Part shown: one piece after another, positions 1 to 64,000 of the stretch
Layout of the letters: each line of letters starts with the position of its first letter
Position numbering within the stretch: the first letter of the stretch is position 1
NCBI GenBank assembly: GCA_949948895.1
Contig: CATLHE010000005.1
Span: forward strand, 2,306 to 66,305
Direction: 5' to 3'
DNA from: an uncultured Christensenella sp.
GTDB taxonomy: Bacteria; Bacillota; Clostridia; Christensenellales; Pumilibacteraceae
DNA length: 64,000 bases
Made by a program: the position numbers and the translations under genes
The notes under the pieces: generated by a model
What the model saw: the letters and a program-made list of their open reading frames with translations, nothing else
The model's database searches: none
Told to the model about the DNA's origin: nothing

Positions 1-121
1 GGATTGCTCCGAAAGCATTGGCGGAGCAATTACCGAAACAACGAAAGAATAGGTAATAGACGGCTCAAAGCGTCATATTATCATACGTAGGGTATTAAAG
101 CGGGCATAGAGAGGCGAGAGT

Positions 122-694
122 ATGAAGTTTAAAAAAGCGGCATGTGCGGTTATGTTTTTCGTAGGGGTAACGCTGTTTGCGTTTAGCCTTATGGAATTTT
201 TCCGCAACGTGACCGATACGTTTTGGATAATGACCATAGTCGGACTTGTCGTATGCGTACTGAGTCTTTTCGTCGCATTTTACCGTCCGAAAGAGCGCGT
301 CAAACTAAACAGCAAATACGAAAGAAAGCGCGCGCTCGTCTCGCGCCCCGAGTACGATTTTTTGCAGGTGTTGAGACAGATAGAACCCGATAAGTACGAG
401 GTAGTGCCTCAGGTCGCTCTCGTCAACGTTATCGATAAGCGCACGAACGCGCAGTACCGCAACGAGCTGTTTCGCGTATGCGATTACTGTTTTGTCGATC
501 GCGACACGTTTGAGCCGTTATTATTGGTCGAGCTGAACGACAGCTCGCATAAACGCGCCGACCGCAAAAGCCGCGACGAAAAAGTCGCCGCCATCTGCCA
601 AAGCGCGGGCATGCCGCTCGTTACTTTTTGGATGGGCGAGGACCTATCGTATAACACGGTGAAAAAGATCGTCCGCAAGGCGATACTCAAATAA
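122..694 (+). CDS. DUF2726-family protein with N-terminal membrane anchor
   Basis: Two N-terminal hydrophobic helices, then S..E..F...L, PQV.L, CDYCFVD...PLLLVELNDSSH...RD..V..IC..AG.PL, typical of DUF2726. Confidence 0.8.
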   Translation: MKFKKAACAVMFFVGVTLFAFSLMEFFRNVTDTFWIMTIVGLVVCVLSLFVAFYRPKERVKLNSKYERKRALVSRPEYDFLQVLRQIEPDKYEVVPQVALVNVIDKRTNAQYRNELFRVCDYCFVDRDTFEPLLLVELNDSSHKRADRKSRDEKVAAICQSAGMPLVTFWMGEDLSYNTVKKIVRKAILK

Positions 695-696
695 CC

Positions 697-1539
697 GTGT
701 ATATCTGTAACGATTGCCCGAGGCGGTGCGGTATCGACCGCGACGGGAATAAAGCGGGAGTGTGCGGCGAGGGCTTGTCCGCCCGCATAGCCAAGATAAT
801 CAGCCCGTTCACTTACGAAGAGCCGTGTCTCGGCGAACTTTCGGCATTGTTCTTTTCGGGCTGCAATCTTCGCTGTACATACTGCCAAAATATAGCGATA
901 AGCCGCGGCGGTGCGGGTAAGATATATACGGACGAACAGCTCGCGGAAGCATTCGACGGCGCGGTCGGCGCGCTCGATCTAGTTACGCCGACGCATTTTG
1001 TCGGCGCGATAGAACGCGCGCTTTTTTTGTGCAAGACAAAAAAACGCATCATATACAATACTTCCGGGTACGAGACGGAAAGCGGCGTTAAACGCGCTGC
1101 GGCGTTTTCGGACGTATTTTTGACCGACCTCAAATATGTGGGCGGCGGCATATCCTCCAAGTATTCCGCCGCGCCCGATTATTTTAAACGCGCGAGCAAA
1201 GCTTTGATAGCAATGCGCTCTACAAGCGACGAATGGGCGGAAATAAACGGCGCGAGAGTGCTCGTGCGCGGGCTTGTGGTGCGGCACTTGGTGCTGCCCG
1301 GGCATGCCGCCGACAGTATGCGCGCGCTCGATTTTATAAAAAACGAGCTCGGCGCGGATACCGTGATATCGCTTATGAGTCAGTTTACTCCCAACGGCGT
1401 CGGCGAGCCCGCCCGAAAATTAAAGCCGTTAGAGTATAAGCTGGTAGTCGAGCACGCGATGAAGCTCGGTTTGAAAAACGGCTATATGCAAGACTTTTCG
1501 TCTGCGTGCGCCGAGTATACGCCGAGCTTTGATACGTAA
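697..1539 (+). CDS. Radical SAM protein, PflX-like (PFL-activating enzyme related)
   Basis: FFSGCNLRCTYC (CxxxCxxC); LVTPTH, YNTSGYE, RHLVLPG motifs; GTG start 2 nt after the upstream stop. Confidence 0.8.
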   Translation: MYICNDCPRRCGIDRDGNKAGVCGEGLSARIAKIISPFTYEEPCLGELSALFFSGCNLRCTYCQNIAISRGGAGKIYTDEQLAEAFDGAVGALDLVTPTHFVGAIERALFLCKTKKRIIYNTSGYETESGVKRAAAFSDVFLTDLKYVGGGISSKYSAAPDYFKRASKALIAMRSTSDEWAEINGARVLVRGLVVRHLVLPGHAADSMRALDFIKNELGADTVISLMSQFTPNGVGEPARKLKPLEYKLVVEHAMKLGLKNGYMQDFSSACAEYTPSFDT

Positions 1540-1610
1540 TTCGCACGATTCGTCCGTATTAGACAAATCACGACATAAACATACTGAGCGCATTGTGATA
1601 TACAATACGC

Positions 1611-3893
1611 ATGAAGAAACTACGTTACGGCGTCGAGTTCATCGCGGCGTCGGTCTTGCTTGTGGGCTGTTGCGGCGGACGGCTGTACGGCGTGTTCCCG
1701 TTCGGCGCGCCCATGTTTCTCGCGCTGGTAATGTTCGCACTGCCCGCGGCGTTCGACAAAAAACCCGCTGTCGGCGGCGCGTTCTTTGCAACGAATGCGG
1801 CGGTGTATCTTTTGTGCCCGTTCCTGTTCACTTTCGAACTGTGGCGGCTGTACATATCGGGTGCGGTGGTGGTGATAGCGGCGGTGCAGTGGTTCTTGTC
1901 GCTCAAGTTCCCGCGCATGGGAAAAATCATGCCGCGCGTAGTGTTCGCCGTAACGGCGATCGTCATGGACGCGGTACTTCTCGGCGTGTTCACGTCGGTA
2001 GCGGTGGCGGCGGTCAGCGGGTTCGTATCGACAGTGTTTTTGTACTTTGCGAAAAACGCCGCAACGATCGCGATAAATAAATTCGCGTTCCGTCCGTCGG
2101 TGCCCGACGCGGCGGCGCTGTGTTTCGTGCTCGCCGTGTTCGGTCTGACGTTCGGAAGGATCCGACTCGACGGCATGTTCATAGGCATGGCGTTCATGTA
2201 TTTCGTCATGCTCATGCTGTGTGTAACGGGCGTGAAACCCCTGCTCGCGGGCGGGCTCGCCATGGCGCTCGGGCTTGGGCTTTCCGACGTAACGGCGGCG
2301 GTGTGCGCAATAGCCGCAGTGGGCGTGCTTGCTGTGTTCTCGACCCTGCCGCGCCCGATATACGCGCTTATAGGCGTGTTCGCGCTCTCGGCGTTCGGTG
2401 TGCTGTTCGGCGTATTGGCGAGCACGATAGGCTACAACGCCGCGTTCGCCGCGGCGGGCTCGCTCCCGTTCCTATTGATACCGAAGCGCGCGGTGCAAAG
2501 CCTGAAACAATACACCGACTTCGACGGCTCGGCGCGGCTCGCTGTGCGGCACTATATAAACCGCGTGAAAGCGGACGCGGGCAATCGCCTTCTGGTCCTC
2601 GGCTCGGTGTTCGACGAAACGGCAAGACTGATGACTGCGCTTGGCGAACCGCCCCGCGACGCGACGGCGGCGAGCACCGTCATGCGCGATCGGATCTGCC
2701 CGTACTGCAAAAAATACGGAACGTGCGACAACATGAAAGCGGCGGATGCGTTCATCGCCGTGGCACAGCGCGCGGAATCGGGCAGATCCGCGCTTACCGA
2801 TCTTCCCGAGTTTTTCACGGCCGAGTGCGACAAGACCGACGAAGTCCTGCGCGCGGCGGCGGCGCTAACCGACGCGGCGAAAGAGCGCAAGACCCGCGAA
2901 GAAAGCGAAACGAAAGCGCGCGAGATAGTAACGGAGCGCATGCTCGGGATAAAGGACGTACTGACCGAGCTGGGCAGCGCGCAGGCAAAACCCGTCGGGT
3001 TCGACGGCGACGCCGAAAAGCGTCTGGCGTCGGAGCTAGCCGCGCGCGGGATAGAATGCGCGGAAGCGTTTGTGACCGACTCGGGCATAACGGCGATAGT
3101 ACGTACTTCCGCCGCCGACCGAAAAACGCTGTGCCGCGCCGCAAACGCGTGCTTGAAACGTGAGTACGAAGTACGCTCGCTCGAAAAAACTCAGGCGTCG
3201 GGCTGGTCGGTCGCCGCGCTCAAACGCCGTCCTGCATACGAAGCGGTGTACGCGCGCGCGGGCGTGAGCAAGACGGGCGGCGTGAGCGGCGACAGCTATA
3301 CGTTCGAGCGCATAGGCGACAAGTTCCTCGTCGCACTTTTAGACGGCATGGGCACGGGCGACGGCGCGGGGCAAAGCTCCGCCGCGGCGGTGGAGCTGGT
3401 CGAGTGTTTTTATAAAGCGGGGTTTGACTCGCGCTCGGCGCTCTCGGGCGTCAATCGGTTCATGAAACTGCCGAGCGGCGAGCGGTTCTCGGCGGCGGAT
3501 GTAGCGGTATGCGATCTCGATACCGCCGACGTCGACATAATCAAGATAGGCGCGCCGCCGTGCTATATCAAAACGGCGGACACCGTGCTCAAGATAGACG
3601 GCAGTTCGCTCCCGATAGGCGTGCTCGACGAAATGCGCCCGTCGGTCACGAGCAAGCGCCTGTACCCCGGGCAAATGCTCGTTTGCGTCACAGACGGAGT
3701 GAGCGACTGCTTCGACGGCGACGAACTGCCCGAGTACATAAACGGATTGGGCGAGCACAACCCCGAGCGCATGGCAAACGAGATACTCCGCCGCGCGCTC
3801 ATGCTGTCGGGCGAAACGCCCAAGGACGATATGACGGTCGTCGCGTTCCGACTGTTCGAAAACAAACGCACGAAAAACGCCGACTGCGCGTGA
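1611..3893 (+). CDS. spoIIE: Stage II sporulation protein E (membrane PP2C-type phosphatase)
   Basis: Multi-TM N-terminus, C..C...C regulatory region, C-terminal PP2C motifs SGDSY, LDGMGTG, VTDGV, DDMTV. Confidence 0.85.
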   Translation: MKKLRYGVEFIAASVLLVGCCGGRLYGVFPFGAPMFLALVMFALPAAFDKKPAVGGAFFATNAAVYLLCPFLFTFELWRLYISGAVVVIAAVQWFLSLKFPRMGKIMPRVVFAVTAIVMDAVLLGVFTSVAVAAVSGFVSTVFLYFAKNAATIAINKFAFRPSVPDAAALCFVLAVFGLTFGRIRLDGMFIGMAFMYFVMLMLCVTGVKPLLAGGLAMALGLGLSDVTAAVCAIAAVGVLAVFSTLPRPIYALIGVFALSAFGVLFGVLASTIGYNAAFAAAGSLPFLLIPKRAVQSLKQYTDFDGSARLAVRHYINRVKADAGNRLLVLGSVFDETARLMTALGEPPRDATAASTVMRDRICPYCKKYGTCDNMKAADAFIAVAQRAESGRSALTDLPEFFTAECDKTDEVLRAAAALTDAAKERKTREESETKAREIVTERMLGIKDVLTELGSAQAKPVGFDGDAEKRLASELAARGIECAEAFVTDSGITAIVRTSAADRKTLCRAANACLKREYEVRSLEKTQASGWSVAALKRRPAYEAVYARAGVSKTGGVSGDSYTFERIGDKFLVALLDGMGTGDGAGQSSAAAVELVECFYKAGFDSRSALSGVNRFMKLPSGERFSAADVAVCDLDTADVDIIKIGAPPCYIKTADTVLKIDGSSLPIGVLDEMRPSVTSKRLYPGQMLVCVTDGVSDCFDGDELPEYINGLGEHNPERMANEILRRALMLSGETPKDDMTVVAFRLFENKRTKNADCA

Positions 3894-3925
3894 GCTTATT
3901 TCTCACGCTCACAACGTTTAAAAGA

Positions 3926-3954
3926 TTGACAATCCCGCCGAAAAGTAATATCAT
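3926..3954 (+). promoter_or_regulatory. sigmaA-type promoter of leuA
   Basis: TTGACA (3926-31), 17 bp, TATCAT (3949-54). Confidence 0.7.
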
Positions 3955-3960
3955 GTAATC

Positions 3961-5619
3961 ATGAAAAATGCGGACAAATACCAAGCCAATTACTTCGCCC
4001 CGAAAGAGGCGTGTTTCGATTGGGTAAAGCGCGAGCGCATAACCGCGCCGCCCGTTTGGTGCAGCGTCGATCTTCGCGACGGCAACCAAGCGTTGGTAAC
4101 GCCCATGGAGCTTGACGAAAAGCTCGAGTTTTTCAAGCTGTTGGTTCGGCTCGGGTTCAAGCAGATAGAAATAGGCTTTCCCGCGGCGAGCGACACGGAG
4201 TACGCATTCATGAGACGGCTCATAGACGACGGACTTATCCCCGACGACGTGACGGTCCAGGTCCTGACGCAGTGCCGCGAGCATATAATCGACAAAACGC
4301 TCAAAAGCCTTGATGGCGTTAAAAACGCCATCGTGCACTTTTACAATTCCACGAGCAAAGCTCAGCGCGAACAGGTCTTTCGCAAGAGCAAGTCGGAAAT
4401 TATTGATATAGCGGTAAACGCCGCCGAGCAAATAAAAACGGCGACGCGCGGACTGCCGTATCGCTTCGAATACTCGCCCGAATCGTTCACGGGCACCGAG
4501 CCCGAGTTCGCGCTCGAGATCTGCGACGCGGTGTCGGACGTAATACAGCCGACCGCGGACAAAAAGCTCATAATCAACCTGCCCGTCACGGTAGAAACGT
4601 CGTCGCCGCACATGTACGCCTGTCAAGTCGAGTACATGAAAAAACGACTGAAACACAAGGACGCCATAATCATCTCGACGCACCCGCACAACGACCGCGG
4701 CACGGGCGTAGCCGACGCGGAGCTCGCCATGCTCGCGGGCGCGGAGCGCGTAGAGGGCACGCTGTTCGGCAACGGCGAGCGCACGGGCAATGTAGACATA
4801 ATAACGCTCGCGCTCAATATGTACTCGCAGGGCGTCGATCCAAAGCTCGAGCTTTCCGACCTCAACGGGATAATAACCGAGTACGAGCGGTTTACGGGCA
4901 TGAAAGTCCCGCCGCGTCAGCCGTATGCGGGCGCGCTGGTGTTTACCGCGTTTTCGGGCTCGCATCAGGACGCTATCGCCAAGAGCCACGAGTACCGCCG
5001 AAAGACTGCGGTGCAAAACTGGGACGTGCCGTACCTGCCCGTCGATCCCGTCGACCTCGGCAGAAGCTATGACGGCGACGTTATCCGTATCAATTCGCAG
5101 TCCGGAAAAGGCGGCATAGCGTACGTGCTCGAACAAAAATTCGGGTTCATAGTGCCGAAAGCCATGCGCGAGGACATAGGCTACTGCGTCAAAGGCATTT
5201 CCGACCGCGCGCATAAAGAATTAAAGCCGCAGGAAGTTGCCGACGTGTTCGAGAGAGAATACGTAAACATAGACAGTCCGCTGTCGCTCGGCTCGTTCGG
5301 ATTTGACAAAGCGGACGGCGAAGTACTGTTGTCGATGAAACTGAAAAAGAACGGCAAAGACGCCGTCATTATCGGCAAGGGCAATGGTCAGTTCAACGCG
5401 GCGGTCTCGGCGATAAAGCGCGCCGAAAACATCGACTTTACCACCGCGCTGTACAGCGAGCACGCAATGAAGCGCGGCTCGGACTCGCTTGCGGCGGCGT
5501 ACGTCGGATTGGAGCGCGGCGACAAAACATATTACGCCGCGGGCGTGGATCCCGACATCATGACGGCGTCTATAAAAGCGCTCATCGGCGCAGTCAATAA
5601 GATATTGGTAAGCACATAG
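3961..5619 (+). CDS. leuA: 2-isopropylmalate synthase
   Basis: WCSVDLRDGNQAL, HPHNDRG, EGTLFGNGERTGNVD, FSGSHQDAI, RINSQSGKGG. Confidence 0.95.
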   Translation: MKNADKYQANYFAPKEACFDWVKRERITAPPVWCSVDLRDGNQALVTPMELDEKLEFFKLLVRLGFKQIEIGFPAASDTEYAFMRRLIDDGLIPDDVTVQVLTQCREHIIDKTLKSLDGVKNAIVHFYNSTSKAQREQVFRKSKSEIIDIAVNAAEQIKTATRGLPYRFEYSPESFTGTEPEFALEICDAVSDVIQPTADKKLIINLPVTVETSSPHMYACQVEYMKKRLKHKDAIIISTHPHNDRGTGVADAELAMLAGAERVEGTLFGNGERTGNVDIITLALNMYSQGVDPKLELSDLNGIITEYERFTGMKVPPRQPYAGALVFTAFSGSHQDAIAKSHEYRRKTAVQNWDVPYLPVDPVDLGRSYDGDVIRINSQSGKGGIAYVLEQKFGFIVPKAMREDIGYCVKGISDRAHKELKPQEVADVFEREYVNIDSPLSLGSFGFDKADGEVLLSMKLKKNGKDAVIIGKGNGQFNAAVSAIKRAENIDFTTALYSEHAMKRGSDSLAAAYVGLERGDKTYYAAGVDPDIMTASIKALIGAVNKILVST

Positions 5620-5654
5620 CGATGTCTGCAAAATGTGTTATGCGTTGTCTCCTT

Positions 5655-5990
5655 GCGGCGGTTCGCCTGGATTCTTCGCCGTTGGCTCAGAATGACATAA
5701 AGACGGTAAGTAACGCGTTGTCAGGGAGTAGCAATCAACCAAACAATTTCTCAAATCACCGCCCCTTACGGAAAGAATGGCGTAAATAAATTCCTTACGT
5801 AACGCCTTTCTTCGGGCGTAACGCACAATCAATCACCAATGCAAACACACGACAAAAATCCAAGCTGTGCTTGGTCGGGTGTAACCAAGAACAAACTCCT
5901 CATCCCAATGCCCATTACGAAAAAGCGGCGTAGAGCAATTTCTTACGCCACGCCATTCCTCGGGCGCAACCAAAAACAAATCACAAAAGT
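5655..5990. repeat. Intergenic REP-like cluster (families A and B)
   Basis: GGATTCTTCG..CTCAGAATGACA at about 5670-5697; CACGACA-n5-CCAAGCTGTGCTTGG at 5848-5874. Confidence 0.75.
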
Positions 5991-6011
5991 AAACACACGA
6001 CGGTTAAAAAA

Positions 6012-7862
<1,851 letters not shown>

Positions 7863-7925
7863 CCCGGGTCTTTTACGGCGCGAAACGGATAAGCGCGGGT
7901 AGTCGCGGAACGCAAAGGAGAAACC

Positions 7926-8522
7926 ATGGAGAACAAGCTCGGGATAACCGATGAAAAAACACTCGCCGCCGCGGAAGAGCGGATAGAAAAGAAACGCGCG
8001 AAAGAGCTTTTCGATTCGGGTCGGCTCGCGAAAATGCCCGTCGGCACGTACGCGGGGCTTAAAGAGATACATATAGCGCTGTTCGGTGACGTGTACGACT
8101 TTGCCGGCGAGCTTCGGACTGTCAATATCGGAAAGGGCAGTATGCGGTTTGCGCCCGCGGAATCGCTCGACAGCGCTATCAAGTTTGTGGACATCATGCC
8201 GCACGGCAGTTTTGACGAGATCATGGACAAGTTCATACAAATGAACAGCGTCCACCCGTTCCGTAAAGGCAACGGCAGAGCGATGCGGATTTGGCTGGAC
8301 GTCATGTTCGCAGAAGCGTTCGGCAAGCTCGTCGATTGGCGCACGGTCAATAAGGACGCGTACAATATAGCAATGGAGCACTGCTCGCTCGATAAGCGCG
8401 GCATTGTCGCGATCATCTCGGGCTCGCTCACCGACAAGGTCGGGCGCTCGATGTTCCTGAACGGTATCGACGCGAGCTTTGCGCTCGAAGGTCTGTGCTC
8501 GTACAGAACGGAAGATCTGTAG
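7926..8522 (+). CDS. Fic-domain protein, class III type (C-terminal auto-inhibitory helix)
   Basis: HPFRKGNGRAMR (Fic motif with K at the D/E position); C-terminal SFALEG matches (S/T)xxxE(G/N). Confidence 0.85.
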   Translation: MENKLGITDEKTLAAAEERIEKKRAKELFDSGRLAKMPVGTYAGLKEIHIALFGDVYDFAGELRTVNIGKGSMRFAPAESLDSAIKFVDIMPHGSFDEIMDKFIQMNSVHPFRKGNGRAMRIWLDVMFAEAFGKLVDWRTVNKDAYNIAMEHCSLDKRGIVAIISGSLTDKVGRSMFLNGIDASFALEGLCSYRTEDL

Positions 8523-8529
8523 CCAAGCC

Positions 8530-8735
8530 TTACGCTTGACCGCCTGTCGTGTGTTTGCATGGATGATTGATTTTGCATAGCACCCGAACAAACACGGTTT
8601 GGATTTTTGTCGTGTGCCAACCAAATGTTGGACGATTGTCGTGTGTAGGCTTTTGTGTTAATTTATTGTTTCACCCGAATAAAGCGTTAATGTTTATAAA
8701 CCGTTCGTAGGGCGCGACAATCTCGGCGCCCAGTT
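8530..8735. repeat. Intergenic REP-like cluster (families A and C)
   Basis: Three TGTCGTG units with CCAA hairpins; GTAGGGCGC..GCGCCC at about 8706-8731. Confidence 0.7.
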
Positions 8736-9353
8736 GCATTTAGTTCCGCAATTATTCTGGTGTAACAATAAATAAATCACCTACGTAAATACATAACAAC
8801 ATCGATTTGTAATCGCAAGCTATGCTGAGCGTACCATTAAATAAATGATTTATGCACACGCTATAAACGTTAAACTTCTATTAAATAGTGGTCGATTGAG
8901 AAAATCAGTGTATGCTAATATCACGTGATATTGTATTTATAATCTTGATATGTATCTATAGTTTAGCACAAAGTATTAATTAGGTGCATCCGCTTGCCTT
9001 GTTTTTCTTTTTTCTCATAGGCTTAGTGTGACCATCGTCGTCACGACACAGCGCACGCATGCCCCTTTCTTATGGGACTATCTTAATATTTAAAATTTTG
9101 TTTTCAAACTATAAAAAAAATAAAAGTTGACAAAAAATATGTGTTATTTTTATGTGTTTCTTCTTATGATTTAGTGAGTGTTTACAAAAGCCCATGGTAA
9201 AAGTGGTATTTTAATGAATTTCACTTATAGATAAAATAATGATTAAGAATTATTACAATACTTTAATTTATTAAATTTAATATTACTATGCATATGGATA
9301 ATATGTTGAAAAAAATTGAAATTTCTGATATAATCATTTTAAAAGGAGCTGTT

Positions 9354-9989
9354 ATGGATTTTTTAATGTCTATTATTACAGGAATAGTATCTTCTGTAAT
9401 TGTGTCTTGTTTTATTTGGATTGGTCAAAAGATTATTAGAACTAGATATTATTCTGACATTGCTAGAGTGTATAATACTAAAGAGAGTGGGTTTAAAGCA
9501 ATCAATAATGATATGAGACAAGCATCTGAAGTGAAGACCCTCGCAGTGCGTGGACAATCGCTAATTGACAAAAATGCTTTTAGTAATTTATGGGATACTG
9601 AGAACTGTAATCGCAAAATTGAAATTATTATCTCTGATATAGACAATCAAAAGCTTATATCACAGCGTAGCAAAGCAAATTGTATAGGTGAGGATACGTA
9701 TAAAAAAGGTATAGAGATAGTTCTTAAAGAATTAACGACAAAACAGCAAATCTATCAAAATCTAACACTCCTTACTCATACAACTGACTTGTCATTTAAG
9801 CTTTTTATCATGGATCATTGCATGTATGTTTTGTATTATCAAAACAATAAGAATGTTAACAAATCTAGAATAGTTAAATATAAAAGCGATACAGGGGCTT
9901 ATATGGCTTTTCAACATTATTACGATAGCATAAAGTCTAATAGCAGCATAAAAATCTATAATACTTTATTGGGTGTTAAAAATGGATAA
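9354..9989 (+). CDS. N-terminal TM helix + PLD-like fold (DUF5919-like) protein
   Basis: SD AAGGAG before ATG 9354 (preferred to the track start 9288); hydrophobic first ~25 aa; IEIIISD..N...QR, SFKLFIMD, YV.YY, AF..YYD.I pattern resembles DUF5919. Confidence 0.55.
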   Translation: MDFLMSIITGIVSSVIVSCFIWIGQKIIRTRYYSDIARVYNTKESGFKAINNDMRQASEVKTLAVRGQSLIDKNAFSNLWDTENCNRKIEIIISDIDNQKLISQRSKANCIGEDTYKKGIEIVLKELTTKQQIYQNLTLLTHTTDLSFKLFIMDHCMYVLYYQNNKNVNKSRIVKYKSDTGAYMAFQHYYDSIKSNSSIKIYNTLLGVKNG

Positions 9990-11097
9990 TTTTTTGTCTG
10001 GAATTATACAATTAGGAAATAGAGTAAATAGTAAAGATGATATACTGGTTTTAAATGATTATTGGTTTAACAATATTCATACGCTAAAATCCGTATTACC
10101 TAAGTGTATAATATCACCCTACGAATATGCATTTAGTCATATTCCCGCATTCATCCAAATGCTAGGGATACCGTTTATATTTTTAAACATAGGTGAAATT
10201 AAGCAATTAAAAGCTGGAGAATACGTGAGTATAGATTTTAATAATAATTCTGTAGGCTCTAATTCGCATTACGATAGTTTTTATAACGATAAAATGCTTT
10301 TTGAAAACGGGGTTTGTTTTTATTCATCAATTAAAGGTCAAAAAATAGATAGTTATCTCATTAGTCAGTCGTCTGGAGTGGGTTTAGTTTCAACAGAGTT
10401 TTTGTTTTATAAATCAAAGAATATTTCAAAAAGGCATCAATTTAATGTGCTCAGTAATCTTTGCAAGCAAAATCCAACATTGGATTATACAATAAGATTA
10501 TTTGATATTTGTGTGGATAAAATCCCTGTTTGGGCACAACAAAAATATTCAAACCACAAGTGTAATATCGGCAGGGGTGTCAATTTAGGTTCTACCGACA
10601 GCGAAAAAAATTTGTTTAATCAATTGTCTGTTATCAAAGAATTATCAAAAAAATATAAGATTTCAGTACTTGTCCCATATTTGACTGACATAGATGAAAT
10701 AATGAAAATTAAAATGTTTTTACAGCAGAATTTTTGTAATAATGTTAGACTTGGTGCTATGATAGAGTCAGTCGATATTTTGCCGATCATTAAAGAGTTG
10801 AATAAAATTGTTGATTTTTATTCTTTAGGAACAAATGACATTGTCCAATCATTTTTTAAAATCGATAGGACAAAACCTATTTGTTTCAATAAAGTGGATT
10901 TAAAAAATAAAGAATTTCGATTTCTTTTACTTGAAATTTTGACTCTGGTCCAGAATAAAAGTATAAGAGTTTGCGGACAACTTCCTGTAATGCCAGGAAT
11001 GTTATCCGCTATGATTGAAATCGGATACAAGCAATTTACAGTTAATCCATACTGGATAAAATATTTAAAAGCTGTTGCGTTTAAATGCATAATTTAA
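9982..11097 (+). CDS. Minimal PTS enzyme-I/PEP-utiliser-like protein (His swivel + PEP-binding TIM barrel)
   Basis: FSHIPAFIQMLGIP..GEYVSID (mobile His domain); GVGLVSTEFL, TIRLFDICVDK, GAMIES, FYSLGTNDIVQSFFKIDR, VCGQ; ATG 9982 overlaps the upstream stop by 8 nt. Confidence 0.8.
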   Translation: MDNFLSGIIQLGNRVNSKDDILVLNDYWFNNIHTLKSVLPKCIISPYEYAFSHIPAFIQMLGIPFIFLNIGEIKQLKAGEYVSIDFNNNSVGSNSHYDSFYNDKMLFENGVCFYSSIKGQKIDSYLISQSSGVGLVSTEFLFYKSKNISKRHQFNVLSNLCKQNPTLDYTIRLFDICVDKIPVWAQQKYSNHKCNIGRGVNLGSTDSEKNLFNQLSVIKELSKKYKISVLVPYLTDIDEIMKIKMFLQQNFCNNVRLGAMIESVDILPIIKELNKIVDFYSLGTNDIVQSFFKIDRTKPICFNKVDLKNKEFRFLLLEILTLVQNKSIRVCGQLPVMPGMLSAMIEIGYKQFTVNPYWIKYLKAVAFKCII

Positions 11098-11272
11098 AAT
11101 CGATGTCGATTATTGACGACAGAATACGAAACAATTCGCGATCCGTATGAATGTGTGTGGTTGATAAAAACGGTCAAGGTATATCCTATATATCCCGCTG
11201 TATTTCGCCAAACTTGACAGTTATATCGTTTTATGATATATTGTTTTTAATGTTTCAAGGAATAGCGGCTTT

Positions 11273-12358
11273 ATGAAAAGAGTTTTTATAACGCTGGTAA
11301 CGGCGTGCGCGTTGATGTGCGCGCTCATAACGGGATTGACTGCTTGCGGTTTGCACGAGCACGATTTTACCGCCGAGAAAGCGCTCGACAAATATAAAGT
11401 GAGCGATGCCGACTGTTTGCACAGAGCCGTGTATTATAAATCGTGCGCCGAATGCGGCGAGAAAGGTACCGAAACGTTTGAATCGGGCGGGTATAAGCAC
11501 GATTTCGGCGGCGGAGTGACTTGCGTTAAGTGCTCTTACCATAAGCCGAGCGATGGCTTGGAATACGTGAGAAATTTGGGCATTACCGGTGTAAAGAGCA
11601 AGGGCGCATGTACGGATACCGATATTTATATCGCAGACACATACGACGGACAGCCCGTGACGGACATTTTTGAATACGCGTTCAGCGGGTGCAGCAGTAT
11701 AACCGACGTGACGATACCCAATAGTGTGACCTCTATTGATCGCTATGCTTTCAACGGTTGCGATTTGATGACGAGTATAGCAATACCCGAAAGCGTGACT
11801 TGGATCGGGTGGAATGCGTTTAGCGGTTGCACGTCGTTGACAGAAATTACGATACCTAGCGGCGTGTGGAATATTCGTGAACAGACTTTCAGCGGTTGCA
11901 CGTCGCTGACTGGCGTAACGTTACCCGATGGCTTGGCGACCATCGAAGCGCGAGCGTTTTCCGGTTGCAGTAGTTTGTCCGACGTGAATATTCCCGACGA
12001 CGTGACTGTTTTGCAATATGCTTTTGCGGACTGCTCCGCGCTTACGAGCATAAAGTTTCCAAACGGAACGACGTACATTGCGGAGGGCACGTTCTCGGGG
12101 TGTGCGGCGCTGACTGACGTAACGATACCTAAAAGCGTTAGGAAGATCGGGAGTGATGCGTTTGCCCATTGCGTGTCGTTGAGTGACGTGATAATACCCG
12201 ACAGCGTAGAGTATATCGGAAGTGAAGCGTTTTTGGATTGCGACGCGCTTACGATATACTGCGAGGCGAAAGAACAGCCGAGCGGTTGGAGCTCCCGGTG
12301 GAACGCTTCCCACTGTCGCGTAGTCTGGGGTTATACCGACGGCGAAGACTCTGACTGA
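11273..12358 (+). CDS. BspA-type leucine-rich-repeat surface lipoprotein
   Basis: Lipobox LTAC; repeated AFSGC.SL..V.IP..V..I units (LRR_5). Confidence 0.9.
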   Translation: MKRVFITLVTACALMCALITGLTACGLHEHDFTAEKALDKYKVSDADCLHRAVYYKSCAECGEKGTETFESGGYKHDFGGGVTCVKCSYHKPSDGLEYVRNLGITGVKSKGACTDTDIYIADTYDGQPVTDIFEYAFSGCSSITDVTIPNSVTSIDRYAFNGCDLMTSIAIPESVTWIGWNAFSGCTSLTEITIPSGVWNIREQTFSGCTSLTGVTLPDGLATIEARAFSGCSSLSDVNIPDDVTVLQYAFADCSALTSIKFPNGTTYIAEGTFSGCAALTDVTIPKSVRKIGSDAFAHCVSLSDVIIPDSVEYIGSEAFLDCDALTIYCEAKEQPSGWSSRWNASHCRVVWGYTDGEDSD

Positions 12359-12404
12359 TTTTATAAGCGGGCGTCGGTATTATTGCGAAAGTGGATAAAA
12401 GAGT

Positions 12405-12530
12405 TTGCATTTATTTAAAAATATGGTACAATTAAATTAAGCGGAGCGGTCGGTAATGAACCGCATTGCTACATAATAACTCAAACAGAACAGCGCACCG
12501 AATTCGGTGCGGCGTTTGTTTTTCTAAGGA
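12405..12530 (+). promoter_or_regulatory. guaA promoter and structured ~100-nt leader
   Basis: TTGCAT-16-TACAAT with TG extension; hairpin GCGGT/ACCGC; CGCACCG-AATT-CGGTGCG followed by a T-rich run just before the SD. Confidence 0.55.
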
Positions 12531-12538
12531 GGACGGTC

Positions 12539-14086
12539 ATGGCACAGCAAACGGTGTTGGTCGTGGATTTCGGCGGACAGTACAATCAGCTCATAGCGAG
12601 GCGCGTGCGCGAAGCCAACGTGTACTGCGAGCTTATTTCGTTCGAGAAAATAAAAGAAGAGATACAAAAGCACAAGCCCATCGGGTTGATATTTACGGGC
12701 GGGCCCGCGTCGTTTAATAGCGAGGGCGCGCCGCGTATCGATGCGGAGGTGTTATCACTCGGCATTCCCACGCTCGGCATTTGCTACGGCTGTCAGCTGA
12801 TTGCGGGCACGCTCGGCGGCAAAGTGGGCGTAGGCGGGAGCGCGGAAGCGTCGCGCGAGTACGGCAAGCGCACGCTAAGTATCGGCAGTAAAAAATCCAA
12901 ACTGTTCGACGGCGTTAAAAAATCGTCGCAGTGCTGGATGAGCCATACCAATTACGTGACGGAACTGCCCGACGGCTTTACCGTCACGGCGACCACGGAG
13001 ACCTGCCCCGCCGCGGCTATCGAGCGCGCGGACAAAAAACTGTACGGCGTGCAGTTCCACCCCGAAGTCATGCACACCGAGGAAGGCTTTAAGATCCTTA
13101 AAAACTTTCTATACGGCGTGTGCGGCGCGAGCGGCGAGTGGACGATGAGCGGGTATGTGGAGCGCACCGTAGCCGAGCTCAAAGCCAAGATAGGCGATAA
13201 AAAAGTATTGTGCGCGCTGTCGGGCGGTGTTGATTCCGCCGTTGCGGCGACGCTAATCCACCGCGCCTGCAAAAACCTGACTTGCATATTCGTCGATCAC
13301 GGGCTTTTGAGAAAGGGCGAGGCAGAAGAAGTGGTGCGCGTGTTCCGCGACGAACAGGGCATGGACCTTATAGCGGTGGACGCGAGCGAGATATTCCTCG
13401 ACAAGCTCAAAGGCGTTACCGAGCCCGAGAAAAAACGCAAGATAATAGGCGAGGAGTTCATTCGCGTGTTCGAGCGCGAAGCGAAAAAGATAGGCGCGGT
13501 CGATTATCTCGTTCAGGGCACGATATATCCCGACGTTATAGAGAGCGGGCTCAATCATTCCGCCAAGATAAAGAGCCACCACAATGTGGGCGGACTGCCC
13601 GACGTGGTCGATTTCAAAGAACTCGTCGAGCCGTTGAGATTGCTTTTCAAGGACGAAGTGCGTCGGCTCGGGTTCGAGCTGGGCTTGCCCGAAGACATAG
13701 TCATGCGTCAGCCGTTCCCGGGACCCGGGCTCGCGATACGCGTGATAGGCGATATCACGAGGTTCAAGCTCGACATACTGCGCGAAGCGGATTATATTTT
13801 CCGCGACGAGATAGCCAAAGCCAAGCTCGACCGCGAGATCTGGCAGTATTTTGCGGTGCTCACCGATATACGCACGGTCGGCGTTATGGGCGACGAGCGC
13901 ACATACGATTATACCGTAGGTATCCGCGCGGTGACCAGCGTGGACGGCATGACCGCCGATTGGGCGAAGATCCCGTTCGACGTGTTGCAAAACATTTCCG
14001 ACCGCATAGTCAACGAGGTCAAGCACGTCAACCGCATCGTGTACGATATAACCAGTAAGCCGCCCGCGACGATCGAATGGGAATAA
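12539..14086 (+). CDS. guaA: GMP synthase (glutamine-hydrolysing)
   Basis: [58 protein letters not shown]. Confidence 0.98.
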
Positions 14087-14140
14087 ATCTCGGCAGCGTA
14101 TGCATCGAACGTATGCGAACTACGTGCTTGCGCGCACGCA

Positions 14141-14475
14141 GTCATGTAGGTGGTTCTACACTCCTGCGTGCGCGCCGCGCCTGTTGTCCGCCTACGTCGC
14201 GCCTACGCCGCCGAGGCGTGACTTTTGTGGGCGGTGTGTAGCATAAAAATGCGAGTGAATGTGGCTCGGTCGTGTAGGTGGGTCTACACTCCCTTCATCT
14301 CCGCATCGCCTGTTGCCCGTCTGACGCGCGATTGCGCCGCCGAGGCGTGACTTTTGTGGGCGGTGTGTAGCATAAAAACGTGGGTGAAGATGGTTCGTTT
14401 GTGTAGGTGGTTCTACACTCCTGCGTGCGCTCCGCGCCTGTTGTCCGCCTACGTCGCGCCTACGCCGCCGAGGCA
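14141..14475. repeat. Tandem degenerate repeat, ~128-bp period, 2.6 copies (family D)
   Basis: TGTAGGTGG(T/G)TCTACACTCC starts at 14145, 14273 and 14402; shared CCTGTTG.CCG.CT and GCCGCCGAGGC. Confidence 0.85.
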
Positions 14476-14539
14476 CAATATGTGCCGCCGAGGTTTTCGG
14501 GTTTCGGCAAAGGATTTAAGTTGTACAAAATTATGGTTT

Positions 14540-14822
14540 ACTGTCATTCCGAGGCATAGCCGAGGAATCTTTGGCGTAGCAGCAAGGTTGTCTTGCCGAA
14601 CAAACGTAATCATGACTCGCTCTCTTTGGGTGCAACTTAAAACAAATTGTCCACGACTATACACGACAAAAATCCAAGCGGTGCTTGGTGCGGGCTTACG
14701 CCCTGGATTCTTCGCTTGCGCTCAGAATGACAAGAAAGAAATATGTGCCGCTATTGGTTGGGCGTAACGCTAAATCGGCAATAAAGCACACACACGACAG
14801 AAATCCAAGCTGTGCTTGGGGT
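14540..14822. repeat. Intergenic REP-like cluster (families A and B)
   Basis: TGTCATTCCGAGGCATAGCCGAGGAATCT; two CACGACA-n5-CCAAGC.GTGCTTGG units. Confidence 0.75.
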
Positions 14823-14835
14823 TTGAGGATCTTAC

Positions 14836-15165
14836 ATGCAAAACAAGGAACTTAAAGCGAAAGTATTTCCGCGGATATGGGCGAAAACGCTCAAAGGCGA
14901 CAAGATAACGCGGAACTATATGTACACGCTCGACGGACCGTTCGAGGAATCGCGGCTGTTCGAGTACGTGTGCGCAATCACGCACGCCATGGACATTCCC
15001 ACGCCGATAATCCTTCAGAGCCATACCTATAACTTTGTGCATTTTAACATTGCCAAGTTCCTCGCGAGCGAGTTTATCGACGAAGTGGATTTTGACTTTT
15101 TCACGCTCGAAAACACCACGGGCACGATCAAACCGATCCCGAGATATTTCAGGGAGGATATGTAA
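14836..15165 (+). CDS. Small conserved hypothetical protein (Clostridia type)
   Basis: SD GAGG; host-like codons; PRIWAK...DIPTPI..F..F...FIDEVDFDFF; stop overlaps the aconitase ATG. Confidence 0.65.
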   Translation: MQNKELKAKVFPRIWAKTLKGDKITRNYMYTLDGPFEESRLFEYVCAITHAMDIPTPIILQSHTYNFVHFNIAKFLASEFIDEVDFDFFTLENTTGTIKPIPRYFREDM

Positions 15166-17084
15166 TGCCGCAAACTCTTACTTACAAACTGTTAAAAGAC
15201 CATCTCATTTCGGGCGAGCTCGTTTCGGGCGCGCCTATTTCCGTTAAGATCGATCAAACGCTTACGCAGGATTCGACGGGCACCATGTGCTATCTTCAGC
15301 TCGAGGCGCTCGGCGTGGACAAAGTCAAGACCGAGCGTTCTGTAGCGTATATCGATCACAATATTCTCCAATCGGGGTTCGAAAACGCCGACGACCACGC
15401 GTACATCCAATCGGTGGCGTTAAAGCACGGCGTGTTTGTGTCTAAGCCCGGCAACGGTATTTGCCATCAAGTGCATTTGGAGCGGTTCGGCGCGCCGGGC
15501 AAAACGCTCGTCGGCTCGGACTCGCACACGCCCACGGGCGGCGGTATCGGCATGTTCGCGCTCGGCGCGGGCGGGCTTGACGTGGCGCTCGCCATGGCGA
15601 CGGGCAAGCTCGATCTTACCTGTCCCGCGGTGGTGAACGTAGTGCTCAAAGGCAAGCTCAGACCCAACGTTACCGCCAAGGACGTCATCTTGGAGGTTTT
15701 GCGCCTGTTGTCCGTCAAGGGCGGCGTGGGCAAGGTCATGGAATACACGGGCGACGGCGTGGCAACGCTCTCGGTGCCCGAACGCGCGACCATTACCAAT
15801 ATGGGCGCGGAACTCGGCGCGACGACTTCGGTTTTCCCGTCGGACGAGCGAACGAGAGAATTTCTTATCGCGCAGGGCAGGGCGGATGCGTATATACCGC
15901 TTAGCGCCGACGCCGGCGCCGAGTACAACGAGCGCGTCGAGATCGATCTGTCCAAACTGCGCCCGCTCATAGCCAAGCCGCACATGCCCGACAACGTGGA
16001 TACGGTAAAAAAACTCGCGGGGCTCAAGATAGACCAAGTGTGTATCGGTTCGTGTACCGATTCGTCGCTACTCACCATGCTCAAAGTCGCGGCGCTATTA
16101 AAGGGCAAGCGCGTGCACCCGAACGTGTCGCTTACGGTCAACCCCGGCTCTCGGCAGGTTTTGACCATGCTTGCCGATCGCGGCGCGCTAAAGGACATAC
16201 TCGACAGCGGCGCGCGCGTATTGGAGTGCGCGTGCGGTCCGTGCATAGGCATGGGGCAAAGCCCCAAGACCGACGCGGTCAGTCTCCGAACGTTCAACCG
16301 CAACTTCTACGCGCGGAGCGGAACGAAAAGCGCGAGCGTGTACTTGGTTTCGCCGCTTACCGCCGCGGTAAGCGCGATAGCGGGCGTGCTCGCCGAACCG
16401 ACCGAAGCGGACTGTAAAGCGCTTGCGGGCATTACGCTTCCCGAACGCTTCGATATAAACGACAACCTCATACTCGATCCGTCCGACTTTAAGGGCATAG
16501 CGGTCGAGCGCGGACCCAATATCAAGCCCTTCCCCATAGGCAAGGCGCTTGACGGCGATATAGTATTGCCCGTCACGATAAAGACTGGCGACAATATAAC
16601 GACGGACGACATCATGCCGAGCAACGCCAAGCTTCTGCCGTACCGATCGAATATTCCGTATCTTGCGGAGTTCTGCCTTTCGACGGTGGACGCGGAGTTC
16701 GCAAAACGCACGCGAGCGGCGGGCGGCGGCATAATAGTCGGCGGCGAGAATTACGGTCAGGGCAGCAGCAGGGAACACGCGGCGCTCGCGCCGCTCGAGC
16801 TGGGCGTACGCGCGGTGATAGCCAAGAGTTTTGCGCGCATGCACCGCGACAATCTTATCAATTCGGGCATACTCCCGCTCGTGTTCGGGAGCGGCGCGGA
16901 CTACGAAAAGCTCAACGCGGGCGACGTGCTCGATATCGTCGATCCGATTTCGGCGGTCGATAGCGGCGTGGCAACGATAAAGAACGAGACGCAGGGCTTT
17001 ACGTTTACCGCCGAGCTCCCGCTCAACGCTAGGCAAAAAGCGATACTGCTCGCGGGCGGCACGATCAACTCGTTGCGCAAGTAG
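15165..17084 (+). CDS. Aconitate hydratase (short clostridial type)
   Basis: DQTLTQDSTG, GSDSHTP, IGSCT, CGPCIGMG, DNITTDDI, NYGQGSSREHAA. Confidence 0.9.
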   Translation: MPQTLTYKLLKDHLISGELVSGAPISVKIDQTLTQDSTGTMCYLQLEALGVDKVKTERSVAYIDHNILQSGFENADDHAYIQSVALKHGVFVSKPGNGICHQVHLERFGAPGKTLVGSDSHTPTGGGIGMFALGAGGLDVALAMATGKLDLTCPAVVNVVLKGKLRPNVTAKDVILEVLRLLSVKGGVGKVMEYTGDGVATLSVPERATITNMGAELGATTSVFPSDERTREFLIAQGRADAYIPLSADAGAEYNERVEIDLSKLRPLIAKPHMPDNVDTVKKLAGLKIDQVCIGSCTDSSLLTMLKVAALLKGKRVHPNVSLTVNPGSRQVLTMLADRGALKDILDSGARVLECACGPCIGMGQSPKTDAVSLRTFNRNFYARSGTKSASVYLVSPLTAAVSAIAGVLAEPTEADCKALAGITLPERFDINDNLILDPSDFKGIAVERGPNIKPFPIGKALDGDIVLPVTIKTGDNITTDDIMPSNAKLLPYRSNIPYLAEFCLSTVDAEFAKRTRAAGGGIIVGGENYGQGSSREHAALAPLELGVRAVIAKSFARMHRDNLINSGILPLVFGSGADYEKLNAGDVLDIVDPISAVDSGVATIKNETQGFTFTAELPLNARQKAILLAGGTINSLRK

Positions 17085-17127
17085 ACTTTTATACTATCAA
17101 CTCATATATTAAGACGGTAGGTGTGTT

Positions 17128-17616
17128 ATGGACAAACTCGAACGTGACGTATTGGCTCTTATCAAGCAGGATTGCAGAATGAGCCACGCCAAAATAGCCA
17201 AAGCGGTCGGCAGTGACGAGAAGTCGGTGGCGGCGGCGGTCGCGCGGCTTGAAAGCAGCGGGATAATACTCGGGTATACCGCGCTCACCGACGACGGCGC
17301 GGCTAACCCCGATTTTGTGGAAGCATTGATCGAGGTGCGCGTCAATCCCATGTACGGCAGGGGGTTCGACGCAATCGCCGAGGATATTTACAAGTTCGAT
17401 CAGGTAAAGAGCTTGTATCTCATGAGCGGCGGCTATGACCTCGCCGTATTTATCGAGGGGCGAAACCTCAGAGAAGTCGCGGCGTTTGTCAGCGAGAAAC
17501 TGTCCGTTATGGACAAGGTGCTCTCGACGGCGACGCACTTCATACTCAAAAAGTACAAGATAGGCGGCGAGATGACCGTGCCGTCCGAGAATAAGCGTCA
17601 GCCGGTCACGCCGTGA
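17128..17616 (+). CDS. Lrp/AsnC family transcriptional regulator
   Basis: N-terminal HTH and LMSGGYDL, ATHFILKKYK; 4-nt overlap with the downstream aminotransferase. Confidence 0.92.
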   Translation: MDKLERDVLALIKQDCRMSHAKIAKAVGSDEKSVAAAVARLESSGIILGYTALTDDGAANPDFVEALIEVRVNPMYGRGFDAIAEDIYKFDQVKSLYLMSGGYDLAVFIEGRNLREVAAFVSEKLSVMDKVLSTATHFILKKYKIGGEMTVPSENKRQPVTP

Positions 17617-18788
17617 ATTATGACGATTTTATAAACCGCACGGTCGCGGACATCCCGCCGAGCGGAATACGCAAATTTTTCGATCTCGTGTCCACAATGG
17701 ACGACGCGATCTCTTTGGGCGTGGGCGAGCCCGATTTCGTCACGCCCTGGCTTTACCGCGACGCGGCGGTCAAGTCGGTCATTTCGGGCAGGACGGGATA
17801 CACCGCCAACCGCGGCGACGCCAAGCTTATTGTCGAGATAGCAAAGTATAACCGCGACAGGTTCGGGCTGGACTATGCAGAGAACGAGACGATAGTCACC
17901 GTCGGCGCGTCCGAGGGTATCGATCTTGCGCTCAGAACGCTCGTGTCGCCGGGCGACGGCGTGCTCGTTCCCGATCCGTCGTACGTGAGCTATATGCCAA
18001 ACGTGAGGATAGCGGGCGGCGTTGTCAAGCCCGTGCGCACGGATATATCGCACAAGTTCAAACTGACGCCCGAGGCACTCGACGAAGCGGCGGACAAAAC
18101 GTGCAAGATCCTCATACTGCCGTACCCCAACAATCCGACGGGCGCGGTGCTCGACAAGTCGGAGCTGGAGGCGCTTGTTCCCGTCATTAAAAAACACGAT
18201 CTTTTCGTCATATCGGACGAGATATACGCGGAACTCACGTACGGCGCGCGGCACGTGTCCGTTGCGAGCCTCGACGGAATGAAAGAGCGCACGGTAACGC
18301 TCAACGGGTTCAGTAAGGCGTTTGCCATGACGGGCTGGCGCATCGGGTGGTTTTGCGCGCCCAAGCCCGTTTGCGACGCGGCGCTCAAAGTGCATCAGTA
18401 CACTATCATGTGCGCGCCGACGGCGAGTCAGGAAGCGGCGTACGCCGCGCTCGTGGACGGACGCGAGACCGAGTACGAACAAGTCGAATACATGCGCGAC
18501 GAGTACGACAGGCGACGGAGATTTTCGGTCGCCATGCTCACCGATATGGGACTGGACTGTTTCATGCCGGGCGGCGCGTTCTATTGCTTTCCCGATATAA
18601 AAAAGGTATGCGGCAGCGGCGACGAGTTCGCCGAAAGACTGCTGCTCGCGCAAAAGGTCGCGGTCGTTCCGGGCTCGGCGTTCGGCGGCGGCGGTATGAC
18701 TAATGTGCGCTGTACGTATGCGTCGTCGATCAAATCGCTCGACGCGGCGTTTACGAGAATGAAAAAGTTTATAGAAGATAATAAGTAA
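17613..18788 (+). CDS. PLP-dependent aminotransferase class I/II
   Basis: SLGVGEPDF, YPNNPTG, SDEIYAEL, GFSKAFAMTGWRIG. Confidence 0.93.
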   Translation: MNYDDFINRTVADIPPSGIRKFFDLVSTMDDAISLGVGEPDFVTPWLYRDAAVKSVISGRTGYTANRGDAKLIVEIAKYNRDRFGLDYAENETIVTVGASEGIDLALRTLVSPGDGVLVPDPSYVSYMPNVRIAGGVVKPVRTDISHKFKLTPEALDEAADKTCKILILPYPNNPTGAVLDKSELEALVPVIKKHDLFVISDEIYAELTYGARHVSVASLDGMKERTVTLNGFSKAFAMTGWRIGWFCAPKPVCDAALKVHQYTIMCAPTASQEAAYAALVDGRETEYEQVEYMRDEYDRRRRFSVAMLTDMGLDCFMPGGAFYCFPDIKKVCGSGDEFAERLLLAQKVAVVPGSAFGGGGMTNVRCTYASSIKSLDAAFTRMKKFIEDNK

Positions 18789-18794
18789 AACAAG

Positions 18795-19796
18795 CCCCAA
18801 CCAAATGTTGGACCAAACACAGTTTGGATTTTGTCATGTGCCAACCAAATGTTGGACGACTGTCGTGTGTTTGCTTGTGTGACGGTTTTGCGTGACACCC
18901 GAAAAATTGCGGGGCGTGGTGATTGGTGATGTTTGTTTTGTGTGTCAATCCTGCGGCGGTTCGCCTAGATTCTTCACTGCGTTCAGAATGACAGGAACCC
19001 GAGTGCAACGCATTGAACAAATACAGACTTTAAGTCGAATATCCCGCTATCGATACCTGTCATCCTGAGGCGAAGCCGAAGGATCTAGGGCGTAAGCCCG
19101 CAAGCCTTACGCTTGGCGACTGTCGTGTGTGGGCGCGAATGTGATTTGAAGTTGCGCCCGAATAAGTGCGGGCATGAAGTGGGGTATCGTTTGTTTGGCG
19201 TGACAACCATGCGGCGGTTCGCCTGGATTCCTCGCAGGCTCGGAATGACAAGCCAAAGGCTTGGCGCCAAGCACAGCTTGGATGTTTGTCGTGTGTGGGC
19301 GTGGTCGGGGAAATGGCGGCGCACCCGAATAATAACGAAGCGGCAAATCGTAGTGTAACCCAATCGTAGGGCGGTCAGACCCCGCGAGGGATTAAGCGAC
19401 AGCACAGTGCGCTGTCGCGCCCGAGCGCTCTTGCAAGCTGGGCTTGCAAGACACCGCTTTTAGCGGTTCGCCCGCCGTTGTTTTTCGTTATGTAATTATT
19501 CGGGTGTAAACATAAATTATAACCGATGCAAACACACGACAATCGTCCAACATTTGGTTGGCGGAGCGCAGTGGTCTGCGCTCCCTACGGACGCATGTCA
19601 ATATGTGCCGCCATTATTCGGGTGTAACATAATATATATATCAAACGTAAAAACACGACAAATATCCAATCTGTGATTGGCGGCGTGCCGAGGTCGTCAC
19701 GCCCTACGAATGGGTGGCAATAAGCACTGCTCTTATTCGGGTGAAACCATTGACAAATCATATACGTAAACACACGACAAAATCAATCTGTGATTG
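18795..19796. repeat. Large (~1 kb) composite REP-like cluster (families A, B, C)
   Basis: Many CACGACA/TGTCGTG + CCAA hairpin units, three TGTCAT..GA..GA..AT stems, three GTAG-tagged palindromes. Confidence 0.85.
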
Positions 19797-19858
19797 TTGA
19801 CAAATGTATGATCGGAGTGGTATAATAGTCATACAAATACATATAGGAGCCAATCATC

Positions 19859-21613
19859 ATGAAACGGAAATTCTCTGTACTGATAGCGCTTATACTCGCG
19901 CTGGTCATGAGCTTTGCGCTTATAGCGTGCGGCAACGGCAACGGCGACCCGAACACCCCGAGCAAGCCCGAGCGTCAGCCGTTCACTATGCAAAAAGCGG
20001 CGGACGCAATCAACGCGCTCGCCGGTGCGGAAGCGGTAAAAGGCACGGTCAAAGTGCGCACGGGCGACGCGTCGGCAAAAACGTCGACCGCAATGCCGTT
20101 TGAAAAACGCCAAAACCGCGTGCGCATAACTCTTCCCGCGATAAGCGGTATGGAAGCACTCGCAGGCACGGAAATGCTGTTCGATCTCGACAGCGGCAAC
20201 ACGTACATGCCCATCTCGGAAAAGAGCGACGAGTACATTTATCTCATGCAGATCACACCGCAGGGCTATTTCGATTACATAGAGAACGCGTCGGGACTGA
20301 ACGACGTCGAGATCGAAGCCTCGGCGGACGCATTGGAAAACATGTTCCAATACGACTACGACGCCAACAGAATGACGCTTGAGCTTGACGCCGCGCAAAT
20401 GGTAAACGCGCTCATAGCGCCCATGCAGGAAGTGTATGCCGACGGCGGCTCGGTCGAAGACCTTATCGATGCGTATCTCGCGATGATAATGCCCGACGGC
20501 ACGCTCACGCTCTCTTCGATACTCGACACCGCAGAAAGCCTTATCGCCATGCTCCAGACCGAAGAAGTCACGTTTGACGATGCGGTGACTGCGATCGACG
20601 CGATACTTCAGGGCTCGGGTGTGGAAGCGTCGCTGCGCGAGATCATCGCGGCGTCCGAGTTCGCGGCGGACTACGAACAAATAAAAGACAGAAAGATCGC
20701 CGACGCGATACAGGGTCTTCTCGATCTCATAGCCGAGTACGCACAGACCGTTACGGACGACGCCGAGCAAACCCCTGACGGCACGATCTCGATAGTAGAG
20801 CAGCTCTACTATTACATGTTTGAAAAAGAAGTGGACACGACAAACCTCATGACGGAGATAGAGCAGTATAAAAACCTCATACTCTCGCTTGCGCGTTCGA
20901 CGGGTTTTGACGAACTCATCAACAGGATCGACGACACCGACGACGAGTTTGCCGCAACGTTTAAAACACTGGTCGCGAAATCCGTAAAGTTCGACGCCAT
21001 AAAAGCAAACGTGTCTATCGCATTCGACGACAGGTACAATATAAAATCGCTCGCGCTCGATGCCGATATCCGCTATTCCGCAGAGAACGGCGCGACGCTC
21101 CCGTTGCTTCCCAACGCCGTATCGTTCGGCGTAGAGCTCGACGTTACGTGGTACTCGGCAACGACCAAACCGTTTAATATCGAATACATGCAAGGCATAA
21201 CCGCCGAGCTGTTGCCCGATTTAGCCATGGCAGTAGTGTGCGGCGAGGACGCTTCGGCAAGATACGCAGTGACATATGAGACCTGCGGCGCGACGGTCTC
21301 GTTCGGCGAAATAAACGCATACTATATCGACGAGAGCGGCGAACAGCCCGTCATTGTAGATATCGAACTCGCTAACGCCGTAGAGTACGACTCGGCAACG
21401 CGCTCGTTCGTGTTCGATCCCGAAGCTATCGAGTACGTGCAGACCGCGCTCGGCACGACTACCGTGACCGTGTACGCAGGCACAGAGGTCTCGTGCATGG
21501 GAACCGCGCCCGTGACCGTTGCGCTCACGTATTGCTCCTCGTACTCGACGGACGAGATAGCAAACATCCCGCTCCCCATACTAAGTATGATCCAAATGAA
21601 CGGCACGATATAG
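19859..21613 (+). CDS. Uncharacterised acidic lipoprotein
   Basis: Lipobox LIAC; SD GGAG; promoter TTGACA-18-TATAAT at 19797-19826; no recognisable catalytic motif. Confidence 0.7.
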   Translation: MKRKFSVLIALILALVMSFALIACGNGNGDPNTPSKPERQPFTMQKAADAINALAGAEAVKGTVKVRTGDASAKTSTAMPFEKRQNRVRITLPAISGMEALAGTEMLFDLDSGNTYMPISEKSDEYIYLMQITPQGYFDYIENASGLNDVEIEASADALENMFQYDYDANRMTLELDAAQMVNALIAPMQEVYADGGSVEDLIDAYLAMIMPDGTLTLSSILDTAESLIAMLQTEEVTFDDAVTAIDAILQGSGVEASLREIIAASEFAADYEQIKDRKIADAIQGLLDLIAEYAQTVTDDAEQTPDGTISIVEQLYYYMFEKEVDTTNLMTEIEQYKNLILSLARSTGFDELINRIDDTDDEFAATFKTLVAKSVKFDAIKANVSIAFDDRYNIKSLALDADIRYSAENGATLPLLPNAVSFGVELDVTWYSATTKPFNIEYMQGITAELLPDLAMAVVCGEDASARYAVTYETCGATVSFGEINAYYIDESGEQPVIVDIELANAVEYDSATRSFVFDPEAIEYVQTALGTTTVTVYAGTEVSCMGTAPVTVALTYCSSYSTDEIANIPLPILSMIQMNGTI

Positions 21614-21768
21614 TCCGACAAATATTCGATAACCCGGCGGCATGCTTGCCGCCGTAAAACAAAACCATAACGACGATCCATCGCTTGAAACGCTCCGTTC
21701 GGGAGCAGATACGGCGGGGGATCGTCGTTTTTATAGTCGAATATCCCGCATATTTTTCCGTAAAAGTA

Positions 21769-21797
21769 TTGACATGCAAGGTCGGCGGTGGTATACT
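21769..21797 (+). promoter_or_regulatory. sigmaA-type promoter of the amylase locus
   Basis: TTGACA-17-TATACT. Confidence 0.7.
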
Positions 21798-21826
21798 AGT
21801 CAAACCGAATAATTTAATCGGAGGCA

Positions 21827-24571
21827 ATGATGAAGTTGAAGAGGGCTATTATTTTCGTGCTTTGCGCGGTGCTCGCGCTCCCGCTTGCCGCTTGCGGCAA
21901 AAAAGGCACGAACCCGTCGAATAAACCCGGTCCGGACCACGACGATCCGGGCGATCCCGACGCTACATATACGATAACTTTCGACTTGGGACCCGAACAC
22001 CCCAACCGTTACGATGCGAGTTTCAAGCCGGTCGATAAAACAGTGAAGCACGGTGAGACTATCAGCTTTTTGGCGACGCCCGCGGACTTCGACGACTATA
22101 CTTTTGTAGGCTGGTACGAAAACGGCGTGATGTTCACCAAAGAGACCGTGGTCACAAGAAACTGGAACTTGACCGCGAAATGGGGTAATTCCGCCGAGAC
22201 CGAAGCGGAAGCAAAAAAATACGAGGACGCTATTCCCTCGTGGGACAGCGCCGGACACTTGTACATACATTACAAGCGCTATGACCATAAGACCTCGGAA
22301 GAGACTACGGCAGGCACTCCGACCAACAGCGGCGCGCCCAATTACAGCAATGCCATAAACTCGACAGTGTACAACGATTGGGGACTGTGGCTGTGGCCCA
22401 AGAACGAAGAGGGCAGACTTTTCTATCCCGCTTGGATCGATGTGAGCGGCGCGGTTTACGATGTTCTCATAGACCATCTGTATACCGACGCAGGCTGGGA
22501 CGGCAAAAACCAAAAACCCATGGATCCTCCCGGGCAAATCAATTACAAAACAACTTCCGAAATGGTGGAGGGCATAGGTATGCTGCTGTTCAGTGCAAAA
22601 TCGCGCACAAGCGGAAAGCACTGGGTGAGTGACTGCGGCAATAACTACATTACCCTCACAGATATAGTAAGAAGCAACGGTTCTTACCACTGGTTCGTGC
22701 AACAGGGTAGCGTGGACAGCGGCAAAAAGACGTATAACGCGCAAACGCTCAAAAACCCGTACGAGGGTATCGCGGCAGGCTCTGCTATAACGCGCTCGAC
22801 GGGCGACGGCATGATAAACAGCTTGGTCGACAACAAATCGACTTACCCCGTGCACAAGACGGGCGTACAGAACTTTGACGCGAACAACGGCTATCAGATC
22901 TTTGTAGCGTCGTTTGCCGACAGCGACGGCGACGGCATGGGCGATCTTCGCGGCATTATCGATAAAATAGACGAAGACTATTTCGGTAAGCTCGGCGTAG
23001 ATATGCTGTGGCTCACGCCTTTCCAGACCTCGACCAACTATCACGGTTACGATATCAAAGATTTCTATTCCGTGGATTCGCGCTTCGGAACTCTCTCCGA
23101 TTATCGCGAGCTCGTGTACAAAGCGCACAAAAACGGCATACGTATAGTTATGGACCTCGTTCTCAACCATACGTCGAAAGCCAACCCTTGGTTCGTAAAA
23201 TCGCAGAACCTCGAAAAAGAGATGGTAAACGGCAAAGAGATCGACTACCGTCAGTTCTACAGCTGGATCAACGAGGATAAGTATAACACTCTTTCTGAGG
23301 AAGAGCAGAAGCAGTGGTTTGGCGATCCGTACGGGTATTACTTCTACTCGTCGTTCAGTGCCGATCAGCCCGAGCTCAACTACGATTATCAGCCCGTTCG
23401 CGACGCCATACTCGACGTTTGCAACTACTGGATGGAGTTCGGTCTCGACGGTTTCCGTCTCGACGCGGTAAAGCATATCTACATGGTGAACGAGATAGTT
23501 CCCGTAGGTAAGCCGACTTCTGGCGCGGCAGGCACTCAGCCCGGCTCGCCGGTCATCGACGACGGTTCTTACTCGCACGACGTGACCCGCAACCTCAACT
23601 TCTATCACGAGTTCAACTACCGTCTCAAAGCCAATTATCCCAACGCATTTATCGTAGGCGAAAACCTCGACGGTTGGAACGAACGCACCGCGCCTTACTA
23701 CGAAGGCATGGATTCGCAGTTCGACTTTAATACCTATTACGCGGCGCGCGGTTTCAATACCATACGCGGCATTCCCGCGATAGACAAGAACGGTAATTCT
23801 GCGGGACAGAACACCGACGCAAGCTGGATGGGCGCGGCGTTTACTACTTACCTTAAAGGCTATCAAGCGTTTAAAAACGTCAATCCCAAGTATATCGGCG
23901 GACAGTTCACGTCCAACCACGACCTGCCGCGCGCGAGAAACCGTATGGCGCTCAAGGGCACAGACGGCGGCGAAACCGATTCGTATGCGGCGATCACGGG
24001 CTCTTTGATCGACGATTCTTATAACTCGCTGTTCCTTTACTACGGCATGATTATGAGCTTGCCCGGTGTGACGTGGACGTACTACGGCGACGAGATAGGC
24101 ATGGAAGGCATTATGCAAACCACTATCAACAGCCCGACGGGTTCTACCGATACCATAAACGACAGCACGCCGCACGAGGACAGGATCTACCGTCAGCCTA
24201 TGAAATGGGAAGCGACGGGCAACGCGTCTTACTCGATAGGGTACGGCACGTTTAAGTGCGAGCTCGAAGGCATCAATGCGACGGCGTCCGTAAAGAGCGT
24301 CAAGGAGCAGATGGCAGACGCCGATTCGCTCTGGAACTGGGTAGCCAAGCTCAACGGCATCCGCAAGAGCAAGAATCTCGGTAACGCGACCACCGTCACC
24401 GATCTCGGTTCGGGCGGCAACAAGATCAGCTTTAAAGTGACGGGCGGCAACGGCGGCATTTCGGTCACGATAGTCGCGGGCGGCAGCAAGCCGACGGCAA
24501 GCAACGTGCTCGCCGAAAAGACTGTCACGGTCGGCGGCAAGACTTGCTACGTCGTCATTGCCAACGCGTAA
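21827..24571 (+). CDS. GH13 alpha-amylase-family lipoprotein with InlB B-repeat and CBM41/PUD-like module
   Basis: Lipobox LAAC; F.GWY..G (B-repeat); YIHYKRYD..WGLWLWP (CBM41-like); FADSDGDGMGDLRGII, YHGYD, GFRLDAVKH, VGE, SNHD catalytic motifs. Confidence 0.88.
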   Translation: MMKLKRAIIFVLCAVLALPLAACGKKGTNPSNKPGPDHDDPGDPDATYTITFDLGPEHPNRYDASFKPVDKTVKHGETISFLATPADFDDYTFVGWYENGVMFTKETVVTRNWNLTAKWGNSAETEAEAKKYEDAIPSWDSAGHLYIHYKRYDHKTSEETTAGTPTNSGAPNYSNAINSTVYNDWGLWLWPKNEEGRLFYPAWIDVSGAVYDVLIDHLYTDAGWDGKNQKPMDPPGQINYKTTSEMVEGIGMLLFSAKSRTSGKHWVSDCGNNYITLTDIVRSNGSYHWFVQQGSVDSGKKTYNAQTLKNPYEGIAAGSAITRSTGDGMINSLVDNKSTYPVHKTGVQNFDANNGYQIFVASFADSDGDGMGDLRGIIDKIDEDYFGKLGVDMLWLTPFQTSTNYHGYDIKDFYSVDSRFGTLSDYRELVYKAHKNGIRIVMDLVLNHTSKANPWFVKSQNLEKEMVNGKEIDYRQFYSWINEDKYNTLSEEEQKQWFGDPYGYYFYSSFSADQPELNYDYQPVRDAILDVCNYWMEFGLDGFRLDAVKHIYMVNEIVPVGKPTSGAAGTQPGSPVIDDGSYSHDVTRNLNFYHEFNYRLKANYPNAFIVGENLDGWNERTAPYYEGMDSQFDFNTYYAARGFNTIRGIPAIDKNGNSAGQNTDASWMGAAFTTYLKGYQAFKNVNPKYIGGQFTSNHDLPRARNRMALKGTDGGETDSYAAITGSLIDDSYNSLFLYYGMIMSLPGVTWTYYGDEIGMEGIMQTTINSPTGSTDTINDSTPHEDRIYRQPMKWEATGNASYSIGYGTFKCELEGINATASVKSVKEQMADADSLWNWVAKLNGIRKSKNLGNATTVTDLGSGGNKISFKVTGGNGGISVTIVAGGSKPTASNVLAEKTVTVGGKTCYVVIANA

Positions 24572-24584
24572 GGAGGAGAGAATA

Positions 24585-25694
24585 ATGAAAAAGATCACTT
24601 CGATAGCTGCGGCGCTGTGCCTCGCGACTGCGTTTTGCGGGATGTGCACGGGCTGCGCAAACGGAATAAAAAACGAGGTCGGCGGGCAAAACTCCGAGTC
24701 GGTAGTCGTTTCCGCAGATACGGACTATAAGCTTATCCTTTGCCCGGGCTATGCGTACGGCTACGGCTCTGCCGCCAATACCATAGCAAGCGGCGCTACA
24801 AAACTGACAGCAGACCAGGAAGCGCAGTATTTTGTGCACAATGCGTATTTTGTAACGAGCGCGGCGGGTACCGAGCTCCCCACGCCCACGGGACGCAGCG
24901 GCGCTACGTTTAAGGGCTGGCGCAGGGCGGAAGAAGGCGAGCTTGTTACTTATAAGGTAGTGCCCAATCTGACGGAAACCCTGTATCTGTACGCCGAATG
25001 GGTATCGGAGGGCAGCGGTACGCCCGATCCCGGACCCGGACCCGTCGATCCCACGCCGTCCGGCGTCACCGTCAACGGCAAGGCGATGGAAGAGAATAAA
25101 ACGCCTATGGCGGGCGTCGACAAAGAGTATTTTGTGAAGGGCGCAAAACTCAGCGCGGGCGCGCTTACGTTTAAGTCGGGAGATAACGGTATCACGATAA
25201 GTACGCTTGACAGTGCGAGCACGGGCTTGACTTTCTCGAGCGGCGTTGTTTCGGTGGTCAAGGACGGCACGTTCGATATCTATCTCAAAAAGGTAGGCAC
25301 GAAGTGGGAAGTTTACGGCTCGCGCGATACGTCGCAGGACGTGACTTCCATAAAAGGCGAGAATGCCGTCGCGGGCAATATCTATCTTGCGGGCAATGTT
25401 ACCGACGCCGATTTCAGTTGGAATAATTGGAACGCTTCGGGGCATAAGGGCTTGAAAGTGACGGGCGGAAAGCTTACCGTCAAGCTCGGTGCGGGCGATA
25501 ACTGCAAGTTTGTCAAGTACGTCAACGGAACGAGCGACGTTTGGCAGAAGTCGCTTTCGGGCGCAGGCACGCATATCACGTTTGCCAACGAAAACTCCAA
25601 CATGGAAGTAAAGGACGCGGGAACGTACACGTTTACCATTACCGAGTCGGGCGGTAAGCTCGCCGTTACGGTCACAAACTTTACTGCGGGCTGA
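24585..25694 (+). CDS. Putative starch-binding surface lipoprotein (B-repeat + SusE/F-like beta modules)
   Basis: SD AGGAGG before ATG 24585; signal peptide ending CTGC; FKGW..LYAEW B-repeat; PGPGP linker; IYLAGN..W, KFV, GTY.FT motifs. Confidence 0.6.
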   Translation: MKKITSIAAALCLATAFCGMCTGCANGIKNEVGGQNSESVVVSADTDYKLILCPGYAYGYGSAANTIASGATKLTADQEAQYFVHNAYFVTSAAGTELPTPTGRSGATFKGWRRAEEGELVTYKVVPNLTETLYLYAEWVSEGSGTPDPGPGPVDPTPSGVTVNGKAMEENKTPMAGVDKEYFVKGAKLSAGALTFKSGDNGITISTLDSASTGLTFSSGVVSVVKDGTFDIYLKKVGTKWEVYGSRDTSQDVTSIKGENAVAGNIYLAGNVTDADFSWNNWNASGHKGLKVTGGKLTVKLGAGDNCKFVKYVNGTSDVWQKSLSGAGTHITFANENSNMEVKDAGTYTFTITESGGKLAVTVTNFTAG

Positions 25695-25711
25695 TCGATA
25701 ATCCAAGTAAT

Positions 25712-25741
25712 AAAAAGCTCTACCGTTTGGTAGGGCTTTTT
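25712..25741. terminator. Intrinsic terminator
   Basis: AAAAAGCTCTACC-gttt-GGTAGGGCTTTTT. Confidence 0.8.
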
Positions 25742-25776
25742 GTGTGGTCGGCGCTACGGAAAAGTTTGTCAATAGG

Positions 25777-25805
25777 TTGCAATGCGCGAGCCAACGTGGT
25801 ATAAT
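25777..25805 (+). promoter_or_regulatory. sigmaA-type promoter upstream of a REP cluster and the Sel1 gene
   Basis: TTGCAA-17-TATAAT with TG extension. Confidence 0.55.
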
Positions 25806-25809
25806 ATTC

Positions 25810-26395
25810 GTGCGCCAACCAAATGTTGGACGTATGTCGTGTGTGCGCTTTGACGGTGGAATGGCGGAACACCCGACCAAGCACAGCTTGGATTTCAGTC
25901 GTGTGTGTGCGTTATGGGTAATTGTGCTCTGCACCCGAAAAAAGCAAAACAGAATATCCCGCTATCGACACCTGTCATCCTGAGGCGAAGCCGAAGGATC
26001 TAGGGCGTAAGCCCGCAAGCCTTACGCTTGGCGTCTGTCGTGTGTCGGCTTAGGTGGTAGTTTTGCATGACACCCGACCAAGCACAGATTGGATTTCTGT
26101 CGTGTGCCAACCAAATGTTGGACGTATGTCGTGTGTTTGCTTGGTCGGTGAAATGGCGGTGCACCCGACCAAACACGGTTTGGATGTCTGTCGTGTGTGG
26201 GCTTTGACGGTGGAATGGCGGAACACCCGAATAAAGGCGGAGTAATGTGTGGGGGTAATGTTAGTTTAACGTTTACACTTTGCGGCGGTTCGCCTAGATT
26301 CTTCGCGTTGCTCGGAATGACAAGCCAATGGATTGGCATTTGATTTTGTGTATGTGCGTGGTTTAAGGAAAGACATTACACCCGAATAGATACAT
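25810..26395. repeat. Composite REP-like cluster (families A and B)
   Basis: Repeated CCAA-hairpin-n5-TGTCGTG and CACCCGA motifs; TGTCATCCTGAGGCGAAGCCGAAGGATCT. Confidence 0.85.
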
Positions 26396-26453
26396 AAAGT
26401 AAAACAGCCGAAAGGCTCTTCATAAAAAATACACTCCAATAAAGGAAACAAAT

Positions 26454-27578
26454 ATGGCGGATAAGAAACAAACGGGTACTAACTCCCAAAACAAGACCTC
26501 GGGCGTCAGCCTCGGCGATATAACGCCGACTTCGGGCACGGACAGCGGCGCGCCGCTCGGACCTACCGAGTACCTCGCGAAAAAGTATTTCGATATAGGC
26601 GAGAAGTTTTTCACGGGCGAAGGCTGCAAAGTCGATTTTTCGCGCGCAGTCGCCAACTATTCTCAGAGCGCAAAGCTCGGCTATGCGCCCGCGATATTCT
26701 CGCTCGGCGTGTGCTATATTCAAGGCTTCGGCGTGCAAGCCGATCCCAAACTCGCGTTCGAGTATATCAGCCGCGCGGCGGACATGGGCAATCTCGACGC
26801 GCAGTTCACGCTCGGGCATTTCTATTTTGAAGGCTCGGCAGTCGAGCGCGATTATAAAAAGGCGTTGGAGATATTCCGCACGGCGGCGGAAAAAGGTCAT
26901 CCGGGCGGGCTTAACGATCTCGGGTTCTGCTATCAGAACGGGCTGGGCGTCGAGCGCGACGAAACGAAAGCGTTCGAGTATTTCCTGAAAGCGGCGGAAA
27001 GCGAGTTTGCCGCGGCGCAGAACAACGTCGCGGACTGCTATAATTTCGGGCGCGGCGTGAAAGCCGATCTCGAAAAGGCGTTCCTGTATTACTACCGCGC
27101 CGCACGGAACGGCTATGCCATAGCGCAGAACAACGTGGGTATGTGCTACCTTAACGGGCGCGGCGTGAAAGCCGATCCAGAGCAAGCGTACAAGTGGTTC
27201 GAGACAGCGGGCAAGCAGGGCAATCCCGTCGCCGTCGCCAATATGGGCTTTTGCCATGAGACGGGCAGGGGCGCGGAACAGAATTTCGAGAAAGCCGTGC
27301 AGCTGTATACCATATCGTCCGATGCGGGCAGCGCCGCCGGGCAGTTCAATCTCGGCAAATGCTATCGCGACGGTAACGGCGTGAAAGAAGATAAGTCGCG
27401 CGCGTTTTCGCTGTTCAAGCGTTCGGCGGAGCAAGGGTTTGCGCTCGCGCTTTCCGAGCTGGCAGCGTGCTATCGCGACGGAGTGGGCGTTGCGCCCGAC
27501 GCCGAACTTGCCGAAAAGTACGCCAAGCTCGCCGCCGACAGCGGTATGCCGCTCGTTTCGGTGCGCGACGATAAGTAG
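26454..27578 (+). CDS. Sel1-like repeat (SLR/TPR) protein
   Basis: About 8 repeats of A...LG.CY..G.GV..D..KA..Y...AA..G. Confidence 0.92.
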   Translation: MADKKQTGTNSQNKTSGVSLGDITPTSGTDSGAPLGPTEYLAKKYFDIGEKFFTGEGCKVDFSRAVANYSQSAKLGYAPAIFSLGVCYIQGFGVQADPKLAFEYISRAADMGNLDAQFTLGHFYFEGSAVERDYKKALEIFRTAAEKGHPGGLNDLGFCYQNGLGVERDETKAFEYFLKAAESEFAAAQNNVADCYNFGRGVKADLEKAFLYYYRAARNGYAIAQNNVGMCYLNGRGVKADPEQAYKWFETAGKQGNPVAVANMGFCHETGRGAEQNFEKAVQLYTISSDAGSAAGQFNLGKCYRDGNGVKEDKSRAFSLFKRSAEQGFALALSELAACYRDGVGVAPDAELAEKYAKLAADSGMPLVSVRDDK

Positions 27579-27644
27579 CGCGGTTGGGTTATATTTGTAA
27601 TAGCAAACAGGAAACATACCGATTTATTGTCGGTATGTTTTTTT

Positions 27645-28365
27645 CAAGCCTTACACTTGAGCGACTGTAGTGTGTTGGCGCGAAGATGATTTGTCGTTTC
27701 GCCCGAAAAAGAGCGGGGCATTATGGGGTGTCGTTTGTTTTGCGTGACAACAATGCGGCGGTTCGCCTAGATTCCTCACTGCGTTCGGAATGACAAGTGA
27801 ACAAATCGTGGGATATTCTGAATCAACCGTTAAACTTGATATCGCTTATCACCCTTTCGTAGGGCGGGCAGACCCATGCCCGCCGTTTATGGTTCATTGA
27901 CGCGTCATTAAGCGGGGCGCAGAGGGCTGCGCCCCCTACATACGGCTAATGATATGTGCCGCAATTATTCGGGTGGCGCACAAAACAAACATGCACGTAA
28001 ATACACGACAGAAATCCAAACCGTGTTTGGTCGGGTGGCGCACAAAACAAAGCACTTACGAAATACACGACATTCGCCAAGCCTTTGGCTTGCGATAAAA
28101 ATCCAAACCGTGTTTGGTCGGGTGGCTCGCGATATCACATTATAAGTAAACACACGACAAACGTCCAACATTTGGTTTGCGGAGCGCAGGGGTCTGCGCT
28201 CCCTACGGATAGATGAACAATATGTGTCGCAACTATTCGGGTGGCGCACAAAACAAACATGCACGTAAATACACGACAGAAATCCAAACCGTGTTTGGTC
28301 GGGTGTAACGTAAAATAAATTACAAATGTAAATACACGACAAAAATCCAAGCTGTGCTTGGGGGT
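27645..28365. repeat. Composite REP-like cluster (families A, B, C) with an internal 72-bp direct duplication
   Basis: 27966-28037 repeated at 28234-28305; three GTAG-tagged palindromes. Confidence 0.85.
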
Positions 28366-28439
28366 TGAAACAGTTGATTTTAGAATACGGCTTTGATATA
28401 ATACGCATTGGACGATTTGCAAAGGAAGGTGGTGTTCAT

Positions 28440-29312
28440 ATGGCGCCCGCATTTGTTAAAAGCAAAAGATTCCGTTCGTTTGTTCTGGTCCCGATCATGA
28501 TCTTGATATCGGGATTTTTGCGTTCGGTCTGCGTGCAGGTGTTTACTCTCCCGTTCGATTTCGCGCCCGGTGGCTCGACCGGTATCGCGACGATGGTCGA
28601 GTACAAGACAGGGTTTTCTTCGGGCTGGACGACGCTCATAGTCAACGTGCCGCTACTCATCCTCGCATGGATATTCCTCGATAAATGGTTCGCCGTAAAA
28701 TCGGGCTGCGCCATTCTTATCGCGTCCGCGGGCATGCTGCTCATGAAACAGTTCGACTTCCCGACGTATGCGGGCGGAGAGCCTGTGCTTGCCGCCGCGG
28801 CTTCGGGCGTTTTGGGCGGAGTCGGGCTCGCGCTCATGCTGAGAGCGGGCGGCTCGACGGGCGGCTCGGACATTGTGGCAATGTTCATACAGCGCAGGTT
28901 TTCTGCGACCAACGTGGCATGGTTCATATACGCGATCGACGCGGTAATAGTGTTTGTGTCGGCGTTCGTTTACCAAAACGGTCTTACGCCCATACTCATG
29001 TCGCTCGTCGAGATGTTCTGCCTGTCGATGATAAGCGACGTTATTTCGAGCGGTTTCAAAACGGCGCTCAAGTTCGAGATAATAACGCACGACCCCGAGC
29101 CGCTGGCTCAGGACATAATACAAAAACTCGGCCGTGGCGTTACGTGCGCGCCCGTTACCGGCATGTACTCGCACGACGAGAAATCCATGCTCATCTGCGT
29201 TATTAGAAAGCACCAGCTTTCGGAGTTCAATAAGATCCTCAAAAACTACCCCGATACGTTCGCGTACGTGACCAACACGCGCGAGGTCATGGGGCTCGGG
29301 TTCAGTAAGTAA
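28440..29312 (+). CDS. YitT family membrane protein (DUF2179 C-terminus)
   Basis: APGGSTGIA, NVPLLI, GGSTGGSDIVA, CVIRKHQL..YPDTFAYV; ATG 28440 after GGAAGGTGG. Confidence 0.9.
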   Translation: MAPAFVKSKRFRSFVLVPIMILISGFLRSVCVQVFTLPFDFAPGGSTGIATMVEYKTGFSSGWTTLIVNVPLLILAWIFLDKWFAVKSGCAILIASAGMLLMKQFDFPTYAGGEPVLAAAASGVLGGVGLALMLRAGGSTGGSDIVAMFIQRRFSATNVAWFIYAIDAVIVFVSAFVYQNGLTPILMSLVEMFCLSMISDVISSGFKTALKFEIITHDPEPLAQDIIQKLGRGVTCAPVTGMYSHDEKSMLICVIRKHQLSEFNKILKNYPDTFAYVTNTREVMGLGFSK

Positions 29313-29375
29313 AAGCGGCGCACTGACTGCAATATATTTTAGATACATAAAGGCGACAGGAAAGGAGATATATGC

Positions 29376-31364
29376 ATGAAAGAGTTTAGGGCTGAATCGA
29401 AAAAATTACTCGATCTCGTGGTCAATTCGATATATGCAAACCGCGAGATATTTTTGCGCGAGCTCATAAGCAACGCGTCGGACGCGCTCGATAAGCGCAG
29501 GTTTATGTCGCTTACGGACAGCTCGCTCGACGCCGAGTTCGCAATAGAGATAACGGCGGACAAAGCGAAAAGAACGCTCACCGTATCGGACAACGGTGTC
29601 GGCATGAGCGAGAAAGAACTCGAGGACAACCTCGGCGTGATAGCGGCGAGCGGCACGGAAACGTTTAAAAAATCGCTGGGCGAAAACGACGACAAAACGC
29701 TTATCGGTCAGTTCGGCGTGGGGTTTTACGCGTCGTTCATGGTTGCGGACAAAGTCACCGTTATAAGCCGCAAAGTGGGCGAGACAAACGCGCATAAGTG
29801 GGAATCGAACGGCGTCGACGGGTTCGAGATAACGGACGCCGAGCGCGACGCGTTCGGTACGAGCGTGATTCTACACTTAAAGGACGACGGCGACGAGAAC
29901 TATTCGCAGTATCTCGAAGCGTACGAGATAAGAACGCTTGTCAAGAAGTATTCCGATTATATACGCTATCCCATACGCACCGAAAAACCCAAAGCGGAGA
30001 GCGAGAGCGGCGTTACCGTAGGCGAGCTCGACACGCTCAACTCCATGACGCCCGTATGGAAAAAATCCAAGACCGACCTGGCGGAAGGCGAGCTCGACGA
30101 GTTTTTCAAACACACGTTCCGCGAATACGACGCGCCCCTTCTCACCGTCACGACGCGCGTCGAGGGCGCGGTCGAGTACACGGCGCTCCTGTTTGTGCCG
30201 AGCGCTCCGCCCTTTGATTTTTATACCAAGGACTATAAGCGCGGATTACAGCTCTATTGTAACGGCGTGCTCATTATGGATAAATGCTCGGAGCTCATAC
30301 CCGAATATCTGGGGTTTGTGCGCGGTGTGGTGGAAACTTCCGATCTTTCGCTCAATATCTCGCGCGAAACGTTCCAAGAAGACAGACGGGTGCGCGCAAT
30401 AGCCAACGGGCTGGAGAAAAAACTACTCGCCGAGTTCGACAAACTGTTAAAGAACGACAGGGAAAAATACGAAAAGCTTTTTACGGCGTTTGCCAAAGCG
30501 ATCAAGTTCGGCGCGTACGACGATTACGGCGCGAACAAGGACAAGCTCAAAGACCTTTTGCTGTACTACTCGGACAAGAACAAAAAGCTCGTCACGCTCA
30601 AAGAGTTTTGTGCGGAACTCGACAAGGACGCGCCCGTGCCGTACGCCTGCGGCGAGACGGTGGAAAAGATAGCTATGCAGCCTCAGCTCGAGGGTGCGCG
30701 CGCAAGCGGCAACGACGTATTATACTTTACCGATCCCGTGGACGAGTTCATGGCGCGCATGCTCGACAGCTACGACGGGCACAAGTTCCGCAATATCGCG
30801 TCGGGCGAGGCGGAAGCCGCGGCGTCGACTTCGGGGCACGAGGAACTCACGGCGCGTATACAAAAAAGCCTCGGCGATAAAGCCGCGGTCGCGCCCACCG
30901 ATAAACTTAAATCGTACCCCGTATGCCTCGCCGCCAAGGGCGACGTTTCGCTGGAAATGGAGCGTGTGCTCGCGGCAATGGGCGGCGGGCTCAAAGCGGA
31001 GCGCGTTTTGCAGGTCAACTTCGAGCACCCCGCGATAGCGAGGCTCGGGACGCTCGACGGCGCGGAGTTCGACGATACGGTAACTGTGCTTTATAACGAA
31101 GCGCTTCTCGCCGAAGGCTACAAGACCGAGCCCGAGTTTTTGGCGGCGCTCAACCGCGTGCTTTCGGGTCGTGCCGTTAAGCCCGCGGCTAAAAAAGCTC
31201 CCGCAAAAACGGCTAAGCCGTCTGCGACCAAGACGGGCGCGGGCGCTAAAAAATCGAGCGCCGGTCAGAGCAAAACAAGCTCGACGGCAAGCAAGAGTAA
31301 AAGCGGAACGAAACCCGCAACCGATAGATCGGTAAAATCGGAAAAAACGGGCGCCGATGAGTAA
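29376..31364 (+). CDS. htpG: Chaperone HtpG (Hsp90) with basic low-complexity C-tail
   Basis: IYANREIFLRELISNASDALDK, DNGVGM, IGQFGVGFY, GVVETSDLSLNISRE. Confidence 0.95.
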   Translation: MKEFRAESKKLLDLVVNSIYANREIFLRELISNASDALDKRRFMSLTDSSLDAEFAIEITADKAKRTLTVSDNGVGMSEKELEDNLGVIAASGTETFKKSLGENDDKTLIGQFGVGFYASFMVADKVTVISRKVGETNAHKWESNGVDGFEITDAERDAFGTSVILHLKDDGDENYSQYLEAYEIRTLVKKYSDYIRYPIRTEKPKAESESGVTVGELDTLNSMTPVWKKSKTDLAEGELDEFFKHTFREYDAPLLTVTTRVEGAVEYTALLFVPSAPPFDFYTKDYKRGLQLYCNGVLIMDKCSELIPEYLGFVRGVVETSDLSLNISRETFQEDRRVRAIANGLEKKLLAEFDKLLKNDREKYEKLFTAFAKAIKFGAYDDYGANKDKLKDLLLYYSDKNKKLVTLKEFCAELDKDAPVPYACGETVEKIAMQPQLEGARASGNDVLYFTDPVDEFMARMLDSYDGHKFRNIASGEAEAAASTSGHEELTARIQKSLGDKAAVAPTDKLKSYPVCLAAKGDVSLEMERVLAAMGGGLKAERVLQVNFEHPAIARLGTLDGAEFDDTVTVLYNEALLAEGYKTEPEFLAALNRVLSGRAVKPAAKKAPAKTAKPSATKTGAGAKKSSAGQSKTSSTASKSKSGTKPATDRSVKSEKTGADE

Positions 31365-32148
31365 GCGCGCGAAAAAATCAACTGAAATCGTCGTAGTCAC
31401 GGGCTGCACGAGCGGTATCGGCAAAGAGCTTTGCGAGCTGTACCGCAATGCGGGCGCGACGGTGATCGGCATGGCGCGCACGGCGGACGAGCGCGCGGGC
31501 GATATCGCCGTCGACGTGACCGACCTCGACGCGGTGAGGCGCGCGGTCGCGGAAGTCGGCAATCGCTACGGCAAGATAGACACGGTAGTAGCGTGCGCCG
31601 GCGGCGGGCTGTCGGGTGCGACCGAACTTTTACCAATGGAAGAAATAGAGCGGCAAACGGCGCTCAATTATACGGGCGCGCTCGAAACGGTGCGCGCGGC
31701 GCTCGGGTTTATGGAAAGCGGCGGCAAGGCGATCTTTATATCGTCTGCTTGCGCGCTTTTTGCTTTGCCTTTTCGCGCGACGTACTGCGCGAGCAAAGCG
31801 GCTGTCAATATGGCGGCGTTCGGGCTGTACATGGAGCTTAAAAATTACGGTATACGCGTAAGCTCGGTCTGCCCCGGCGATATCAAAACTGGCTTTACGA
31901 AAAACCGTGTCAAGTACTCGGACGGCGGAACGCGCTACGGCGATAAGCCGCGCGCATCTGCCGAAAAGATAGACGGCAGAGAGCACAAGCGCATGGGCTT
32001 GAAGCCCGCGGCAAGAAAGATATACAAGGCGTGCGTAAAGTGCCGCAAGCCGTTGTACATTATAGGGTTCAAGTATAAGTTTCTCAATTTTTTGCGGCAT
32101 ATACTCCCGCAAAAACTTTTTCTCGACGTAACTGCAAAACTGTTTTGA
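31357..32148 (+). CDS. Short-chain dehydrogenase/reductase
   Basis: VTGCTSGIG, YCASK catalytic motif, VCPGDIKTGF. Confidence 0.92.
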   Translation: MSKRAKKSTEIVVVTGCTSGIGKELCELYRNAGATVIGMARTADERAGDIAVDVTDLDAVRRAVAEVGNRYGKIDTVVACAGGGLSGATELLPMEEIERQTALNYTGALETVRAALGFMESGGKAIFISSACALFALPFRATYCASKAAVNMAAFGLYMELKNYGIRVSSVCPGDIKTGFTKNRVKYSDGGTRYGDKPRASAEKIDGREHKRMGLKPAARKIYKACVKCRKPLYIIGFKYKFLNFLRHILPQKLFLDVTAKLF

Positions 32149-32158
32149 CGGTGGTATC

Positions 32159-33733
32159 ATGATAAAAAACGAACGCGGGATCTATTATATCACGTGCGGC
32201 GGCGCGTGCTACATAATGCGGGAAGAGCGCGGCGCGCTCTATAACGTATGCTTCGGCAAGCGCGTCGAGTACGAGGACGATATGTCCGTGCTCATGACAA
32301 GCCCGACGCCGGAGCTAGCCGGCGACGATATTTCGGTCAAGCGCGGCGGGAAAAAACTCGAACTCGCGCTCACCGTCGCGGGCAGTAAAGTTGTGCAAAA
32401 ACCGGAGGCGGAGCTCCCGACGCTGAGGGGCGAAAAAACGCTCGCGGTCGCATTGGAAGACAAGAAGTCGGGTATTGCGGCGGAGATTTTGTACACGCCG
32501 TATTCGCGCGGCGGGATCGCAAAACGCGTGCGCATTGTGAACACCGCCGATACTCCGCTCACCGTTGAGCGGCTCGCCGTGAGCGCGGCTATGCCGTGCG
32601 ATACGGTTTGCGGCGAGTACGGGCTGTGGACGGCAGCGATGCCGCAAGGCGAGTATGCCGCATTCCCACTATTCTTTTACGAGCGGTTGTCTTATAAAGA
32701 CGGACGCGCTACGCTCGCGGCTATCGATAAAAAAACTATGGGCAAGAGCATCACGCTTGCCGCGGGCGAAGCGCTCACTTCGGCGGAGCTCGTGCTGTTG
32801 TATTCCTGCGGCGCGGCGGGCGCGACCGTGCGCGCGCTTCACGATATTATACGCGAGTACGCGATGTCGCCCGAAAAGTCGGGTAAGCGCAGGCCGATAG
32901 TATTGTACTGCGCTCTCCACGAAGACGGAGCGGCGTTTGACGCAACGGTCGCCGCGGCGTGCGAGACGGGTATGGACACGGTAGTGGTCGATTATGCCGC
33001 CGACGCCGAAAGCGGATTGATAAAAGCGGCGGAATGTGTGCATGCGCACGGGATCAAGTTCGGTTTGAGGATTGCGGTCGACGCTACGGCGAGCGGTGTG
33101 CGCGATATCATTAAAAAATGCGGCGCGGAATACCTGGAGTTTGCGTTTGACGGCGTTACCGATCATGCCGAAACGGTCAAGCTCTACGGCGCGTACGCGG
33201 CGTTCCGCAAGGAGTTTCCCGATATCGTATGCGACTTCACGGGCGTAAAGCACGGCGCGGGAAGCGCCGCTCTGCGTTCGCGCGCGGCGTTGCCGTTGCC
33301 GCTTGCCGCGGTGCGCAACGTAGTGACGCGCGACGGCGTCAAGTCGTCGTATAAGACCGAGTTTGATATAGCGACGCTCGGCGGGCTGGGGTATAGGCTC
33401 GATCCGTCCAAGCTGGATACAAACGCCAGACGGGCGGTGCGCGCTCAGATATTCAGTTATCAGGACGACGAGAGCGTCGTTATGAACGGCGACGTTTACG
33501 ATATAGAAAGCGGCGTAATGGTCGTGTCTAAAGACAAGTCCAAGGCGTACGCCGTGGCGACGGGCGACGTGCGGCTCGTCGGGCTCGACGAGCATAATCT
33601 GTACCGCGTGCGCGAGCTGGGTAAGACTTTTTCGGGCGCGGCGCTTGCGTACTACGGTATTCCGTACGACAAGAGCGCGGGCGGCGAGACCGTAACGTAT
33701 CATATCGGGCAGGTGGCGGACTATGAGCAGTGA
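32159..33733 (+). CDS. Degenerate GH36 alpha-galactosidase-like protein
   Basis: GH36 scaffold remnants (FGKRV, GIKFGL, GGLGY.LD, SKDKS.A, GLDE...YRV, FSGAAL.Y.GI), but catalytic-loop motifs unrecognisable and about 200 aa shorter than typical GH36. Confidence 0.65.
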   Translation: MIKNERGIYYITCGGACYIMREERGALYNVCFGKRVEYEDDMSVLMTSPTPELAGDDISVKRGGKKLELALTVAGSKVVQKPEAELPTLRGEKTLAVALEDKKSGIAAEILYTPYSRGGIAKRVRIVNTADTPLTVERLAVSAAMPCDTVCGEYGLWTAAMPQGEYAAFPLFFYERLSYKDGRATLAAIDKKTMGKSITLAAGEALTSAELVLLYSCGAAGATVRALHDIIREYAMSPEKSGKRRPIVLYCALHEDGAAFDATVAAACETGMDTVVVDYAADAESGLIKAAECVHAHGIKFGLRIAVDATASGVRDIIKKCGAEYLEFAFDGVTDHAETVKLYGAYAAFRKEFPDIVCDFTGVKHGAGSAALRSRAALPLPLAAVRNVVTRDGVKSSYKTEFDIATLGGLGYRLDPSKLDTNARRAVRAQIFSYQDDESVVMNGDVYDIESGVMVVSKDKSKAYAVATGDVRLVGLDEHNLYRVRELGKTFSGAALAYYGIPYDKSAGGETVTYHIGQVADYEQ

Positions 33734-34601
33734 TTTTTTTAAAGGCATCGTGCGGGTGCGCGTGCCCGCGACGAGCGCCAACCTCGGCGGCGGGTTCGAC
33801 TGTATGGGCTTGGCGCTCGGGATATACAACGAGATAGTTGTGGAAAAGTGCGACAAGCTGACCATTGTATCGGACGTTCCCGCGCCGACCGACGCGTCCA
33901 ATCTCATATATTCTTCGATGAACGCCGTGTTCGGTAAATACGGCAAAAAAGATATGCCCGTAAAGATAACGTCTAAGAGCGATATACCGCAGGCGAGCGG
34001 ACTTGGTAGCAGCGCCGCGTGTATAGTCGGCGGCGTGTGCGCGGCAAACGCCGTTTTGGGAAAGCCTATGAAAAAGGCGGATATCATCGATCTTTGTACC
34101 GAGCTCGACGGGCATCCCGACAACGTGCTGCCCGCGATAGTGGGCGGGGTCGCCGCGGGCTATATCAAGGACGACGGAAAAGTCGGCTATGTGCGTACTG
34201 CCGCGCCGAGCGGTTTGACGGTTGCCGTGGCAACGCCCGACTTTGCGCTCAAGACTTCGGACGCGCGCGCGGCGCTTCCCGATACGTATTCGCGTAAAGA
34301 CTGCGTGTATTCGCTGTCGCGCGCCGTCGTCACGTTCGGCGCGTTCGCGAGCGGGAATGTAGAGGCGCTCGAAGCGATAGGCGATAAGCTCCATCAGCCG
34401 TACCGCATTCCGCTTATAAAAGGTTATGCCGAAGTTGAGCGCGCGTTTAAAGCGAGCGGCGCGATAGCCGTGTGCGTATCGGGCGCGGGACCGACGGTGC
34501 TTGCGATCTTCGGGCAAGGTCAGGCAAAGAATATAACACTCCCGAAAGGCTGGACTCTTCGCACTCCCAAAGTAGACAACGTAGGCGTAATCGTTGAGTA
34601 A
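33723..34601 (+). CDS. thrB: Homoserine kinase
   Basis: VPATSANLGGGFDCMG, PQASGLGSSAA, GHPDNV, DKLHQPYR, SGAGPT. Confidence 0.95.
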   Translation: MSSDFFKGIVRVRVPATSANLGGGFDCMGLALGIYNEIVVEKCDKLTIVSDVPAPTDASNLIYSSMNAVFGKYGKKDMPVKITSKSDIPQASGLGSSAACIVGGVCAANAVLGKPMKKADIIDLCTELDGHPDNVLPAIVGGVAAGYIKDDGKVGYVRTAAPSGLTVAVATPDFALKTSDARAALPDTYSRKDCVYSLSRAVVTFGAFASGNVEALEAIGDKLHQPYRIPLIKGYAEVERAFKASGAIAVCVSGAGPTVLAIFGQGQAKNITLPKGWTLRTPKVDNVGVIVE

Positions 34602-34882
34602 GGGCGGGTAGTTTTTTAGTTGTTATAAATCCGATTTGTTATCGTTTGCTTCAAGCCAAAGGCTTGGATGTTTGTCGTGTGTGCACTCTGTCGAAAGAAT
34701 GACGGTACACTCGAATAAAATCAAAACAGTATCTTTATTACTTTGACAGTAATGTCAAGTAAAACAATCATATAGTCCGACGACGTTTATCTATAAACAA
34801 GCAGTAAATTTATGGATTGTACTGCGTTTGTCGGCGGCGATATGACGGACGAGACAGGCTGATTAAACAAATATAATTATTA

Positions 34883-34976
34883 TTCAATATATTGTGGCAA
34901 TTGTGGAAAATATTTTTCAAAAACCACAATATATTGTGTTAAAAGGCTTGACATGGTCATATAGCTGTGTTATACT
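34883..34976 (+). promoter_or_regulatory. nrdD promoter with NrdR boxes
   Basis: CAATATATTGTG at 34885-96, perfect palindrome CACAATATATTGTG at 34925-38; TTGACA (34948-53)-17-TATACT (34971-76). Confidence 0.8.
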
Positions 34977-35071
34977 GTGTTCACTTTGACGGTCGCGCAG
35001 GTAATGCACGCGATCGACGGCAAGAGACACGGGAGGACACCGATTTTGCCGCAGTAATGCTGCGGCGGAGG

Positions 35072-35375
35072 TAGGCAGGCGGGACTCGAACTCTGTGAGC
35101 CGTAGCGGGCTGATTTTGCCCGTTTCGGCGTCAGGCTTCGCTCGTAGTACTTCAAGTACAACTTCGCTCGCCTTCCTTGAATCGAGCTAAAATCGGCTTC
35201 ACTACGGCGCTTTGCGGTTTTGGCGGCATAGAAGCAAATAATAGCGGCGAAAGACGCGATGGGCGTAGCCCCATGCGCTACGTTCAAGCGGTTTTCGCCG
35301 ATAGTATGCAGTTTATATGCCGCCAAAACCTCGCGGGTTCGAGTCCCGCCTGCCTAAGTTGCCCCTAAGTTGCCC
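35072..35375. mobile_element. MITE-like / highly structured element in the nrdD leader
   Basis: Perfect 20-bp terminal inverted repeats 35072-91 / 35337-56, nested 15-bp IR 35216-30 / 35316-30, 11-bp tandem repeat 35354-75. Confidence 0.55.
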
Positions 35376-35434
35376 GTTATCGCCCTCGGTCGATATGTTT
35401 TATCTGAAAAGTGACGCAAATTCGGAGGTTATTC

Positions 35435-37822
35435 ATGTACAAAGTAGTCAAAAGAGACGGGAAGACGACGGAGTTTGACATATCCAAGATAAGTCATGCT
35501 ATACGTAAGGCGTTCGACGCGCAGGGCAAGCAATACAACGACGATATCATCGATCTTATTGCGCTTCGCGTCACGTCCGATTTTGCCGATAAGGTAAAGG
35601 GCGAGCGGGTAGCCGTTGAGGATATTCAGGACAGCGTCGAGCGCGTTCTCATTCAGGCGGGCTATGCGGATGTAGCCAAAGCGTACATTTTGTACCGCAA
35701 ACAGCGCGAAAAGATCCGCAACATGAAGTCCACCATACTTGACTACAAGGAACTCGTAGACAGCTACGTCAAGGCGTCCGACTGGCGCGTTAAGGAGAAC
35801 TCCACCGTTACGTATTCGGTGGGCGGACTCATTTTGTCCAACTCCGGCGCTATCACCGCCAACTATTGGCTGAGCGAGATATACGACGACGAGATAGCTC
35901 AGGCGCACCGTAACGCGGACGTGCATATCCACGATCTTTCGATGCTTACGGGTTACTGCGCGGGCTGGTCGCTTCGTCAGCTCATACAGGAAGGCTTGGG
36001 CGGCATACCCGGCAAGATCAGTTCGTCGCCCGCGAGCCATCTCGCGACGCTCTGCAACCAAATGGTCAACTTCCTCGGTATCATGCAAAACGAATGGGCG
36101 GGCGCGCAGGCGTTCTCGTCGTTCGACACTTATCTTGCGCCGTTTGTCAAAGTGGACAACCTCTCGTACGGCGAAGTCAAAAAGTGCATAGAGTCGTTTA
36201 TTTACGGCGTGAACACGCCGTCGCGCTGGGGCACGCAAGCGCCGTTTTCCAACATCACGCTCGACTGGACGTGCCCGCCCGACCTTGCCGAACAGCCCGC
36301 TATAGTGGGCGGCAAGCCGCAGGCGTTTAAGTACAAAGACTGCAAAAAAGAAATGGACATGGTCAACAAGGCGTTTATCGAGATAATGATCGAGGGCGAC
36401 GCCAACGGCCGCGGTTTCCAATATCCCATACCCACGTATTCCATAACTCGCGACTTCGATTGGACGGAGACCGAGAACAACAAGCTTCTTTTCGAGATGG
36501 CGGCTAAATACGGAACGCCGTACTTCTCCAACTATATCAACTCCGATATGGAGCCGTCGGACGTTCGCAGTATGTGCTGCCGTCTGCGTCTCGATCTTCG
36601 CGAGCTCCGCAAGAAATCGGGCGGCTTCTTCGGAAGCGGCGAGAGCACGGGCTCCGTCGGCGTCGTAACGCTCAATATGCCCAGACTCGCGTACCTTTCC
36701 GAGAACGAAGAAGAGTTCTTCACTCGTCTCGACAAGCTCATGGACATAGCGGCGCGCTCGCTCAAGATCAAGCGCGACATTATAACCAAGCTCATGAACG
36801 AGGGGCTGTATCCGTACACCAAGCGTTATCTCGGCACGTTCGACAACCACTTCTCGACGATAGGCCTCGTCGGTATGAACGAGGCGGGGCTCAACGCCAA
36901 ATGGCTTAGAGCAAACCTCACCGACCCGCGCGCTCAGGCGTTTGCGCAAAAAGTGCTCAACCACATGCGCGAGCGGCTCGTCATTTACCAAGAGCAGTAC
37001 GGCGATCTTTATAACCTCGAAGCGACTCCCGCCGAGTCCACGACGTACAGGCTCGCCAAGCACGACAAGGAGCGCTATCCCGATATCATCACTGCAAACG
37101 AGAACGGCACGCCGTACTACACCAACAGCTCGCACCTTCCCGTCGGCTATACCGAGGACGTGTTCTCGGCGCTCGACATTCAGGACGAACTGCAAACGCT
37201 GTATACCTCGGGTACCGTTTTCCACACCTTCCTCGGCGAGAAACTGCCCGATTGGAAGGCTGCCGCCAAGCTCGTGCGCACGGTCGCCGAAAACTACAAG
37301 CTCCCGTACTTCACGCTTTCGCCCACGTATTCGGTATGCCGCGATCACGGCTATATAGCGGGCGAGGTGTACGAGTGCCCCAAGTGCGGCAAAAAGACCG
37401 AGGTCAACAGCCGTATAACCGGTTACTACCGTCCCGTTCAGAACTGGAACGCCGGTAAGGAACAGGAGTTCAAGGACAGAAAAGTATACGACACGCAAAG
37501 ATATACCAAACCGCATCCGAGCGGAATCGAGCATATGTCGGACAGGGGTTGCCACGTAGAAGATCTTCCGCACGTAACGGGAGAAAAGCACTACTCGCTG
37601 TTTACCACGCCCACTTGCCCCAACTGCAAGGTAGCCATTCCCATGCTCAAAGACGCAGGGCTCGAAGTGGATATCATAAACGCCGTACAGGATCCCGCGG
37701 AAGCGACTAAGTACGGAGTAAAGCAAGCCCCCACTCTCGTTGTGAGCAACGGCGACGCGTTCGACAAGTATGCTGGCGTCGCGGCGATAAAAAGGTTTTT
37801 AGACGCAAATGCCAATAATTGA
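35435..37822 (+). CDS. nrdD: Anaerobic (class III) ribonucleoside-triphosphate reductase with ATP-cone and C-terminal glutaredoxin-like domain
   Basis: VVKRDG ATP-cone, HIHDL, SMCCRL, CPKC, SRITGYYRP glycyl loop, terminal TCPNCK..APTL; SD GGAGG before ATG 35435. Confidence 0.95.
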   Translation: MYKVVKRDGKTTEFDISKISHAIRKAFDAQGKQYNDDIIDLIALRVTSDFADKVKGERVAVEDIQDSVERVLIQAGYADVAKAYILYRKQREKIRNMKSTILDYKELVDSYVKASDWRVKENSTVTYSVGGLILSNSGAITANYWLSEIYDDEIAQAHRNADVHIHDLSMLTGYCAGWSLRQLIQEGLGGIPGKISSSPASHLATLCNQMVNFLGIMQNEWAGAQAFSSFDTYLAPFVKVDNLSYGEVKKCIESFIYGVNTPSRWGTQAPFSNITLDWTCPPDLAEQPAIVGGKPQAFKYKDCKKEMDMVNKAFIEIMIEGDANGRGFQYPIPTYSITRDFDWTETENNKLLFEMAAKYGTPYFSNYINSDMEPSDVRSMCCRLRLDLRELRKKSGGFFGSGESTGSVGVVTLNMPRLAYLSENEEEFFTRLDKLMDIAARSLKIKRDIITKLMNEGLYPYTKRYLGTFDNHFSTIGLVGMNEAGLNAKWLRANLTDPRAQAFAQKVLNHMRERLVIYQEQYGDLYNLEATPAESTTYRLAKHDKERYPDIITANENGTPYYTNSSHLPVGYTEDVFSALDIQDELQTLYTSGTVFHTFLGEKLPDWKAAAKLVRTVAENYKLPYFTLSPTYSVCRDHGYIAGEVYECPKCGKKTEVNSRITGYYRPVQNWNAGKEQEFKDRKVYDTQRYTKPHPSGIEHMSDRGCHVEDLPHVTGEKHYSLFTTPTCPNCKVAIPMLKDAGLEVDIINAVQDPAEATKYGVKQAPTLVVSNGDAFDKYAGVAAIKRFLDANANN

Positions 37823-38705
37823 TTTTGTAATAATAGGCGGTGGAACGGCGGGGCTTAGCGCCGCCGTTTACGCTTGCCGAGCGAATAAGTCCGTGCTCGT
37901 ATTGGAGCGCGAGGCGTTCGGCGGTCAGATAGTAGATGCGCCGACGGTGGAAAACTATCCCGGGATAAAGAGTGTCTCGGGCGCGGTGTTCGCGTCCGAC
38001 CTCTTCGACCAGGCGGAGGCGGCGGGCGCGCAGTTCAAGTGCGAGACCGTGACCAAAGTAGAGCGGCGCGGCGAGACCGTGTTCGTTACGACGGAGCGCG
38101 ACGAGTACGAAGCGCGCGCGGTCATTATCGCGGCGGGCTGCGAACATCGCAGGCTTGGGATATACGGCGAGGACATGCTCATCGGCGCGGGCATAAGCTA
38201 TTGCGCGCTGTGCGACGGCGCGTTCTTTAAGGATAAAACGGTCGCCGTAGTGGGCGGCGGCAACGCCGCGTTCGGCGACGCGCTATATCTTTCGGGCTTG
38301 GCTAAAATGGTGTACTTGATACATCGGCGCGACGGGTTCCGTGCCGAGCCGGCTATGGTCGAGCGGTGCAAAGCGCTCAATACCATAAGGTTTATCACCA
38401 ATGCGACGGTAGAAAAACTCATCGGCGACGAGGAGCTTAGCGGCGTTGAACTCAAAGTGAACGGCAAACCGCAAAAACTCGATATCGACGGACTGTTCGT
38501 CGCGATAGGGCAAAAGCCCGATAACGAAGCGTTCGGCGTCAAGCTCGACGGCGACGGATATATACTCGCCGGCGATTACTGCCGCACCAACGTAAAGGGC
38601 GTGTACGCCGCGGGCGACTGCCGCAGAAAAACGGTGCGTCAGCTCACGACAGCCGCCGCGGACGGCGCGGTCGCCGTGTCCATGGCGCTCGCAGACGTGT
38701 TTTAA
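37809..38705 (+). CDS. trxB: Thioredoxin-disulfide reductase
   Basis: IIGGGTAG, SYCALCDG, VVGGGNAA, YAAGDC; overlaps the nrdD end by 14 nt. Confidence 0.9.
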   Translation: MPIIDFVIIGGGTAGLSAAVYACRANKSVLVLEREAFGGQIVDAPTVENYPGIKSVSGAVFASDLFDQAEAAGAQFKCETVTKVERRGETVFVTTERDEYEARAVIIAAGCEHRRLGIYGEDMLIGAGISYCALCDGAFFKDKTVAVVGGGNAAFGDALYLSGLAKMVYLIHRRDGFRAEPAMVERCKALNTIRFITNATVEKLIGDEELSGVELKVNGKPQKLDIDGLFVAIGQKPDNEAFGVKLDGDGYILAGDYCRTNVKGVYAAGDCRRKTVRQLTTAAADGAVAVSMALADVF

Positions 38706-38881
38706 AATAAAAACCGTCGAAAGACGGTTGGCATAAAACGGTATTTAAAAAGATCTCCGATGAACGGGGATCTTTTATTATGTGACGTGTCGACGCTGCG
38801 GGGAAACAAATTAGATCGCGTATGTCCGTGCGTTTGGCGTCGAGCGACGAGTGATGCGCGTCGGGCGAGTGAATTAGGTTT

Positions 38882-39088
38882 TCAAAAATCGGAAGTGCCG
38901 AGCAGATAGTCGCATGACACGTCGAAGATCTTGCTTATCATAACAACGGTAGACAGATTCGGCTCGCCGGCGTTGTTTTCGTAGCGAGTATATGACTGTT
39001 GCCGAATGTTCAGCTTGTCCGCCATTTGTTGCTGCGTGTAGCCCGCCGCTATGCGCAGTTCTTTTAAACGTTTAGAAAAAACTTCCAT
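38882..39088 (-). CDS. XRE-family HTH regulator
   Basis: RLKELR..GYTQQQMADKLNI.QQSY.RYE....EP.L. Confidence 0.9.
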   Translation of the reverse strand: MEVFSKRLKELRIAAGYTQQQMADKLNIRQQSYTRYENNAGEPNLSTVVMISKIFDVSCDYLLGTSDF

Positions 39089-39105
39089 TTTCGACTCGAT
39101 TGTGT

Positions 39106-39160
39106 TTGCATTATACAGCGAATTGCTGTATAATATTTTGCGTACAGCAAAATGCTGTTA
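39106..39160. promoter_or_regulatory. Divergent promoters with two ACAGC-N5-GCTGT operators
   Basis: TTATACAGCGAATTGCTGTATAA (39111-33) and ACAGCAAAATGCTGT (39144-58); TTGCAT-17-TATAAT on the + strand. Confidence 0.75.
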
Positions 39161-39182
39161 AACGTAGAGGAGATAAATTGCT

Positions 39183-40748
39183 ATGAAAAAAATCTATAAG
39201 CGTATTGTATGTTTTACTGCGGCGGCGGTTCTCTCGTCAGTCGCTTTTACCGCGTGCGGCAACGGCAACGGTTCGTCGGAGCCCCAGCCCGATTACAATA
39301 ATATAGTTATAAGCGGATTAGAGGACGTTTTTATCGATAAGGATACCGAGACGTTCGATATCATGGACGGCGTGACTGCGACTTATAAATACGAAAACGG
39401 CAAAGAAGCATCGCTTGGCGACGAGCTTCGCGTCGTACTGCCCGAGCATGCCTCGGTCGACGACGGCAGGGTAACGTTCGACGCGTGCGGCGACTATGAA
39501 ATAAGCTATTACGTAAACGACGCGAAAGGGAATAATACCGTAGCAAAGCGGAGCGTCAAAGTTCGCAATATTTACAACTGTTATTGGATGTGCGCGACGC
39601 TGCCCGTACTGTACTGCGCGCTCGATATTGTTTCCAACGATTACAAGTCGATGCTGACTTTTACGCGCGCCGATACGCTGAACATAGACGAGCTGGACGA
39701 CGACAGGTTTCTATATAAGATAAACGGTGCGTCCAATGCCGATCTGCGCGAGGCGTGGCGCATGACGGCGCGCATCGCTTACGAGGACGAATGGAGCTAT
39801 TTCAGGCTGTTCATGACCGACGTTTACAGTCAAAGCGAAGTAATGTCCATGATGCGGTATAAGATCCCGAGTTCGCGTTACGAGGTCAAGCTCGTGTCCG
39901 ACGGCGGGTTTACGTACGGGTCGGCGTTTTCCGCGTACCGCGGCGAAAACACGTATTCGGCTTGGCAAGCCAATAAGAAGATCTACGATGCGGTGATCGA
40001 TAAAGCGTTGAGAAACGAGTTCACCGTCGTCGACGGCGATACGGGCAACGCGTATATAGAATATGGCGGCAAAAAGTTCGGCACGGACGTTGCGGACGGG
40101 AGTCTTGCGCGAATGGGTATAATGGCGGCTCAGCGCGACAACGTCGAGCTGTGGTGCAATTATCCAGAAACGCTCGTAAGCGCCGATCCGAAAGTTATGG
40201 CGGAAGTGAAAAAGGCGCACATGCCCAAAATGTCGCCTAAGGACATGTATGCGAATTTGACCGACGCGCAAAAAGAAAAGTTTTTGGCGCTGTGCAATTT
40301 TGACAAAGCCGAATTCGACGAGCAGTACTTTGCAGAGGAAGGGAAGTATTTGATAATCACAGGCACCAACGGCTTTACGGGCTCGCTCACCGATGCGGAG
40401 TTTGCCGACGTTTTGAGCCGCATTATCGAAGACTACGACGGATACAATATTTTATACAAACCGCATCCGAAAGCCTTGGAGCCTACCGATTCGATGCCGC
40501 AGACGGCGGCGGTCATCGCCGACAATAATATCAAAATTTTGCCGGGACGGTTGCCCATGGAGATAATTTCGTGGGTGTACGGTGACGTCGAGCTCGGCGG
40601 GTTCGATTCGTCGCTGTATATGGCGGTACCGCAGGGCAATACCAAGTTCTTTATTTGTAACGGTAAAGACGCACTTTCGGAAATATCCAAACAGCTCTAT
40701 AACGACGGCGCGTTCGGCTCGCCCGAGTTTTATTGGAAAGCAGCATAA
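39183..40748 (+). CDS. Lipoprotein: Ig-like domain + GT80 sialyltransferase-like domain
   Basis: Lipobox FTAC; Ig-like GVTA...G.Y.I.Y.V.D..GN; ATLP, VSDGG, LYKPHP, LPMEII, GGFDSSLY resemble GT80 ASLP, YDDGS, FKGHP, IPFEVL, AGIASSLY. Confidence 0.65.
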   Translation: MKKIYKRIVCFTAAAVLSSVAFTACGNGNGSSEPQPDYNNIVISGLEDVFIDKDTETFDIMDGVTATYKYENGKEASLGDELRVVLPEHASVDDGRVTFDACGDYEISYYVNDAKGNNTVAKRSVKVRNIYNCYWMCATLPVLYCALDIVSNDYKSMLTFTRADTLNIDELDDDRFLYKINGASNADLREAWRMTARIAYEDEWSYFRLFMTDVYSQSEVMSMMRYKIPSSRYEVKLVSDGGFTYGSAFSAYRGENTYSAWQANKKIYDAVIDKALRNEFTVVDGDTGNAYIEYGGKKFGTDVADGSLARMGIMAAQRDNVELWCNYPETLVSADPKVMAEVKKAHMPKMSPKDMYANLTDAQKEKFLALCNFDKAEFDEQYFAEEGKYLIITGTNGFTGSLTDAEFADVLSRIIEDYDGYNILYKPHPKALEPTDSMPQTAAVIADNNIKILPGRLPMEIISWVYGDVELGGFDSSLYMAVPQGNTKFFICNGKDALSEISKQLYNDGAFGSPEFYWKAA

Positions 40749-40824
40749 GCCGATCAAAGAGTACGACCCTAAAACGACGGAACGGAATACGCCCGCTCCG
40801 TCGTTTTTTGGTTTTTAGTGAGTG

Positions 40825-41472
40825 CCCCGCAATCCGTCACGTCCTACGGAGACATGTCGATATGTTCCGCTCTTATTCGGGTGTTTTGTAAAACAAACCG
40901 CAAACGCCAATACACGACAGAAATCCAAGCTGTGCTTGGCAGCTGTCGTGTGTTTGCTTGATTGGTGGTTTGCGTTTCACCCGACAAATATCAAAATAGA
41001 ATATCCCATTATCGATACGTGTCATCCTGAGGCGAAGCCGAAGGATCTAGGGCGCAAGCCCGCACCAATCACAGATTGGATTTCTGTCGTGTGTGAGCGA
41101 TTTAGGTGGTTTTATGTAACACCCGAATAAATGCGGGGCATGGCGAATTATAACGTTTGTTTTATGTGTCGCGTGTGCGGCGGTTCGCCCGGATTCTTCG
41201 CCTACGGCTCAGAATGACAAGTCGGAAGTTGGCGTCTGTCGTGTGTTGGCGTGGTCGGGATAATGGCGACATACCCGAATAAAAACTAATAGTAGGGCGT
41301 GACGACTCGGCACGCCGTTGATTTTTGTACCGCTCTTTTTCGGGTGCAACACAAAAACAACATCAACGTACACACACGAGCATAATCCAAGCAGTGCTTG
41401 GTCGGGCATAACGCAAAACAAATCATATACGCAAATACACGACAATCGTCAAACATTTGGTTTGCACGACAG
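40825..41472. repeat. Composite REP-like cluster (families A, B, C)
   Basis: Same motifs as the other clusters; 40999-41062 is nearly identical to the 19037 and 25952 modules. Confidence 0.85.
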
Positions 41473-41482
41473 TTAAAAATAC

Positions 41483-41511
41483 TTGACAAGGGGGATGGCA
41501 ACTGTTATACT
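41483..41511 (+). promoter_or_regulatory. str operon promoter
   Basis: TTGACA-17-TATACT. Confidence 0.75.
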
Positions 41512-41599
41512 TACTGTTAGCGTGGATTTTTCCGCGCTATGCTTCTATTCGATTTTATGAGTGGGAGCGGCAATACTACTAAAAGGAGGTAGAGTAACA

Positions 41600-41971
41600 A
41601 TGCCTACGATCAACCAGCTCGTAAGGAAAGGTCGCAAAAAGGTCGAGTATAAATCGCTCAGCCCCATTCTCGACAACAACCCGCAAAAACGCGGCGTGTG
41701 CTTGTCCGTTACGACGACCACTCCCAAAAAGCCCAACTCCGCTTTGCGCAAGATCGCTCGTGTGCGTCTTGTAAACAAGATGGAAGGTACGGTCTATATT
41801 CCCGGCATAGGACACAACCTGCAAGAGCACTCGGTTGTGCTTGTCCGTGGCGGCAGAGTGAAGGATTTGCCCGGTGTGAGGTATCACATTATTCGCGGTG
41901 CATTAGACACCGCGGGTGTTGCCAAACGCAAGCAAGCCCGCTCAAAGTACGGCGCAAAACGCGCGAAATAA
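41600..41971 (+). CDS. rpsL: 30S ribosomal protein S12
   Basis: [35 protein letters not shown]; SD AGGAGG before ATG 41600. Confidence 0.99.
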
Positions 41972-41974
41972 CGC

Positions 41975-42110
41975 CGTATCCATCGCCGGATACGGACTGC
42001 GTTTGTCTCGTCGCCTCGGTCATGTACGTCTATGTACACTCCCGTCGGCGACTCGTCAACTGCTGTCCGTCTGCGGCGCGGCTACGCCGTTGTCAGCATT
42101 TTGATGCAGT
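41975..42110. repeat. Family D element in the rpsL-rpsG spacer
   Basis: GTCATGTAC-gtctat-GTACACTCC (42019-42) and GCTGTCCGTCTGCGGCGCGGCTACGCCG. Confidence 0.65.
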
Positions 42111-42146
42111 TGTACAAAAAACAAAAATCGAATAAGGAGAAGCATT

Positions 42147-42617
42147 ATGCCGAGGAGAAACGGGGTCCCCAAAAGGGACGTTTTACCCGACCCTATTTAT
42201 AACAGCAAAGTCGTGACCAAGCTCGTCAATCAGATCATGCTCGACGGCAAGAAAGGCACGGCACAGTCAATAGTATACGACGCGTTTTCCATTATCAAGG
42301 AAAAAACGTCGCTCGAACCGCTCGACGTTTTTGACCAGGCAATGGCAAACGTCAAGCCCCAGCTCGAAGTTAAAGCGCGCCGTGTCGGCGGCTCGACCTA
42401 TCAGGTCCCGCTCGAGATCCGCGCCGAGCGTCAGCAAACGCTTGCTATCCGTTGGATAGTCATGTTCTCGCGCAAGCGCGGCGAGAAGACCATGGACGAG
42501 CGTCTTGCCGGCGAGCTTTTGGACGCCTACAACAATACCGGCGCGTCCGTAAAGCGTAAAGAAGAAATGCACAGAGTGGCGGAGGCCAATAAGGCGTTCG
42601 CTCACTTCAGATGGTAA
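42147..42617 (+). CDS. rpsG: 30S ribosomal protein S7
   Basis: [35 protein letters not shown]. Confidence 0.99.
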
Positions 42618-42624
42618 TGTAATA

Positions 42625-42850
42625 TGACGCGTATACGCGTCGCAATAGTTCGTTAGGCTTCGGCGCCGCTCGGGTCATTTATGCTAAGTAAACTCCCTGC
42701 CGCGCCGCCTCGCCTGCCTGCTCTTGCTCGCGTCAACGCGCCATATTTCGCTCCCGTCGATCGGCACCTGTTGCCCGTCTGCGGCGCGACTGCGCCGCCG
42801 TGATCGAGCGCATGTGTGCTCGCGTGTAAATGCGAGAATTGCGATCGCGC
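42625..42850. repeat. Family D element in the rpsG-fusA spacer
   Basis: GTCATTTAT-gctaa-GTAAACTCC (42674-96); CCTGTTGCCCGTCTG (42767-81) identical to 14309-23. Confidence 0.65.
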
Positions 42851-42883
42851 GGAGCGTTAATTCGGAAATAAGAGGAACACAAA

Positions 42884-44992
42884 ATGGCAAGACAGTTTAA
42901 GTTGGAAAATACCAGAAATATAGGTATCATGGCACACATCGACGCGGGTAAGACCACCACGACCGAGCGTATCTTGTTCTACACCGGTAAGGTGCACAAG
43001 ATAGGCGAGACCCACGACGGCGGCGCGACCATGGACTGGATGATACAGGAGCAGGAACGCGGCATTACCATTACGTCGGCGGCTACGACCACACAGTGGC
43101 GTACCGGCGCCGATGCGCCCATGACGCGTATCAACATTATAGACACTCCGGGACACGTCGACTTTACGGTCGAGGTCGAGCGCTCGCTCAAAGTGCTTGA
43201 CGGCGCTGTTGCGGTATTCTGCGCAAAGGGCGGCGTCGAGCCTCAGTCCGAGACCGTTTGGCGTCAGGCGGACAAGTACGGCGTTCCCCGTATCGCTTAC
43301 GTCAACAAGATGGACATAAACGGCGCGAACTTCTTTAACGTTCTGGACATGATGAAAACGCGTCTCGGCGCGCATCCCGTCGCGTTACAGATTCCCATCG
43401 GCAAGGAAGATACCTTTAAGGGTATGATCGACCTTATCACGATGAAAGCGGAAGTTTACGAGGACGACCTCGGCAACGTGATCAACGAGCAGGAGATACC
43501 AGCCGAGCTCAAAGCGGATGCGGACAAGTACCGTCAGATCCTTCTCGAAGCGGTCGCCGAAACGGACGACGCGCTTATGGAGCGGTTCTTCGAGAACGGC
43601 GGCGCGGACTTTACCGTAGAGGAGCTCCGTACCGCTATCCGCAAGGCAACTATCAACATGACGATGAACCCGGTATTCTGCGGCTCGTCGTACAAGAACA
43701 AGGGCGTGCAAAAGCTTTTGGACGCAGTCGTTTATTACCTTCCGAGCCCCGTCGACATCGCGCACATCAAGGGTACCAAACCCGACAGCGACGTCGAAGA
43801 GGAGCGCAAAACTGACGACAGCGAACCGTTTGCCGGTCTTGCGTTCAAGATCGCTGCCGACCCGTTCGTAGGTAAGCTCGCGTTCTTCCGTTGCTACAGC
43901 GGCGTATGTCCCGCAGGCTCGTATGTTCTCAACTCGACCAAAGGCAAGAAAGAGCGCATAGGCAGACTGCTTTTGATGCATGCCAATTCGCGCGCCGATA
44001 TAGACGAAGTTCGCGCGGGCGATATTTGCGCGATAGTCGGACTTAAAGACACGACCACGGGCGATACGCTTTGCGACCCCGCGCACCCCATCGTATTGGA
44101 GAGCATGGAGTTCCCCGAGCCCGTTATCCGCGTCGCTATCGAGCCCAAGACCAAAGCCGGTCAGGAAAAAATGACCATGGCGCTTATCAAGCTCGCAGAG
44201 GAAGACCCCACGTTCAAGACCTACACCGATCAGGAGACCGGACAGACGATCATCGCGGGTATGGGCGAGCTGCACCTCGATATCATAGTAGACCGTCTGC
44301 TTCGCGAGTTTAAAGTCGAAGCAAACGTCGGTAAGCCGCAGGTCGCATACCGCGAATCGGTCAAGAAAAAAGTCGAAGCGGAAGGTAAGTATATCCGTCA
44401 GAGCGGCGGTAAAGGTCAGTACGGTCACGCCAAGATCATCATGGAGCCGCTGGAACAAGGCGCGGGCTATGTGTTCGAGGATAAGACCGTCGGCGGATCC
44501 GTTCCCAAAGAATATATCCCCGCAGTCGACGCAGGTATACAGGAAGCGCGCATGAGCGGTATCCTTGCCGGATACGAGTGCGTGGACTTCAAAGTCACGC
44601 TTTACGACGGCAGCTACCACGAAGTCGACTCGTCCGAAATGGCGTTCAAGATCGCGGGTTCCATGGCGTTTAAAGACGGTATGAAAAAGGGCGACGCGTA
44701 TCTTTTGGAGCCCATCATGAAAGTCGATATCACGCTTCCCGACGAGTATCTCGGCGACGTTATGGGCAACGTAAGCTCGCGTCGCGGCAATCTTATGGGT
44801 ACAGACCTCGTAAACGGCAGTCAGACGATACACGCGGAGATCCCGCTCAGCGAAATGTTCGGTTATGCGACCGACCTTCGTTCGCGCACGCAGGGCCGCG
44901 GCAACTACACCATGCAGTTCGACCACTACGCCGAAGTTCCCAAGAACATCGCCGAAAAGATAATAGGCGAGCGCAACAAGGCGCAGGGCTAA
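42884..44992 (+). CDS. fusA: Elongation factor G
   Basis: [55 protein letters not shown]. Confidence 0.99.
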
Positions 44993-45199
44993 GCGGAGTT
45001 TATAGGCTGTAACTACAATCAAACGTTTGCGGCGGCGATTTTATCGCCGCCGTGACAACAATAAAACGGCGCGTCGTTCGTCCGTGCCGACCGTGAGAAA
45101 TTATACAAAAACCATGTCAAAACGGTTGTTATTTTACGGGAAATGTATTATAATTAAGACGAACCTACAATTCAGTAATATTTTTGGAGGACCATTATA

Positions 45200-46402
45200 A
45201 TGGCAAAGGCAAAATTCGACAGAAGCAAGCCGCACGTGAACATCGGTACGATCGGTCACGTCGACCACGGCAAAACCACCCTTACCGCGGCAATCACCAT
45301 GGTGCTTGCCTCCAAGGGTTTGGCAGAGCAGATGCGTTACGACCAGATCGATAAAGCTCCCGAAGAAAAGGCGCGCGGTATCACCATCAACACCTCGCAC
45401 GTTGAGTACCAGACGGCTAACCGTCACTACGCGCACGTTGACTGCCCGGGACACGCGGACTATGTTAAAAACATGATCACGGGTGCCGCTCAGATGGACG
45501 GCGCTATCCTCGTTGTTGCGGCTACCGACGGCGTTATGCCCCAGACCCGCGAGCACATCGTTCTTGCGCGTCAGGTCGGCGTTCCCAAGATCGCTGTATT
45601 CATGAACAAGACCGACCAAGTCGACGATCCCGAGATGCTCGAGCTTGTCGAGATGGAAATTCGCGAGATACTCAGTAAGTACGACTTCGACGGCGACAAC
45701 TGCCCGATCATCAAAGGCAGCGCGCTCAAAGCGCTCGAAGCCGCTCAGGCAGGCAAAGCCGACGATCCCGCTTGCAACTGCATTATGGAGCTCATGGAAG
45801 CTGTTGACAGCTACATTCCCACGCCGGAACGCGACGTCGACAAACCCTTCCTTATGCCCGTTGAGGACATCTTCACGATCACCGGCCGCGGCACCGTTGC
45901 TACCGGTCGTGTAGAGCGCGGCGCTATCAAAGTCGGCGATCCCGTCGAGATAGTCGGTATCCGTGCCACGAAGAGCTCGGTCGTTACCGGTATCGAAATG
46001 TTCCGCAAGACGCTTGACTCCGCTCAGAGCGGCGACAACGCGGGTATCCTTCTCCGCGGTATCGACCGTAAAGATATCGAGCGCGGACAGGTTATCGCGA
46101 AACCCGGCTCCATCACCCCTCACACCGAGTTCAAAGCCGAGGTGTACGTTCTTAAAAAGGAAGAGGGCGGCAGACACACCCCGTTCTTCAACGGCTATCG
46201 TCCGCAGTTCTACTTCCGCACGACGGACGTTACCGGTCTTGTCGAGCTCCCGAAGGGCGTTGAGATGGTCACCCCCGGCGATAACGTAACGATGACCGTT
46301 ACGCTTATCCACCCGATCGCCGCCGAAAAGGGTCTTCGCTTCGCTATCCGCGAAGGCGGCAGAACCGTTGGCTCGGGCGTTGTTACCGAGATCATCAAAT
46401 AA
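45200..46402 (+). CDS. tuf: Elongation factor Tu
   Basis: [44 protein letters not shown]. Confidence 0.99.
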
Positions 46403-46433
46403 TAGCGGTTTGCGCTTAATCTTAATCATTGAC

Positions 46434-46464
46434 AAAAAGAACGATCCGAAAGGATCGTTTTTTT
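46434..46464 (+). terminator. Intrinsic terminator after tuf
   Basis: AAAAAGAACGATCC-gaaa-GGATCGTTTTTTT. Confidence 0.85.
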
Positions 46465-46469
46465 GTTCC

Positions 46470-46763
46470 CAAGCCGAAGGCTTGGCGTCTGTCGTGTGCC
46501 AACCAAATGTTGGACGAATGTCGTGTGTTGGCGCGTGCGGTGTGTTTGAGGTAGCACCCGAATAAATGCAAAGCATTCATGGGTTACGATTGGTTTGAGG
46601 TTTACGCTTTGCGGCGGTTCGCCTAGATTCCTCGCGAGCTCGGAATGACAATAAATGATATGTTCCATACTTATTCGGGTGCAACGTAAAATCAATCACT
46701 CATGCAAACACACGACAGACGGTCAAGCGTAAGGCTTGCCGTGTGCCAACCAAATGTTTGTCA
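46470..46763. repeat. Composite REP-like cluster (families A and B)
   Basis: CCAAGCCGAAGGCTTGG-n-TGTCGTG; AGATTCCTCGCGAGCTCGGAATGACA. Confidence 0.8.
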
Positions 46764-46861
46764 AAGCTACACGGCTGTGCTATAATATCGCATGTAGGCG
46801 TGCATGCAAGCCGACGCTTTTGCTCGCGATACGAGCTTGACCAAGTAACGGGAGATGCGAT

Positions 46862-48310
46862 ATGGTATACAAGAAAGAACGGGACTTTATAATCGCCGTC
46901 ATGCGCGACGCATTCGATAAGTATTGCGGACTGAGTCTCAATACCGCACAGAAAAGCGCGTTCGATCTTGTCACAGATATTGACCTGAACATAGAAAAAT
47001 TCATCGCCGAAGCGATACGCAAAGAATATCCCGCCGATATCATTCACGGCGAGGAGTTCTCATCCGCCGCGGGCATAACGGGTCGGGCATGGACTGTCGA
47101 TCCCATCGACGGCACGTGCAATATGGCAAACGGCTCCAAACTGTTCGGTATGCAGTGCGCGCTCATCGACGACGGCGAGATCGTCATGGGCGCGGTGTAC
47201 TTGCCGCACTTTGACGAGACCATATGCGCGAGTAAGGGCGACGGATGCTACTTCAACGGCAAGAAGATAACGGTCGATAGCGGCGGGACGCTTAATAACG
47301 CCATAGTCAGCTTCGGCGACTACTCGCATGCGGACGACGACTGCGGCGAAATAGAACACGCGGCAATCAAAAAACTATATCCACAAGTCGCCAAGATCCG
47401 CATGTTCGGCGCGGCGTGTCTGGACTTTTCGTTCGTGGCGCAGGGCAGAACGCACGGCACGGCGCTCATGACCAAAAACCTGTGGGACATAGCGCCCGGC
47501 ATAGTCATCTGTCGCGAAGCGGGCGCGATTGTGACCAACCTCAAAGGCAACCCGTACAGGATCGGCGACGAGGGCGTAGTTGCCGCGGCGAGTGTACAAC
47601 TGAATCGGCTTATATGCGACAGTTTCGCAGGTAAACTTACGTTCGGTTCGGGCATAGAGCCCATATGTTTCGACGCGTGCATATTCGACTTTGACGGAGT
47701 AATAGCGGATACCGAAAAGTTCCATTACGCGGCGTGGAAGCGCGCGTTTTCGGAATACGGCGTGGAACTTACCGAAGCCGAATATCTGCCGCTACGGAGC
47801 ACGGGCAAGGCTAATATTATAGCATTCGGCGAGAGAAAGCGCGGCAAAGCCTTTACCGCCGAGCAGAAGTCGAAGATAGCCGAAATTAAAAAATCGGAGT
47901 TTTTAAAAGCCACGTCCGGTGTGACCGACGCCGATATGATAAAAGGCGCGCGCGAGTTTGTAACGCGCGTAAACCGCGCATGCGTCAAGACCGCCGTCGC
48001 GTCGTCGGCACAGACCGCGGGCAGTATGATAGAAAAGCTTGGTATCAAAAACGCGTTCGACGTAGTGATTGATGGCAATGCCGATCTTCCCAAAAAACCT
48101 TCGCCTGATATTTATTTTGCCGCTATGTCAGAGCTCGGCGTCGCGCCGCAGAAGTGCTTGGTTTTCGAGGACTCCGCGGCGGGCATAGAGGCGGGGCTCG
48201 CGAGCGGCGCGAGCGTGATAGCTATAGGCGGGATAAAAGACGACCGTGCGCTCATGTGCGTAGACGACTTTACCGCTTTGTTGAATATGTCGGTCGCAGA
48301 CGAGCGATAG
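46862..48310 (+). CDS. Inositol-monophosphatase family / HAD (beta-PGM-like) phosphatase fusion
   Basis: IHGEEF, WTVDPIDGT.N, WDIAPG (IMPase); FDFDGVIADTE, ASS, KKPSPDIY, VFEDS..GIEAG (HAD). Confidence 0.88.
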   Translation: MVYKKERDFIIAVMRDAFDKYCGLSLNTAQKSAFDLVTDIDLNIEKFIAEAIRKEYPADIIHGEEFSSAAGITGRAWTVDPIDGTCNMANGSKLFGMQCALIDDGEIVMGAVYLPHFDETICASKGDGCYFNGKKITVDSGGTLNNAIVSFGDYSHADDDCGEIEHAAIKKLYPQVAKIRMFGAACLDFSFVAQGRTHGTALMTKNLWDIAPGIVICREAGAIVTNLKGNPYRIGDEGVVAAASVQLNRLICDSFAGKLTFGSGIEPICFDACIFDFDGVIADTEKFHYAAWKRAFSEYGVELTEAEYLPLRSTGKANIIAFGERKRGKAFTAEQKSKIAEIKKSEFLKATSGVTDADMIKGAREFVTRVNRACVKTAVASSAQTAGSMIEKLGIKNAFDVVIDGNADLPKKPSPDIYFAAMSELGVAPQKCLVFEDSAAGIEAGLASGASVIAIGGIKDDRALMCVDDFTALLNMSVADER

Positions 48311-48356
48311 AGGTTTGCAAAAATCAAACGCGTCAATGCTGTATGGGGGGTATGCT

Positions 48357-48944
48357 ATGAAGTTTGACATAAACGCTTGCGAGTGGGTGAGAAAACCCAA
48401 AGAGGTTACGGTATCAAACGAGAAAATAACCGTAACGACCGAGCCGAATACCGACCTGTGGCAGAGAACGTATTACGGATTCCGCAACGACAGCGCGCCG
48501 CTTTTACTCATGAAAACGAGCGAGAAGTATTTTTCGTTTACCGTAAAAACGGAGTTCGAGAGCAAAAGGCGGTTCGATCAGTGCGGTGTCGCCGTGTACC
48601 TCGACTGCGATAATTGGCTGAAAGCGTCCGTCGAGTACGAGAACGGCGATTTTCAAAGGTTGGGCAGCGTAGTTACCAACGACGGCTATTCCGATTGGGC
48701 GACTACCGACATACCCGCGAATATAAAAACGGTATGGTACAGGCTGAGCAGAAGAGGTTCCGACTATTGTATCGAAAGTAGTTTAGACGGTATAAATTAC
48801 AAGCAAATGCGAATATGCCATTTGGTCCGCGGCGCGGAAAAGATAGCGTTCGGCATTTATGCGTGCAGTCCCGAAAACTCTTCGTTTAAAGCGACTTTCG
48901 GTGAAATGCAAGTAACCGAGTGCATGTGGAAAGAGCATAAATAG
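48357..48944 (+). CDS. DUF1349 family protein
   Basis: TEPNTDLWQRTYYGFRNDSAP, FDQCG, WLKAS.E, GSVVTN.GYSDW, GIYACSP. Confidence 0.88.
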   Translation: MKFDINACEWVRKPKEVTVSNEKITVTTEPNTDLWQRTYYGFRNDSAPLLLMKTSEKYFSFTVKTEFESKRRFDQCGVAVYLDCDNWLKASVEYENGDFQRLGSVVTNDGYSDWATTDIPANIKTVWYRLSRRGSDYCIESSLDGINYKQMRICHLVRGAEKIAFGIYACSPENSSFKATFGEMQVTECMWKEHK

Positions 48945-48976
48945 AATATCTAAGAAAAACGAGCTATGGCGTTTTG

Positions 48977-49573
48977 TCATAGCTCGTTTATGTTTTCTTC
49001 GTCGGTTTCAATGAGGTCGGGTCGCAAGGCGTATATTGTGTTTTTGTATTCCGTTATGCCCGACATTATGGCGTAAGCCGTTACATGTTTCTTGTCGAAA
49101 TACAGAACAAATTTGCCCGTAGCGTTTTTCGCATCCCGCAGTGTAGTGATTTTGCCTTGATCTATGTGAGAGTCTATAAAACCGGTTATATCGGCAATGT
49201 TGTACGTCTTTCTTTTGCGAAACATGCCGACTACCGTAACGGTAGTATCGGTGTAGAATATTTTTTGGGAAACAAAATAAGCTGCAATACTAATTAAAAT
49301 ATTCATCAATCCCATCCATATAAATATCATAGGATCGTCAGCCGCGTCGTCATTTTGCGGATATATAGTCAATACCAATACGACTACTATCAATATCACG
49401 ATAAACGCAAACATAACGGTAAAAGATGTAATTGCAACGCGCGCGTATTTTACGCATTTATTTCCGACGGCTTTCTTGTCTCTGTTTTTTATCAAATGCC
49501 AAATGTGCCAACCGAAAAGATGCGTCCAGAGCGCCGATATGATCGATATGGCAATTATATCTTTTGTGTCCAT
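48977..49573 (-). CDS. Membrane protein of unknown function (tandem paralog 1)
   Basis: Three hydrophobic helices, then KIFY..TTVTVVGMFRKRKTY.IADIT..RPDL. Confidence 0.7.
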   Translation of the reverse strand: MDTKDIIAISIISALWTHLFGWHIWHLIKNRDKKAVGNKCVKYARVAITSFTVMFAFIVILIVVVLVLTIYPQNDDAADDPMIFIWMGLMNILISIAAYFVSQKIFYTDTTVTVVGMFRKRKTYNIADITGFIDSHIDQGKITTLRDAKNATGKFVLYFDKKHVTAYAIMSGITEYKNTIYALRPDLIETDEENINEL

Positions 49574-49633
49574 AAATAAACTCCCATATTTACAGCCGCA
49601 AGCGGATCGTTTTCCGCCATGTTATATCATGTA

Positions 49634-50245
49634 TTACTGCTTTTTTGATTTTTTAAGATCGGGGCGCTTGTGGTAGATAGTTTTTCTAAACTCCTCAATG
49701 CCCATCATAAAAGAACTAGCCGAAACGCGCTTTTTACCGAAGTACAAAACTAGCCGTCCCTGTGCTTTTCGTTGCGTCATCCCCAATGTGTTCGTGTCGT
49801 TAAACACTTGGACGGAATCGCGCACGTCGGTTATATCCGCTATCTCATACGTTTTCTTTTTGCGAAATATGCCGACGACCGTTATCGTATTTTCGTTGTA
49901 ATAAATCTTTTTTGAAAATAAATACTCTATCGTTATCGCGATAACGTCCAAGACGACCGTACCTATCTGCGCATAGAGCATGTCTGGCACGGCGTCGGCG
50001 GGCGCGTTCTCGACATTCAAAGCGACCAAGTACACTATACTCGCTATCAATACGACAACCGTCATGAGAATCCCGAGTATGAAAATGATTTTGAAAACAA
50101 TATCGATAAAAGTCATCCACCGCACGCACTTTTTGTCGGCGGCTTTTTTGTCGCCGTGCCTGCTTAAATACCAAATGAACCCAGCTAAGATCTGTACCGT
50201 CAGTACGGATATTACCGATACAAATATTATTCCTTGTATGTCCAT
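49634..50245 (-). CDS. Membrane protein of unknown function (tandem paralog 2)
   Basis: Same layout and KIYY..TITVVGIFRKKKTY.IADIT..RPDL motif as paralog 1. Confidence 0.7.
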   Translation of the reverse strand: MDIQGIIFVSVISVLTVQILAGFIWYLSRHGDKKAADKKCVRWMTFIDIVFKIIFILGILMTVVVLIASIVYLVALNVENAPADAVPDMLYAQIGTVVLDVIAITIEYLFSKKIYYNENTITVVGIFRKKKTYEIADITDVRDSVQVFNDTNTLGMTQRKAQGRLVLYFGKKRVSASSFMMGIEEFRKTIYHKRPDLKKSKKQ

Positions 50246-50376
50246 TACATTCCCCGCAGTGCATAGTATTTATACTGTGATTATATCATGACATGAGTAA
50301 AAAATAAAGGGTTTTAATAAAAACGGCGCAGAGCTTTTACGTTCTGCGCCGTTGCGGTTTTATAGTTATCGATTTA

Positions 50377-51480
50377 TTACACGCTTCTTACGGGCAGAAC
50401 GAGGTATATATACTCGTCTACGCCGCCTGCGGGCGAGACCACGCACGCCGAAGTCGAGTTGGTCATGTTAAGCACTATTGTGTCGCAGGTCATAAGGTGC
50501 AGGAATTCGGTGAAGTAGCGCGCGTTGAACGAGATGGATATGTCCGCGCCATCCGTTTTGACGGGGAGGTTTTCTTCCACATTGCCGACGTCGCTTCTCG
50601 ACTTGACGGTCATATTGGTTTGAGAAATATCGAAGCGCACGAGGTAGTTGTTCTTTTCCGTTTTTGCCATGAGCACGGCGCGGTCGATAGCGTCTTCGAA
50701 CAGGGCTTTGGGAATATACACCTGCGTGTCGAAGTGTTGGGGCACTATCTGGCGGTAATTGACGAACTCGCCGTCGATAAGTCTCGTGGTGATGGTCGTT
50801 GCGTCCAAACGCACCATGAGATAGTTTTTGTGCATGAACAGTTTGACCGTGTCGTCGTTGTCTGGCACGAGTTTGGATATTTCCATGACCGCGCGGACGG
50901 GCACGACAATGCTCGTGCACGCAGTGGTCGCGATGAGCGGTTTTACGCACTTGGCAAGGCGGTATCCGTCGAGCGCGACGGCGACTACGTCCTCCTCGTT
51001 TATCTCGAGCAGCACGCCTTTGAGCGCGGGGTGCGAGTCGTCGGTGCATACCGAAAACGCGACTTTATTGACGAGATCGCGGAAATCGGAGTTTTTCATT
51101 TCAAAGTGCTGTGTGTCCTCGACGCGGTTGACTTCGGGGAACAACTCCGCCGAGTAGCAACCGAATTCGCCTTCGCTGCGCTCGTAGTCGATCTTGAGTC
51201 GCGAACCGTTGGATGTGAGCACTATGTTCTGCGAAGTAAGTTTTTTAACGAAATCGCCGAACAGTTTGCCGGGAACGACTACTTCGCCCGATTCGATCAC
51301 TTCCGCACGTATCATGTGCTCGATGGAAAGCTCCAGGTCGGTCGCCGTAAGTGTGAGCGTGCCCGCTTCCGCCGACATTTTGATGCCTTCGAGCACGGGG
51401 TTGGTCGAGCGCGCGGACGCCGCTTTTATTACGCGTCCCACCGCCTCGCAGAGATCGTTACCGTTGCATTCGACTTTCAT
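50377..51480 (-). CDS. dnaN: DNA polymerase III beta sliding clamp
   Basis: ATDLELSI, VVPGKLF, LKGVL, VALDGYRLA, TRLIDGEFVNY, SFNARYF, LVLPVR; own promoter TTGACT-17-TATAAT on the - strand (51536-51508). Confidence 0.95.
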   Translation of the reverse strand: MKVECNGNDLCEAVGRVIKAASARSTNPVLEGIKMSAEAGTLTLTATDLELSIEHMIRAEVIESGEVVVPGKLFGDFVKKLTSQNIVLTSNGSRLKIDYERSEGEFGCYSAELFPEVNRVEDTQHFEMKNSDFRDLVNKVAFSVCTDDSHPALKGVLLEINEEDVVAVALDGYRLAKCVKPLIATTACTSIVVPVRAVMEISKLVPDNDDTVKLFMHKNYLMVRLDATTITTRLIDGEFVNYRQIVPQHFDTQVYIPKALFEDAIDRAVLMAKTEKNNYLVRFDISQTNMTVKSRSDVGNVEENLPVKTDGADISISFNARYFTEFLHLMTCDTIVLNMTNSTSACVVSPAGGVDEYIYLVLPVRSV

Positions 51481-51643
51481 TTGTTACTCCTGATTATACT
51501 TTTTTCAATTATATCATGGCATAGTCTAAAAGTCAATATTTTTTTGCTTTTAAAGCGGCGCGCGTCGTGCACAAAATAGCTTTACAATCACGCGGAATTC
51601 GAGTATAATATAAGTAGTATCGAATAATGATAGCGGAGGAGAC

Positions 51644-52015
51644 ATGCGCGATCACGAATCGGAAGAGATGTATTTGGAGACCATACTTGTGCTCAAATCG
51701 GAAAAGCCCGCGGTGCGCTCCATAGACGTTGCGGAGCGGCTCGGGTACGCCAAGTCGAGCGTGTCGCGCGCCGTCAGCCTTTTGCAGGACAAAAACTATA
51801 TCACGGTAGGCAGCGACGGGTTCATAGATTTTACCGAGTCGGGCGCGAAAAAAGCCAAGGGCGTTTACGAACGGCATAAGATCTTGACCGAAATGCTCGT
51901 CGAACTCGGCGCAGGCGAAGCGCTTGCCGAAGAAAATGCGTGCCGTATAGAGCACGTCATAGACGATGAGCTTTTCGAGATAATAAGAAAACACGTGACC
52001 GCCGAAAAGCATTAG
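51644..52015 (+). CDS. DtxR/MntR-family metal-dependent regulator
   Basis: ESEEMYLETI, VRSIDVA, SSVSRAV, YERH..LT, ACRIEHVI. Confidence 0.92.
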   Translation: MRDHESEEMYLETILVLKSEKPAVRSIDVAERLGYAKSSVSRAVSLLQDKNYITVGSDGFIDFTESGAKKAKGVYERHKILTEMLVELGAGEALAEENACRIEHVIDDELFEIIRKHVTAEKH

Positions 52016-52101
52016 CGTTACATTTTAAACAGCGAAAAAGCGAGGCTGATATCAACCTCGCTTTTTCGTGTTAAGCTCTCACGCCGACGGTTCCGACACG
52101 A

Positions 52102-52416
52102 TCATTCGTCGCAACCGCAGTCGTTCCTGCCATGCCCGTGCCCGCCGCAGCCGCAGTCGTGACCGTAGCCGTTGCCGTTGTTTTGACGACCGCAACCGCG
52201 AAGAGCGCAGAACGCGCCGTAAGCGCAAAGCATGTTGCGGCAGTTGCACGTACTGTTACGGTTGCAACGGCAACAGCACTTTTCGCACTCGCAGCATCCG
52301 CAGTTGTTCTTGCGCCCGCATTCGCATTCGCTGTGCCCGCACTCGCGCTCTACGGGTTTGCAACGCACACATTCGCGGCATTTGGTACAACGGCAACAAT
52401 CGTTATTAAAGAACAT
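52102..52416 (-). CDS. Small cysteine-rich protein (spore coat/exosporium-like or metal-binding)
   Basis: SD GGAGGTG before ATG 52416; 26 Cys in 104 aa. Confidence 0.65.
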   Translation of the reverse strand: MFFNNDCCRCTKCRECVRCKPVERECGHSECECGRKNNCGCCECEKCCCRCNRNSTCNCRNMLCAYGAFCALRGCGRQNNGNGYGHDCGCGGHGHGRNDCGCDE

Positions 52417-52601
52417 AAAACACCTCCGTTTGTTTATGTAATGCGGCATGCTTTATTTGAGGCGTTTATACTACAGTGTATGACGTCAATCTCACAATGG
52501 TGCGGCATAATAATGCCAAAGCGATTTACAATGTTTTGTATGTATGGTATAATATAGCCATAAGTACGCTTTGCCGTGCGACATGAATGATAGGAGGACT
52601 T

Positions 52602-53732
52602 ATGATCTACAGAAAGTTTAAGGATATCGAGCTTTCCGCGCTCGGGTTCGGATGTATGCGATTGCCCGTAGTAAACGACGTGTACAAGGATATAGACGTC
52701 GAGCTTACGCGCAAAATGGTGGCGTATGCCATGGCGAGCGGCGTCAATTATTACGACACGGCGTGGGGGTATCACGACGGTATGTCGGAGACTGTCATGG
52801 GCAAGATCCTTGCCGAATACCCGCGCGATAAGTTTTATCTTGCGGATAAGTTCCCAGGCTACGACAGCGCGAATTGGGATAAAGTAGAGGAGATATTCGA
52901 GAAGCAGCTTAAAAAGTGCGGCGTGGAATATTTTGATTTTTATTTGTTCCACAACGTTTGCGAAATGAATATCGACGCGTATCTCGACGATAAAAAGTAC
53001 GGGATATATACATATCTCAAAAAGCAAAAACAAAACGGTCGTATCAAGCATTTGGGATTTTCCGTTCACGGCGACATGAAGTGCATGACGCGCTTTCTCG
53101 ACGCGTACGGAAAAGATATGGAGTTCGGGCAGATACAGCTTAACTATCTCGATTGGGAGTTCCAAAACGCCAAAGCCAAGGTCGAGCTTTTGAAAGAGCG
53201 CAATATCCCTATATGGGTCATGGAGCCGCTTAGAGGCGGTCGGCTCGCAAACCTCGACGCGCCCGACGCGGCGGAGCTTAAAAAGATGAGACCCGACGAG
53301 AACGTTCCCGCTTGGGCGTTTAGGTTTTTACAGACGATACCCGAAGTGACGGTCATTCTTTCGGGCATGTCGGATATGGAGCAAGTGACCGACAACGTGA
53401 AAACTTTTAAGACCGACAAGCCGCTCAGCCGCGCCGAGCTCGACGCGATAGCGGGCATTGCCGACAGGATGACGGGGAGTAAACTTCCTTGCACGGCGTG
53501 CAGGTATTGCACGAGCCATTGCCCCAAAGGTCTCGACATTCCCGAAATGATCAAGCTGTATAACGAGCATCGGTTTACGGGCGGCGGGTTTATCGCGCCG
53601 ATGGTGGTCGGCACTTATGCCGAGGACAAAAAGCCGAGCGCATGTATCGGCTGTCGGTCGTGCGAGAAAGTCTGTCCGCAAAATATCAAGATTTCCGAGA
53701 TGATGTCCGATTTCACGGCGCGCCTCAAATAA
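52602..53732 (+). CDS. Aldo/keto reductase with C-terminal 4Fe-4S dicluster
   Basis: LGFGCMRLP, YYDTAWGY, LADKFP, HLGFS, MEPLRGG; CTACRYCTSHCP and CIGCRSCEKVCP. Confidence 0.92.
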   Translation: MIYRKFKDIELSALGFGCMRLPVVNDVYKDIDVELTRKMVAYAMASGVNYYDTAWGYHDGMSETVMGKILAEYPRDKFYLADKFPGYDSANWDKVEEIFEKQLKKCGVEYFDFYLFHNVCEMNIDAYLDDKKYGIYTYLKKQKQNGRIKHLGFSVHGDMKCMTRFLDAYGKDMEFGQIQLNYLDWEFQNAKAKVELLKERNIPIWVMEPLRGGRLANLDAPDAAELKKMRPDENVPAWAFRFLQTIPEVTVILSGMSDMEQVTDNVKTFKTDKPLSRAELDAIAGIADRMTGSKLPCTACRYCTSHCPKGLDIPEMIKLYNEHRFTGGGFIAPMVVGTYAEDKKPSACIGCRSCEKVCPQNIKISEMMSDFTARLK

Positions 53733-53753
53733 TAGACAAGGAGATATTATAAT

Positions 53754-54347
53754 ATGTTAGATGCTGTTCTTTCACGTAAAAATGCGAGCGTCAAGACCAA
53801 GCTCACGGTAAAGTCGCTCGTATCGTTCGCGCTTATCGTGCTTGCGGTAGCGCTGCCTCAGCTCGTTCACCTCGCGGCGGGAAGCGCGGGCGGCGTCAAG
53901 TGGCTGCCTATGTATTTGCCCGTTCTTATCGGCGGTTGCCTGCTCGGTTTTAGGTGGGGGCTCGCCGTCGGCGTGCTTTCGCCCGTAGTCAGTTACCTCG
54001 TCACTTTGGGCACGGGCACGCCCATGCCCGCGGCGATACGGCTTCCGTACATGATAGTCGAGCTCGCGGTGTTTGCCGCGGTGTCGGGCGCTTTCGGCAG
54101 GCGCATTGCAAAAAATTCGTGGATGGCGTTTCCCGCCGTGCTTATCGCCGCGGTTTCGGGGCGCGTCGCGTTCTTGACCGTCGCGGCGGTGTTCACCGCG
54201 GTGTCGCCGCTTTCCGTGCAAACGGTGTGGGCGCAGATACAGACGGGACTTTTGGGGCTTGTTCTTCAAGCCGTGCTCGTGCCGTTTATCGTAATGGCAT
54301 TGTCGAAAGTCCTTAACAGGAACAACAATGAGAGCGACAGAGCTTAA
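53754..54347 (+). CDS. ECF transporter S component
   Basis: Six-TM pattern; LPQLVH, LPMYLPV, SPVVS, MP..PYM..EL. Confidence 0.8.
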   Translation: MLDAVLSRKNASVKTKLTVKSLVSFALIVLAVALPQLVHLAAGSAGGVKWLPMYLPVLIGGCLLGFRWGLAVGVLSPVVSYLVTLGTGTPMPAAIRLPYMIVELAVFAAVSGAFGRRIAKNSWMAFPAVLIAAVSGRVAFLTVAAVFTAVSPLSVQTVWAQIQTGLLGLVLQAVLVPFIVMALSKVLNRNNNESDRA

Positions 54348-54750
54348 GTCCGTTTTGGAGCGCGGGGCGACTCTCGTGCTTTCGGACGGCGTTGATACCG
54401 TTACGAGCGATAAGCGCGGCGTAAAGCCGCTCATAGAGCTCTTGGAGAGCGGGCGCGATTATAGCGGTTTTGTCGCGGCGGATAAGGTCGTGGGCAGGGC
54501 GGCGGCGTTTTTATACGTGCTTTTGGGCGTTAAGGAACTGTATGCCGGTGTGATAAGTAAAGGCGCGCTCGTAGTTTGCGAGCGGTTCGGTATTACCGTG
54601 AGCTATGAAACAACGACCGATAAAATTATCAATCGCGCTGGCGACGGCGTTTGCCCGATGGAGCAAGTTACGGAGGGTATAGCCGACCCTGAAAATGCGT
54701 ATGCGGCTGTCAAGCAAAAGCTCGCAAGCCTTGGTAAAGGCAATAAGTAG
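54328..54750 (+). CDS. DUF1893 family protein
   Basis: RGVKPL, ADKVVGRAAA, VISKGA, IINR.GDG.CPME. Confidence 0.88.
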   Translation: MRATELKSVLERGATLVLSDGVDTVTSDKRGVKPLIELLESGRDYSGFVAADKVVGRAAAFLYVLLGVKELYAGVISKGALVVCERFGITVSYETTTDKIINRAGDGVCPMEQVTEGIADPENAYAAVKQKLASLGKGNK

Positions 54751-54796
54751 TATATAATGCAAAATGGCGTCGCGATAAGCAGCGCTTTTTGTCGTA

Positions 54797-54825
54797 TTGA
54801 CAAATCGAAATGCTTATGGTAGACT
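54797..54825 (+). promoter_or_regulatory. Promoter of the TIR-FtsZ-FtsK gene
   Basis: TTGACA-17-TAGACT with TG extension. Confidence 0.7.
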
Positions 54826-54845
54826 GAATATCGGAACGGTGGAAT

Positions 54846-57713
54846 ATGAAAGATTACGTATTTATAAGTTACAGCTCCAAAAATAACGTCAAAGCCAAAA
54901 ACTTCAGAAGAGTATTGGAAGAAAACGGTATAGCGTGCTGGCGCGCGCCCGAGTCGATAGAGGCGGGCGCTAATTACGCCAAGTCCATCCCGTCCGCGAT
55001 AAAGAATTGCGGCGTGATGGTCGTTTTGATATCACGTGAATCTCAAGCGTCGGAATGGGTGCCCAAAGAGATCGACCTTGCCATAAATCAGCAAAAACCG
55101 ATATTGCCCATTTACATAGAAAACTGCGATCTTATAGAGCCGTTCGATCTGTATTTGTCCAACGTTCAAGCCGTTAAACTGTTTACGCAACGGCGCGAAG
55201 CTATCAGGCAGATAGTAGAGCGTATTCGCGCGGTCATGCCGCAGTGTGCTGAAAAAGAGCGCGCCGCAGCCGATTCGGAAGCGCTTTTACCGAGCGAGGA
55301 AAAGCCTATCGTATGTCCTTTTAAAATCGCCGTAGTAGGAGTAGGCGGTTGCGGCGTCAGTATTGTAAGCCAACTATCCAAGCACAAAACGGGTGTGCAT
55401 AAATACATAGCGCTCGACTGCGATAAAAATACCATATCGCGCGCATCTGCCGATATTAAGCTTATTATCGATAGCGAGCATAAGGACGACATTTCGCGTT
55501 CTCCCGAAAATGCGGAGAGAGCGATCGCGGGCAACGCCATGAAGATCAATGACGCTATTTCGGATAGCGATTGGGTGTTTGTCGTTGCGGGTTTGGGCGG
55601 AGGTATGGGCTCGGGCGGCGCGCCTAAGGTTGCCGAGCTTGCGCGAGGAATGGGTAAGCTTTCCGTTATGTTTGTTACCATGCCGTTTGATTTCGAGGGC
55701 GAAGATCGTCGCAAAAACGCACAGTTCGGAGCGACGCATATATATGAAGCGGCTCATTCTGTTGTGAAAATTCGTCAAGACAATATTCCAAAGCGCGTCG
55801 CCGATTCGGTGCCGTTTAAGACGGCGATGTCGTATATGGACGGGGTTGTGCAAAAGTCGATATTGGCGTTGCTCGATACGGTTTGCTCTAACGGGCTAAT
55901 AAATATAGATAGTTCGGATTTTGCCGTTTTGCTTAAAGACGGCGGAGACGTTATGATAGGAGTCGGCGAGGTGCGAGGCATCAACCGCGACATAGAAGCG
56001 GCTAACCTCGCCGTGTCATACGGGCTTTTGGGCGCAGAGATAAACGACGCAAAAAACGCGATCATAAATGTTTCGAGTTCGGACATAAGCTTAGACGAAG
56101 CGCAACATATTATAGAGCTAGTAAGGGGCAGTTGTAAAAATGACTCCAATATAGCGCTTGGAGTCGGCATTTTGCCCGAACTCGGGGATAGTCTTCGCGT
56201 AACGGTCATAGCGGGCATGGGTAAAGAAAAGCAGGCAAAGCGCAAGCGTTATGAAAATTACATGGCGCCGCCTACCGATATTTTGAAAAACTATCAATGC
56301 GTAGCCCCCGACGAGGACGATCTCAAACGCACTGCGGACACGCTTGAAAATACAGTCGGGCAGATATTAAATACAAAAGTGAAGGTCGTTAATATCATCC
56401 CGTCGGTTTCCGTCACGCGCTATGAATTGGAGTGCCCGTCCGGTACGCCCATAAAGAAGTTAGAGGCGCACGGCGCGGATATACAATACGATCTTGCGGC
56501 GGTAGGTCCTGTTAGAATAGAAGCGCCCATCGCCGGTAAGCGCGCCATAGGTATAGAGGTGCCAAACGCCCAAAAGTCGATAGTCGGCTTGCGCGAAATT
56601 GTTGAGTCCGACAAATATCAAAAAGCGAAGTCGCCCATGACGTTTGCCGTGGGCAAGGACATAAACGGCGACGCGGTGGTCTGCAATCTCGAAAAGGTCC
56701 CGCACTTTCTCGTTGCGGGACAAACGGGGAGCGGAAAGAGCGCGTTTATCAACAGTCTTATCGTAAGCTTGCTATATAAGGCGTCGCCCGAATATATGCG
56801 CTTTATTTTGATAGACCCCAAACGCGTCGCGTTTTCGGCGTATGCGGGAATGCCGCACCTGTTGTTTAACGGTATCATAAATGAGCCCGATGAAGCGCTT
56901 TCGGCGCTCGATTGGGCGGTAAACGAGATGGATCGGCGGTATGCGCTTTTGTCCAAGCATAAGTGCAATCATATATCCATGTTTAACGAAAGCGAGAGCG
57001 TGGTATCGGGCAAGGTCGACCGCTTGCCGCATATAGTCATTATTATCGACGAGCTTGCCGATCTCATGGGGTCGGAGGTTAAGCGCGATATCGAAGACAA
57101 GATAAAAAGATTAACGGCAATAGCGCGCGCGTCCGGCATTCACATTATAGTCGCTACACAGCGCCCGTCGGCGGACGTTCTTACGGGAACTATCAAGAGC
57201 AATATCACCAGCCGCGTTGCGTTTAGGGTCGTAACCGGCACGGATTCGCGTATTATCTTGGATGCGACGGGGGCGGAATCGCTCGTCGGCAACGGCGACA
57301 TGCTGTACTTTCCTGCCGAGTACATTTCGCCCAAGCGCGTGCAGGGCGCGTTTATAAGCGACGAAGAAGTAGCGTCCGTTTTGACTTATGTAAAAGATCA
57401 TGGGGCGTGCGACTTTGACGAGTCCGCGGCGAAGGCGGTGTTCGGCAGCATGCGCTCGATAAATCGCGAGATATCGGAAGTTGCGCAAAGCGATCCGCTT
57501 TTTTCCGACATTCTCGCTCAAGTGATCCGCGCAAATCAAGCGTCGGTATCTTACATCCAGCGCAAGTTTGCCATTGGTTATGCACGCGCGGCGCGGCTTA
57601 TTGACGTTATGGAACAGTTCGGTTTTATAAGTCCTGTAACGGACTGTAAGCCTCGAGACGTACTTATTACCAAAGAACAGTACCGTGCGATGTTCGGTCG
57701 CAACGTCGATTGA
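54846..57713 (+). CDS. TIR - FtsZ/tubulin-like - FtsK(alpha/beta/gamma) three-domain fusion
   Basis: aa 1-130 VFISYSS, SEWVPKEI (TIR); aa 160-460 IAVVGVGG, AGLGGGMGSG, PFDFEG, GLINIDSSD (FtsZ); aa 470-955 VTRYEL, RIEAPI.GK.AIGIEVPN, AGQTGSGKS, IIIDELADLM, ATQRPS, IQRKFAIGYARAARLID (FtsK). Confidence 0.9.
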   Translation: MKDYVFISYSSKNNVKAKNFRRVLEENGIACWRAPESIEAGANYAKSIPSAIKNCGVMVVLISRESQASEWVPKEIDLAINQQKPILPIYIENCDLIEPFDLYLSNVQAVKLFTQRREAIRQIVERIRAVMPQCAEKERAAADSEALLPSEEKPIVCPFKIAVVGVGGCGVSIVSQLSKHKTGVHKYIALDCDKNTISRASADIKLIIDSEHKDDISRSPENAERAIAGNAMKINDAISDSDWVFVVAGLGGGMGSGGAPKVAELARGMGKLSVMFVTMPFDFEGEDRRKNAQFGATHIYEAAHSVVKIRQDNIPKRVADSVPFKTAMSYMDGVVQKSILALLDTVCSNGLINIDSSDFAVLLKDGGDVMIGVGEVRGINRDIEAANLAVSYGLLGAEINDAKNAIINVSSSDISLDEAQHIIELVRGSCKNDSNIALGVGILPELGDSLRVTVIAGMGKEKQAKRKRYENYMAPPTDILKNYQCVAPDEDDLKRTADTLENTVGQILNTKVKVVNIIPSVSVTRYELECPSGTPIKKLEAHGADIQYDLAAVGPVRIEAPIAGKRAIGIEVPNAQKSIVGLREIVESDKYQKAKSPMTFAVGKDINGDAVVCNLEKVPHFLVAGQTGSGKSAFINSLIVSLLYKASPEYMRFILIDPKRVAFSAYAGMPHLLFNGIINEPDEALSALDWAVNEMDRRYALLSKHKCNHISMFNESESVVSGKVDRLPHIVIIIDELADLMGSEVKRDIEDKIKRLTAIARASGIHIIVATQRPSADVLTGTIKSNITSRVAFRVVTGTDSRIILDATGAESLVGNGDMLYFPAEYISPKRVQGAFISDEEVASVLTYVKDHGACDFDESAAKAVFGSMRSINREISEVAQSDPLFSDILAQVIRANQASVSYIQRKFAIGYARAARLIDVMEQFGFISPVTDCKPRDVLITKEQYRAMFGRNVD

Positions 57714-57725
57714 GTTATAACAAAT

Positions 57726-57763
57726 AAAAATAGCGCACGCGACTATCATGCGTGCGCCTTTTT
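57726..57763. terminator. Bidirectional intrinsic terminator
   Basis: AAAAA-ta-GCGCACGC-9nt-GCGTGCGC-cTTTTT between convergent genes. Confidence 0.8.
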
Positions 57764-57776
57764 ATATGCGTGATAA

Positions 57777-58316
57777 TTAAAACATTTTGGGGTCGATCTT
57801 TTTCATGTAACGCTCGCCCAAATAATTGGACATCATGTCGCGGTATTCGGGCGGCTGTATTTCGCCGCCCACGCCCATGGCCGCGAAGACGACCGTCGCT
57901 TCTTTTATTTTAAGCGGCAAGTCGGTAAAACCGCACCGCTTGTAAAACTCGTGCCGTCTGACGCGATAGTCGTAGTTTTGCGCGCTCTCGTCGAGCGTTT
58001 CCAATGCCAAAAAGAACCGTCCGTCGGCGTAGCGGTCTTTGAGCGTTTCAAGCGCATGAGAGCCATAGCCCTTTCCGCGCAGGGCTTTGTCTATCGCGAA
58101 AAAATAGAGGTAGGCGAGCCCTTGCGCTTTTATAGCGTATGCCATGCCTATGAGCTTGCCGTCGTCGTGCAAAGCCCAAAAGTCCGCTTTGTCGGGTGCG
58201 GCTTTATTTACGAGTAGACGAAACGGTACGCGCTCGGCTTTCGGGAACGCGTGCTTATAAAGCTTTTTGATAGCGGGAAGGTCTTTCGATCTCTTTGTAA
58301 CGGATATAAGTTCCAT
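57777..58316 (-). CDS. GNAT family N-acetyltransferase
   Basis: LYKHAFP..ER.PF, YLYFFAID..LRGKGYGS, RHEFYKRCGF. Confidence 0.92.
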   Translation of the reverse strand: MELISVTKRSKDLPAIKKLYKHAFPKAERVPFRLLVNKAAPDKADFWALHDDGKLIGMAYAIKAQGLAYLYFFAIDKALRGKGYGSHALETLKDRYADGRFFLALETLDESAQNYDYRVRRHEFYKRCGFTDLPLKIKEATVVFAAMGVGGEIQPPEYRDMMSNYLGERYMKKIDPKMF

Positions 58317-59271
58317 GATTTGTCCTTATTATATCTTGGTTGTTTTTATTCTGTTCTTCTTTTCCGACGTATATGTAGTAGGCAAATCCTAACGCGCCCG
58401 AGTAGTAGTTGACAACAACTGAATCGCCTTTGGACAGTTCGTAATAGTCGCTTGACGGGACGTCTATCCACTGCTCTTTGCCGTCTATCTTGACTTTTAA
58501 TTCGTAAGTGGTCGGCGTGCTCGTGCCCGTCGAAACGTTTTTATCGAGCACTTCGCACACAATGGGAGCGGGCTCGCTTTTGTCGAATATCACGTCGGCT
58601 ATGCCTATCGTCGGAAATGACACGCCATATGAAAAAATCAATATAACAAAGGTATAGAGAAAACCGTATCCTATCTTTTTGCGTTTTGTGGGGCATATGG
58701 CGTTTATCACGTTTCGCATAATGACCAAAATCACAATTATCAAGATAGCGGTCAGTATCGCCGCGGGTATAAACGCCCACGCCATGTATATCTCGTTTAC
58801 GTAGTTTATCGGCATGATCGATATCATGGCAAAAAGATCCAAGCTAATAGCGCAAATAGACGACTTTACGTCCACGTCCGTTTTCATGCACTCGGTGGCG
58901 CGGACTTTGAGTATAGCGCGGAACGAGACGAGTATCAGCATGACCGCCGAATACAGCGCCGATATTAAAGAAAATATCCCTCCGATAAAGTAGAACAACA
59001 AAAATAATAAAAGACAGCCCAAATACAAGAATGATGCCAATACGATATTTTGGGGCTTGCGGTTTTCCGCATTTGCCGTCAGTGTCTGCACGTACGCAGT
59101 TATGTACAGGAGCGAAAGGAAGAGCACGTACAGTACGTCTGCCCATATATATTCGGTTATTTCGTAAGCGAAAAACGAGTTGCTCAAAAGTCCAAGCACA
59201 GCCGCGCCTAAAAAGCCTATGCCGTACAGGATATAAAATATAAGGTTGTGTTTGAATTTGATTTTTTTCAT
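58255..59271 (-). CDS. Polytopic membrane protein with C-terminal beta domain
   Basis: About 8 hydrophobic helices, then VLDK..STG..YELKV..V...Y..L.KGD.V. Confidence 0.65.
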   Translation of the reverse strand: MKKIKFKHNLIFYILYGIGFLGAAVLGLLSNSFFAYEITEYIWADVLYVLFLSLLYITAYVQTLTANAENRKPQNIVLASFLYLGCLLLFLLFYFIGGIFSLISALYSAVMLILVSFRAILKVRATECMKTDVDVKSSICAISLDLFAMISIMPINYVNEIYMAWAFIPAAILTAILIIVILVIMRNVINAICPTKRKKIGYGFLYTFVILIFSYGVSFPTIGIADVIFDKSEPAPIVCEVLDKNVSTGTSTPTTYELKVKIDGKEQWIDVPSSDYYELSKGDSVVVNYYSGALGFAYYIYVGKEEQNKNNQDIIRTNHGTYIRYKEIERPSRYQKAL

Positions 59272-59288
59272 GAGTCGCTCCGTTCGAT

Positions 59289-60479
59289 CTATACCGAAAG
59301 CATCTCGTATAAAAACTCTTCGAAGTTTTCGTACGGGGATATGCTAGAGCCGTCGTCGGGGAAGCAATGGACCTTTTTGTCGTCGGCATTTTTGGAAAAC
59401 GCGTAGTATGTTCCGTCGCTGTTTATTCCGAAGAAATAGAAGTCGTCCGTTTTCATGCCGCCTTGCGCTGAGAGTATTTTTTCCAAAGGCTCTACTTCGT
59501 CGGCGCTTAGATTGGACGGCGTGCCGTTATCTCTGCCCACGTTTACAAAGTCCATATCGACAAAGCCTATTTCTTTCAAGAACCTCAGGTAGCTCTCGGG
59601 CAGGAAAGGATGCGACTTTCTTATCGTCTGCACCTCTTCGGCGGAAAGCTCTATCGTATTGAATTGACGGCGTTTTATCTTGGGTATGAGCGAATCTATG
59701 TCGCGTGAAAAATCGAACGAGTCGTTTTTAAGTTCGACGGTGCCCTCGACCGTGTCGCACAGCCCGCACGACACTCGGACGGAAAAGTAAACCGTGAGAG
59801 TACCTTTTTCGTAACCGAGTATCTTGACGAAGCCGTAATCGATATCGTCGTATTCGACCGTCCACACTCCGAGATTATAGCCGCAGTCGGGCTTGAGCGT
59901 TAACGTTTTGCCGACGGCGTTTTTTACGGCGTCGCGTAGAATTATGCCGTTGTCGTTGGCGTATTCTTCCAACGCCTCGCCGTCGTGATAGCCCGCCATT
60001 ATCGATACGCCGCTGCTTTCGAGGTCTGTCACGTCGTCGTAATCGTCGGGCATGTGCTTCAATTTGGTGCCGACGATCTCAAACGCGAAGTGGTGTCCGC
60101 GCTTGTTCTTAAAGTTTTCTTCGCATACGTACCGACCGTCGGCATAAAACTCTACGCCCGCGTCGATAAGCCGCAAAGTGTTCGGCGCGGGATAGTCGGT
60201 CTTGTTTTCAAACTCCGCTTTCGCGTCCGTTAAAAGCTTATCGAGATCTTGGCTTTTTTCGAGCGCTTCTTGCAGTTCGCTCTTATTTACGGCGCGTAGG
60301 GCAAGCACGCGTATCAGCCACATGAGCAAGCAGCCTAACGCAAAGCATATCAAAAGCCCGCCCAACGCGATTATTCTGTTGTTATCGGACAACGCCGCGA
60401 TCAACGCGCCCGCAACGATAAGTATAGGCATGCCTATGAATATAACAAAGTTTAAATAATAGTATTTGTCGTGCTTCAT
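59289..60479 (-). CDS. Membrane-anchored protein with C-terminal SMI1/KNR4-like domain
   Basis: Two N-terminal TM helices; C-terminal LSAEEV..I...FLPESYLRFL..IG...FFG...G..YAF...VH...Y.NFEEFL. Confidence 0.6.
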   Translation of the reverse strand: MKHDKYYYLNFVIFIGMPILIVAGALIAALSDNNRIIALGGLLICFALGCLLMWLIRVLALRAVNKSELQEALEKSQDLDKLLTDAKAEFENKTDYPAPNTLRLIDAGVEFYADGRYVCEENFKNKRGHHFAFEIVGTKLKHMPDDYDDVTDLESSGVSIMAGYHDGEALEEYANDNGIILRDAVKNAVGKTLTLKPDCGYNLGVWTVEYDDIDYGFVKILGYEKGTLTVYFSVRVSCGLCDTVEGTVELKNDSFDFSRDIDSLIPKIKRRQFNTIELSAEEVQTIRKSHPFLPESYLRFLKEIGFVDMDFVNVGRDNGTPSNLSADEVEPLEKILSAQGGMKTDDFYFFGINSDGTYYAFSKNADDKKVHCFPDDGSSISPYENFEEFLYEMLSV

Positions 60480-60601
60480 AATGACTTTATTATATCATGT
60501 TTGCTATAAAGTTTCAACAGATTGCAAATCGATATGAAATTAAAAATCGACAGACGCCGAAACGCTTGTCGATTTTCAGGCATAATCAGGTGATTTACGT
60601 A

Positions 60602-62422
60602 TCAATCGGTGATATCATCTTTGTCTACGAAAAATGCGTTTTTGGAGCCTATATAATTATTTATGTCGGCATACGTCACATCTTCTTTAATGGATAAGAA
60701 TAATGCTTTTAATTGTTCGTAATCGCGATTGACGCTTTCGATATTATTTAGGGGGAGGGCGGCGGTTGTCATGTACGGGTTTTTGTCTTTGACGTCTTTT
60801 TCAAAGTCGTTCACTTGTTCGGTCTGAACAAACAGCATGGGCACGGTCGTTTTGACGATTTTATATGCCGTTTTTCCGTCGGCCGTTTCCGTCACGACGT
60901 ACCAAACGTCTTTCATTTCTATATCGAATCGCCGCGAGCTTGTCGGGATTATCGGGTTGACTTTTTTTGTGATGAACGGAGTGCTTTGACCGTTCACGTA
61001 AACAGTATCGGCGTTTAGCCCGTTGCGGTCGTCGGTAACGCGCACGCTTTGAAAACCTTGAACATGATTCAAGTGTAACCATAGCGTATCGTAGTTGACT
61101 AATTTGATCGTTTCTTGAACTCTTCCGCCTATCAGTTCGCCCGTGACGGAAGAATACACTTCTTCGTATCCGTTAATAATCATATCGTCGGTTTCGCGCT
61201 TATCTGACATAACTATCGTTTGTTGCGGGTCGCTTGTTATGACTGCCGTCGTTTTCAGATTGGTTTCATCGGTGCCCGTAAACTCGCGCAAGTATCCTGT
61301 TACGGAATTCCCGTCGCGCAAAAATTCGATTTGTTTAAGGTTGCCGACGCCGCCTGCCGTCGTTTTGACGGCAAACTTTAACGAGTTTTCCGTGGATGTG
61401 TATTTTACCGCTATGCCGTCGGTCAGCTGTATTCTTCCTGTGTTTGCGGCTGTTTCTGCGTCGTTGAAAAGCTCGATAGATACGACGGAGTTTCCCGCGA
61501 GCAATAAGCTCTTTTGCCCGTCGAGCAGTATCCCTATCTTGAAGCCCGCTATCTCTGCCGAGAAGTTTGTCGGTTTATCGGGGTTATTATTGATAAATGT
61601 TTGATAAGCATTGGCTACGGCTTCCTGTATTGCAAAAACCAAATCGATTTTGTTGATGACGCCGGCTGCGTCCAATAGTCCTTCGTACAGTACGTTCAAT
61701 TGTTTGCCTATTGTTTTTGTAGCTATTCGCGAAACTGCTACGTCGGCTGCAAAAGCGTTCATGCCGCTTATAGGCATTTGAGCATACGCCATATTTTCGG
61801 GCAGGAAGGCTTCGGGCATAAACGCCCACGGATCGGGCTTTTTCAAAAGCGAAGATAAAACCGAAACGGCAAAGTCCGATTTAGCCGTTATTGTCAATTG
61901 CGCATTGAGCGTGAGCGTGTTATAGTTGGGGTTTGTCAGCGTTGCCGTTACATTATAGACGCCTATATTATTTTGATCGTTGTTTGTATATGTGATTGTT
62001 GTTCCGTCTGGTATGTCGCCGCTCACGGATAGCGAACAGGTTTGACCTAAGTGAATAAAATTTTTATTTTCCAGCGTGAGCCCGACAAAATCGGCTTTGT
62101 TAATAGTCAACGTTGCTGTTAGTATTTTGCTTTGGTAGTTTTCGTGACTCAGCTCGGCAGTCACGGTATAAACGCCGGCGTCCGTCTTGGCATTGTTTTG
62201 ATATGTAACGTTTGTGTTTTCGGGCAGTGTTCCCGATACCGCGAGCGAGTGCGGCATGCCGTCGTAAGTGAATTCTTTATCCGACAATGTCACGCCTGTG
62301 AACTGTTGCGGTTTTTCGTCGCTACTCGGGTCGTTCTTATCGACGGGCGAGCAGGCGCAGAGAGACAGAGATATCAAAGTCGCCGTAAGAACGGAAGCAA
62401 CGGTTAGCCAAAATTTTTTCAT
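60602..62422 (-). CDS. Lipoprotein with two MBG-like Ig repeats and an unknown C-terminal region
   Basis: Lipobox LCAC; two ~70-aa repeats L..K.F...G...SL.VSG.LP.GT.VTY.NN.....GVY.VTA.L...NY....L.A.L.I. Confidence 0.75.
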   Translation of the reverse strand: MKKFWLTVASVLTATLISLSLCACSPVDKNDPSSDEKPQQFTGVTLSDKEFTYDGMPHSLAVSGTLPENTNVTYQNNAKTDAGVYTVTAELSHENYQSKILTATLTINKADFVGLTLENKNFIHLGQTCSLSVSGDIPDGTTITYTNNDQNNIGVYNVTATLTNPNYNTLTLNAQLTITAKSDFAVSVLSSLLKKPDPWAFMPEAFLPENMAYAQMPISGMNAFAADVAVSRIATKTIGKQLNVLYEGLLDAAGVINKIDLVFAIQEAVANAYQTFINNNPDKPTNFSAEIAGFKIGILLDGQKSLLLAGNSVVSIELFNDAETAANTGRIQLTDGIAVKYTSTENSLKFAVKTTAGGVGNLKQIEFLRDGNSVTGYLREFTGTDETNLKTTAVITSDPQQTIVMSDKRETDDMIINGYEEVYSSVTGELIGGRVQETIKLVNYDTLWLHLNHVQGFQSVRVTDDRNGLNADTVYVNGQSTPFITKKVNPIIPTSSRRFDIEMKDVWYVVTETADGKTAYKIVKTTVPMLFVQTEQVNDFEKDVKDKNPYMTTAALPLNNIESVNRDYEQLKALFLSIKEDVTYADINNYIGSKNAFFVDKDDITD

Positions 62423-62732
62423 AAGATCCTCCTAAATAAAAAGTGCGTCAGCCGAAGCCAACGCACGAAAAACGCAAACTCCGACTGTCGCCAAACAATT
62501 CTTACGTTTTGTACGGAAAACTGCACAAACATAAATGGAATTTGCATTTTTGCTGATTTCATATAGTTTGCACAGTAAAATTTATTTTATTAAAAGCCCG
62601 TACTCCCGATAGGACTGTAAGAATTGTTTGGCTTGATTAGTATACCACGTTTGTCCGTTTAAATCAATAGTTTGACCGTGATTTTGCGAGATTACATAAG
62701 AAGGGGAGGACCTTCTTACTGTGATGGAATCA

Positions 62733-63728
62733 TTATTTATTAGCCTTGTTTTCCGTATCTGCTTTGGAAGTCGGTTTTTGTTTTTTGCCTTTGTCCTTTT
62801 TGCTTATATGAAAGACCTCGGACAGGCTCGCGTTTTCGAGATCGATGCGCTTATTTTCGACCCGAGTTTTTTCCACGCGCTCTGGCAGGGGCTCTACCGA
62901 GAACGGCATGACCACGCTGTCGGTGCGCGCGCGCACTTCGAGCTGTTTGTACGGCACGGATATATTGTGCCGTTTGAATTCGTTGTACACGTTTTCGATA
63001 ACGTAGTAATATACGTCCCAATAATCCTCGGTGTCGCACCAACAGTTACTGAAAAAATCTATACTGCTCGCGCCGAGCGTTTTGAGCCGACAAAACGGCT
63101 CGGGATCGAGAAGAACTCTGCCGTCGCTTTTCATGACGTCGGTGACGACCTTTTTTACGAGTTCCACGTCGGTCTCGTAAGCGACCGAAAAAGTGAACTC
63201 GACGCGGCGGCGCGGGTTGGCGCCCGCGTTTATGACCGCGCTGTTTACTATCGTGCTGTTTGGAAGCGTAATGCGTTTATTGTCCACGGTGCACAGCGTA
63301 GTGAATAAAAAGTTGATGTCTACGATGTTGCCGTCCACGCCGTTCACGGAGATAAAATCGCCTTTTTTGAACATTTTGTTCGACACTATCACTATGCCGT
63401 TGGCGAGGTTTGCTATGTTGTTTTCGAGCGCGATACCGACCGCGAGAAGCAGGGCGGAAAGCGCCGTGACTATGCCCGTTATCTGTACGCCGATTATCGC
63501 GAGCAGAATAAGCGCGAGTATCAGGTACAGAATGACTTTTACGGTCGTGACGATAAATTGCTGCGCGATCTTTTCCATACGGCTTTTGGCGAATATCCGC
63601 CTCAGCACGTTGATGATTATCTTGACAATGATTACGCCCAATACGAGCACGGCAAAGAATAAAACTATATTCCAAATATTGTTTGTGAAAAAGTTTTTTA
63701 CGGACGTCCAAAACGCGTTCCAATCCAT
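62733..63728 (-). CDS. mscS: Small-conductance mechanosensitive channel
   Basis: AVGIAL.NNIANLANG, FKKGD.I, G.IVDI....T.L.T.DN..I.LPNS, RRVEF.FSVAY; SD GAGG before ATG 63728. Confidence 0.92.
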   Translation of the reverse strand: MDWNAFWTSVKNFFTNNIWNIVLFFAVLVLGVIIVKIIINVLRRIFAKSRMEKIAQQFIVTTVKVILYLILALILLAIIGVQITGIVTALSALLLAVGIALENNIANLANGIVIVSNKMFKKGDFISVNGVDGNIVDINFLFTTLCTVDNKRITLPNSTIVNSAVINAGANPRRRVEFTFSVAYETDVELVKKVVTDVMKSDGRVLLDPEPFCRLKTLGASSIDFFSNCWCDTEDYWDVYYYVIENVYNEFKRHNISVPYKQLEVRARTDSVVMPFSVEPLPERVEKTRVENKRIDLENASLSEVFHISKKDKGKKQKPTSKADTENKANK

Positions 63729-64000
63729 GGCGTTACCTCGAAACTGTATTTGCAAGTTTTTTTGTTGCTCGCAAAGCTATATAAAAATTATGGACAATAT
63801 TGCGAATGTTAATCGGGTTTTCGGGGGTAAATAAATGAGCCGTAAAGTTGTAAATGAATAAATATAAAAACACGGCCGAGCCAAAATCTCGGTCGCGTAT
63901 TTTTAAATCGAAGTATTGGAAATGGAGCAGTCGCAAAGCGCGCGCGATATAAACGACGACTAATAGATAAAGTATTGTTTACCACTCGCGCCATTCTTCG

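What the first reader, a model, noticed from the sequence alone, without database searches (positions are those of the whole stretch)
9982..11097. Minimal enzyme I: phospho-His swivel and PEP barrel without the HPr-binding domain
Seen: about 370 aa. SH (phospho-His position), the R of TIRLFD, the E of MIES, GTND, DR and the C of VCG are retained. The GLYRTE arginine is replaced (GLVSTE) and the NPFLGxR loop is degenerate. No alpha-helical HPr-binding subdomain is present. Established: EI (~570 aa) autophosphorylates from PEP and needs that subdomain to dock HPr. Inference: it autophosphorylates but transfers phosphate to a non-PTS acceptor (partner protein, nucleotide or small molecule).
Basis: partly seen in the sequence, partly recalled or inferred. 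Interest (0 to 1): 0.7.

Follow-up and report, generated by a model that had tools for sequence, protein, structure and literature searches.

The report
Enzyme-I-derived enzyme in mobile defence-like cassette
A shortened relative of the sugar-transport enzyme "enzyme I" is always found next to a membrane-tethered phospholipase-D-like protein in a rare, AT-rich mobile cassette, and this pair looks like an undescribed phosphoenolpyruvate-driven conflict (probably anti-phage) system rather than part of sugar uptake.

Summary
ORF 9982-11097 (371 aa) is an enzyme-I (EI) homologue. It has the phospho-His swivel domain and the PEP-binding TIM barrel (Pfam PF02896, E 2e-29; AF2 pLDDT 88; best fold match is phospho-EI 2hwg). 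It lacks the ~120-aa helical HPr-binding subdomain.

H189, R332, D335, K340, R358, E431, N454, D455, R465 and C502 (E. coli numbering) are kept. R296 is Ser, and the 352-356 loop is lost.

It is not a broken PTS gene. Short EI-like proteins fall on one side of a fully supported branch, apart from all long EIs. The subclade without R296 sits next to one partner family in 11 of 11 loci examined. That partner has a PLD-superfamily fold and lacks the HKD histidine. Its N-terminus is one TM helix (here), three TM helices, or a DUF4062 TIR-like NADase domain.

The cassette (GC 29-38%) has its own promoter. It forms a 2.7-kb island that is absent from same-genus genomes. Elsewhere it lies beside integrases, transposases, R-M, CARF and Pepco modules.

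Best reading: a rare, undescribed conflict or defence module. The mini-EI loads phosphate from PEP onto His53 and passes it to, or makes a ligand for, the PLD-like sensor-effector. The mechanism is inferred, not shown.

The parts
8550..11250 (.). Low-GC island (GC 20-35% against ~55% in the flanks), inserted between the resident Fic gene and the BspA-type LRR lipoprotein gene
   Evidence: Composition profile. Cassette GC 0.293 against 0.530 for the rest of the window. Same-genus genome G004 has typA-Fic-LRR-guaA contiguous with no island. Absent from the other same-genus genomes searched.
9306..9334 (+). Promoter-like site: TTGAAA, 17 nt, TG-extended TATAAT (11 of 12 matches)
   Evidence: It lies inside the 5' extension of the mechanical 233-aa ORF, which supports ATG 9354 as the true start.
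9343..9348 (+). Shine-Dalgarno AAGGAG, 5 nt upstream of ATG 9354
   Evidence: Sequence read.
9354..9989 (+). Partner gene (211 aa): an N-terminal TM/long helix (residues 2-35), then a cytoplasmic PLD-superfamily-fold domain with no Pfam or PADLOC match
   Evidence: AF2 pLDDT 84.7. Foldseek hits: TrmBL2/TrmB C-domain, SauUSI, NucT, Nuc, Zucchini, F13, PssA and a PPK C1-like viral protein. Homologues 25-45% identical stand beside mini-EI genes in 11 loci.
9792..9815 (+). Degenerate HKD motif S147-F-K149-L-F-I-M-D154. The His position is S/A/P/V/I in the family, Lys is K or R, and Asp is usually D or E
   Evidence: Alignments A4 and A6; coordinates.
9777..9779 (+). Invariant His142 of the partner, at the end of the strand before the degenerate HKD strand. 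It is a candidate phospho-acceptor or relocated catalytic His (inference)
   Evidence: Invariant in 13 of 13 sequences; secondary structure.
9982..11097 (+). Mini-EI gene (371 aa). Its start overlaps the partner's stop by 8 nt, which suggests translational coupling
9982..10266 (+). Swivel (phospho-His) domain, residues ~1-95, with FSH His53 at 10138-10140
   Evidence: His invariant in 30 of 30 short homologues. The profile of the two closest proteins aligns residues 4-375 with EI residues ~140-545. AF2 and Foldseek.
10318..11094 (+). PEP-utilizers_C TIM barrel, residues ~113-371. Key codons: Ser137 (=R296) 10390-10392, Arg172 10495-10497, Glu262 10765-10767, Asn285/Asp286 10834-10839, Arg296 10867-10869, Cys331 10972-10974
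   Evidence: Pfam; PDB alignment; clade comparison; coordinates.

Best explanation
The ORF encodes a 'mini-EI', a member of an old and distinct lineage of the enzyme-I branch of PEP-utilising enzymes. It keeps the phospho-His swivel domain and the PEP/pyruvate TIM barrel and never had, or long ago lost, the HPr-docking helical subdomain. It is not part of a sugar PTS.

It is the enzymatic half of a self-contained, horizontally mobile two-gene cassette. The other half is a cytoplasmic PLD-fold domain without the HKD nucleophile. Here that domain is tethered to the membrane by one TM helix.

Proposed mechanism (inferred): the barrel uses PEP to phosphorylate His53. The swivel domain then delivers the phosphoryl group to the PLD-like partner. 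Delivery could be direct (candidate acceptor: the invariant His142 next to the vestigial HKD pocket) or through a small phosphorylated ligand that the pocket binds.

The state of the PLD-like domain would control its N-terminal effector module. That module is a TM helix here, three TM helices in one relative, and a DUF4062 TIR-like NADase in another. The pair would thus act as a conflict system, most likely anti-phage or abortive-infection, that is driven by or reports on PEP. Relatives add a VakA/Tmk-like P-loop kinase and a HIT protein, which hints that a nucleotide-like small molecule is involved.
For: Shown here:
- EI homology and two-domain architecture without the HPr subdomain.
- Invariance of H189, E298, R332, D335, K340, E431, N454, D455 and R465, and near-invariance of C502, across 30 short homologues of 22-39% identity. 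This argues for a working phosphotransfer site.
- In the tree, all 30 short proteins are separated from 32 long EI/PtsP by a branch with 100% support. The 19-row clade that has lost R296 has 99% support.
- A PLD-like partner is adjacent in 11 of 11 loci examined: window, L001, L004, L005, L007, L009, L011, L025, L027, L029, L031. Most have overlapping or nearly abutting genes.
- The partner has a PLD fold. The HKD His is missing while K/R is retained.
- The same PLD-like domain carries three different N-terminal modules: 1 TM, 3 TM, and DUF4062 (Pfam E 5.5e-22; PLD-like part hhalign E 6.6e-21). DUF4062 is reported as a TIR-like NADase effector of anti-phage systems (preprints 10.64898/2026.05.01.722283 and 10.64898/2026.09.04.749371).
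- Mobility: the island is absent from same-genus genomes and an empty site was found. Cassette GC is 29-38% in flanks of up to 61%. Neighbours include an integrase, a resolvase with primase-VapE, and DDE transposases.
- Defence neighbours: a CARF6 CARF_STK_AAA protein directly upstream (PADLOC E 6e-212) plus an HpaII R-M system; trypsin-Trypco1/Pepco; CHAT-NACHT-TPR and DUF4062 genes; a Fic gene matching PDC-S04 here.
- A recurrent accessory kinase (41% identity between loci, matching PADLOC VakA and PDC-M51B) and HIT proteins.
- The cassette has its own promoter, RBS and overlapping genes.
- The host genome lacks canonical EI and a true HPr.
Against: - There are no experimental data of any kind.
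- R296, a phosphate-binding Arg of all characterised PEP-utilising enzymes (established knowledge), is S or C in the whole clade. The 352-356 loop is lost and E504 is Q. PEP-dependent autophosphorylation may be weak, altered or absent.
- Neither protein matches any PADLOC model, and no paper links PEP-utilising enzymes to phage defence.
- Defence-gene neighbourhoods are suggestive only. In the window the Fic neighbour is a resident gene, not part of the island.
- Only about a dozen loci exist, nearly all of them metagenomic contigs.
- A direct contact between mini-EI and the partner could not be modelled, because no multimer prediction was available.
- The partner's invariant His142 could mean that it is itself a catalytic PLD enzyme rather than a sensor.
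- HIT, nucleotidyltransferase, methyltransferase, PPDK_N and inositol-phosphate synthase genes near some loci (L004, L023) would also suit a small-molecule biosynthetic role.
Confidence: 0.45

Rival explanations
1. The mini-EI is itself the killing effector, through metabolite depletion. Once triggered, the phospho-His is turned over by water or by the PLD-like partner acting as a phospho-His phosphatase. The pair then becomes a futile PEP hydrolase that drains PEP. This would be analogous to NAD+, ATP or dNTP depletion in other defence systems.
For: The pyruvate/Mg/Cys half of the site is conserved while the phosphate side is remodelled. The partner has a PLD fold, a family whose chemistry runs through phospho-His intermediates (established knowledge). 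The cassette is found in defence-type contexts.
Against: The partner carries its own swappable effector modules (TM, NADase). That is unexpected if the mini-EI were the effector. No precedent for PEP depletion in defence was found in the literature searches.
Confidence: 0.12
2. A housekeeping-type small-molecule or nucleotide phosphotransferase that happens to be mobile. The mini-EI would use PEP to phosphorylate a nucleotide or sugar-like metabolite bound by the TrmB/PLD-like partner. It would act with the Tmk-like kinase and HIT protein as a salvage, modification or antibiotic-resistance pathway, comparable to rifampin phosphotransferase or PEP-dependent dihydroxyacetone kinase, and not as an immune system.
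For: Recurrent Tmk/dNK-like kinase and HIT proteins. CTP_transf_like, methyltransferase, stand-alone PPDK_N and inositol-1-P synthase genes lie near some loci. The partner's best fold match is the ligand-binding domain of TrmB-family proteins. A sporadic, transposon-linked distribution also suits resistance genes.
Against: The window, L007, L009 and L025 carry only the two genes. The N-terminal swap between TM and the DUF4062 NADase, the CARF, R-M and Pepco neighbours, and the extreme rarity (0 of 400 phylum genomes) fit conflict systems better than metabolism.
Confidence: 0.15
3. The partner is a catalytically active, membrane-tethered PLD-type phosphodiesterase or phosphatidyl-transferase that uses the relocated His142. 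The mini-EI would only regulate it, or supply phosphate for a lipid or cell-envelope modification.
For: His142 is invariant next to the vestigial HKD strand, and K/R149 is retained. The one-TM-plus-single-PLD-domain layout resembles Zucchini/MitoPLD and Nuc-type enzymes, which are among the fold hits.
Against: No PLDc Pfam match even at E<=1. The canonical His position is variable (S/A/P/V/I). In L031 the TM helix is replaced by a soluble NADase domain, so membrane attachment is not essential.
Confidence: 0.1
4. A decaying or non-enzymatic remnant of an EI gene, carried along on a mobile fragment without function.
For: Loss of R296 and of the 352-356 loop. A long terminal branch for the window protein (1.33). 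Very low GC.
Against: The ORFs are intact, with a promoter, an RBS and coupled genes. Nine catalytic residues are invariant over sequences that are only 22-39% identical. The gene pair is conserved in 11 loci. The AF2 model is confident.
Confidence: 0.05
5. A genuine but minimal PTS enzyme I that still phosphorylates HPr.
For: EI is the closest characterised family.
Against: The HPr-binding subdomain is absent. TIGR01417 scores 84 against a cut-off of 342 bits. The genome has no other EI, and its only HPr-like ORF lacks the His15 motif. The cassette was acquired horizontally.
Confidence: 0.02

Closest known systems
PTS enzyme I (PtsI; TIGR01417; structures 2hwg, 2kx9, 2wqd)
   Same: Phospho-His swivel domain followed by a PEP-binding TIM barrel. 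H189, R332, D335, K340, R358, E431, N454, D455, R465 and C502 are kept. It is the best sequence and fold match.
   Different: No helical HPr-binding subdomain (~120 aa missing) and a shortened interdomain linker. R296 is Ser, the 352-356 loop is lost and E504 is Gln. It falls in a separate clade. It is paired with a PLD-like protein instead of HPr, and lies on a mobile AT-rich island.
Pyruvate phosphate dikinase and PEP synthase (PPDK, PpsA)
   Same: The same swivel-His plus PEP-barrel pair, and they also do not use HPr. They rank second among fold matches.
   Different: Those enzymes carry an N-terminal ATP-grasp nucleotide domain (PPDK_N) that is absent here. A stand-alone PPDK_N gene lies a few genes away in one relative only (L004).
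Signal-plus-effector defence systems with swappable effector modules (Pycsar PycTM/PycTIR, CBASS TM- or TIR-fused receptors, Thoeris)
   Same: A two-gene logic in which one conserved enzyme is paired with a protein whose constant ligand-type domain carries either TM helices or a TIR-type NADase at its N-terminus. This comparison is from my own knowledge of those systems.
   Different: The enzyme is a PEP-utilising phosphotransferase, not a nucleotide cyclase or TIR. The receptor-like domain has a PLD fold, not cNMP-binding, SAVED, STING or SLOG. No signal molecule is known. There are no PADLOC hits.
DUF4062 / NIR / Swarozyc-Evangelion NADase defence proteins
   Same: One relative (L031) fuses DUF4062 to the partner's PLD-like domain, directly upstream of a mini-EI.
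   Different: The window's partner has a TM helix instead of DUF4062. The three preprints searched do not mention a PEP-utilising or PLD-like companion.
Non-catalytic PLD-fold domains (TrmB/TrmBL2 ligand-binding domain, MITD1) and phospho-His-using PLD-fold enzymes (Nuc, Zucchini, PPK1 C-domains)
   Same: The partner's fold. A single PLD domain behind one N-terminal helix, as in Zucchini.
   Different: No sequence-level PLDc match. The HKD His is absent. There is an invariant His six residues upstream of the motif's Phe148 instead.

Membership tests
PEP-utilising enzyme superfamily (PF02896 barrel) | PEP-utilizers_C TIM barrel above the Pfam gathering score | tested here: met
   103 bits against a cut-off of 22.8, E 1.9e-29. 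Fold match to EIC, PPDK and PpsA barrels with rmsd about 3 A.
PEP-utilising enzyme superfamily | Swivel domain with a phospho-acceptor His in a (T/S)-S-H context | tested here: met
   FSH His53 is invariant in 30 of 30 sequences. The whole-chain model matches phospho-EI 2hwg over 402 columns. The PF00391 HMM itself does not reach threshold.
PEP-utilising enzyme superfamily | Complete PEP phosphate-binding set (R296, R332, R358 in E. coli EI numbering) | tested here: not met
   R296 is Ser in this protein and S or C in 16 of 18 clade members. R332 and R358 are kept. The 352-356 loop is lost.
PEP-utilising enzyme superfamily | Mg2+ ligands E431/D455, carboxylate Arg R465, proton donor C502 | tested here: met
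   E262, D286, R296 and C331 are present. They are invariant or nearly invariant in the family.
PTS enzyme I (TIGR01417 equivalog) | Whole-protein score above the NCBIfam cut-off | tested here: not met
   84.2 bits against a cut-off of 341.7, matching the barrel only.
PTS enzyme I | Helical HPr-binding subdomain (PF05524) | tested here: not met
   No PF05524 hit. A gap of 115-130 columns against six full EIs.
PTS enzyme I | A cognate HPr (His15) and EII components in the genome | tested here: not met
   There is a single weak HPr-like ORF (24 bits) without the His15 motif, and no other EI in the 94.5%-complete assembly. EII genes were not searched.
PTS enzyme I | PEP-dependent autophosphorylation and transfer to HPr | not testable with these tools
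   This needs a 32P-PEP assay.
PPDK / PEP synthase | N-terminal ATP-grasp nucleotide-binding domain (PPDK_N) | tested here: not met
   No PF01326 hit. The protein starts with the swivel domain.
PLD superfamily (partner protein) | PLD fold | tested here: met
   Foldseek E 7e-7 to 3e-3 against TrmBL2, SauUSI, NucT, Nuc, Zucchini, F13, PssA and PLD.
PLD superfamily (partner protein) | HxK(x)4D catalytic motif with the nucleophilic His | tested here: not met
   The motif reads SFKLFIMD. The His position is S/A/P/V/I in 13 sequences. No PLDc Pfam hit.
Known anti-phage defence systems (PADLOC-DB 2.0.0) | Match of either cassette protein to a defence-system model | tested here: not met
   Only noise-level hits for the mini-EI and none for the partner. 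Accessory or neighbouring genes in relatives do match: VakA/PDC-M51B, CARF6 and R-M.
Anti-phage defence system (functional class) | Protection against phage when expressed in a sensitive host | not testable with these tools
   This needs plaque assays in a laboratory strain.

The most novel reading that the evidence does not exclude
A previously unrecognised class of prokaryotic immune system that runs on phosphoenolpyruvate. An enzyme-I-derived phosphotransferase would either make a phosphorylated second messenger or directly phosphorylate a histidine of a PLD-fold receptor domain. That receptor would in turn gate membrane-disrupting (TM) or NAD+-degrading (DUF4062/NIR) effectors. This would tie abortive infection to the cell's PEP/pyruvate state. 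It would also be the first case of PTS-type phospho-His chemistry recruited into immunity, and of a PLD fold used as an immune receptor.
Probability: 0.3. Interest if true: 0.9.

Novelty: new variant of a known kind. Interest (0 to 1): 0.74.

Why it matters
Enzyme I is one of the best-studied phosphotransfer enzymes. It is known only as the entry point of PTS phosphorelays through HPr or NPr.

This work finds a separate and apparently old lineage that has shed the HPr-docking module. One subclade has remodelled the phosphate side of the active site and is locked to a PLD-fold partner that exchanges TM and NADase effector modules.

If the pair is an immune system, it would add a new energy or signal currency (PEP) and a new receptor fold to bacterial immunity. 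If it is not, it still defines a new acceptor for EI-type phospho-His transfer.

It also offers a natural minimal EI of 371 aa for studying the swivel mechanism. The system has only two genes with their own promoter, so it can be tested directly.

Tried and rejected
- Pattern scans of GTDB representative genomes with the mini-EI pair and with the partner family found no relative.
- IMG/VR with the partner found none. JGI metagenomes returned only the locus already known.
- The plasmid and phage collections hold no partner homologue. For the mini-EI they hold only ordinary ptsI/ptsP.
- 0 of 400 genomes sampled from the same phylum carry the partner.
- PADLOC, Pfam and NCBIfam give nothing for the partner. 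The weak FilR1_middle (E 0.005) and MchS3 hits were treated as noise or at most as a TrmB-like echo.
- Rfam finds nothing in the 830-bp leader or the rest of the island.
- No flanking direct repeats or convincing att sites were found. There is only a 15-nt imperfect inverted repeat at 8799-8813 / 11092-11106.
- Literature searches for PEP-utilising enzymes in defence, 'putative PEP-binding protein', EI paralogues lacking the HPr domain, and VakA found nothing relevant.
- The 233-aa reading of the partner (ATG 9288) was rejected in favour of ATG 9354. Reasons: the position of the promoter and RBS, the gene-caller start and the homologue alignment.
- The GTG 9973 and TTG 9994 starts of the mini-EI were rejected in favour of ATG 9982 because of the homologue N-termini.
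- The upstream 279-aa protein of the R296-retaining clade (L023) shows no similarity to the partner family. The pairing rule therefore holds only for the R296-less clade.
His53-to-active-site and His142-to-pocket distances could not be measured.
Full report
**1. What is at the coordinates**

The mechanical ORF 9973-11097 (+) gives 374 aa. The homologues begin MNRF/MNRY, aligned with MDNF. This ATG overlaps the stop codon of the upstream ORF (9987-9989) by 8 nt.

- Pfam PEP-utilizers_C covers residues 125-368 of the 374-aa reading (E 1.9e-29, 103 bits). Neither PEP-utilisers_N (the HPr-binding subdomain) nor the PEP-utilizers swivel HMM reaches threshold.
- NCBIfam's PTS_I equivalog scores 84 bits against a cut-off of 342.
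- The PDB sequence search aligns residues 133-366 with E. coli EI 289-534, which fixes the residue equivalences.

In 371-aa numbering, with the E. coli equivalent:

| This protein | E. coli EI |
|---|---|
| His53 | H189 |
| Ser137 | R296 |
| Arg172 | R332 |
| Asp175 | D335 |
| Lys180 | K340 |
| Arg198 | R358 |
| Glu262 | E431 |
| Asn285 / Asp286 | N454 / D455 |
| Arg296 | R465 |
| Cys331 | C502 |

The one replacement it reported (GLYRTE to GLVSTE) is real. The NPFLGxR loop is degenerate apart from its Arg.

A MAFFT alignment with six full-length EIs shows a single gap of 115-130 columns between the first beta-hairpin and the strand leading to the phospho-His. That is the helical HPr-binding subdomain.

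An AlphaFold2 model built on a 30-sequence alignment is confident (pLDDT 87.6, pTM 0.89). Its best PDB match is phosphorylated EI 2hwg (E 6e-19, 402 aligned columns), followed by PPDK, PEP synthase and isolated EIC barrels at about 3 A rmsd.

**2. It is a lineage, not a broken gene**

In 5.8 billion clustered proteins the word-indexed search found only one full-length relative (P0002, 36% identity). Ordinary EIs followed at E>=1e-16 over the barrel only.

The exhaustive profile search of 1.84 billion representatives found about 30 proteins at E<=1e-30, most of them 370-450 aa. Aligned, these short proteins all have the same architecture. H189, E298, R332, D335, K340, E431, N454, D455 and R465 are invariant, and C502 is nearly so, at only 22-39% pairwise identity to the window protein.

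A maximum-likelihood tree places all 30 short proteins on one side of a branch with 100% support, against 32 long EI/PtsP sequences. Within the short group:

- A 19-row clade (99% support) holds the window protein. It is the clade in which R296 has become Ser or Cys.
- The other 11 short proteins keep R296.

A column-by-column comparison shows that the R296-less clade has also lost the N352-G356 loop and fixed E504 to Gln. It keeps the Mg2+, carboxylate and Cys positions. So the pyruvate half of the site is under strong constraint, and the phosphate-handling face has been remodelled.

**3. The obligate partner**

The upstream ORF is best read from ATG 9354 (211 aa). A promoter-like TTGAAA-17-TG-TATAAT sits at 9306-9334 and AAGGAG at 9343-9348.

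It has no Pfam, NCBIfam or PADLOC family. A profile of it and its L001 homologue found nine more clusters.

Every locus I could open in the R296-less clade has a member of this family next to the mini-EI gene:

- Window, L001, L004, L005/6, L007/8, L009/10 and L011/12.
- L025/26 (28% identity).
- L027/28 (hhalign E 1.7e-25).
- L029/30, where the partner is convergent downstream (E 1.6e-39).
- L031 (E 6.6e-21).

The AF2 model of the partner (pLDDT 84.7) is a long N-terminal helix followed by an alpha/beta domain. Foldseek matches that domain to the PLD superfamily: TrmBL2/TrmB C-terminal domains, SauUSI, NucT, Nuc, Zucchini, vaccinia F13, PssA and PLD. In the viral library it matches a polyphosphate-kinase C1-like protein.

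The HKD motif is vestigial (SFKLFIMD). The His position is S/A/P/V/I, Lys is K or R, and Asp is usually D or E. An invariant His (His142) sits at the end of the preceding strand. Other invariant polar residues are R66, S69, E90, S94, N98, R105 and S171.

The residues after the TM helix are basic (KIIRTR). By the positive-inside rule the PLD-like domain is cytoplasmic (inference), where it can meet the mini-EI.

**4. Module swapping on the partner**

The N-terminus of the PLD-like domain varies:

- One TM helix in most loci, including this one.
- Three TM helices in L027.
- A DUF4062 domain in L031 (Pfam E 5.5e-22, residues 7-88).

Three 2026 preprints report DUF4062 as a TIR-like NADase effector of anti-phage systems (Swarozyc, Evangelion, 'NIR'), with a catalytic Glu required for defence.

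A constant domain that carries either TM helices or a TIR-type NADase is the arrangement seen in receptor-effector proteins of signalling defence systems such as Pycsar and CBASS (my own knowledge). None of the three preprints mentions a PEP-utilising or PLD-like companion.

**5. Mobility and neighbourhood**

In the window the cassette lies in a 2.7-kb stretch of 20-35% GC between genes of about 55% GC. The same-genus genome G004 has typA, Fic, the BspA-type LRR lipoprotein and guaA in the same order, with 22 nt between Fic and the LRR gene. This is an empty site. None of the 18 same-genus genomes has the island DNA.

The cassette is 29-38% GC in all seven loci measured, even where the flanks reach 61%.

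Neighbours elsewhere include:

- A tyrosine integrase (L025).
- A resolvase with primase-VapE (L009).
- DDE transposases (L005, L007).
- An HpaII R-M pair, and a 1217-aa protein that matches PADLOC's CARF6 CARF_STK_AAA model end to end (E 6e-212) directly upstream of the mini-EI (L029).
- A trypsin-like protease with Trypco1/Pepco, a protease-activated pore-forming toxin (L005, L011).
- CHAT-NACHT-TPR, DUF4062 and Roc-COR genes (L001).

A Tmk/dNK-like P-loop kinase recurs in L001 (overlapping the mini-EI stop), L005/6 and L011. It is 41% identical between L001 and L005 and matches PADLOC VakA and PDC-M51B. A different AAA_18 kinase with a TM helix lies in L027. HIT proteins recur in L005, L011, L004 and, for the R296-retaining clade, in L023.

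The window carries only the two core genes, and its genome has no homologue of the L001 kinase.

**6. Rarity**

- No relative in GTDB representative genomes by pattern scan.
- None in 400 sampled genomes of the same phylum.
- None in PLSDB plasmids, INPHARED phages or IMG/VR.
- The host assembly (1.86 Mb, 94.5% complete) has only one other PF02896 hit, on an 894-aa open frame of a length that suggests PPDK. Its single weak HPr-like ORF lacks the His15 motif.

A PTS role is therefore excluded on several grounds.

**7. Interpretation**

Shown:

- Homology and architecture.
- Constraint on the catalytic residues.
- A separate clade.
- Obligate adjacency to a PLD-fold partner.
- Effector-type module swapping on that partner.
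- Horizontal acquisition.

Inferred: the barrel still uses PEP to phosphorylate His53, and the phosphoryl group goes to the partner. Transfer could be direct (to His142 beside the vestigial phosphate pocket of a fold whose enzymes work through phospho-His) or through a small phosphorylated ligand. The accessory NMP-kinase-like and HIT genes favour a nucleotide-like ligand. The whole is read as a conflict system.

My estimates:

| Claim | Estimate |
|---|---|
| The architecture claim | ~0.97 |
| Functional pairing with the partner | ~0.9 |
| A conflict or defence role | ~0.55-0.6 |
| Any one specific phosphotransfer route | 0.2-0.3 |

The rivals are set out separately: a PEP-depleting effector, a mobile small-molecule kinase or resistance pathway, a catalytically active PLD with a relocated His, a decaying remnant, and a true EI.

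The main caveats are the loss of R296, the small number of mostly metagenomic loci, and the complete lack of experimental or expression data.

**8. Novelty**

The protein is a new variant of a known enzyme kind. The two-gene system matches no PADLOC model and no paper I could find. If it proves to be a PEP-driven immune module, it would be a new kind of system.

Noticed in passing
window 8512-8793: The stretch just after the Fic stop codon is a copy of a short dispersed repeat (about 90-170 bp, 75-88% identity). It has at least 10 further copies on other contigs of the same genome and weaker copies in same-genus genomes. The island's left edge abuts it.
   Followed up: partly
window 8799-8813 and 11092-11106: An imperfect 15-nt inverted repeat (ACATCGATTTGTAAT / ATTTAAAATCGATGT) brackets the AT-rich segment that holds the two genes. 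It could mark the ends of the inserted DNA or could be chance. No target-site duplication was seen.
   Followed up: no
window 7926-8522: A Fic-domain protein (HPFRKGNGRAMR motif) close to NmFic (NCBIfam 202 bits against a cut-off of 230) and to PADLOC candidate PDC-S04 (E 1e-69). It is a resident gene, also present at the same place in a same-genus genome, and is not part of the island.
   Followed up: partly
own genome G000:C1:176351-176527 (L022 1444-1686): The only HPr-like ORF of the genome (80 aa, 24 bits) lacks the His15 motif and keeps a Ser46-like region. The genome has no enzyme I, so it appears to have no PTS.
   Followed up: partly
L029 2315-7969: A 1217-aa protein matching PADLOC's CARF6 CARF_STK_AAA model (E 6e-212) sits 33 nt upstream of a mini-EI (P0138). 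A TM-PLD-like partner lies convergent downstream, and an HpaII-type R-M pair is next door. This is a possible link between the cassette and cyclic-oligoadenylate signalling.
   Followed up: partly
L031 98-2281: A fusion of a DUF4062 (TIR-like NADase) domain with the partner's PLD-like domain, immediately followed by a mini-EI gene (P0150). An S-Y-T-E-L-E motif stands where the DUF4062 catalytic Glu is expected.
   Followed up: partly
L004 3246-7679: Downstream of this relative's cassette lie a methyltransferase, a weak HIT-like protein, a 419-aa unknown protein, a stand-alone PPDK_N (ATP-grasp) protein and an inositol-1-phosphate synthase. A separate ATP-grasp gene could in principle complement a swivel-plus-barrel protein into a split dikinase.
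   Followed up: no
L023 669-3946; proteins P0139-P0165: A second clade of short EI-like proteins (405-450 aa) keeps R296 and has different neighbours. In L023 these are CTP_transf_like, HIT and a 279-aa TM protein unrelated to the PLD-like partner. In L024 there is no partner, only Band_7/NfeD next door. Its function is also unknown.
   Followed up: partly
window 11104-11121: A short hairpin (TGTCGATTATTGACGACA) lies just after the mini-EI stop. Only the minus-strand reading has a T-run, so termination of the cassette transcript is unclear. A strong promoter-like site for the LRR gene follows at 11214-11242.
   Followed up: no

Follow-up and report, generated by a model that had tools for sequence, protein, structure and literature searches.

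The closest described relatives of the protein considered here are sialyltransferases of CAZy family GT80, for which roles have been assigned to the acid and base residues, to the serine pair at the CMP phosphate and to the glutamate that clamps the ribose 2',3'-hydroxyls, and in which the residue after the D-G motif lies close to sialic acid (S150 in 2ZWI) (PMC4202792, PMC7540698). When they act as sialidases or trans-sialidases, they run the transfer backwards by way of CMP-Neu5Ac and so need CMP; a CMP-Neu5Ac hydrolase side activity is also known (PMC7540698). A surface sialyltransferase with an exogenous donor has a precedent in Neisseria gonorrhoeae, which makes no CMP-NANA and whose outer-membrane enzyme Lst uses host CMP-NANA (PMC4324315). 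A literature search for GT80-like enzymes in Firmicutes, or for GT80 enzymes that are lipoproteins, found nothing relevant.

The gene lies in a 64,000-nucleotide stretch of DNA from an uncultured Christensenella sp., referred to as the window, in which an initial annotation, made from the sequence alone, had recognised a surface lipoprotein with a GT80-like domain. It is almost certain that the locus is a monocistronic unit with an XRE regulator, and that its product is a lipid-anchored, outward-facing protein with Ig-like and GT-B parts, representing a divergent homologue of GT80.

Gene and transcription unit

An uninterrupted open reading frame of 521 codons plus stop occupies positions 39183..40748 (+), and was identified as a GT80-like surface lipoprotein gene by homology and fold. 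Upstream and divergent to it is the gene for an XRE-family HTH regulator of 68 residues (38882..39088, - strand; Pfam HTH_3 PF01381, 60.3 bits, E=1.8e-16). The two share a control region (39105..39158), where a promoter scan detected a sigma-70-like promoter, TTTGCA-18-TATAAT (39105-39134), and an inverted-repeat scan detected two operator-like palindromes over the promoter region, ATTATACAGC-N5-GCTGTATAAT (39110-39134) and ACAGC-N5-GCTGT (39144-39158). The XRE protein probably binds these palindromes, as a putative repressor. An intrinsic terminator with an 11-bp, G+C-rich stem and a T-run (40771..40815, +; RNA fold -27.3 kcal/mol, z=-3.06) closes the monocistronic unit, so that, within the window, the GT80-like gene stands alone between the divergent regulator and its own terminator, with no partner enzyme adjoining.

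The distribution of the gene is patchy and of the accessory type, with copies in about 4 of 30 other species of the genus. Synteny of the regulator-lipoprotein module was not found in the same genus, the best copy (61% identical) having no trxB, XRE or rpsL gene within flanks of about 1.5 kb. Composition gave no signal of recent horizontal acquisition, as the GC content of the gene is 0.512 and that of the genome 0.511.

Protein architecture and export

The N-terminus, MKKIYKRIVCFTAAAVLSSVAFTA followed by C25, forms a signal peptide (residues 1-24) with a lipobox, F22-T-A-C25 (39183..39257, +; the lipobox itself at nt 39246-39257). The predicted lipobox cysteine is at +1, and the genome encodes both Lgt (PF01790, 178 bits) and LspA (PF01252, 99.8 bits), which bears out the proposal that this is an exported lipoprotein. 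Anchored by its predicted lipid at Cys25, the protein is turned towards the outside on the membrane of a gut Clostridia bacterium of monoderm type. The host had been described as Gram-positive in type, in agreement with its monoderm-type clostridial affiliation and with the named relatives, Christensenellaceae, Borkfalkiaceae and Pumilibacter.

The signal peptide is followed by a predicted Ig-like beta-sandwich domain at about residues 38-128 (39294..39566, +). Its score against Pfam PF16403 (DUF5011-type) was 25.7 bits (E=1.2e-5), just below the 27-bit cut-off, and PF16403 was matched by 25 of 51 family members, with a best E-value of 1.6e-12. This part was modelled by AF2 as all-beta with a pLDDT above 94, and Foldseek matched it to Big_3 and Rib domains; in the alignments to 4r83 and 2z4t, both sialyltransferases of Photobacterium, it is paired with their Ig-like domain. 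The remainder comprises the two domains of a GT-B fold: an N-terminal, acceptor-side, Rossmann-like domain (39567..40223, +), identified by profile alignment to the GT80 ASLP and DDGS.EY motifs, and a C-terminal, nucleotide-side domain (40224..40745, +), identified by phmmer and profile alignments to 4r9v, 2z4t, 2zwi and 2c84.

Relationship to GT80

The assignment of a GT80-like domain was upheld by both profile and fold comparisons, which placed the nearest relatives in GT80, but not by the Pfam threshold of that family: PF11477 (PM0188-type) matched residues 419-508 only, at 17.4 bits (E=0.0023), below the 25-bit gathering threshold. The same model touched 30 of the 51 family members (best E=3.2e-8). 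By phmmer against the PDB, the Photobacterium damselae sialyltransferase was matched at E=1.3e-6, and a profile built from the 51 members reached E=1.4e-20 against crystal structures of GT80, in an alignment that spans both lobes and sets each motif against its GT80 counterpart. Structure prediction, which had been suggested as a check, gave a confident GT-B fold (AF2; pLDDT 92.5, pTM 0.86), and the best 22 PDB matches to the model found by Foldseek were all GT80 enzymes, with E-values between 4e-16 and 2.5e-9 and a highest target-normalised TM-score of 0.74. Neither of the outcomes named beforehand as speaking against the assignment, a missing GT-B fold or a lack of HMM support, was observed.

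Other families are more distant or gave no match. GT38 (PF07388) scored as well as GT80 did, at 19.4 bits against a gathering threshold of 23.3 bits, and touched 21 of the 51 members, but the GT38 structure 5WCN (Foldseek E=2e-6) ranked below all GT80 matches, and no GT38 enzyme was among the profile matches to the PDB at E<=0.01. For TagF-type (PF04464) and GT52 (Lst/NST-type, PF07922) enzymes, there was no Pfam match at E<=10 and no structure among the top 50 Foldseek matches. No NCBIfam family matched the protein. The similarity to GT80 is far beyond chance, and the protein is a genuine but distant relative, belonging to a sister clade rather than being a plain member of GT80.

Active-site residues

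The ATLP, SDGG, KPHP and SSLY motifs of the initial annotation are all present in the 521-residue frame, following the lipobox and Ig-like domain in the order given there. The N-terminal GT-B domain carries A138-T-L-P141 (39594-39605, +) and S239-D240-G-G242 (39897-39908, +), in which D240 is the putative catalytic base, and the C-terminal domain carries K426-P-H428-P429 (40458-40469, +), E460 (40560-40562, +) and S476-S477-L-Y479 (40608-40619, +). The spacing is 101 residues from T139 to D240, 188 from D240 to H428 and 48 from H428 to S476; in PmST1 numbering, D141 to H311 is 170 and H311 to S355 is 44.

Active-site residues were assigned by mapping through sequence alignments. In the family profile, D240, H428, E460 and S476/S477 align with D141, H311, E338 and S355/S356 of PmST1. 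The segment L-V-S-D240-G-G aligns to GT80 YDDGS; the catalytic base, which is the second Asp of that motif, is retained together with its Gly, while the first Asp is replaced by Ser and the final Ser by Gly. By both phmmer and profile, Y-K426-P-H428-P429 aligns to GT80 FKGHP, the HP motif with the acid His311, and S476-S477 and E460 match the SS motif and the ribose-clamp Glu. Among the 51 members, the serine pair, E460, T139, G241 and the K, H and P of KPHP are invariant, and D240 is kept in 42. In a wider family of 231 proteins, the corresponding frequencies are K 95%, H 96%, P 96%, E 96%, S 88% and S/T 97%, and the base Asp is kept in 182 (79%), with Glu in a further 5%. Judged from these alignments, the GT80 site for the CMP leaving group is intact, with Lys426, His428-Pro429 (predicted acid), Glu460 (predicted ribose clamp) and Ser476-Ser477 (predicted phosphate contacts), and the putative general base Asp240 of the D-G motif is intact as well.

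Family distribution and gene context

The family comprises 888 representatives at 50% identity, which are unnamed and always exported, whether as lipoproteins, by a transmembrane anchor, or as SLH or dockerin fusions; a lipobox cysteine or N-terminal transmembrane anchor is present in 50 of the 51 members examined, and distant relatives carry SLH, cadherin-like, Flg_new or dockerin modules. In databases the relatives appear only as 'hypothetical', 'DUF5011 domain-containing' or 'immunoglobulin-like domain-containing' proteins. The 39 named loci are, without exception, from MAGs or isolates of gut or host-associated origin. Among cultured strains, Pumilibacter muris CLA-AA-M08 has a homologue with 55% identity.

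Neighbour clustering of 41 loci found no universal operon partner, and contexts range from housekeeping genes to polysaccharide clusters. Within the clade of the window protein, 8 of 17 relatives are embedded, co-directionally, in Wzx/Wzy clusters for rhamnose-type cell-wall polysaccharide (L023, L024, L025, L031, L032, L033, L034 and L068), including basal branches of the clade, and in L034 there is zero intergenic distance between the gene and rmlB and rmlD. This embedding suggests that the enzyme acts on a surface glycan of its own cell. The polysaccharide-cluster context of the relatives is newly found, and provides a concrete candidate acceptor. Several of the clusters also encode an IspD-like cytidylyltransferase and an SDR, probably of CDP-ribitol type, and a LicD phosphotransferase. 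In the window genome, a search by tblastn and custom HMMs found no rhamnose/Wzx cluster anywhere, with no Wzx, Bac_transf or RmlC, and the reading of an own-glycan acceptor is weakened there.

Neither the rhamnose/Wzx clusters around relatives of the same clade nor the presence of the lipobox, Ig-like and GT-B architecture in Photobacterium alpha2,6-sialyltransferases had been noted in the initial annotation.

Donor supply

It had been remarked that no neu, CMP-sialic acid or capsule genes lie near the gene, and this holds across the small, 94.5% complete genome from which the window is taken: besides the missing capsule functions, NeuB (PF03102) gave no match, and CMP-ulosonate synthetase (PF02348) gave none above the cut-off either there or in eight other genomes that hold the gene. 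The sole weak PF02348 match in the window genome is an IspD/IspF fusion. Among 31 further holder genomes, strong synthetase matches occurred in only six distant ones, where they were unlinked to the gene, and no convincing synthetase was found in genomes of the close clade. A cell-made CMP-sugar donor was rejected on these grounds, NeuB being absent and PF02348 absent or sub-threshold in the window genome and the eight other holder genomes.

Stripping of host sialoglycans, taken as a means of nutrition, found no backing. NanE and GH33 sialidase are absent from the window genome, and NanE and GH33/BNR_2 were present in just one of nine holder genomes, so that sialic acid foraging is unsupported.

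Proposed function and alternative explanations

Leloir-type GT-B glycosyltransferases are expected where nucleotide sugars are, in the cytoplasm. Here, an entire family is exported, with strongly conserved CMP-binding and catalytic residues, in gut bacteria unable to make CMP-sialic acid or CMP-Kdo. The best reading, tentative at a probability of about 0.4, is that of an active, inverting surface transferase which caps surface glycans by means of an exogenous CMP-linked donor. Asp240 would deprotonate a hydroxyl of a surface glycan, which in many clade members would be the wall polysaccharide of rhamnose type in whose gene cluster the enzyme is encoded. Once deprotonated, the hydroxyl would attack an ulosonic (sialic-acid-type) sugar at its anomeric carbon, the sugar being bound as a diester of cytidine monophosphate, and the phosphate of the departing CMP would be stabilised by His428 and Ser476/477. 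As the cell has no CMP-ulosonate synthesis and the enzyme is outside, the donor must be exogenous. It could be host CMP-sialic acid, scavenged as it is by the surface Lst of N. gonorrhoeae, or the enzyme itself could generate CMP-sialic acid, as a transient, out of host sialosides and CMP, through the reverse transfer ('trans-sialidase' activity) that GT80 enzymes show in vitro. In either case, the bacterium would cap its own surface glycans with a host-like sugar.

Several observations count against surface capping. Outside host cells, CMP-Neu5Ac is labile and in short supply, and it may not be present in the gut lumen. In about 12% of the wider family (n=231), Cys or Asn takes the place of the base Asp, and the D-G of the window protein is followed by Gly242, where most of the family have T or S. 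Alignment to GT80 is weak (profile domain E 0.001-0.035) in the N-terminal lobe, the part by which specificity for sugar and acceptor is shaped. Some distant members come from termite guts, in which sialic acid is scarce, and the dockerin and SLH fusions of distant relatives are more typical of degraders of exogenous polysaccharide. For so large and always-extracellular a GT-B family, lacking a cell-made nucleotide sugar, two readings can be put forward, though with considerable doubt: a surface trans-sialidase, with CMP as a quasi-cofactor, that moves host sialic acid to the cell's own wall polysaccharide, or a GT80-derived enzyme in which a lipid or alditol carrier has replaced cytidine.

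The foremost alternative, possible but on balance unlikely, is an extracytoplasmic wall-polysaccharide transferase with a non-nucleotide, phosphodiester-linked donor, such as a polyprenyl-monophosphate sugar or a teichoic-acid-like sugar-phosphate-alditol. The GT80 site would then handle a sugar-O-P-O-R diester in which R is undecaprenyl or ribitol instead of cytidine, with Ser476/477 and His428 holding the phosphate and Glu460 a diol. No glycosyl donors other than polyprenyl-phosphate-linked ones are known on the outer side of the monoderm membrane, and the tethering of the enzyme to the membrane surface, the absent CMP-ulosonate supply and the phosphodiester-containing polymers implied by the IspD-like, SDR and LicD genes of the Wzx/Wzy clusters are all in its favour. 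However, no GtrB/GtrA-type pair of Und-P-sugar synthase and flippase was recognised beside the gene (the GT2 neighbours are generic), the window genome has no such polysaccharide cluster, we know of no precedent for a GT-B enzyme with a polyprenyl-phosphate donor, and a lipid carrier would leave unexplained the near-invariant Lys and Glu that contact the CMP nucleoside.

Less probable still is an extracellular hydrolase or processing enzyme on a glycosyltransferase scaffold, for example an ulosonate- or phosphodiester-cleaving glycanase, that would trim, release or remodel surface, dietary or host polysaccharide with no net transfer. The family is extracellular throughout, its dockerin and SLH fusions are typical of secreted carbohydrate-active hydrolases, the donor pathway is missing, and polysaccharide clusters commonly include a dedicated glycanase. 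The sialidase and CMP-Neu5Ac hydrolase side activities of GT80 enzymes would also fit, but the former depends on CMP, as it consists of reverse transfer and subsequent hydrolysis (PMC7540698). Moreover, the missing NanE and GH33 give no sign of sialic acid use by that route, and a simple hydrolase would not be expected to conserve the entire nucleotide-phosphate site so strictly.

A non-catalytic surface binder, either recognising sialylated or phosphorylated glycans as an adhesin or lectin, or binding nucleotides as a lipoprotein in which the GT80 pocket serves for the ligand only, is improbable. The Ig-like stalk and surface anchor, the accessory distribution in the genus, the dedicated XRE-type switch and the isolation of the gene in the window would suit such a role, but not the conservation of catalytic acid and base beyond the binding residues, nor the position of the gene in biosynthetic operons of relatives, and no ABC transporter adjoins in the window (one is nearby in only 2-3 relatives). 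Finally, a conventional sialyltransferase, or a transferase of Kdo or another ulosonate, using a cell-made CMP-sugar would account for the GT80-like fold and motifs but can be set aside as highly improbable, given the exported protein, the lack of NeuB and synthetase described above, and the unlinked position of the synthetase in those genomes that have one.

Should the donor prove to be something other than host sialic acid, a new way of decorating Gram-positive surface polysaccharides would be indicated, and with a lipid or alditol carrier the enzyme would represent a new class of transferases that decorate polysaccharides outside the cytoplasm, in addition to the GT-C enzymes. As a defined target that is both soluble and expressible, the window protein lends itself to biochemistry, and new tools for chemoenzymatic sialylation might come from it.

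Comparison with known systems

The window protein is most similar to the alpha2,6-sialyltransferase of Photobacterium sp. JT-ISH-224 (2Z4T) and to P. damselae sialyltransferase 0160 (4R83/4R9V), both of GT80, which have the same three-part architecture; the deposited sequence of 2Z4T has a signal peptide ending in an 'LLTAC' lipobox, then an Ig-like domain, then GT-B. They are the best matches in sequence (family profile E=1.4e-20 and 2.9e-19) and in fold (E=4e-16 and 7e-16), and are the two structures whose Foldseek alignments cover the Ig-like domain as well. Their ASLP, D-G-S..Y, K-x-HP, ribose-clamp Glu and GG..SSLY elements all align with the window protein. However, identity is only 13-16%, the first acid of the Photobacterium DDG is Ser in the window protein and 'KGHP' has become 'KPHP'. 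The hosts also differ, being diderm marine gamma-proteobacteria in the one case and, in the other, monoderm gut Clostridia with no CMP-sialic acid pathway.

PmST1/PM0188, the multifunctional alpha2,3/2,6-sialyltransferase of Pasteurella multocida (2EX0, 2C84, 2IHZ; GT80, PF11477), shares the GT-B fold (Foldseek E about 1e-11), and the proposed formation of donor on the enzyme is modelled on its sialidase and trans-sialidase side activities, both dependent on CMP. In this case, the match to the crystallised protein is to the GT-B part only and does not cover the Ig-like domain, the profile match (E=7e-11) is to the C-terminal lobe alone, and the organism uses activated sialic acid, to which the window genome has no route. 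The GT38 bacterial polysialyltransferases (PF07388; 5WCN) share the D/E-D/E-G and HP motifs (PMC4202792), but their fold match is much weaker than that of GT80. The known GT38 enzymes are capsule polymerases of the cytoplasmic face, encoded in neu/kps clusters.

The likeness to Lst of N. gonorrhoeae (GT52) is a functional analogy only: it is a surface sialyltransferase that takes its donor from the host and caps the cell's own glycan (PMC4324315), but it belongs to another glycosyltransferase family, is an outer-membrane protein of a diderm and has no Ig-like domain. If the preferred reading of surface capping is correct, and these bacteria sialylate their own wall polysaccharide from host material, commensals would have their own version of the molecular mimicry practised by gonococci, with a bearing on the immune tolerance of gut Clostridia.

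Results

The open reading frame at 39183..40748 (+) is uninterrupted over exactly this span and specifies a product of 521 aa. Its N-terminus, MKKIYKRIVCFTAAAVLSSVAFTA|C25, is a signal peptide with a lipobox at its end, as the initial annotation had proposed, and the genome of the organism encodes both Lgt (PF01790, 178 bits) and signal peptidase II (PF01252, 99.8 bits). Residues ~38-128 form an all-beta domain that scored 25.7 bits against PF16403 (bacterial surface Ig-like), slightly under the 27-bit cut-off; the same model matched 25 of 51 family members (best E=1.6e-12). All four motifs named in the initial annotation were found, in the order claimed: A138-T-L-P (nt 39594-39605), S239-D-G-G (nt 39897-39908), K426-P-H-P (nt 40458-40469) and S476-S-L-Y (nt 40608-40619), all on the + strand.

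The resemblance to GT80, the Pasteurella/Photobacterium sialyltransferases, is real but distant. Alone, the protein scored 19.4 bits against PF07388 (GT38, polysialyltransferases; cut-off 23.3), an NCBIfam search gave no family, and phmmer matched it to a P. damselae sialyltransferase in the PDB (E=1.3e-6, residues 348-502). A profile built from 51 homologues (A1) recovered 4R9V (E=1.4e-20), 2Z4T (E=2.9e-19), 2ZWI (E=2.8e-11) and PmST1 of P. multocida (E=7e-11), with both GT-B lobes covered, and paired the family motifs aTLP, sDGt..Y, KPHP, PmE and GGfdSSLY with ASLP, DDGS.EY, KGHP, SFE and GGvASSLY of GT80. Alignment was weak in the N-lobe (domain E 0.001-0.035), the lobe that shapes sugar and acceptor specificity. 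AlphaFold2 gave a confident GT-B model (mean pLDDT 92.5, pTM 0.86), whose 22 best PDB fold matches were GT80 sialyltransferases throughout (E 4e-16 to 2.5e-9), followed by a GT38 polysialyltransferase (E=2e-6) and then UDP-GlcNAc 2-epimerases; in the top two, 4R83 and 2Z4T, both Photobacterium alpha2,6 enzymes, the Ig-like domain was also aligned. The GT80 likeness noted in the initial annotation was upheld by profile and fold, but the protein itself missed the PF11477 (GT80) threshold (17.4 against 25 bits). Since 30 of the 51 members touch PF11477 and 21 touch PF07388, we assign the family to the HP-motif sialyltransferase lineage (GT80, GT38, GT52), where it would stand beside GT80 as a divergent sister and not as a plain GT80 member.

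In GT80 enzymes, with signature motifs YDDGS, FKGHP and SS, an Asp acts as base and a His as acid; the Ser-Ser pair is positioned at the CMP phosphate, and ribose O2/O3 receive bidentate hydrogen bonds from a conserved Glu (PMC7540698, PMC4202792). Alignments gave the counterparts as D240, H428, S476/S477 and E460, with K426 corresponding to the Lys of FKGHP. K426, H428, P429, E460, S476 and S477 were present in all 51 aligned sequences; across the wider family (231 members), conservation was 95% for K426, 96% for each of H428, P429 and E460, 88% for S476, 97% for S/T477, and 79% (plus 5% Glu) for D240, which is Cys or Asn in one TM-anchored subclade. Constraint is thus stronger on the nucleotide-phosphate site than on the base. 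The results show that the window protein is a GT80-like enzyme, exported and lipid-anchored, whose catalytic and CMP-site residues are intact.

A word-indexed search returned 96 clusters, named at source only as 'hypothetical', 'DUF5011 domain-containing' or 'immunoglobulin-like domain-containing'; when the profile was searched exhaustively, 888 representatives at 50% identity reached E<=1e-3 and 201 reached E<=1e-30. An N-terminal signal-anchor helix or lipobox Cys was present in 50 of 51 aligned members, and longer relatives are fusions with SLH domains, with cadherin-like and Flg_new repeats or, once, with a type I dockerin. In Gram-positive bacteria all of these modules are extracellular, and the catalytic domain therefore works outside the membrane family-wide. 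The 39 loci in named genomes all belong to MAGs or isolates of gut or host-associated origin (among them mouse 'Christensenella'/Borkfalkiaceae, Pumilibacter muris, rabbit Monoglobus, Hadza human gut, chicken, termite, Anaeroplasmataceae, Coprovivens and one Brevinema), and Haploplasma axanthum has one member too. In the genus to which the window organism belongs, the gene is accessory, with full-length or near-full-length copies in about 4 of the 30 other species, at <=61% identity and with no synteny to the window locus within the flanks examined. The closest homologue overall (79% identical) stands alone and adjoins rpsR. A copy in a same-order relative (L014, G043:C17:22677-24098) contains an in-frame TAA stop, which may mark a pseudogene or reflect an assembly error. 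The Cys/Asn subclade (L038-L041, L045; AT-rich uncultured Clostridium/Clostridia MAGs) adjoins genes for BspA-type LRR surface proteins with a prepilin-like N-terminus, the two gene types alternating in tandem at L038.

In the window, the GT80-like gene is a self-contained unit. Divergent from it, across a 94-bp intergenic region, lies a 68-aa XRE-family HTH gene (38882..39088, -; PF01381, 60 bits). A perfect palindrome, ATTATACAGC-N5-GCTGTATAAT, which contains a TATAAT box, overlaps a sigma-70-like promoter, and a second palindrome, ACAGC-N5-GCTGT, occurs 13 nt downstream of the first; regulator gene and palindromes (38882-39160) resemble a small repressor-operator switch controlling the lipoprotein gene. 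A strong intrinsic terminator follows (~40771-40815; -27.3 kcal/mol, z=-3.1). Upstream, the unit is flanked by nrdD and trxB; rpsL, rpsG, fusA and tuf lie downstream. The ~750-bp gap between terminator and rpsL promoter (40820-41480) holds several short hairpins beside a CACGACA-like tag (CCAAGC-N3-GCTTGG at 40925-40939, CCAATC-N3-GATTGG at 41065-41079, CCAAGC-agt-GCTTGG at ~41388-41403), which look like a dispersed intergenic repeat family. Elsewhere, positions 8001-12000 are low in GC (0.37-0.38 vs ~0.52 for the window), possibly a foreign island.

Clustering the neighbours of 41 family loci, followed by Pfam annotation, placed the gene co-directionally inside Wzx/Wzy heteropolysaccharide clusters in a substantial subset. 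Three loci (L023, L024, L068) read IspD-like, SDR, Wzx, RmlA, RmlB, RmlD, RmlC and the GT80-like gene; L032 has IspD-like, SDR and Wzx and, further along, the GT80-like gene, RmlD, RmlC and GNAT; L025 has DegT, Bac_transf, GT2, GT4, LicD, the GT80-like gene, GT2, a membrane protein, IspD-like, SDR, Wzx and RmlA; and in L031 it lies between Wzy_C, GT2, GT2, an unknown gene and DUF1919. In L034 (4930-8316) and L033 (4840-9151), from mouse/animal-gut Christensenellales-type MAGs, the gene sits between rmlB and rmlD of a dTDP-rhamnose operon (RmlA, RmlB, GT80-like, in one case GT2, RmlD, RmlC), and zero intergenic distance on either side in L034 implies co-translation with the rhamnose-precursor genes. 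None of these eight clusters contained neu genes. In a maximum-likelihood phylogeny based on the catalytic domain, the window protein fell inside a clade of 18 (support 100/100), which is shown to be genetically linked to surface-polysaccharide synthesis: 8 of the 17 other members are cluster-embedded. Because the earliest-branching lineages are among these, the stand-alone position in the window looks derived. The window organism's genome has no RmlC, Wzx or Bac_transf, so the acceptor there must be other than the polysaccharide of such a cluster.

Discussion

The genome-wide search for neu genes that the initial annotation had recommended found no NeuB, and no CMP-ulosonate synthetase over cut-off, in the 1.86-Mb, 94.5% complete genome, and the picture was the same in eight other relatives carrying the gene. 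The sole weak synthetase match in this genome was an IspD/IspF fusion. NanE and GH33 sialidase were also absent there, and present in one of nine holder genomes; the organism therefore makes no sialic acid and shows no NanE/GH33 genes for its use. Among 31 further holders, convincing synthetases (65-96 bits, ~230-aa ORFs) occurred only in Monoglobus, one Lachnospiraceae MAG and Brevinema, all with distant paralogues (27-30% identity) and none with a synthetase gene within ~6-kb flanks of the GT80-like gene. Close-clade genomes gave synthetase-model matches of 20-29 bits only, mostly in 375-400-aa ORFs, the size of IspDF, an identity confirmed for the window organism only. These searches show no cell-made CMP-ulosonate, and a conventional transferase with an endogenous donor, being contradicted by the data, is scarcely credible. 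In Monoglobus and a related Clostridia MAG (L052, L054, L056), two large paralogues (~780-1100 aa) flank, convergently, a PgsA-like CDP-alcohol phosphatidyltransferase gene; genuine CMP-ulosonate synthetases are encoded elsewhere in these genomes.

In our best reading, with a probability of about 0.4, the protein would be an inverting transferase that takes an ulosonic (sialic-acid-type) sugar from a CMP-linked donor of exogenous origin and caps a surface glycan with it. The donor could be scavenged host CMP-sialic acid, as in N. gonorrhoeae, which has no CMP-NANA synthesis of its own and whose outer-membrane Lst uses the scavenged host donor (PMC4324315). Alternatively, host sialosides and CMP might react on the enzyme to give CMP-sialic acid transiently; reverse transfer underlies GT80 'trans-sialidase' activity (PMC7540698).

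The same chemistry with a non-nucleotide sugar-phosphodiester donor (polyprenyl-P-sugar or teichoic-acid-like sugar-P-alditol) would fit both an extracytoplasmic location and the presence of IspD-like, SDR and LicD genes in clusters, but it leaves the conserved nucleoside-contacting Lys and Glu unexplained, and we consider it doubtful. A hydrolase or processing enzyme would suit the dockerin and SLH relatives; known GT80 hydrolase activities, however, require CMP, making this unlikely, and a non-catalytic binding protein is more improbable still.

The closest known proteins to our candidate surface-glycan transferase are Photobacterium alpha2,6-sialyltransferases. The deposited sequence of one, 2Z4T, itself has a signal peptide and 'LLTAC' lipobox, then an Ig-like domain and GT-B, and this architecture is therefore not new. 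N. gonorrhoeae Lst offers a purely functional parallel as a surface sialyltransferase using an exogenous donor, as proposed here. A literature search found no paper describing such exported GT80-like proteins. What is new is the phylogenetic setting, a monoderm gut Clostridia bacterium, together with the clade's size and uniform extracellular nature, the consistently missing donor pathway, and the embedding in rhamnose/Wzx polysaccharide clusters.

What the first reader, a model, noticed from the sequence alone, without database searches (positions are those of the whole stretch)
54846..57713. TIR-FtsZ-FtsK triple fusion: candidate undescribed self-assembling immune or checkpoint protein
Seen: one uninterrupted 955-aa ORF joins a TIR domain (FISYS; catalytic-type Glu in SEWVPKE), a complete FtsZ-like GTPase body (aa ~160-460) and a complete soluble FtsK motor with intact Walker A (AGQTGSGKS), Walker B (IIIDE), ATQRPS and a gamma DNA-reading domain. 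It lacks the FtsK membrane anchor and the FtsZ C-terminal peptide. Established: bacterial TIR domains are NAD+-cleaving enzymes switched on by oligomerisation (TIR-STING, TIR-SAVED, SPARTA, Thoeris ThsB); FtsZ polymerises, FtsK hexamerises on DNA, and phages encode FtsZ inhibitors (lambda Kil, T7 Gp0.4). Inference: FtsK DNA loading and/or FtsZ polymerisation could cluster the TIRs to trigger NAD+ depletion or signalling. Alternatively, the division-protein modules act as integrated decoys for phage anti-division proteins. I do not know this architecture from any described system.
Basis: partly seen in the sequence, partly recalled or inferred. Interest (0 to 1): 0.95.

Follow-up and report, generated by a model that had tools for sequence, protein, structure and literature searches.

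The report
TIR–FtsZ–FtsK fusion protein, real and rare
A gut-type Clostridia genome carries, beside its normal cell-division genes, one conserved gene that joins an NAD-cleaving immune-type TIR domain to a remodelled copy of the division protein FtsZ and a near-intact copy of the DNA pump FtsK. I found no description of this design, and it most likely switches the TIR enzyme on by assembly on DNA or on division filaments.

Summary
ORF 54846-57713 (+) encodes 955 aa with six Pfam domains above cut-off: TIR_2, Tubulin, FtsZ_C, FtsK_alpha, FtsK_SpoIIIE and FtsK_gamma.

- **Not an artefact.** The same architecture occurs in independent assemblies at 97%, 54% and 40% identity, two of them at the same chromosomal site. 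dN/dS is below 1 in every module (TIR 0.012).
- **Not the housekeeping copy.** The genome also has a normal ftsZ and a membrane-anchored ftsK.
- **Rare.** It is present in 1 of 119 species of the family and 1 of 401 genomes sampled across the order.
- **Modules differ.** TIR keeps the catalytic WxxxE glutamate and is the best conserved part. The FtsK motor is nearly canonical and nests beside the resident ftsK in the tree. The FtsZ module keeps its fold and T7 loop, but its own GTP pocket is eroded.
- **Recurring association.** TIR-FtsZ proteins recur in other architectures. In one relative, a TIR-TIR-FtsZ gene is followed 22 bp later by a protein made of four FtsK gamma domains.

Best reading (about 0.4): an assembly-gated TIR NADase for conflict or DNA surveillance. 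There is no defence-island context, no experiment, and read mapping was unavailable. Novelty: new variant of a known kind.

The parts
54797..54825 (+). Promoter-like site TTGACA-17-TAGACT with a TG extension, 20 nt upstream of the start codon. A similar TTGACA promoter and the GGTGGAATA ribosome-binding stretch are kept in the 54%-identity orthologue.
54846..57713 (+). Whole 955-aa ORF: TIR-FtsZ-FtsK(alpha, beta, gamma).
54858..55214 (+). TIR domain (aa 5-123). The catalytic-type Glu75 (nt 55068-55070) sits in the W71-x3-E75 motif. It aligns with the Glu of AbTir's WTNYE motif and is invariant in all 8 TIR-FtsZ proteins aligned. dN/dS is 0.012 against the sister strain.
55239..55319 (+). Junction 1: a 27-aa low-confidence linker (PQCAEKERAAADSEALLPSEEKPIVCP) between TIR and FtsZ.
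55323..55787 (+). FtsZ N-terminal (nucleotide-binding) subdomain, aa 160-314. Motifs: T1 GVGGCGVS, T2 LDCD, T3 lost (DISRSPEN), T4 GGGMGSG, T5 PFDFEG kept, T6 Asn to Gln.
55902..55919 (+). FtsZ T7 'synergy' loop NIDSSD (N353, D355, D358), intact.
55944..56213 (+). FtsZ C-terminal subdomain (FtsZ_C, aa 367-456). No C-terminal linker or peptide follows.
56214..56273 (+). Junction 2: GMGKEKQAKRKR, then YENYMAPP, which is the start of FtsK alpha (the resident FtsK reads HYENYNAPP). The junction is at the same place in the 54% and 40% relatives.
56268..56567 (+). FtsK alpha domain (aa 475-574).
56589..57425 (+). FtsK beta (RecA-like motor), about aa 582-860. It carries Walker A AGQTGSGKS (K631, nt 56715-56741), Walker B IIIDE (nt 57039-57053), ATQRPS and TDSRIILD (R802, read from memory as the arginine-finger motif). 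It is 76% identical to the resident FtsK. Only 5 of 95 conserved beta columns are changed.
57486..57671 (+). FtsK gamma winged-helix DNA-binding domain (aa 881-942). It is present here and in P0242. It has been deleted in the 97% strain allele and is absent from the 54% orthologue.
57733..57757 (.). Terminator-like hairpin readable on both strands (9-bp stem with 7 G-C pairs, then a T run), shared with the convergent GNAT gene.

Best explanation
The gene encodes a stand-alone, assembly-gated TIR NADase. It is an accessory conflict or surveillance protein, not part of the core division machinery.

**Shown**
- The TIR has the catalytic glutamate and is under very strong purifying selection.
- The FtsK half is an almost canonical alpha-beta(-gamma) motor that nests beside the genome's own ftsK in the tree.
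- The FtsZ part keeps the fold and the T7 loop that completes a neighbour's GTPase site. Its own GTP pocket is eroded.
- The gene is monocistronic, rare, and sits where synteny breaks.

**Inferred**
- In resting cells the protein is dispersed and its TIR domains are inactive.
- When the FtsK motor loads on double-stranded DNA as a hexamer, the TIR domains are brought together. Docking of the FtsZ module by its T7 face onto FtsZ-type filaments would do the same. Given the eroded pocket, the resident FtsZ is a more likely partner than self-polymerisation.
- The clustered TIR domains form composite active sites and cleave NAD+. The result is growth arrest or death of the infected or damaged cell.

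The trigger is not known. Candidates are foreign DNA, DNA trapped at the division site, or disturbance of FtsZ.
For: **Real and selected**
- Domains are all above cut-off.
- The same architecture occurs in independent assemblies at 97%, 54% and 40% identity.
- P0003 is a positional orthologue: TM1506 lies upstream at 65% identity and GNAT downstream at 63%.
- dN/dS is 0.012 for TIR (19 synonymous, 1 non-synonymous change), 0.22 for FtsZ and 0.25 for FtsK beta.

**TIR is the constrained core**
- TIR is 83% identical between orthologues. The flanking genes are 63-65% identical and the FtsZ and FtsK modules 42-54%.
- Glu75 is invariant in 8 TIR-FtsZ proteins and aligns with the Glu of AbTir's WTNYE motif. 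SARM1 TIR also matches, weakly.
- The best PADLOC TIR matches are SAVED-TIR and ThsB.

**The motor is intact**
- Walker A, Walker B and the DSRIILD motif are kept in all four fusion lineages.
- Only 13 of 143 conserved FtsK columns are changed.
- The match to E. coli FtsK (2ius) has E = 1e-95.

**The FtsZ module is asymmetric**
- T7 is kept but 28 of 75 conserved columns are changed, and the changes cluster in T1-T4 and T6.

**It is an accessory gene**
- The resident ftsZ and ftsK are present.
- The fusion is in 1 of 119 family genomes and 1 of 401 order genomes.
- Synteny breaks right after TM1506.
- It has its own promoter-like site and terminator-like hairpin.

**The association recurs**
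- TIR-FtsZ (P0246, P0322), TIR-TIR-FtsZ (P0243), zinc-ribbon-TIR-FtsZ (P0390/P0391) and Tubulin_2-TIR (P0225) all exist.
- P0243 is followed 22 bp later by a protein of four FtsK gamma domains.
- In G018, the zinc-ribbon-TIR module is shared with a neighbouring Sel1/TPR paralogue. The FtsZ domain therefore occupies the slot of a sensor or assembly domain.
Against: - There is no defence-island context. The neighbours are an ECF-type transporter S component, TM1506, a GNAT, a membrane protein, a SUKH-type protein, a lipoprotein and MscS.
- PADLOC matches single domains only.
- Other TIR-FtsZ genes also sit among housekeeping genes.
- No NADase assay exists. A conserved Glu is necessary but not sufficient for activity.
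- Chromosomal DNA and the resident FtsZ are always present. An unexplained auto-inhibition or trigger is therefore needed.
- The gamma domain is dispensable (lost in two of four fusion proteins), so sequence-guided DNA reading cannot be central.
- The eroded GTP pocket weakens the simple picture in which an FtsZ filament arrays the TIR domains.
Confidence: 0.42

Rival explanations
1. A soluble DNA translocase tethered to the Z-ring, analogous to SftA. The FtsZ-like module replaces the 4TM septum-targeting domain of FtsK and brings a working motor to the division site, where it clears DNA. The TIR acts only as an oligomerisation or regulatory domain. The role is in the cell cycle, not in immunity.
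For: - The architecture mirrors FtsK: a targeting domain followed by the motor. The motor is nearly canonical and nests beside the resident ftsK in the tree.
- T7 is kept while the pocket is eroded, which fits docking on resident FtsZ.
- An independent FtsK-FtsZ fusion without TIR exists (P0051).
- The genus relative P0390 lies in an ftsK-recA-ruvABC string.
- B. subtilis SftA is a soluble FtsK paralogue at the septum (my own knowledge).
Against: - The gene is extremely patchy: 1 of 119 and 1 of 401 genomes.
- The gamma domain, which FtsK needs for XerCD activation and directional reading, is lost in two of four fusion proteins.
- TIR is the most conserved module and keeps the catalytic Glu (dN/dS 0.012). 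That is hard to explain for a mere spacer.
Confidence: 0.2
2. An integrated-decoy guard. The FtsZ-like and FtsK modules mimic the host's division proteins and bait phage-encoded inhibitors of FtsZ or FtsK. Binding of the inhibitor releases or clusters the TIR.
For: - The FtsK module stays close to the resident FtsK: beta 76% identical, nested in the host clade with starred support at 95 and 99.
- Monophyly of all four fusion motors is rejected (AU p = 0.009). This is compatible with repeated refreshment from the resident gene.
- The strain-level recombination mosaic in the 3' third is typical of genes under conflict.
- Kaur et al. 2020 (PMC7159879) describe FtsK, MinD and rare FtsZ domains in conflict systems and propose that inactive copies bind viral proteins.
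Against: - The FtsZ module is a poor mimic: 33% identical to the resident FtsZ, with 28 of 75 conserved columns changed.
- The FtsK catalytic motifs are kept in every lineage. A pure bait does not need them.
- I know of no phage inhibitor of FtsK.
- For the window's own clade, monophyly of the fusion motors is not rejected (p = 0.073).
Confidence: 0.15
3. A DNA-partition or mobile-element module, like TubZ/TubR. An FtsZ-type filament is coupled to DNA through FtsK-derived domains to move or hold DNA. The TIR is an addiction or exclusion toxin.
For: - FtsZ-type modules pair repeatedly with FtsK gamma winged-helix modules (P0243 + P0431).
- P0051 lies next to a VirD4/TraG-like coupling protein and a helicase.
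Against: - The window's locus has no integrase, relaxase or replication gene, and its G+C content matches the surroundings.
- No similar fusion occurs in 50,697 phage or 72,556 plasmid records.
- The gene is chromosomal and syntenic across species.
Confidence: 0.08
4. An assembly chimera or a decaying pseudogene with no function.
For: The sister strain has lost about 205 bp at the 3' end.
Against: - There are four or more independent assemblies with the same junctions.
- The frame is open over 955 aa.
- dN/dS is 0.01-0.25.
- The promoter is conserved.
Confidence: 0.02

Closest known systems
TIR effectors activated by ordered assembly (TIR-SAVED, TIR-STING, AbTir, SARM1 TIR)
   Same: A TIR_2-type domain with the catalytic Glu in a WxxxE motif. 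The best PADLOC TIR match is SAVED-TIR, and PDB sequence matches are to AbTir-type TIRs and SARM1. The TIR is fused to a domain that can oligomerise.
   Different: There is no cyclic-nucleotide sensor and no partner synthase operon. The assembly modules are FtsZ- and FtsK-derived, which I found described nowhere. NADase activity has not been tested.
FtsK / SpoIIIE DNA translocases, and the soluble paralogue SftA
   Same: Alpha, beta and gamma domains are all above Pfam cut-offs. The beta domain is 76% identical to the resident FtsK. Walker A, Walker B and the DSRIILD motif are kept. E = 1e-95 to E. coli FtsK 2ius. Like SftA, it lacks a membrane anchor (my own knowledge).
   Different: There is no 4TM domain and no long linker. 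The N-terminus is TIR plus FtsZ. Gamma is dispensable in relatives. It is an extra copy beside a normal ftsK.
FtsZ (TIGR00065)
   Same: The full FtsZ core fold (Foldseek TM about 0.9, rmsd about 2.3 A). T5 and T7 are kept. Sequence E = 4.5e-46 to S. aureus FtsZ.
   Different: It scores 191.6 bits against the TIGR00065 cut-off of 295.2. T3 is lost, and T1, T2, T4 and T6 are substituted. There is no C-terminal linker or peptide. It is only 33% identical to the resident FtsZ.
Cell-division-related domains in NTP-dependent conflict systems (Kaur, Burroughs, Iyer, Aravind 2020, eLife; PMC7159879)
   Same: A precedent for FtsK, MinD/ParA and rare FtsZ/tubulin domains being recruited into bacterial conflict systems that also use TIR effectors.
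   Different: There, the domains are parts of multigene vWA-MoxR or GTPase systems, and the FtsK ATPases are predicted to be inactive. Here it is a single gene with an active-looking motor fused directly to TIR.
TubZ/TubR type III partition systems, and DNA-templated immune polymers such as AIM2 (analogies only)
   Same: A tubulin/FtsZ-fold protein is coupled to a winged-helix DNA binder. DNA can act as a platform that raises the local concentration of a polymerising module (my own knowledge).
   Different: No homology was shown beyond the FtsZ fold. There is no centromere or plasmid context.

Membership tests
TIR-domain NADases (PF13676 TIR_2) | TIR fold | tested here: met
   PF13676 scores 79.8 bits against a cut-off of 28. 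The AF2 model gives aa 1-96 at pLDDT 84-92, with alternating strands and helices.
TIR-domain NADases (PF13676 TIR_2) | Catalytic glutamate in the WxxxE position | tested here: met
   E75 in SEWVPKE aligns with the Glu of AbTir's WTNYE motif. It is invariant in 8 TIR-FtsZ proteins.
TIR-domain NADases (PF13676 TIR_2) | NAD+ cleavage that depends on oligomerisation | not testable with these tools
   This needs an enzyme assay.
FtsZ (TIGR00065 equivalog) | Score above the curated cut-off | tested here: not met
   191.6 bits against a cut-off of 295.2.
FtsZ (TIGR00065 equivalog) | Intact GTP-binding loops T1-T6 | tested here: not met
   N172S, N191D/T192C, T3 GAG lost, T254M and N311Q. In all, 28 of 75 conserved columns differ.
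FtsZ (TIGR00065 equivalog) | T7 synergy loop NxDxxD | tested here: met
   N353, D355 and D358 are present.
FtsZ (TIGR00065 equivalog) | C-terminal linker and conserved peptide for membrane tethers | tested here: not met
   FtsZ_C ends at about aa 456 and FtsK alpha starts at 469-475.
FtsK/SpoIIIE translocases | Alpha, beta and gamma domains | tested here: met
   PF17854 scores 54.7 bits, PF01580 184.3 bits and PF09397 78.7 bits, all above cut-off.
FtsK/SpoIIIE translocases | Walker A, Walker B and arginine finger | tested here: met
   AGQTGSGKS, IIIDE and TDSRIILD are present and conserved in four fusion lineages. That the Arg of DSRIILD is the arginine finger is from memory.
FtsK/SpoIIIE translocases | N-terminal 4TM septum-targeting domain (as in the full-length FtsK equivalog NF007615) | tested here: not met
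   There is no PF13491 hit and no hydrophobic helix. NF007615 scores 351 bits against a cut-off of 1566.
Known anti-phage systems (PADLOC-DB v2) | Full-length match to a system protein, or presence of the system's partner genes | tested here: not met
   Only domain-level hits were found: the FtsK-like part of SspH and mad8, and the TIR of SAVED-TIR and ThsB. The neighbours carry no defence domains.
Thoeris (ThsB + ThsA) | A ThsA-type effector gene next to the TIR gene | tested here: not met
   The flanking genes are TM1506 and a GNAT. The rest of the genome was not searched for ThsA.

The most novel reading that the evidence does not exclude
Bacteria have wired their own cell-division machinery into innate immunity. 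In this reading, the TIR-FtsZ-FtsK protein guards the divisome and nucleoid. Its FtsZ-like face docks on resident FtsZ filaments. Its FtsK motor is periodically refreshed from the resident gene. Together they report either phage attack on division proteins or foreign DNA, and they convert that into polymer-templated TIR activation. This would be a cytoskeleton-scaffolded, integrated-decoy immune receptor, comparable to plant NLR-ID proteins.
Probability: 0.15. Interest if true: 0.9.

Novelty: new variant of a known kind. Interest (0 to 1): 0.74.

Why it matters
TIR enzymes in bacteria, plants and animals are switched on by ordered assembly. Here the assembly modules would be the cell's own cytoskeletal polymer fold (FtsZ) and its DNA pump (FtsK). 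I found no report of this combination in six full-text searches.

If the protein is an immune or surveillance device, it links cell division and chromosome handling directly to NAD+-based cell-fate decisions. It also offers a compact, single-gene system to test how a polymer or a DNA-loaded ring can gate a TIR.

Two findings make the functional link credible even though the family is very rare:
- TIR fusions to FtsZ/tubulin-fold domains recur in several distinct architectures.
- FtsK-derived DNA-binding modules occur with TIR-FtsZ both fused and as a neighbouring gene.

If it is instead a Z-ring-tethered translocase, it would show a new way to target FtsK-type motors.

Tried and rejected
- **Read support across the junctions.** Independent assemblies were used instead.
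- **Wider census by DNA pattern scans.** Scans with an alignment of the TIR-FtsZ half found only unrelated TIR proteins in the GTDB representatives and one FtsZ in the JGI metagenomes.
- **Phage and plasmid collections.** There were only plain FtsZ hits, none covering 80% or more of the query.
- **Full-length alignment for structure prediction (A3).** MAFFT misaligned FtsZ and FtsK homologues across domains. Only aa 1-470 was modelled.
- **Gene conversion from this genome's ftsK as the cause of the divergent patches at 56945-57544.** Neither allele is close to the resident ftsK there. The donor is unknown.
- **Independent capture of the FtsK motor in the window's lineage versus P0003's.** This is suggested by the tree but not significant (AU p = 0.073). 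It is significant only when P0242 is included (p = 0.009).
- **A LexA-type box upstream.** None is conserved between the window and the orthologue (by eye).
- **Defence context of relatives.** Neighbours of P0246, P0322, P0225 and P0390 are mostly housekeeping or unknown genes. The only hint is a sub-threshold SLATT_3 hit next to P0322.
- **Literature.** Six full-text searches found no paper on TIR-FtsZ or TIR-FtsZ-FtsK proteins.


Full report
**1. The observation**

The ORF at 54846-57713 (+) is open for 955 codons. Pfam places six domains, all above their gathering scores:
- TIR_2, aa 5-123
- Tubulin/FtsZ GTPase, aa 160-314
- FtsZ_C, aa 367-456
- FtsK_alpha, aa 475-574
- FtsK_SpoIIIE, aa 582-775
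- FtsK_gamma, aa 881-942

There is no hydrophobic helix. No FtsZ C-terminal linker or peptide is present, because FtsZ_C runs directly into the YENYMAPP start of FtsK alpha.

**2. Not an artefact, not the housekeeping copy**

Other evidence excludes a chimera.
- The same architecture is found in independent assemblies:
  - P0002, 97% identical, in two SRA samples with the same neighbours
  - P0003, 54% identical
  - P0242, 40% identical, complete through gamma
  - the fragment P0122
- P0003 is a positional orthologue. TM1506 lies upstream (65% identical) and the GNAT gene downstream (63%). The promoter and ribosome-binding stretch are alike.
- Against the sister-strain allele, dN/dS is 0.012 for TIR (19 synonymous, 1 non-synonymous change), 0.22 for FtsZ and 0.25 for FtsK beta.

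The genome is 1.86 Mb and 94.5% complete. It also has a canonical FtsZ on contig C10 and a 1161-aa membrane FtsK on C6.

**3. Distribution and context**

- Among 119 species genomes of the same family, only this one has the fusion. The others match only with their ordinary FtsZ, at about 35% identity.
- Among 401 genomes drawn across the order (173 genera), again only this one has it.
- The block of aldo-keto reductase, ECF-type transporter S component and TM1506 is syntenic through the genus. Synteny ends exactly after TM1506.
- The fusion opens a variable block: a GNAT, a 338-aa membrane protein, a SUKH/SMI1-type protein, an MBG lipoprotein and MscS. The sister strain carries a different gene between SUKH and MscS.
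- The gene has its own promoter-like site (54797-54825) and a terminator-like hairpin readable on both strands (57733-57757). Its G+C content matches its surroundings.
- None of the flanking genes scanned has a defence-related domain. Only the fusion itself was run against PADLOC, and it matched single domains only: the FtsK-like parts of SspH and mad8, and the TIR of SAVED-TIR and ThsB.
- No comparable fusion occurs in the phage or plasmid collections.

**4. Anatomy, module by module**

*TIR.*
- Glu75 in W71-x3-E75 aligns with the Glu of AbTir's WTNYE motif. SARM1 TIR also matches, weakly.
- Glu75 is invariant across eight TIR-FtsZ proteins.
- The AF2 model is confident over aa 1-96.

*FtsZ.*
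- The model superposes on solved FtsZ cores at TM about 0.9. The sequence matches S. aureus FtsZ end to end.
- Of 75 columns that are at least 90% conserved in 55 canonical FtsZ, 28 are changed. The changes cluster in the nucleotide pocket: T1 Asn to Ser, T2 NTD to DCD, T3 GAG loop lost, T4 Thr to Met, T6 Asn to Gln.
- T5 and the T7 loop (N353, D355, D358) are intact.
- P0003 and P0122 share most of this erosion, although P0003 keeps the T4 Thr. P0242 and P0322 keep the canonical loops.
- The module therefore looks able to donate a T7 loop to a GTP-bound neighbour, but is a doubtful GTP-binding acceptor. The only other FtsZ in the genome is the resident one.

*FtsK.*
- Only 13 of 143 conserved columns differ, mostly conservatively, and only 5 of 95 in beta.
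- Walker A, Walker B and the DSRIILD motif (the arginine finger, from memory) are kept in all four fusion lineages.
- E. coli FtsK (2ius) matches at 1e-95.

**5. Evolution**

| Module or gene | Window vs P0003 | Window vs P0242 | Window vs resident FtsK |
|---|---|---|---|
| TIR | 83% | 52% | – |
| FtsZ | 54% | 34% | – |
| FtsK alpha | 42% | 28% | 63% |
| FtsK beta | 51% | 46% | 76% |
| FtsK gamma | absent in P0003 | 45% | 60% |
| Flanking genes | 63-65% | – | – |

- In the FtsK tree, the window's motor nests inside the housekeeping clade next to its own genome's FtsK (starred support 95 and 99). It sits on a branch many times longer than its housekeeping neighbours. P0003 and P0242 lie elsewhere on long branches.
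- Monophyly of the window, P0002 and P0003 motors is not rejected (AU p = 0.073). Monophyly including P0242 is rejected (p = 0.009). The motor was therefore copied from a resident ftsK. Whether this happened once, or repeatedly by re-capture or conversion, is open.
- The FtsZ modules of the window, P0003, P0242 and P0243 group together next to the resident-type FtsZ. The branches are long, so this is tentative.
- Between the two strains the gene is a mosaic:
  - 55545-56944 is almost identical, while the flanks differ by 3-5%.
  - Patches in 56945-57544 reach 23% divergence.
  - About 205 bp that encode gamma are deleted in the sister strain.
- Gamma is also absent from P0003.

**6. A wider pattern**

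TIR and FtsZ/tubulin folds have been joined in several distinct architectures:
- TIR-FtsZ: P0246 and P0322
- TIR-TIR-FtsZ: P0243
- Zinc-ribbon-TIR-FtsZ: P0390 and P0391, in a species of the same genus
- Tubulin_2-TIR: P0225

P0243 sits in a tight gene string: dUTPase_2, then 22 bp, then TIR-TIR-FtsZ, then 22 bp, then a 362-aa protein made of four FtsK gamma domains. FtsK-derived DNA-binding modules therefore accompany TIR-FtsZ both fused and split.

In G018, the zinc-ribbon-TIR module of P0390 is shared with a Sel1/TPR protein two genes away (29% identity over 351 aligned columns, E = 5e-34). FtsZ thus occupies the slot of a sensor or assembly domain.

A soluble FtsK-FtsZ fusion in the opposite order lies next to a VirD4/TraG-like gene.

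**7. Mechanism**

*Shown.* The gene is a constrained catalytic-type TIR, a working-looking DNA motor and an FtsZ-fold module with an intact T7 face, all in one rare accessory gene.

*Inferred.* The protein is kept dispersed. Loading of the motor on DNA as a ring, docking of the FtsZ module on FtsZ-type filaments, or both, brings the TIR domains together. NAD+ is then cleaved and the cell stops or dies. I put this at about 0.42.

*Rivals.*
- A Z-ring-tethered translocase without an immune role (0.20). Patchiness, gamma loss and the strong constraint on TIR count against it.
- An integrated decoy (0.15). It fits the FtsK part but not the FtsZ part or the conserved catalytic motifs.
- A partition or mobile-element module (0.08).
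- An artefact or pseudogene (0.02).

**8. Comparison with what is known**

The TIR behaves like those of assembly-activated NADases. The FtsK half is a member of the FtsK motor family but lacks the anchor. The FtsZ part has the fold but fails the equivalog score (191.6 bits against 295.2) and the pocket test.

Kaur et al. 2020 (PMC7159879) noted FtsK, MinD and rare FtsZ domains, predicted inactive, in multigene conflict systems. That is the nearest precedent. Six full-text searches found no description of TIR-FtsZ or TIR-FtsZ-FtsK. The library misses most subscription journals, so this is not proof of absence.

**9. Limits**

- There are no reads, no expression data and no biochemistry.
- The contigs of relatives are short.
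- The trees contain long branches.
- The habitat and exact taxon were not established. The nearest FtsK relatives are labelled 'Clostridiales bacterium' MAGs.

**10. Verdict**

The finding is real, conserved, rare and apparently undescribed. Its function is inferred. Interest 0.74; novelty: new variant of a known kind.

Noticed in passing
L062:167-3796: A tight three-gene string from SRR8298012: dUTPase_2 (130 aa), then TIR-TIR-FtsZ (P0243, 701 aa), then a 362-aa protein made of four tandem FtsK gamma winged-helix domains (P0431). The gaps between genes are 22 bp each.
   Followed up: partly
L057:10001-15609 (G018, same genus): A zinc-ribbon-TIR-FtsZ protein (789 aa) lies directly after ruvC in an ftsK-miaB-pgsA-cinA-recA-ruvA-ruvB-queA-tgt string. 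It is followed by asnA and then a paralogous zinc-ribbon-TIR-Sel1/TPR protein. The two share an N-terminal module of about 330 aa (29% identity, E = 5e-34).
   Followed up: partly
L022:5544-13737: A soluble FtsK(alpha, beta, gamma)-FtsZ fusion in the reverse order (P0051, 1015 aa) lies between a VirD4/TraG-type coupling protein and a DEAD/ResIII helicase, just upstream of spoIIAA-spoIIAB-sigF.
   Followed up: no
window 55545-57713 compared with L019: There is a strain-level mosaic inside the gene. About 1.4 kb is nearly identical between strains whose flanks differ by 3-5%. This is followed by patches of up to 23% divergence and a deletion of about 205 bp that removes gamma. Synonymous divergence in the TIR part (0.27) is about three times that of the flanking genes.
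   Followed up: partly
window 60602-62422 (-): A 606-aa lipoprotein with MBG domains lies between the SUKH-type gene and mscS. In the 97% sister strain, a 328-aa HTH_3 protein gene occupies this position.
   Followed up: no
window 59289-60479 (-) and 58255-59271 (-): A 396-aa protein has a C-terminal SUKH/SMI1-KNR4 domain, a type known from immunity proteins of polymorphic toxin systems. Next to it is a 338-aa multi-pass membrane protein with no family match. No toxin gene was seen nearby.
   Followed up: no
window 48977-49573 (-) and 49634-50245 (-): Two adjacent paralogous membrane proteins of about 200 aa have no Pfam match. They lie next to a dnaN-like ORF at 50377-51480, named from its sequence only. 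Whether a dnaA gene lies nearby was not checked.
   Followed up: no
L048:1070-3946 (G014) and L049:596-3472 (G018): A 958-aa protein with TIR, a P-loop motif (GRPGIGKN, seen by eye) and a C-terminal HD_3 domain is conserved in two species of the genus. The TIR and HD_3 Pfam hits were checked on the G014 copy only. It is a candidate NLR-like defence protein.
   Followed up: no
window 52102-52449 (-): A 115-aa ORF is extremely rich in cysteine (CxxC-type repeats) and overlaps plus-strand ORFs. Whether it is a real gene was not checked.
   Followed up: no
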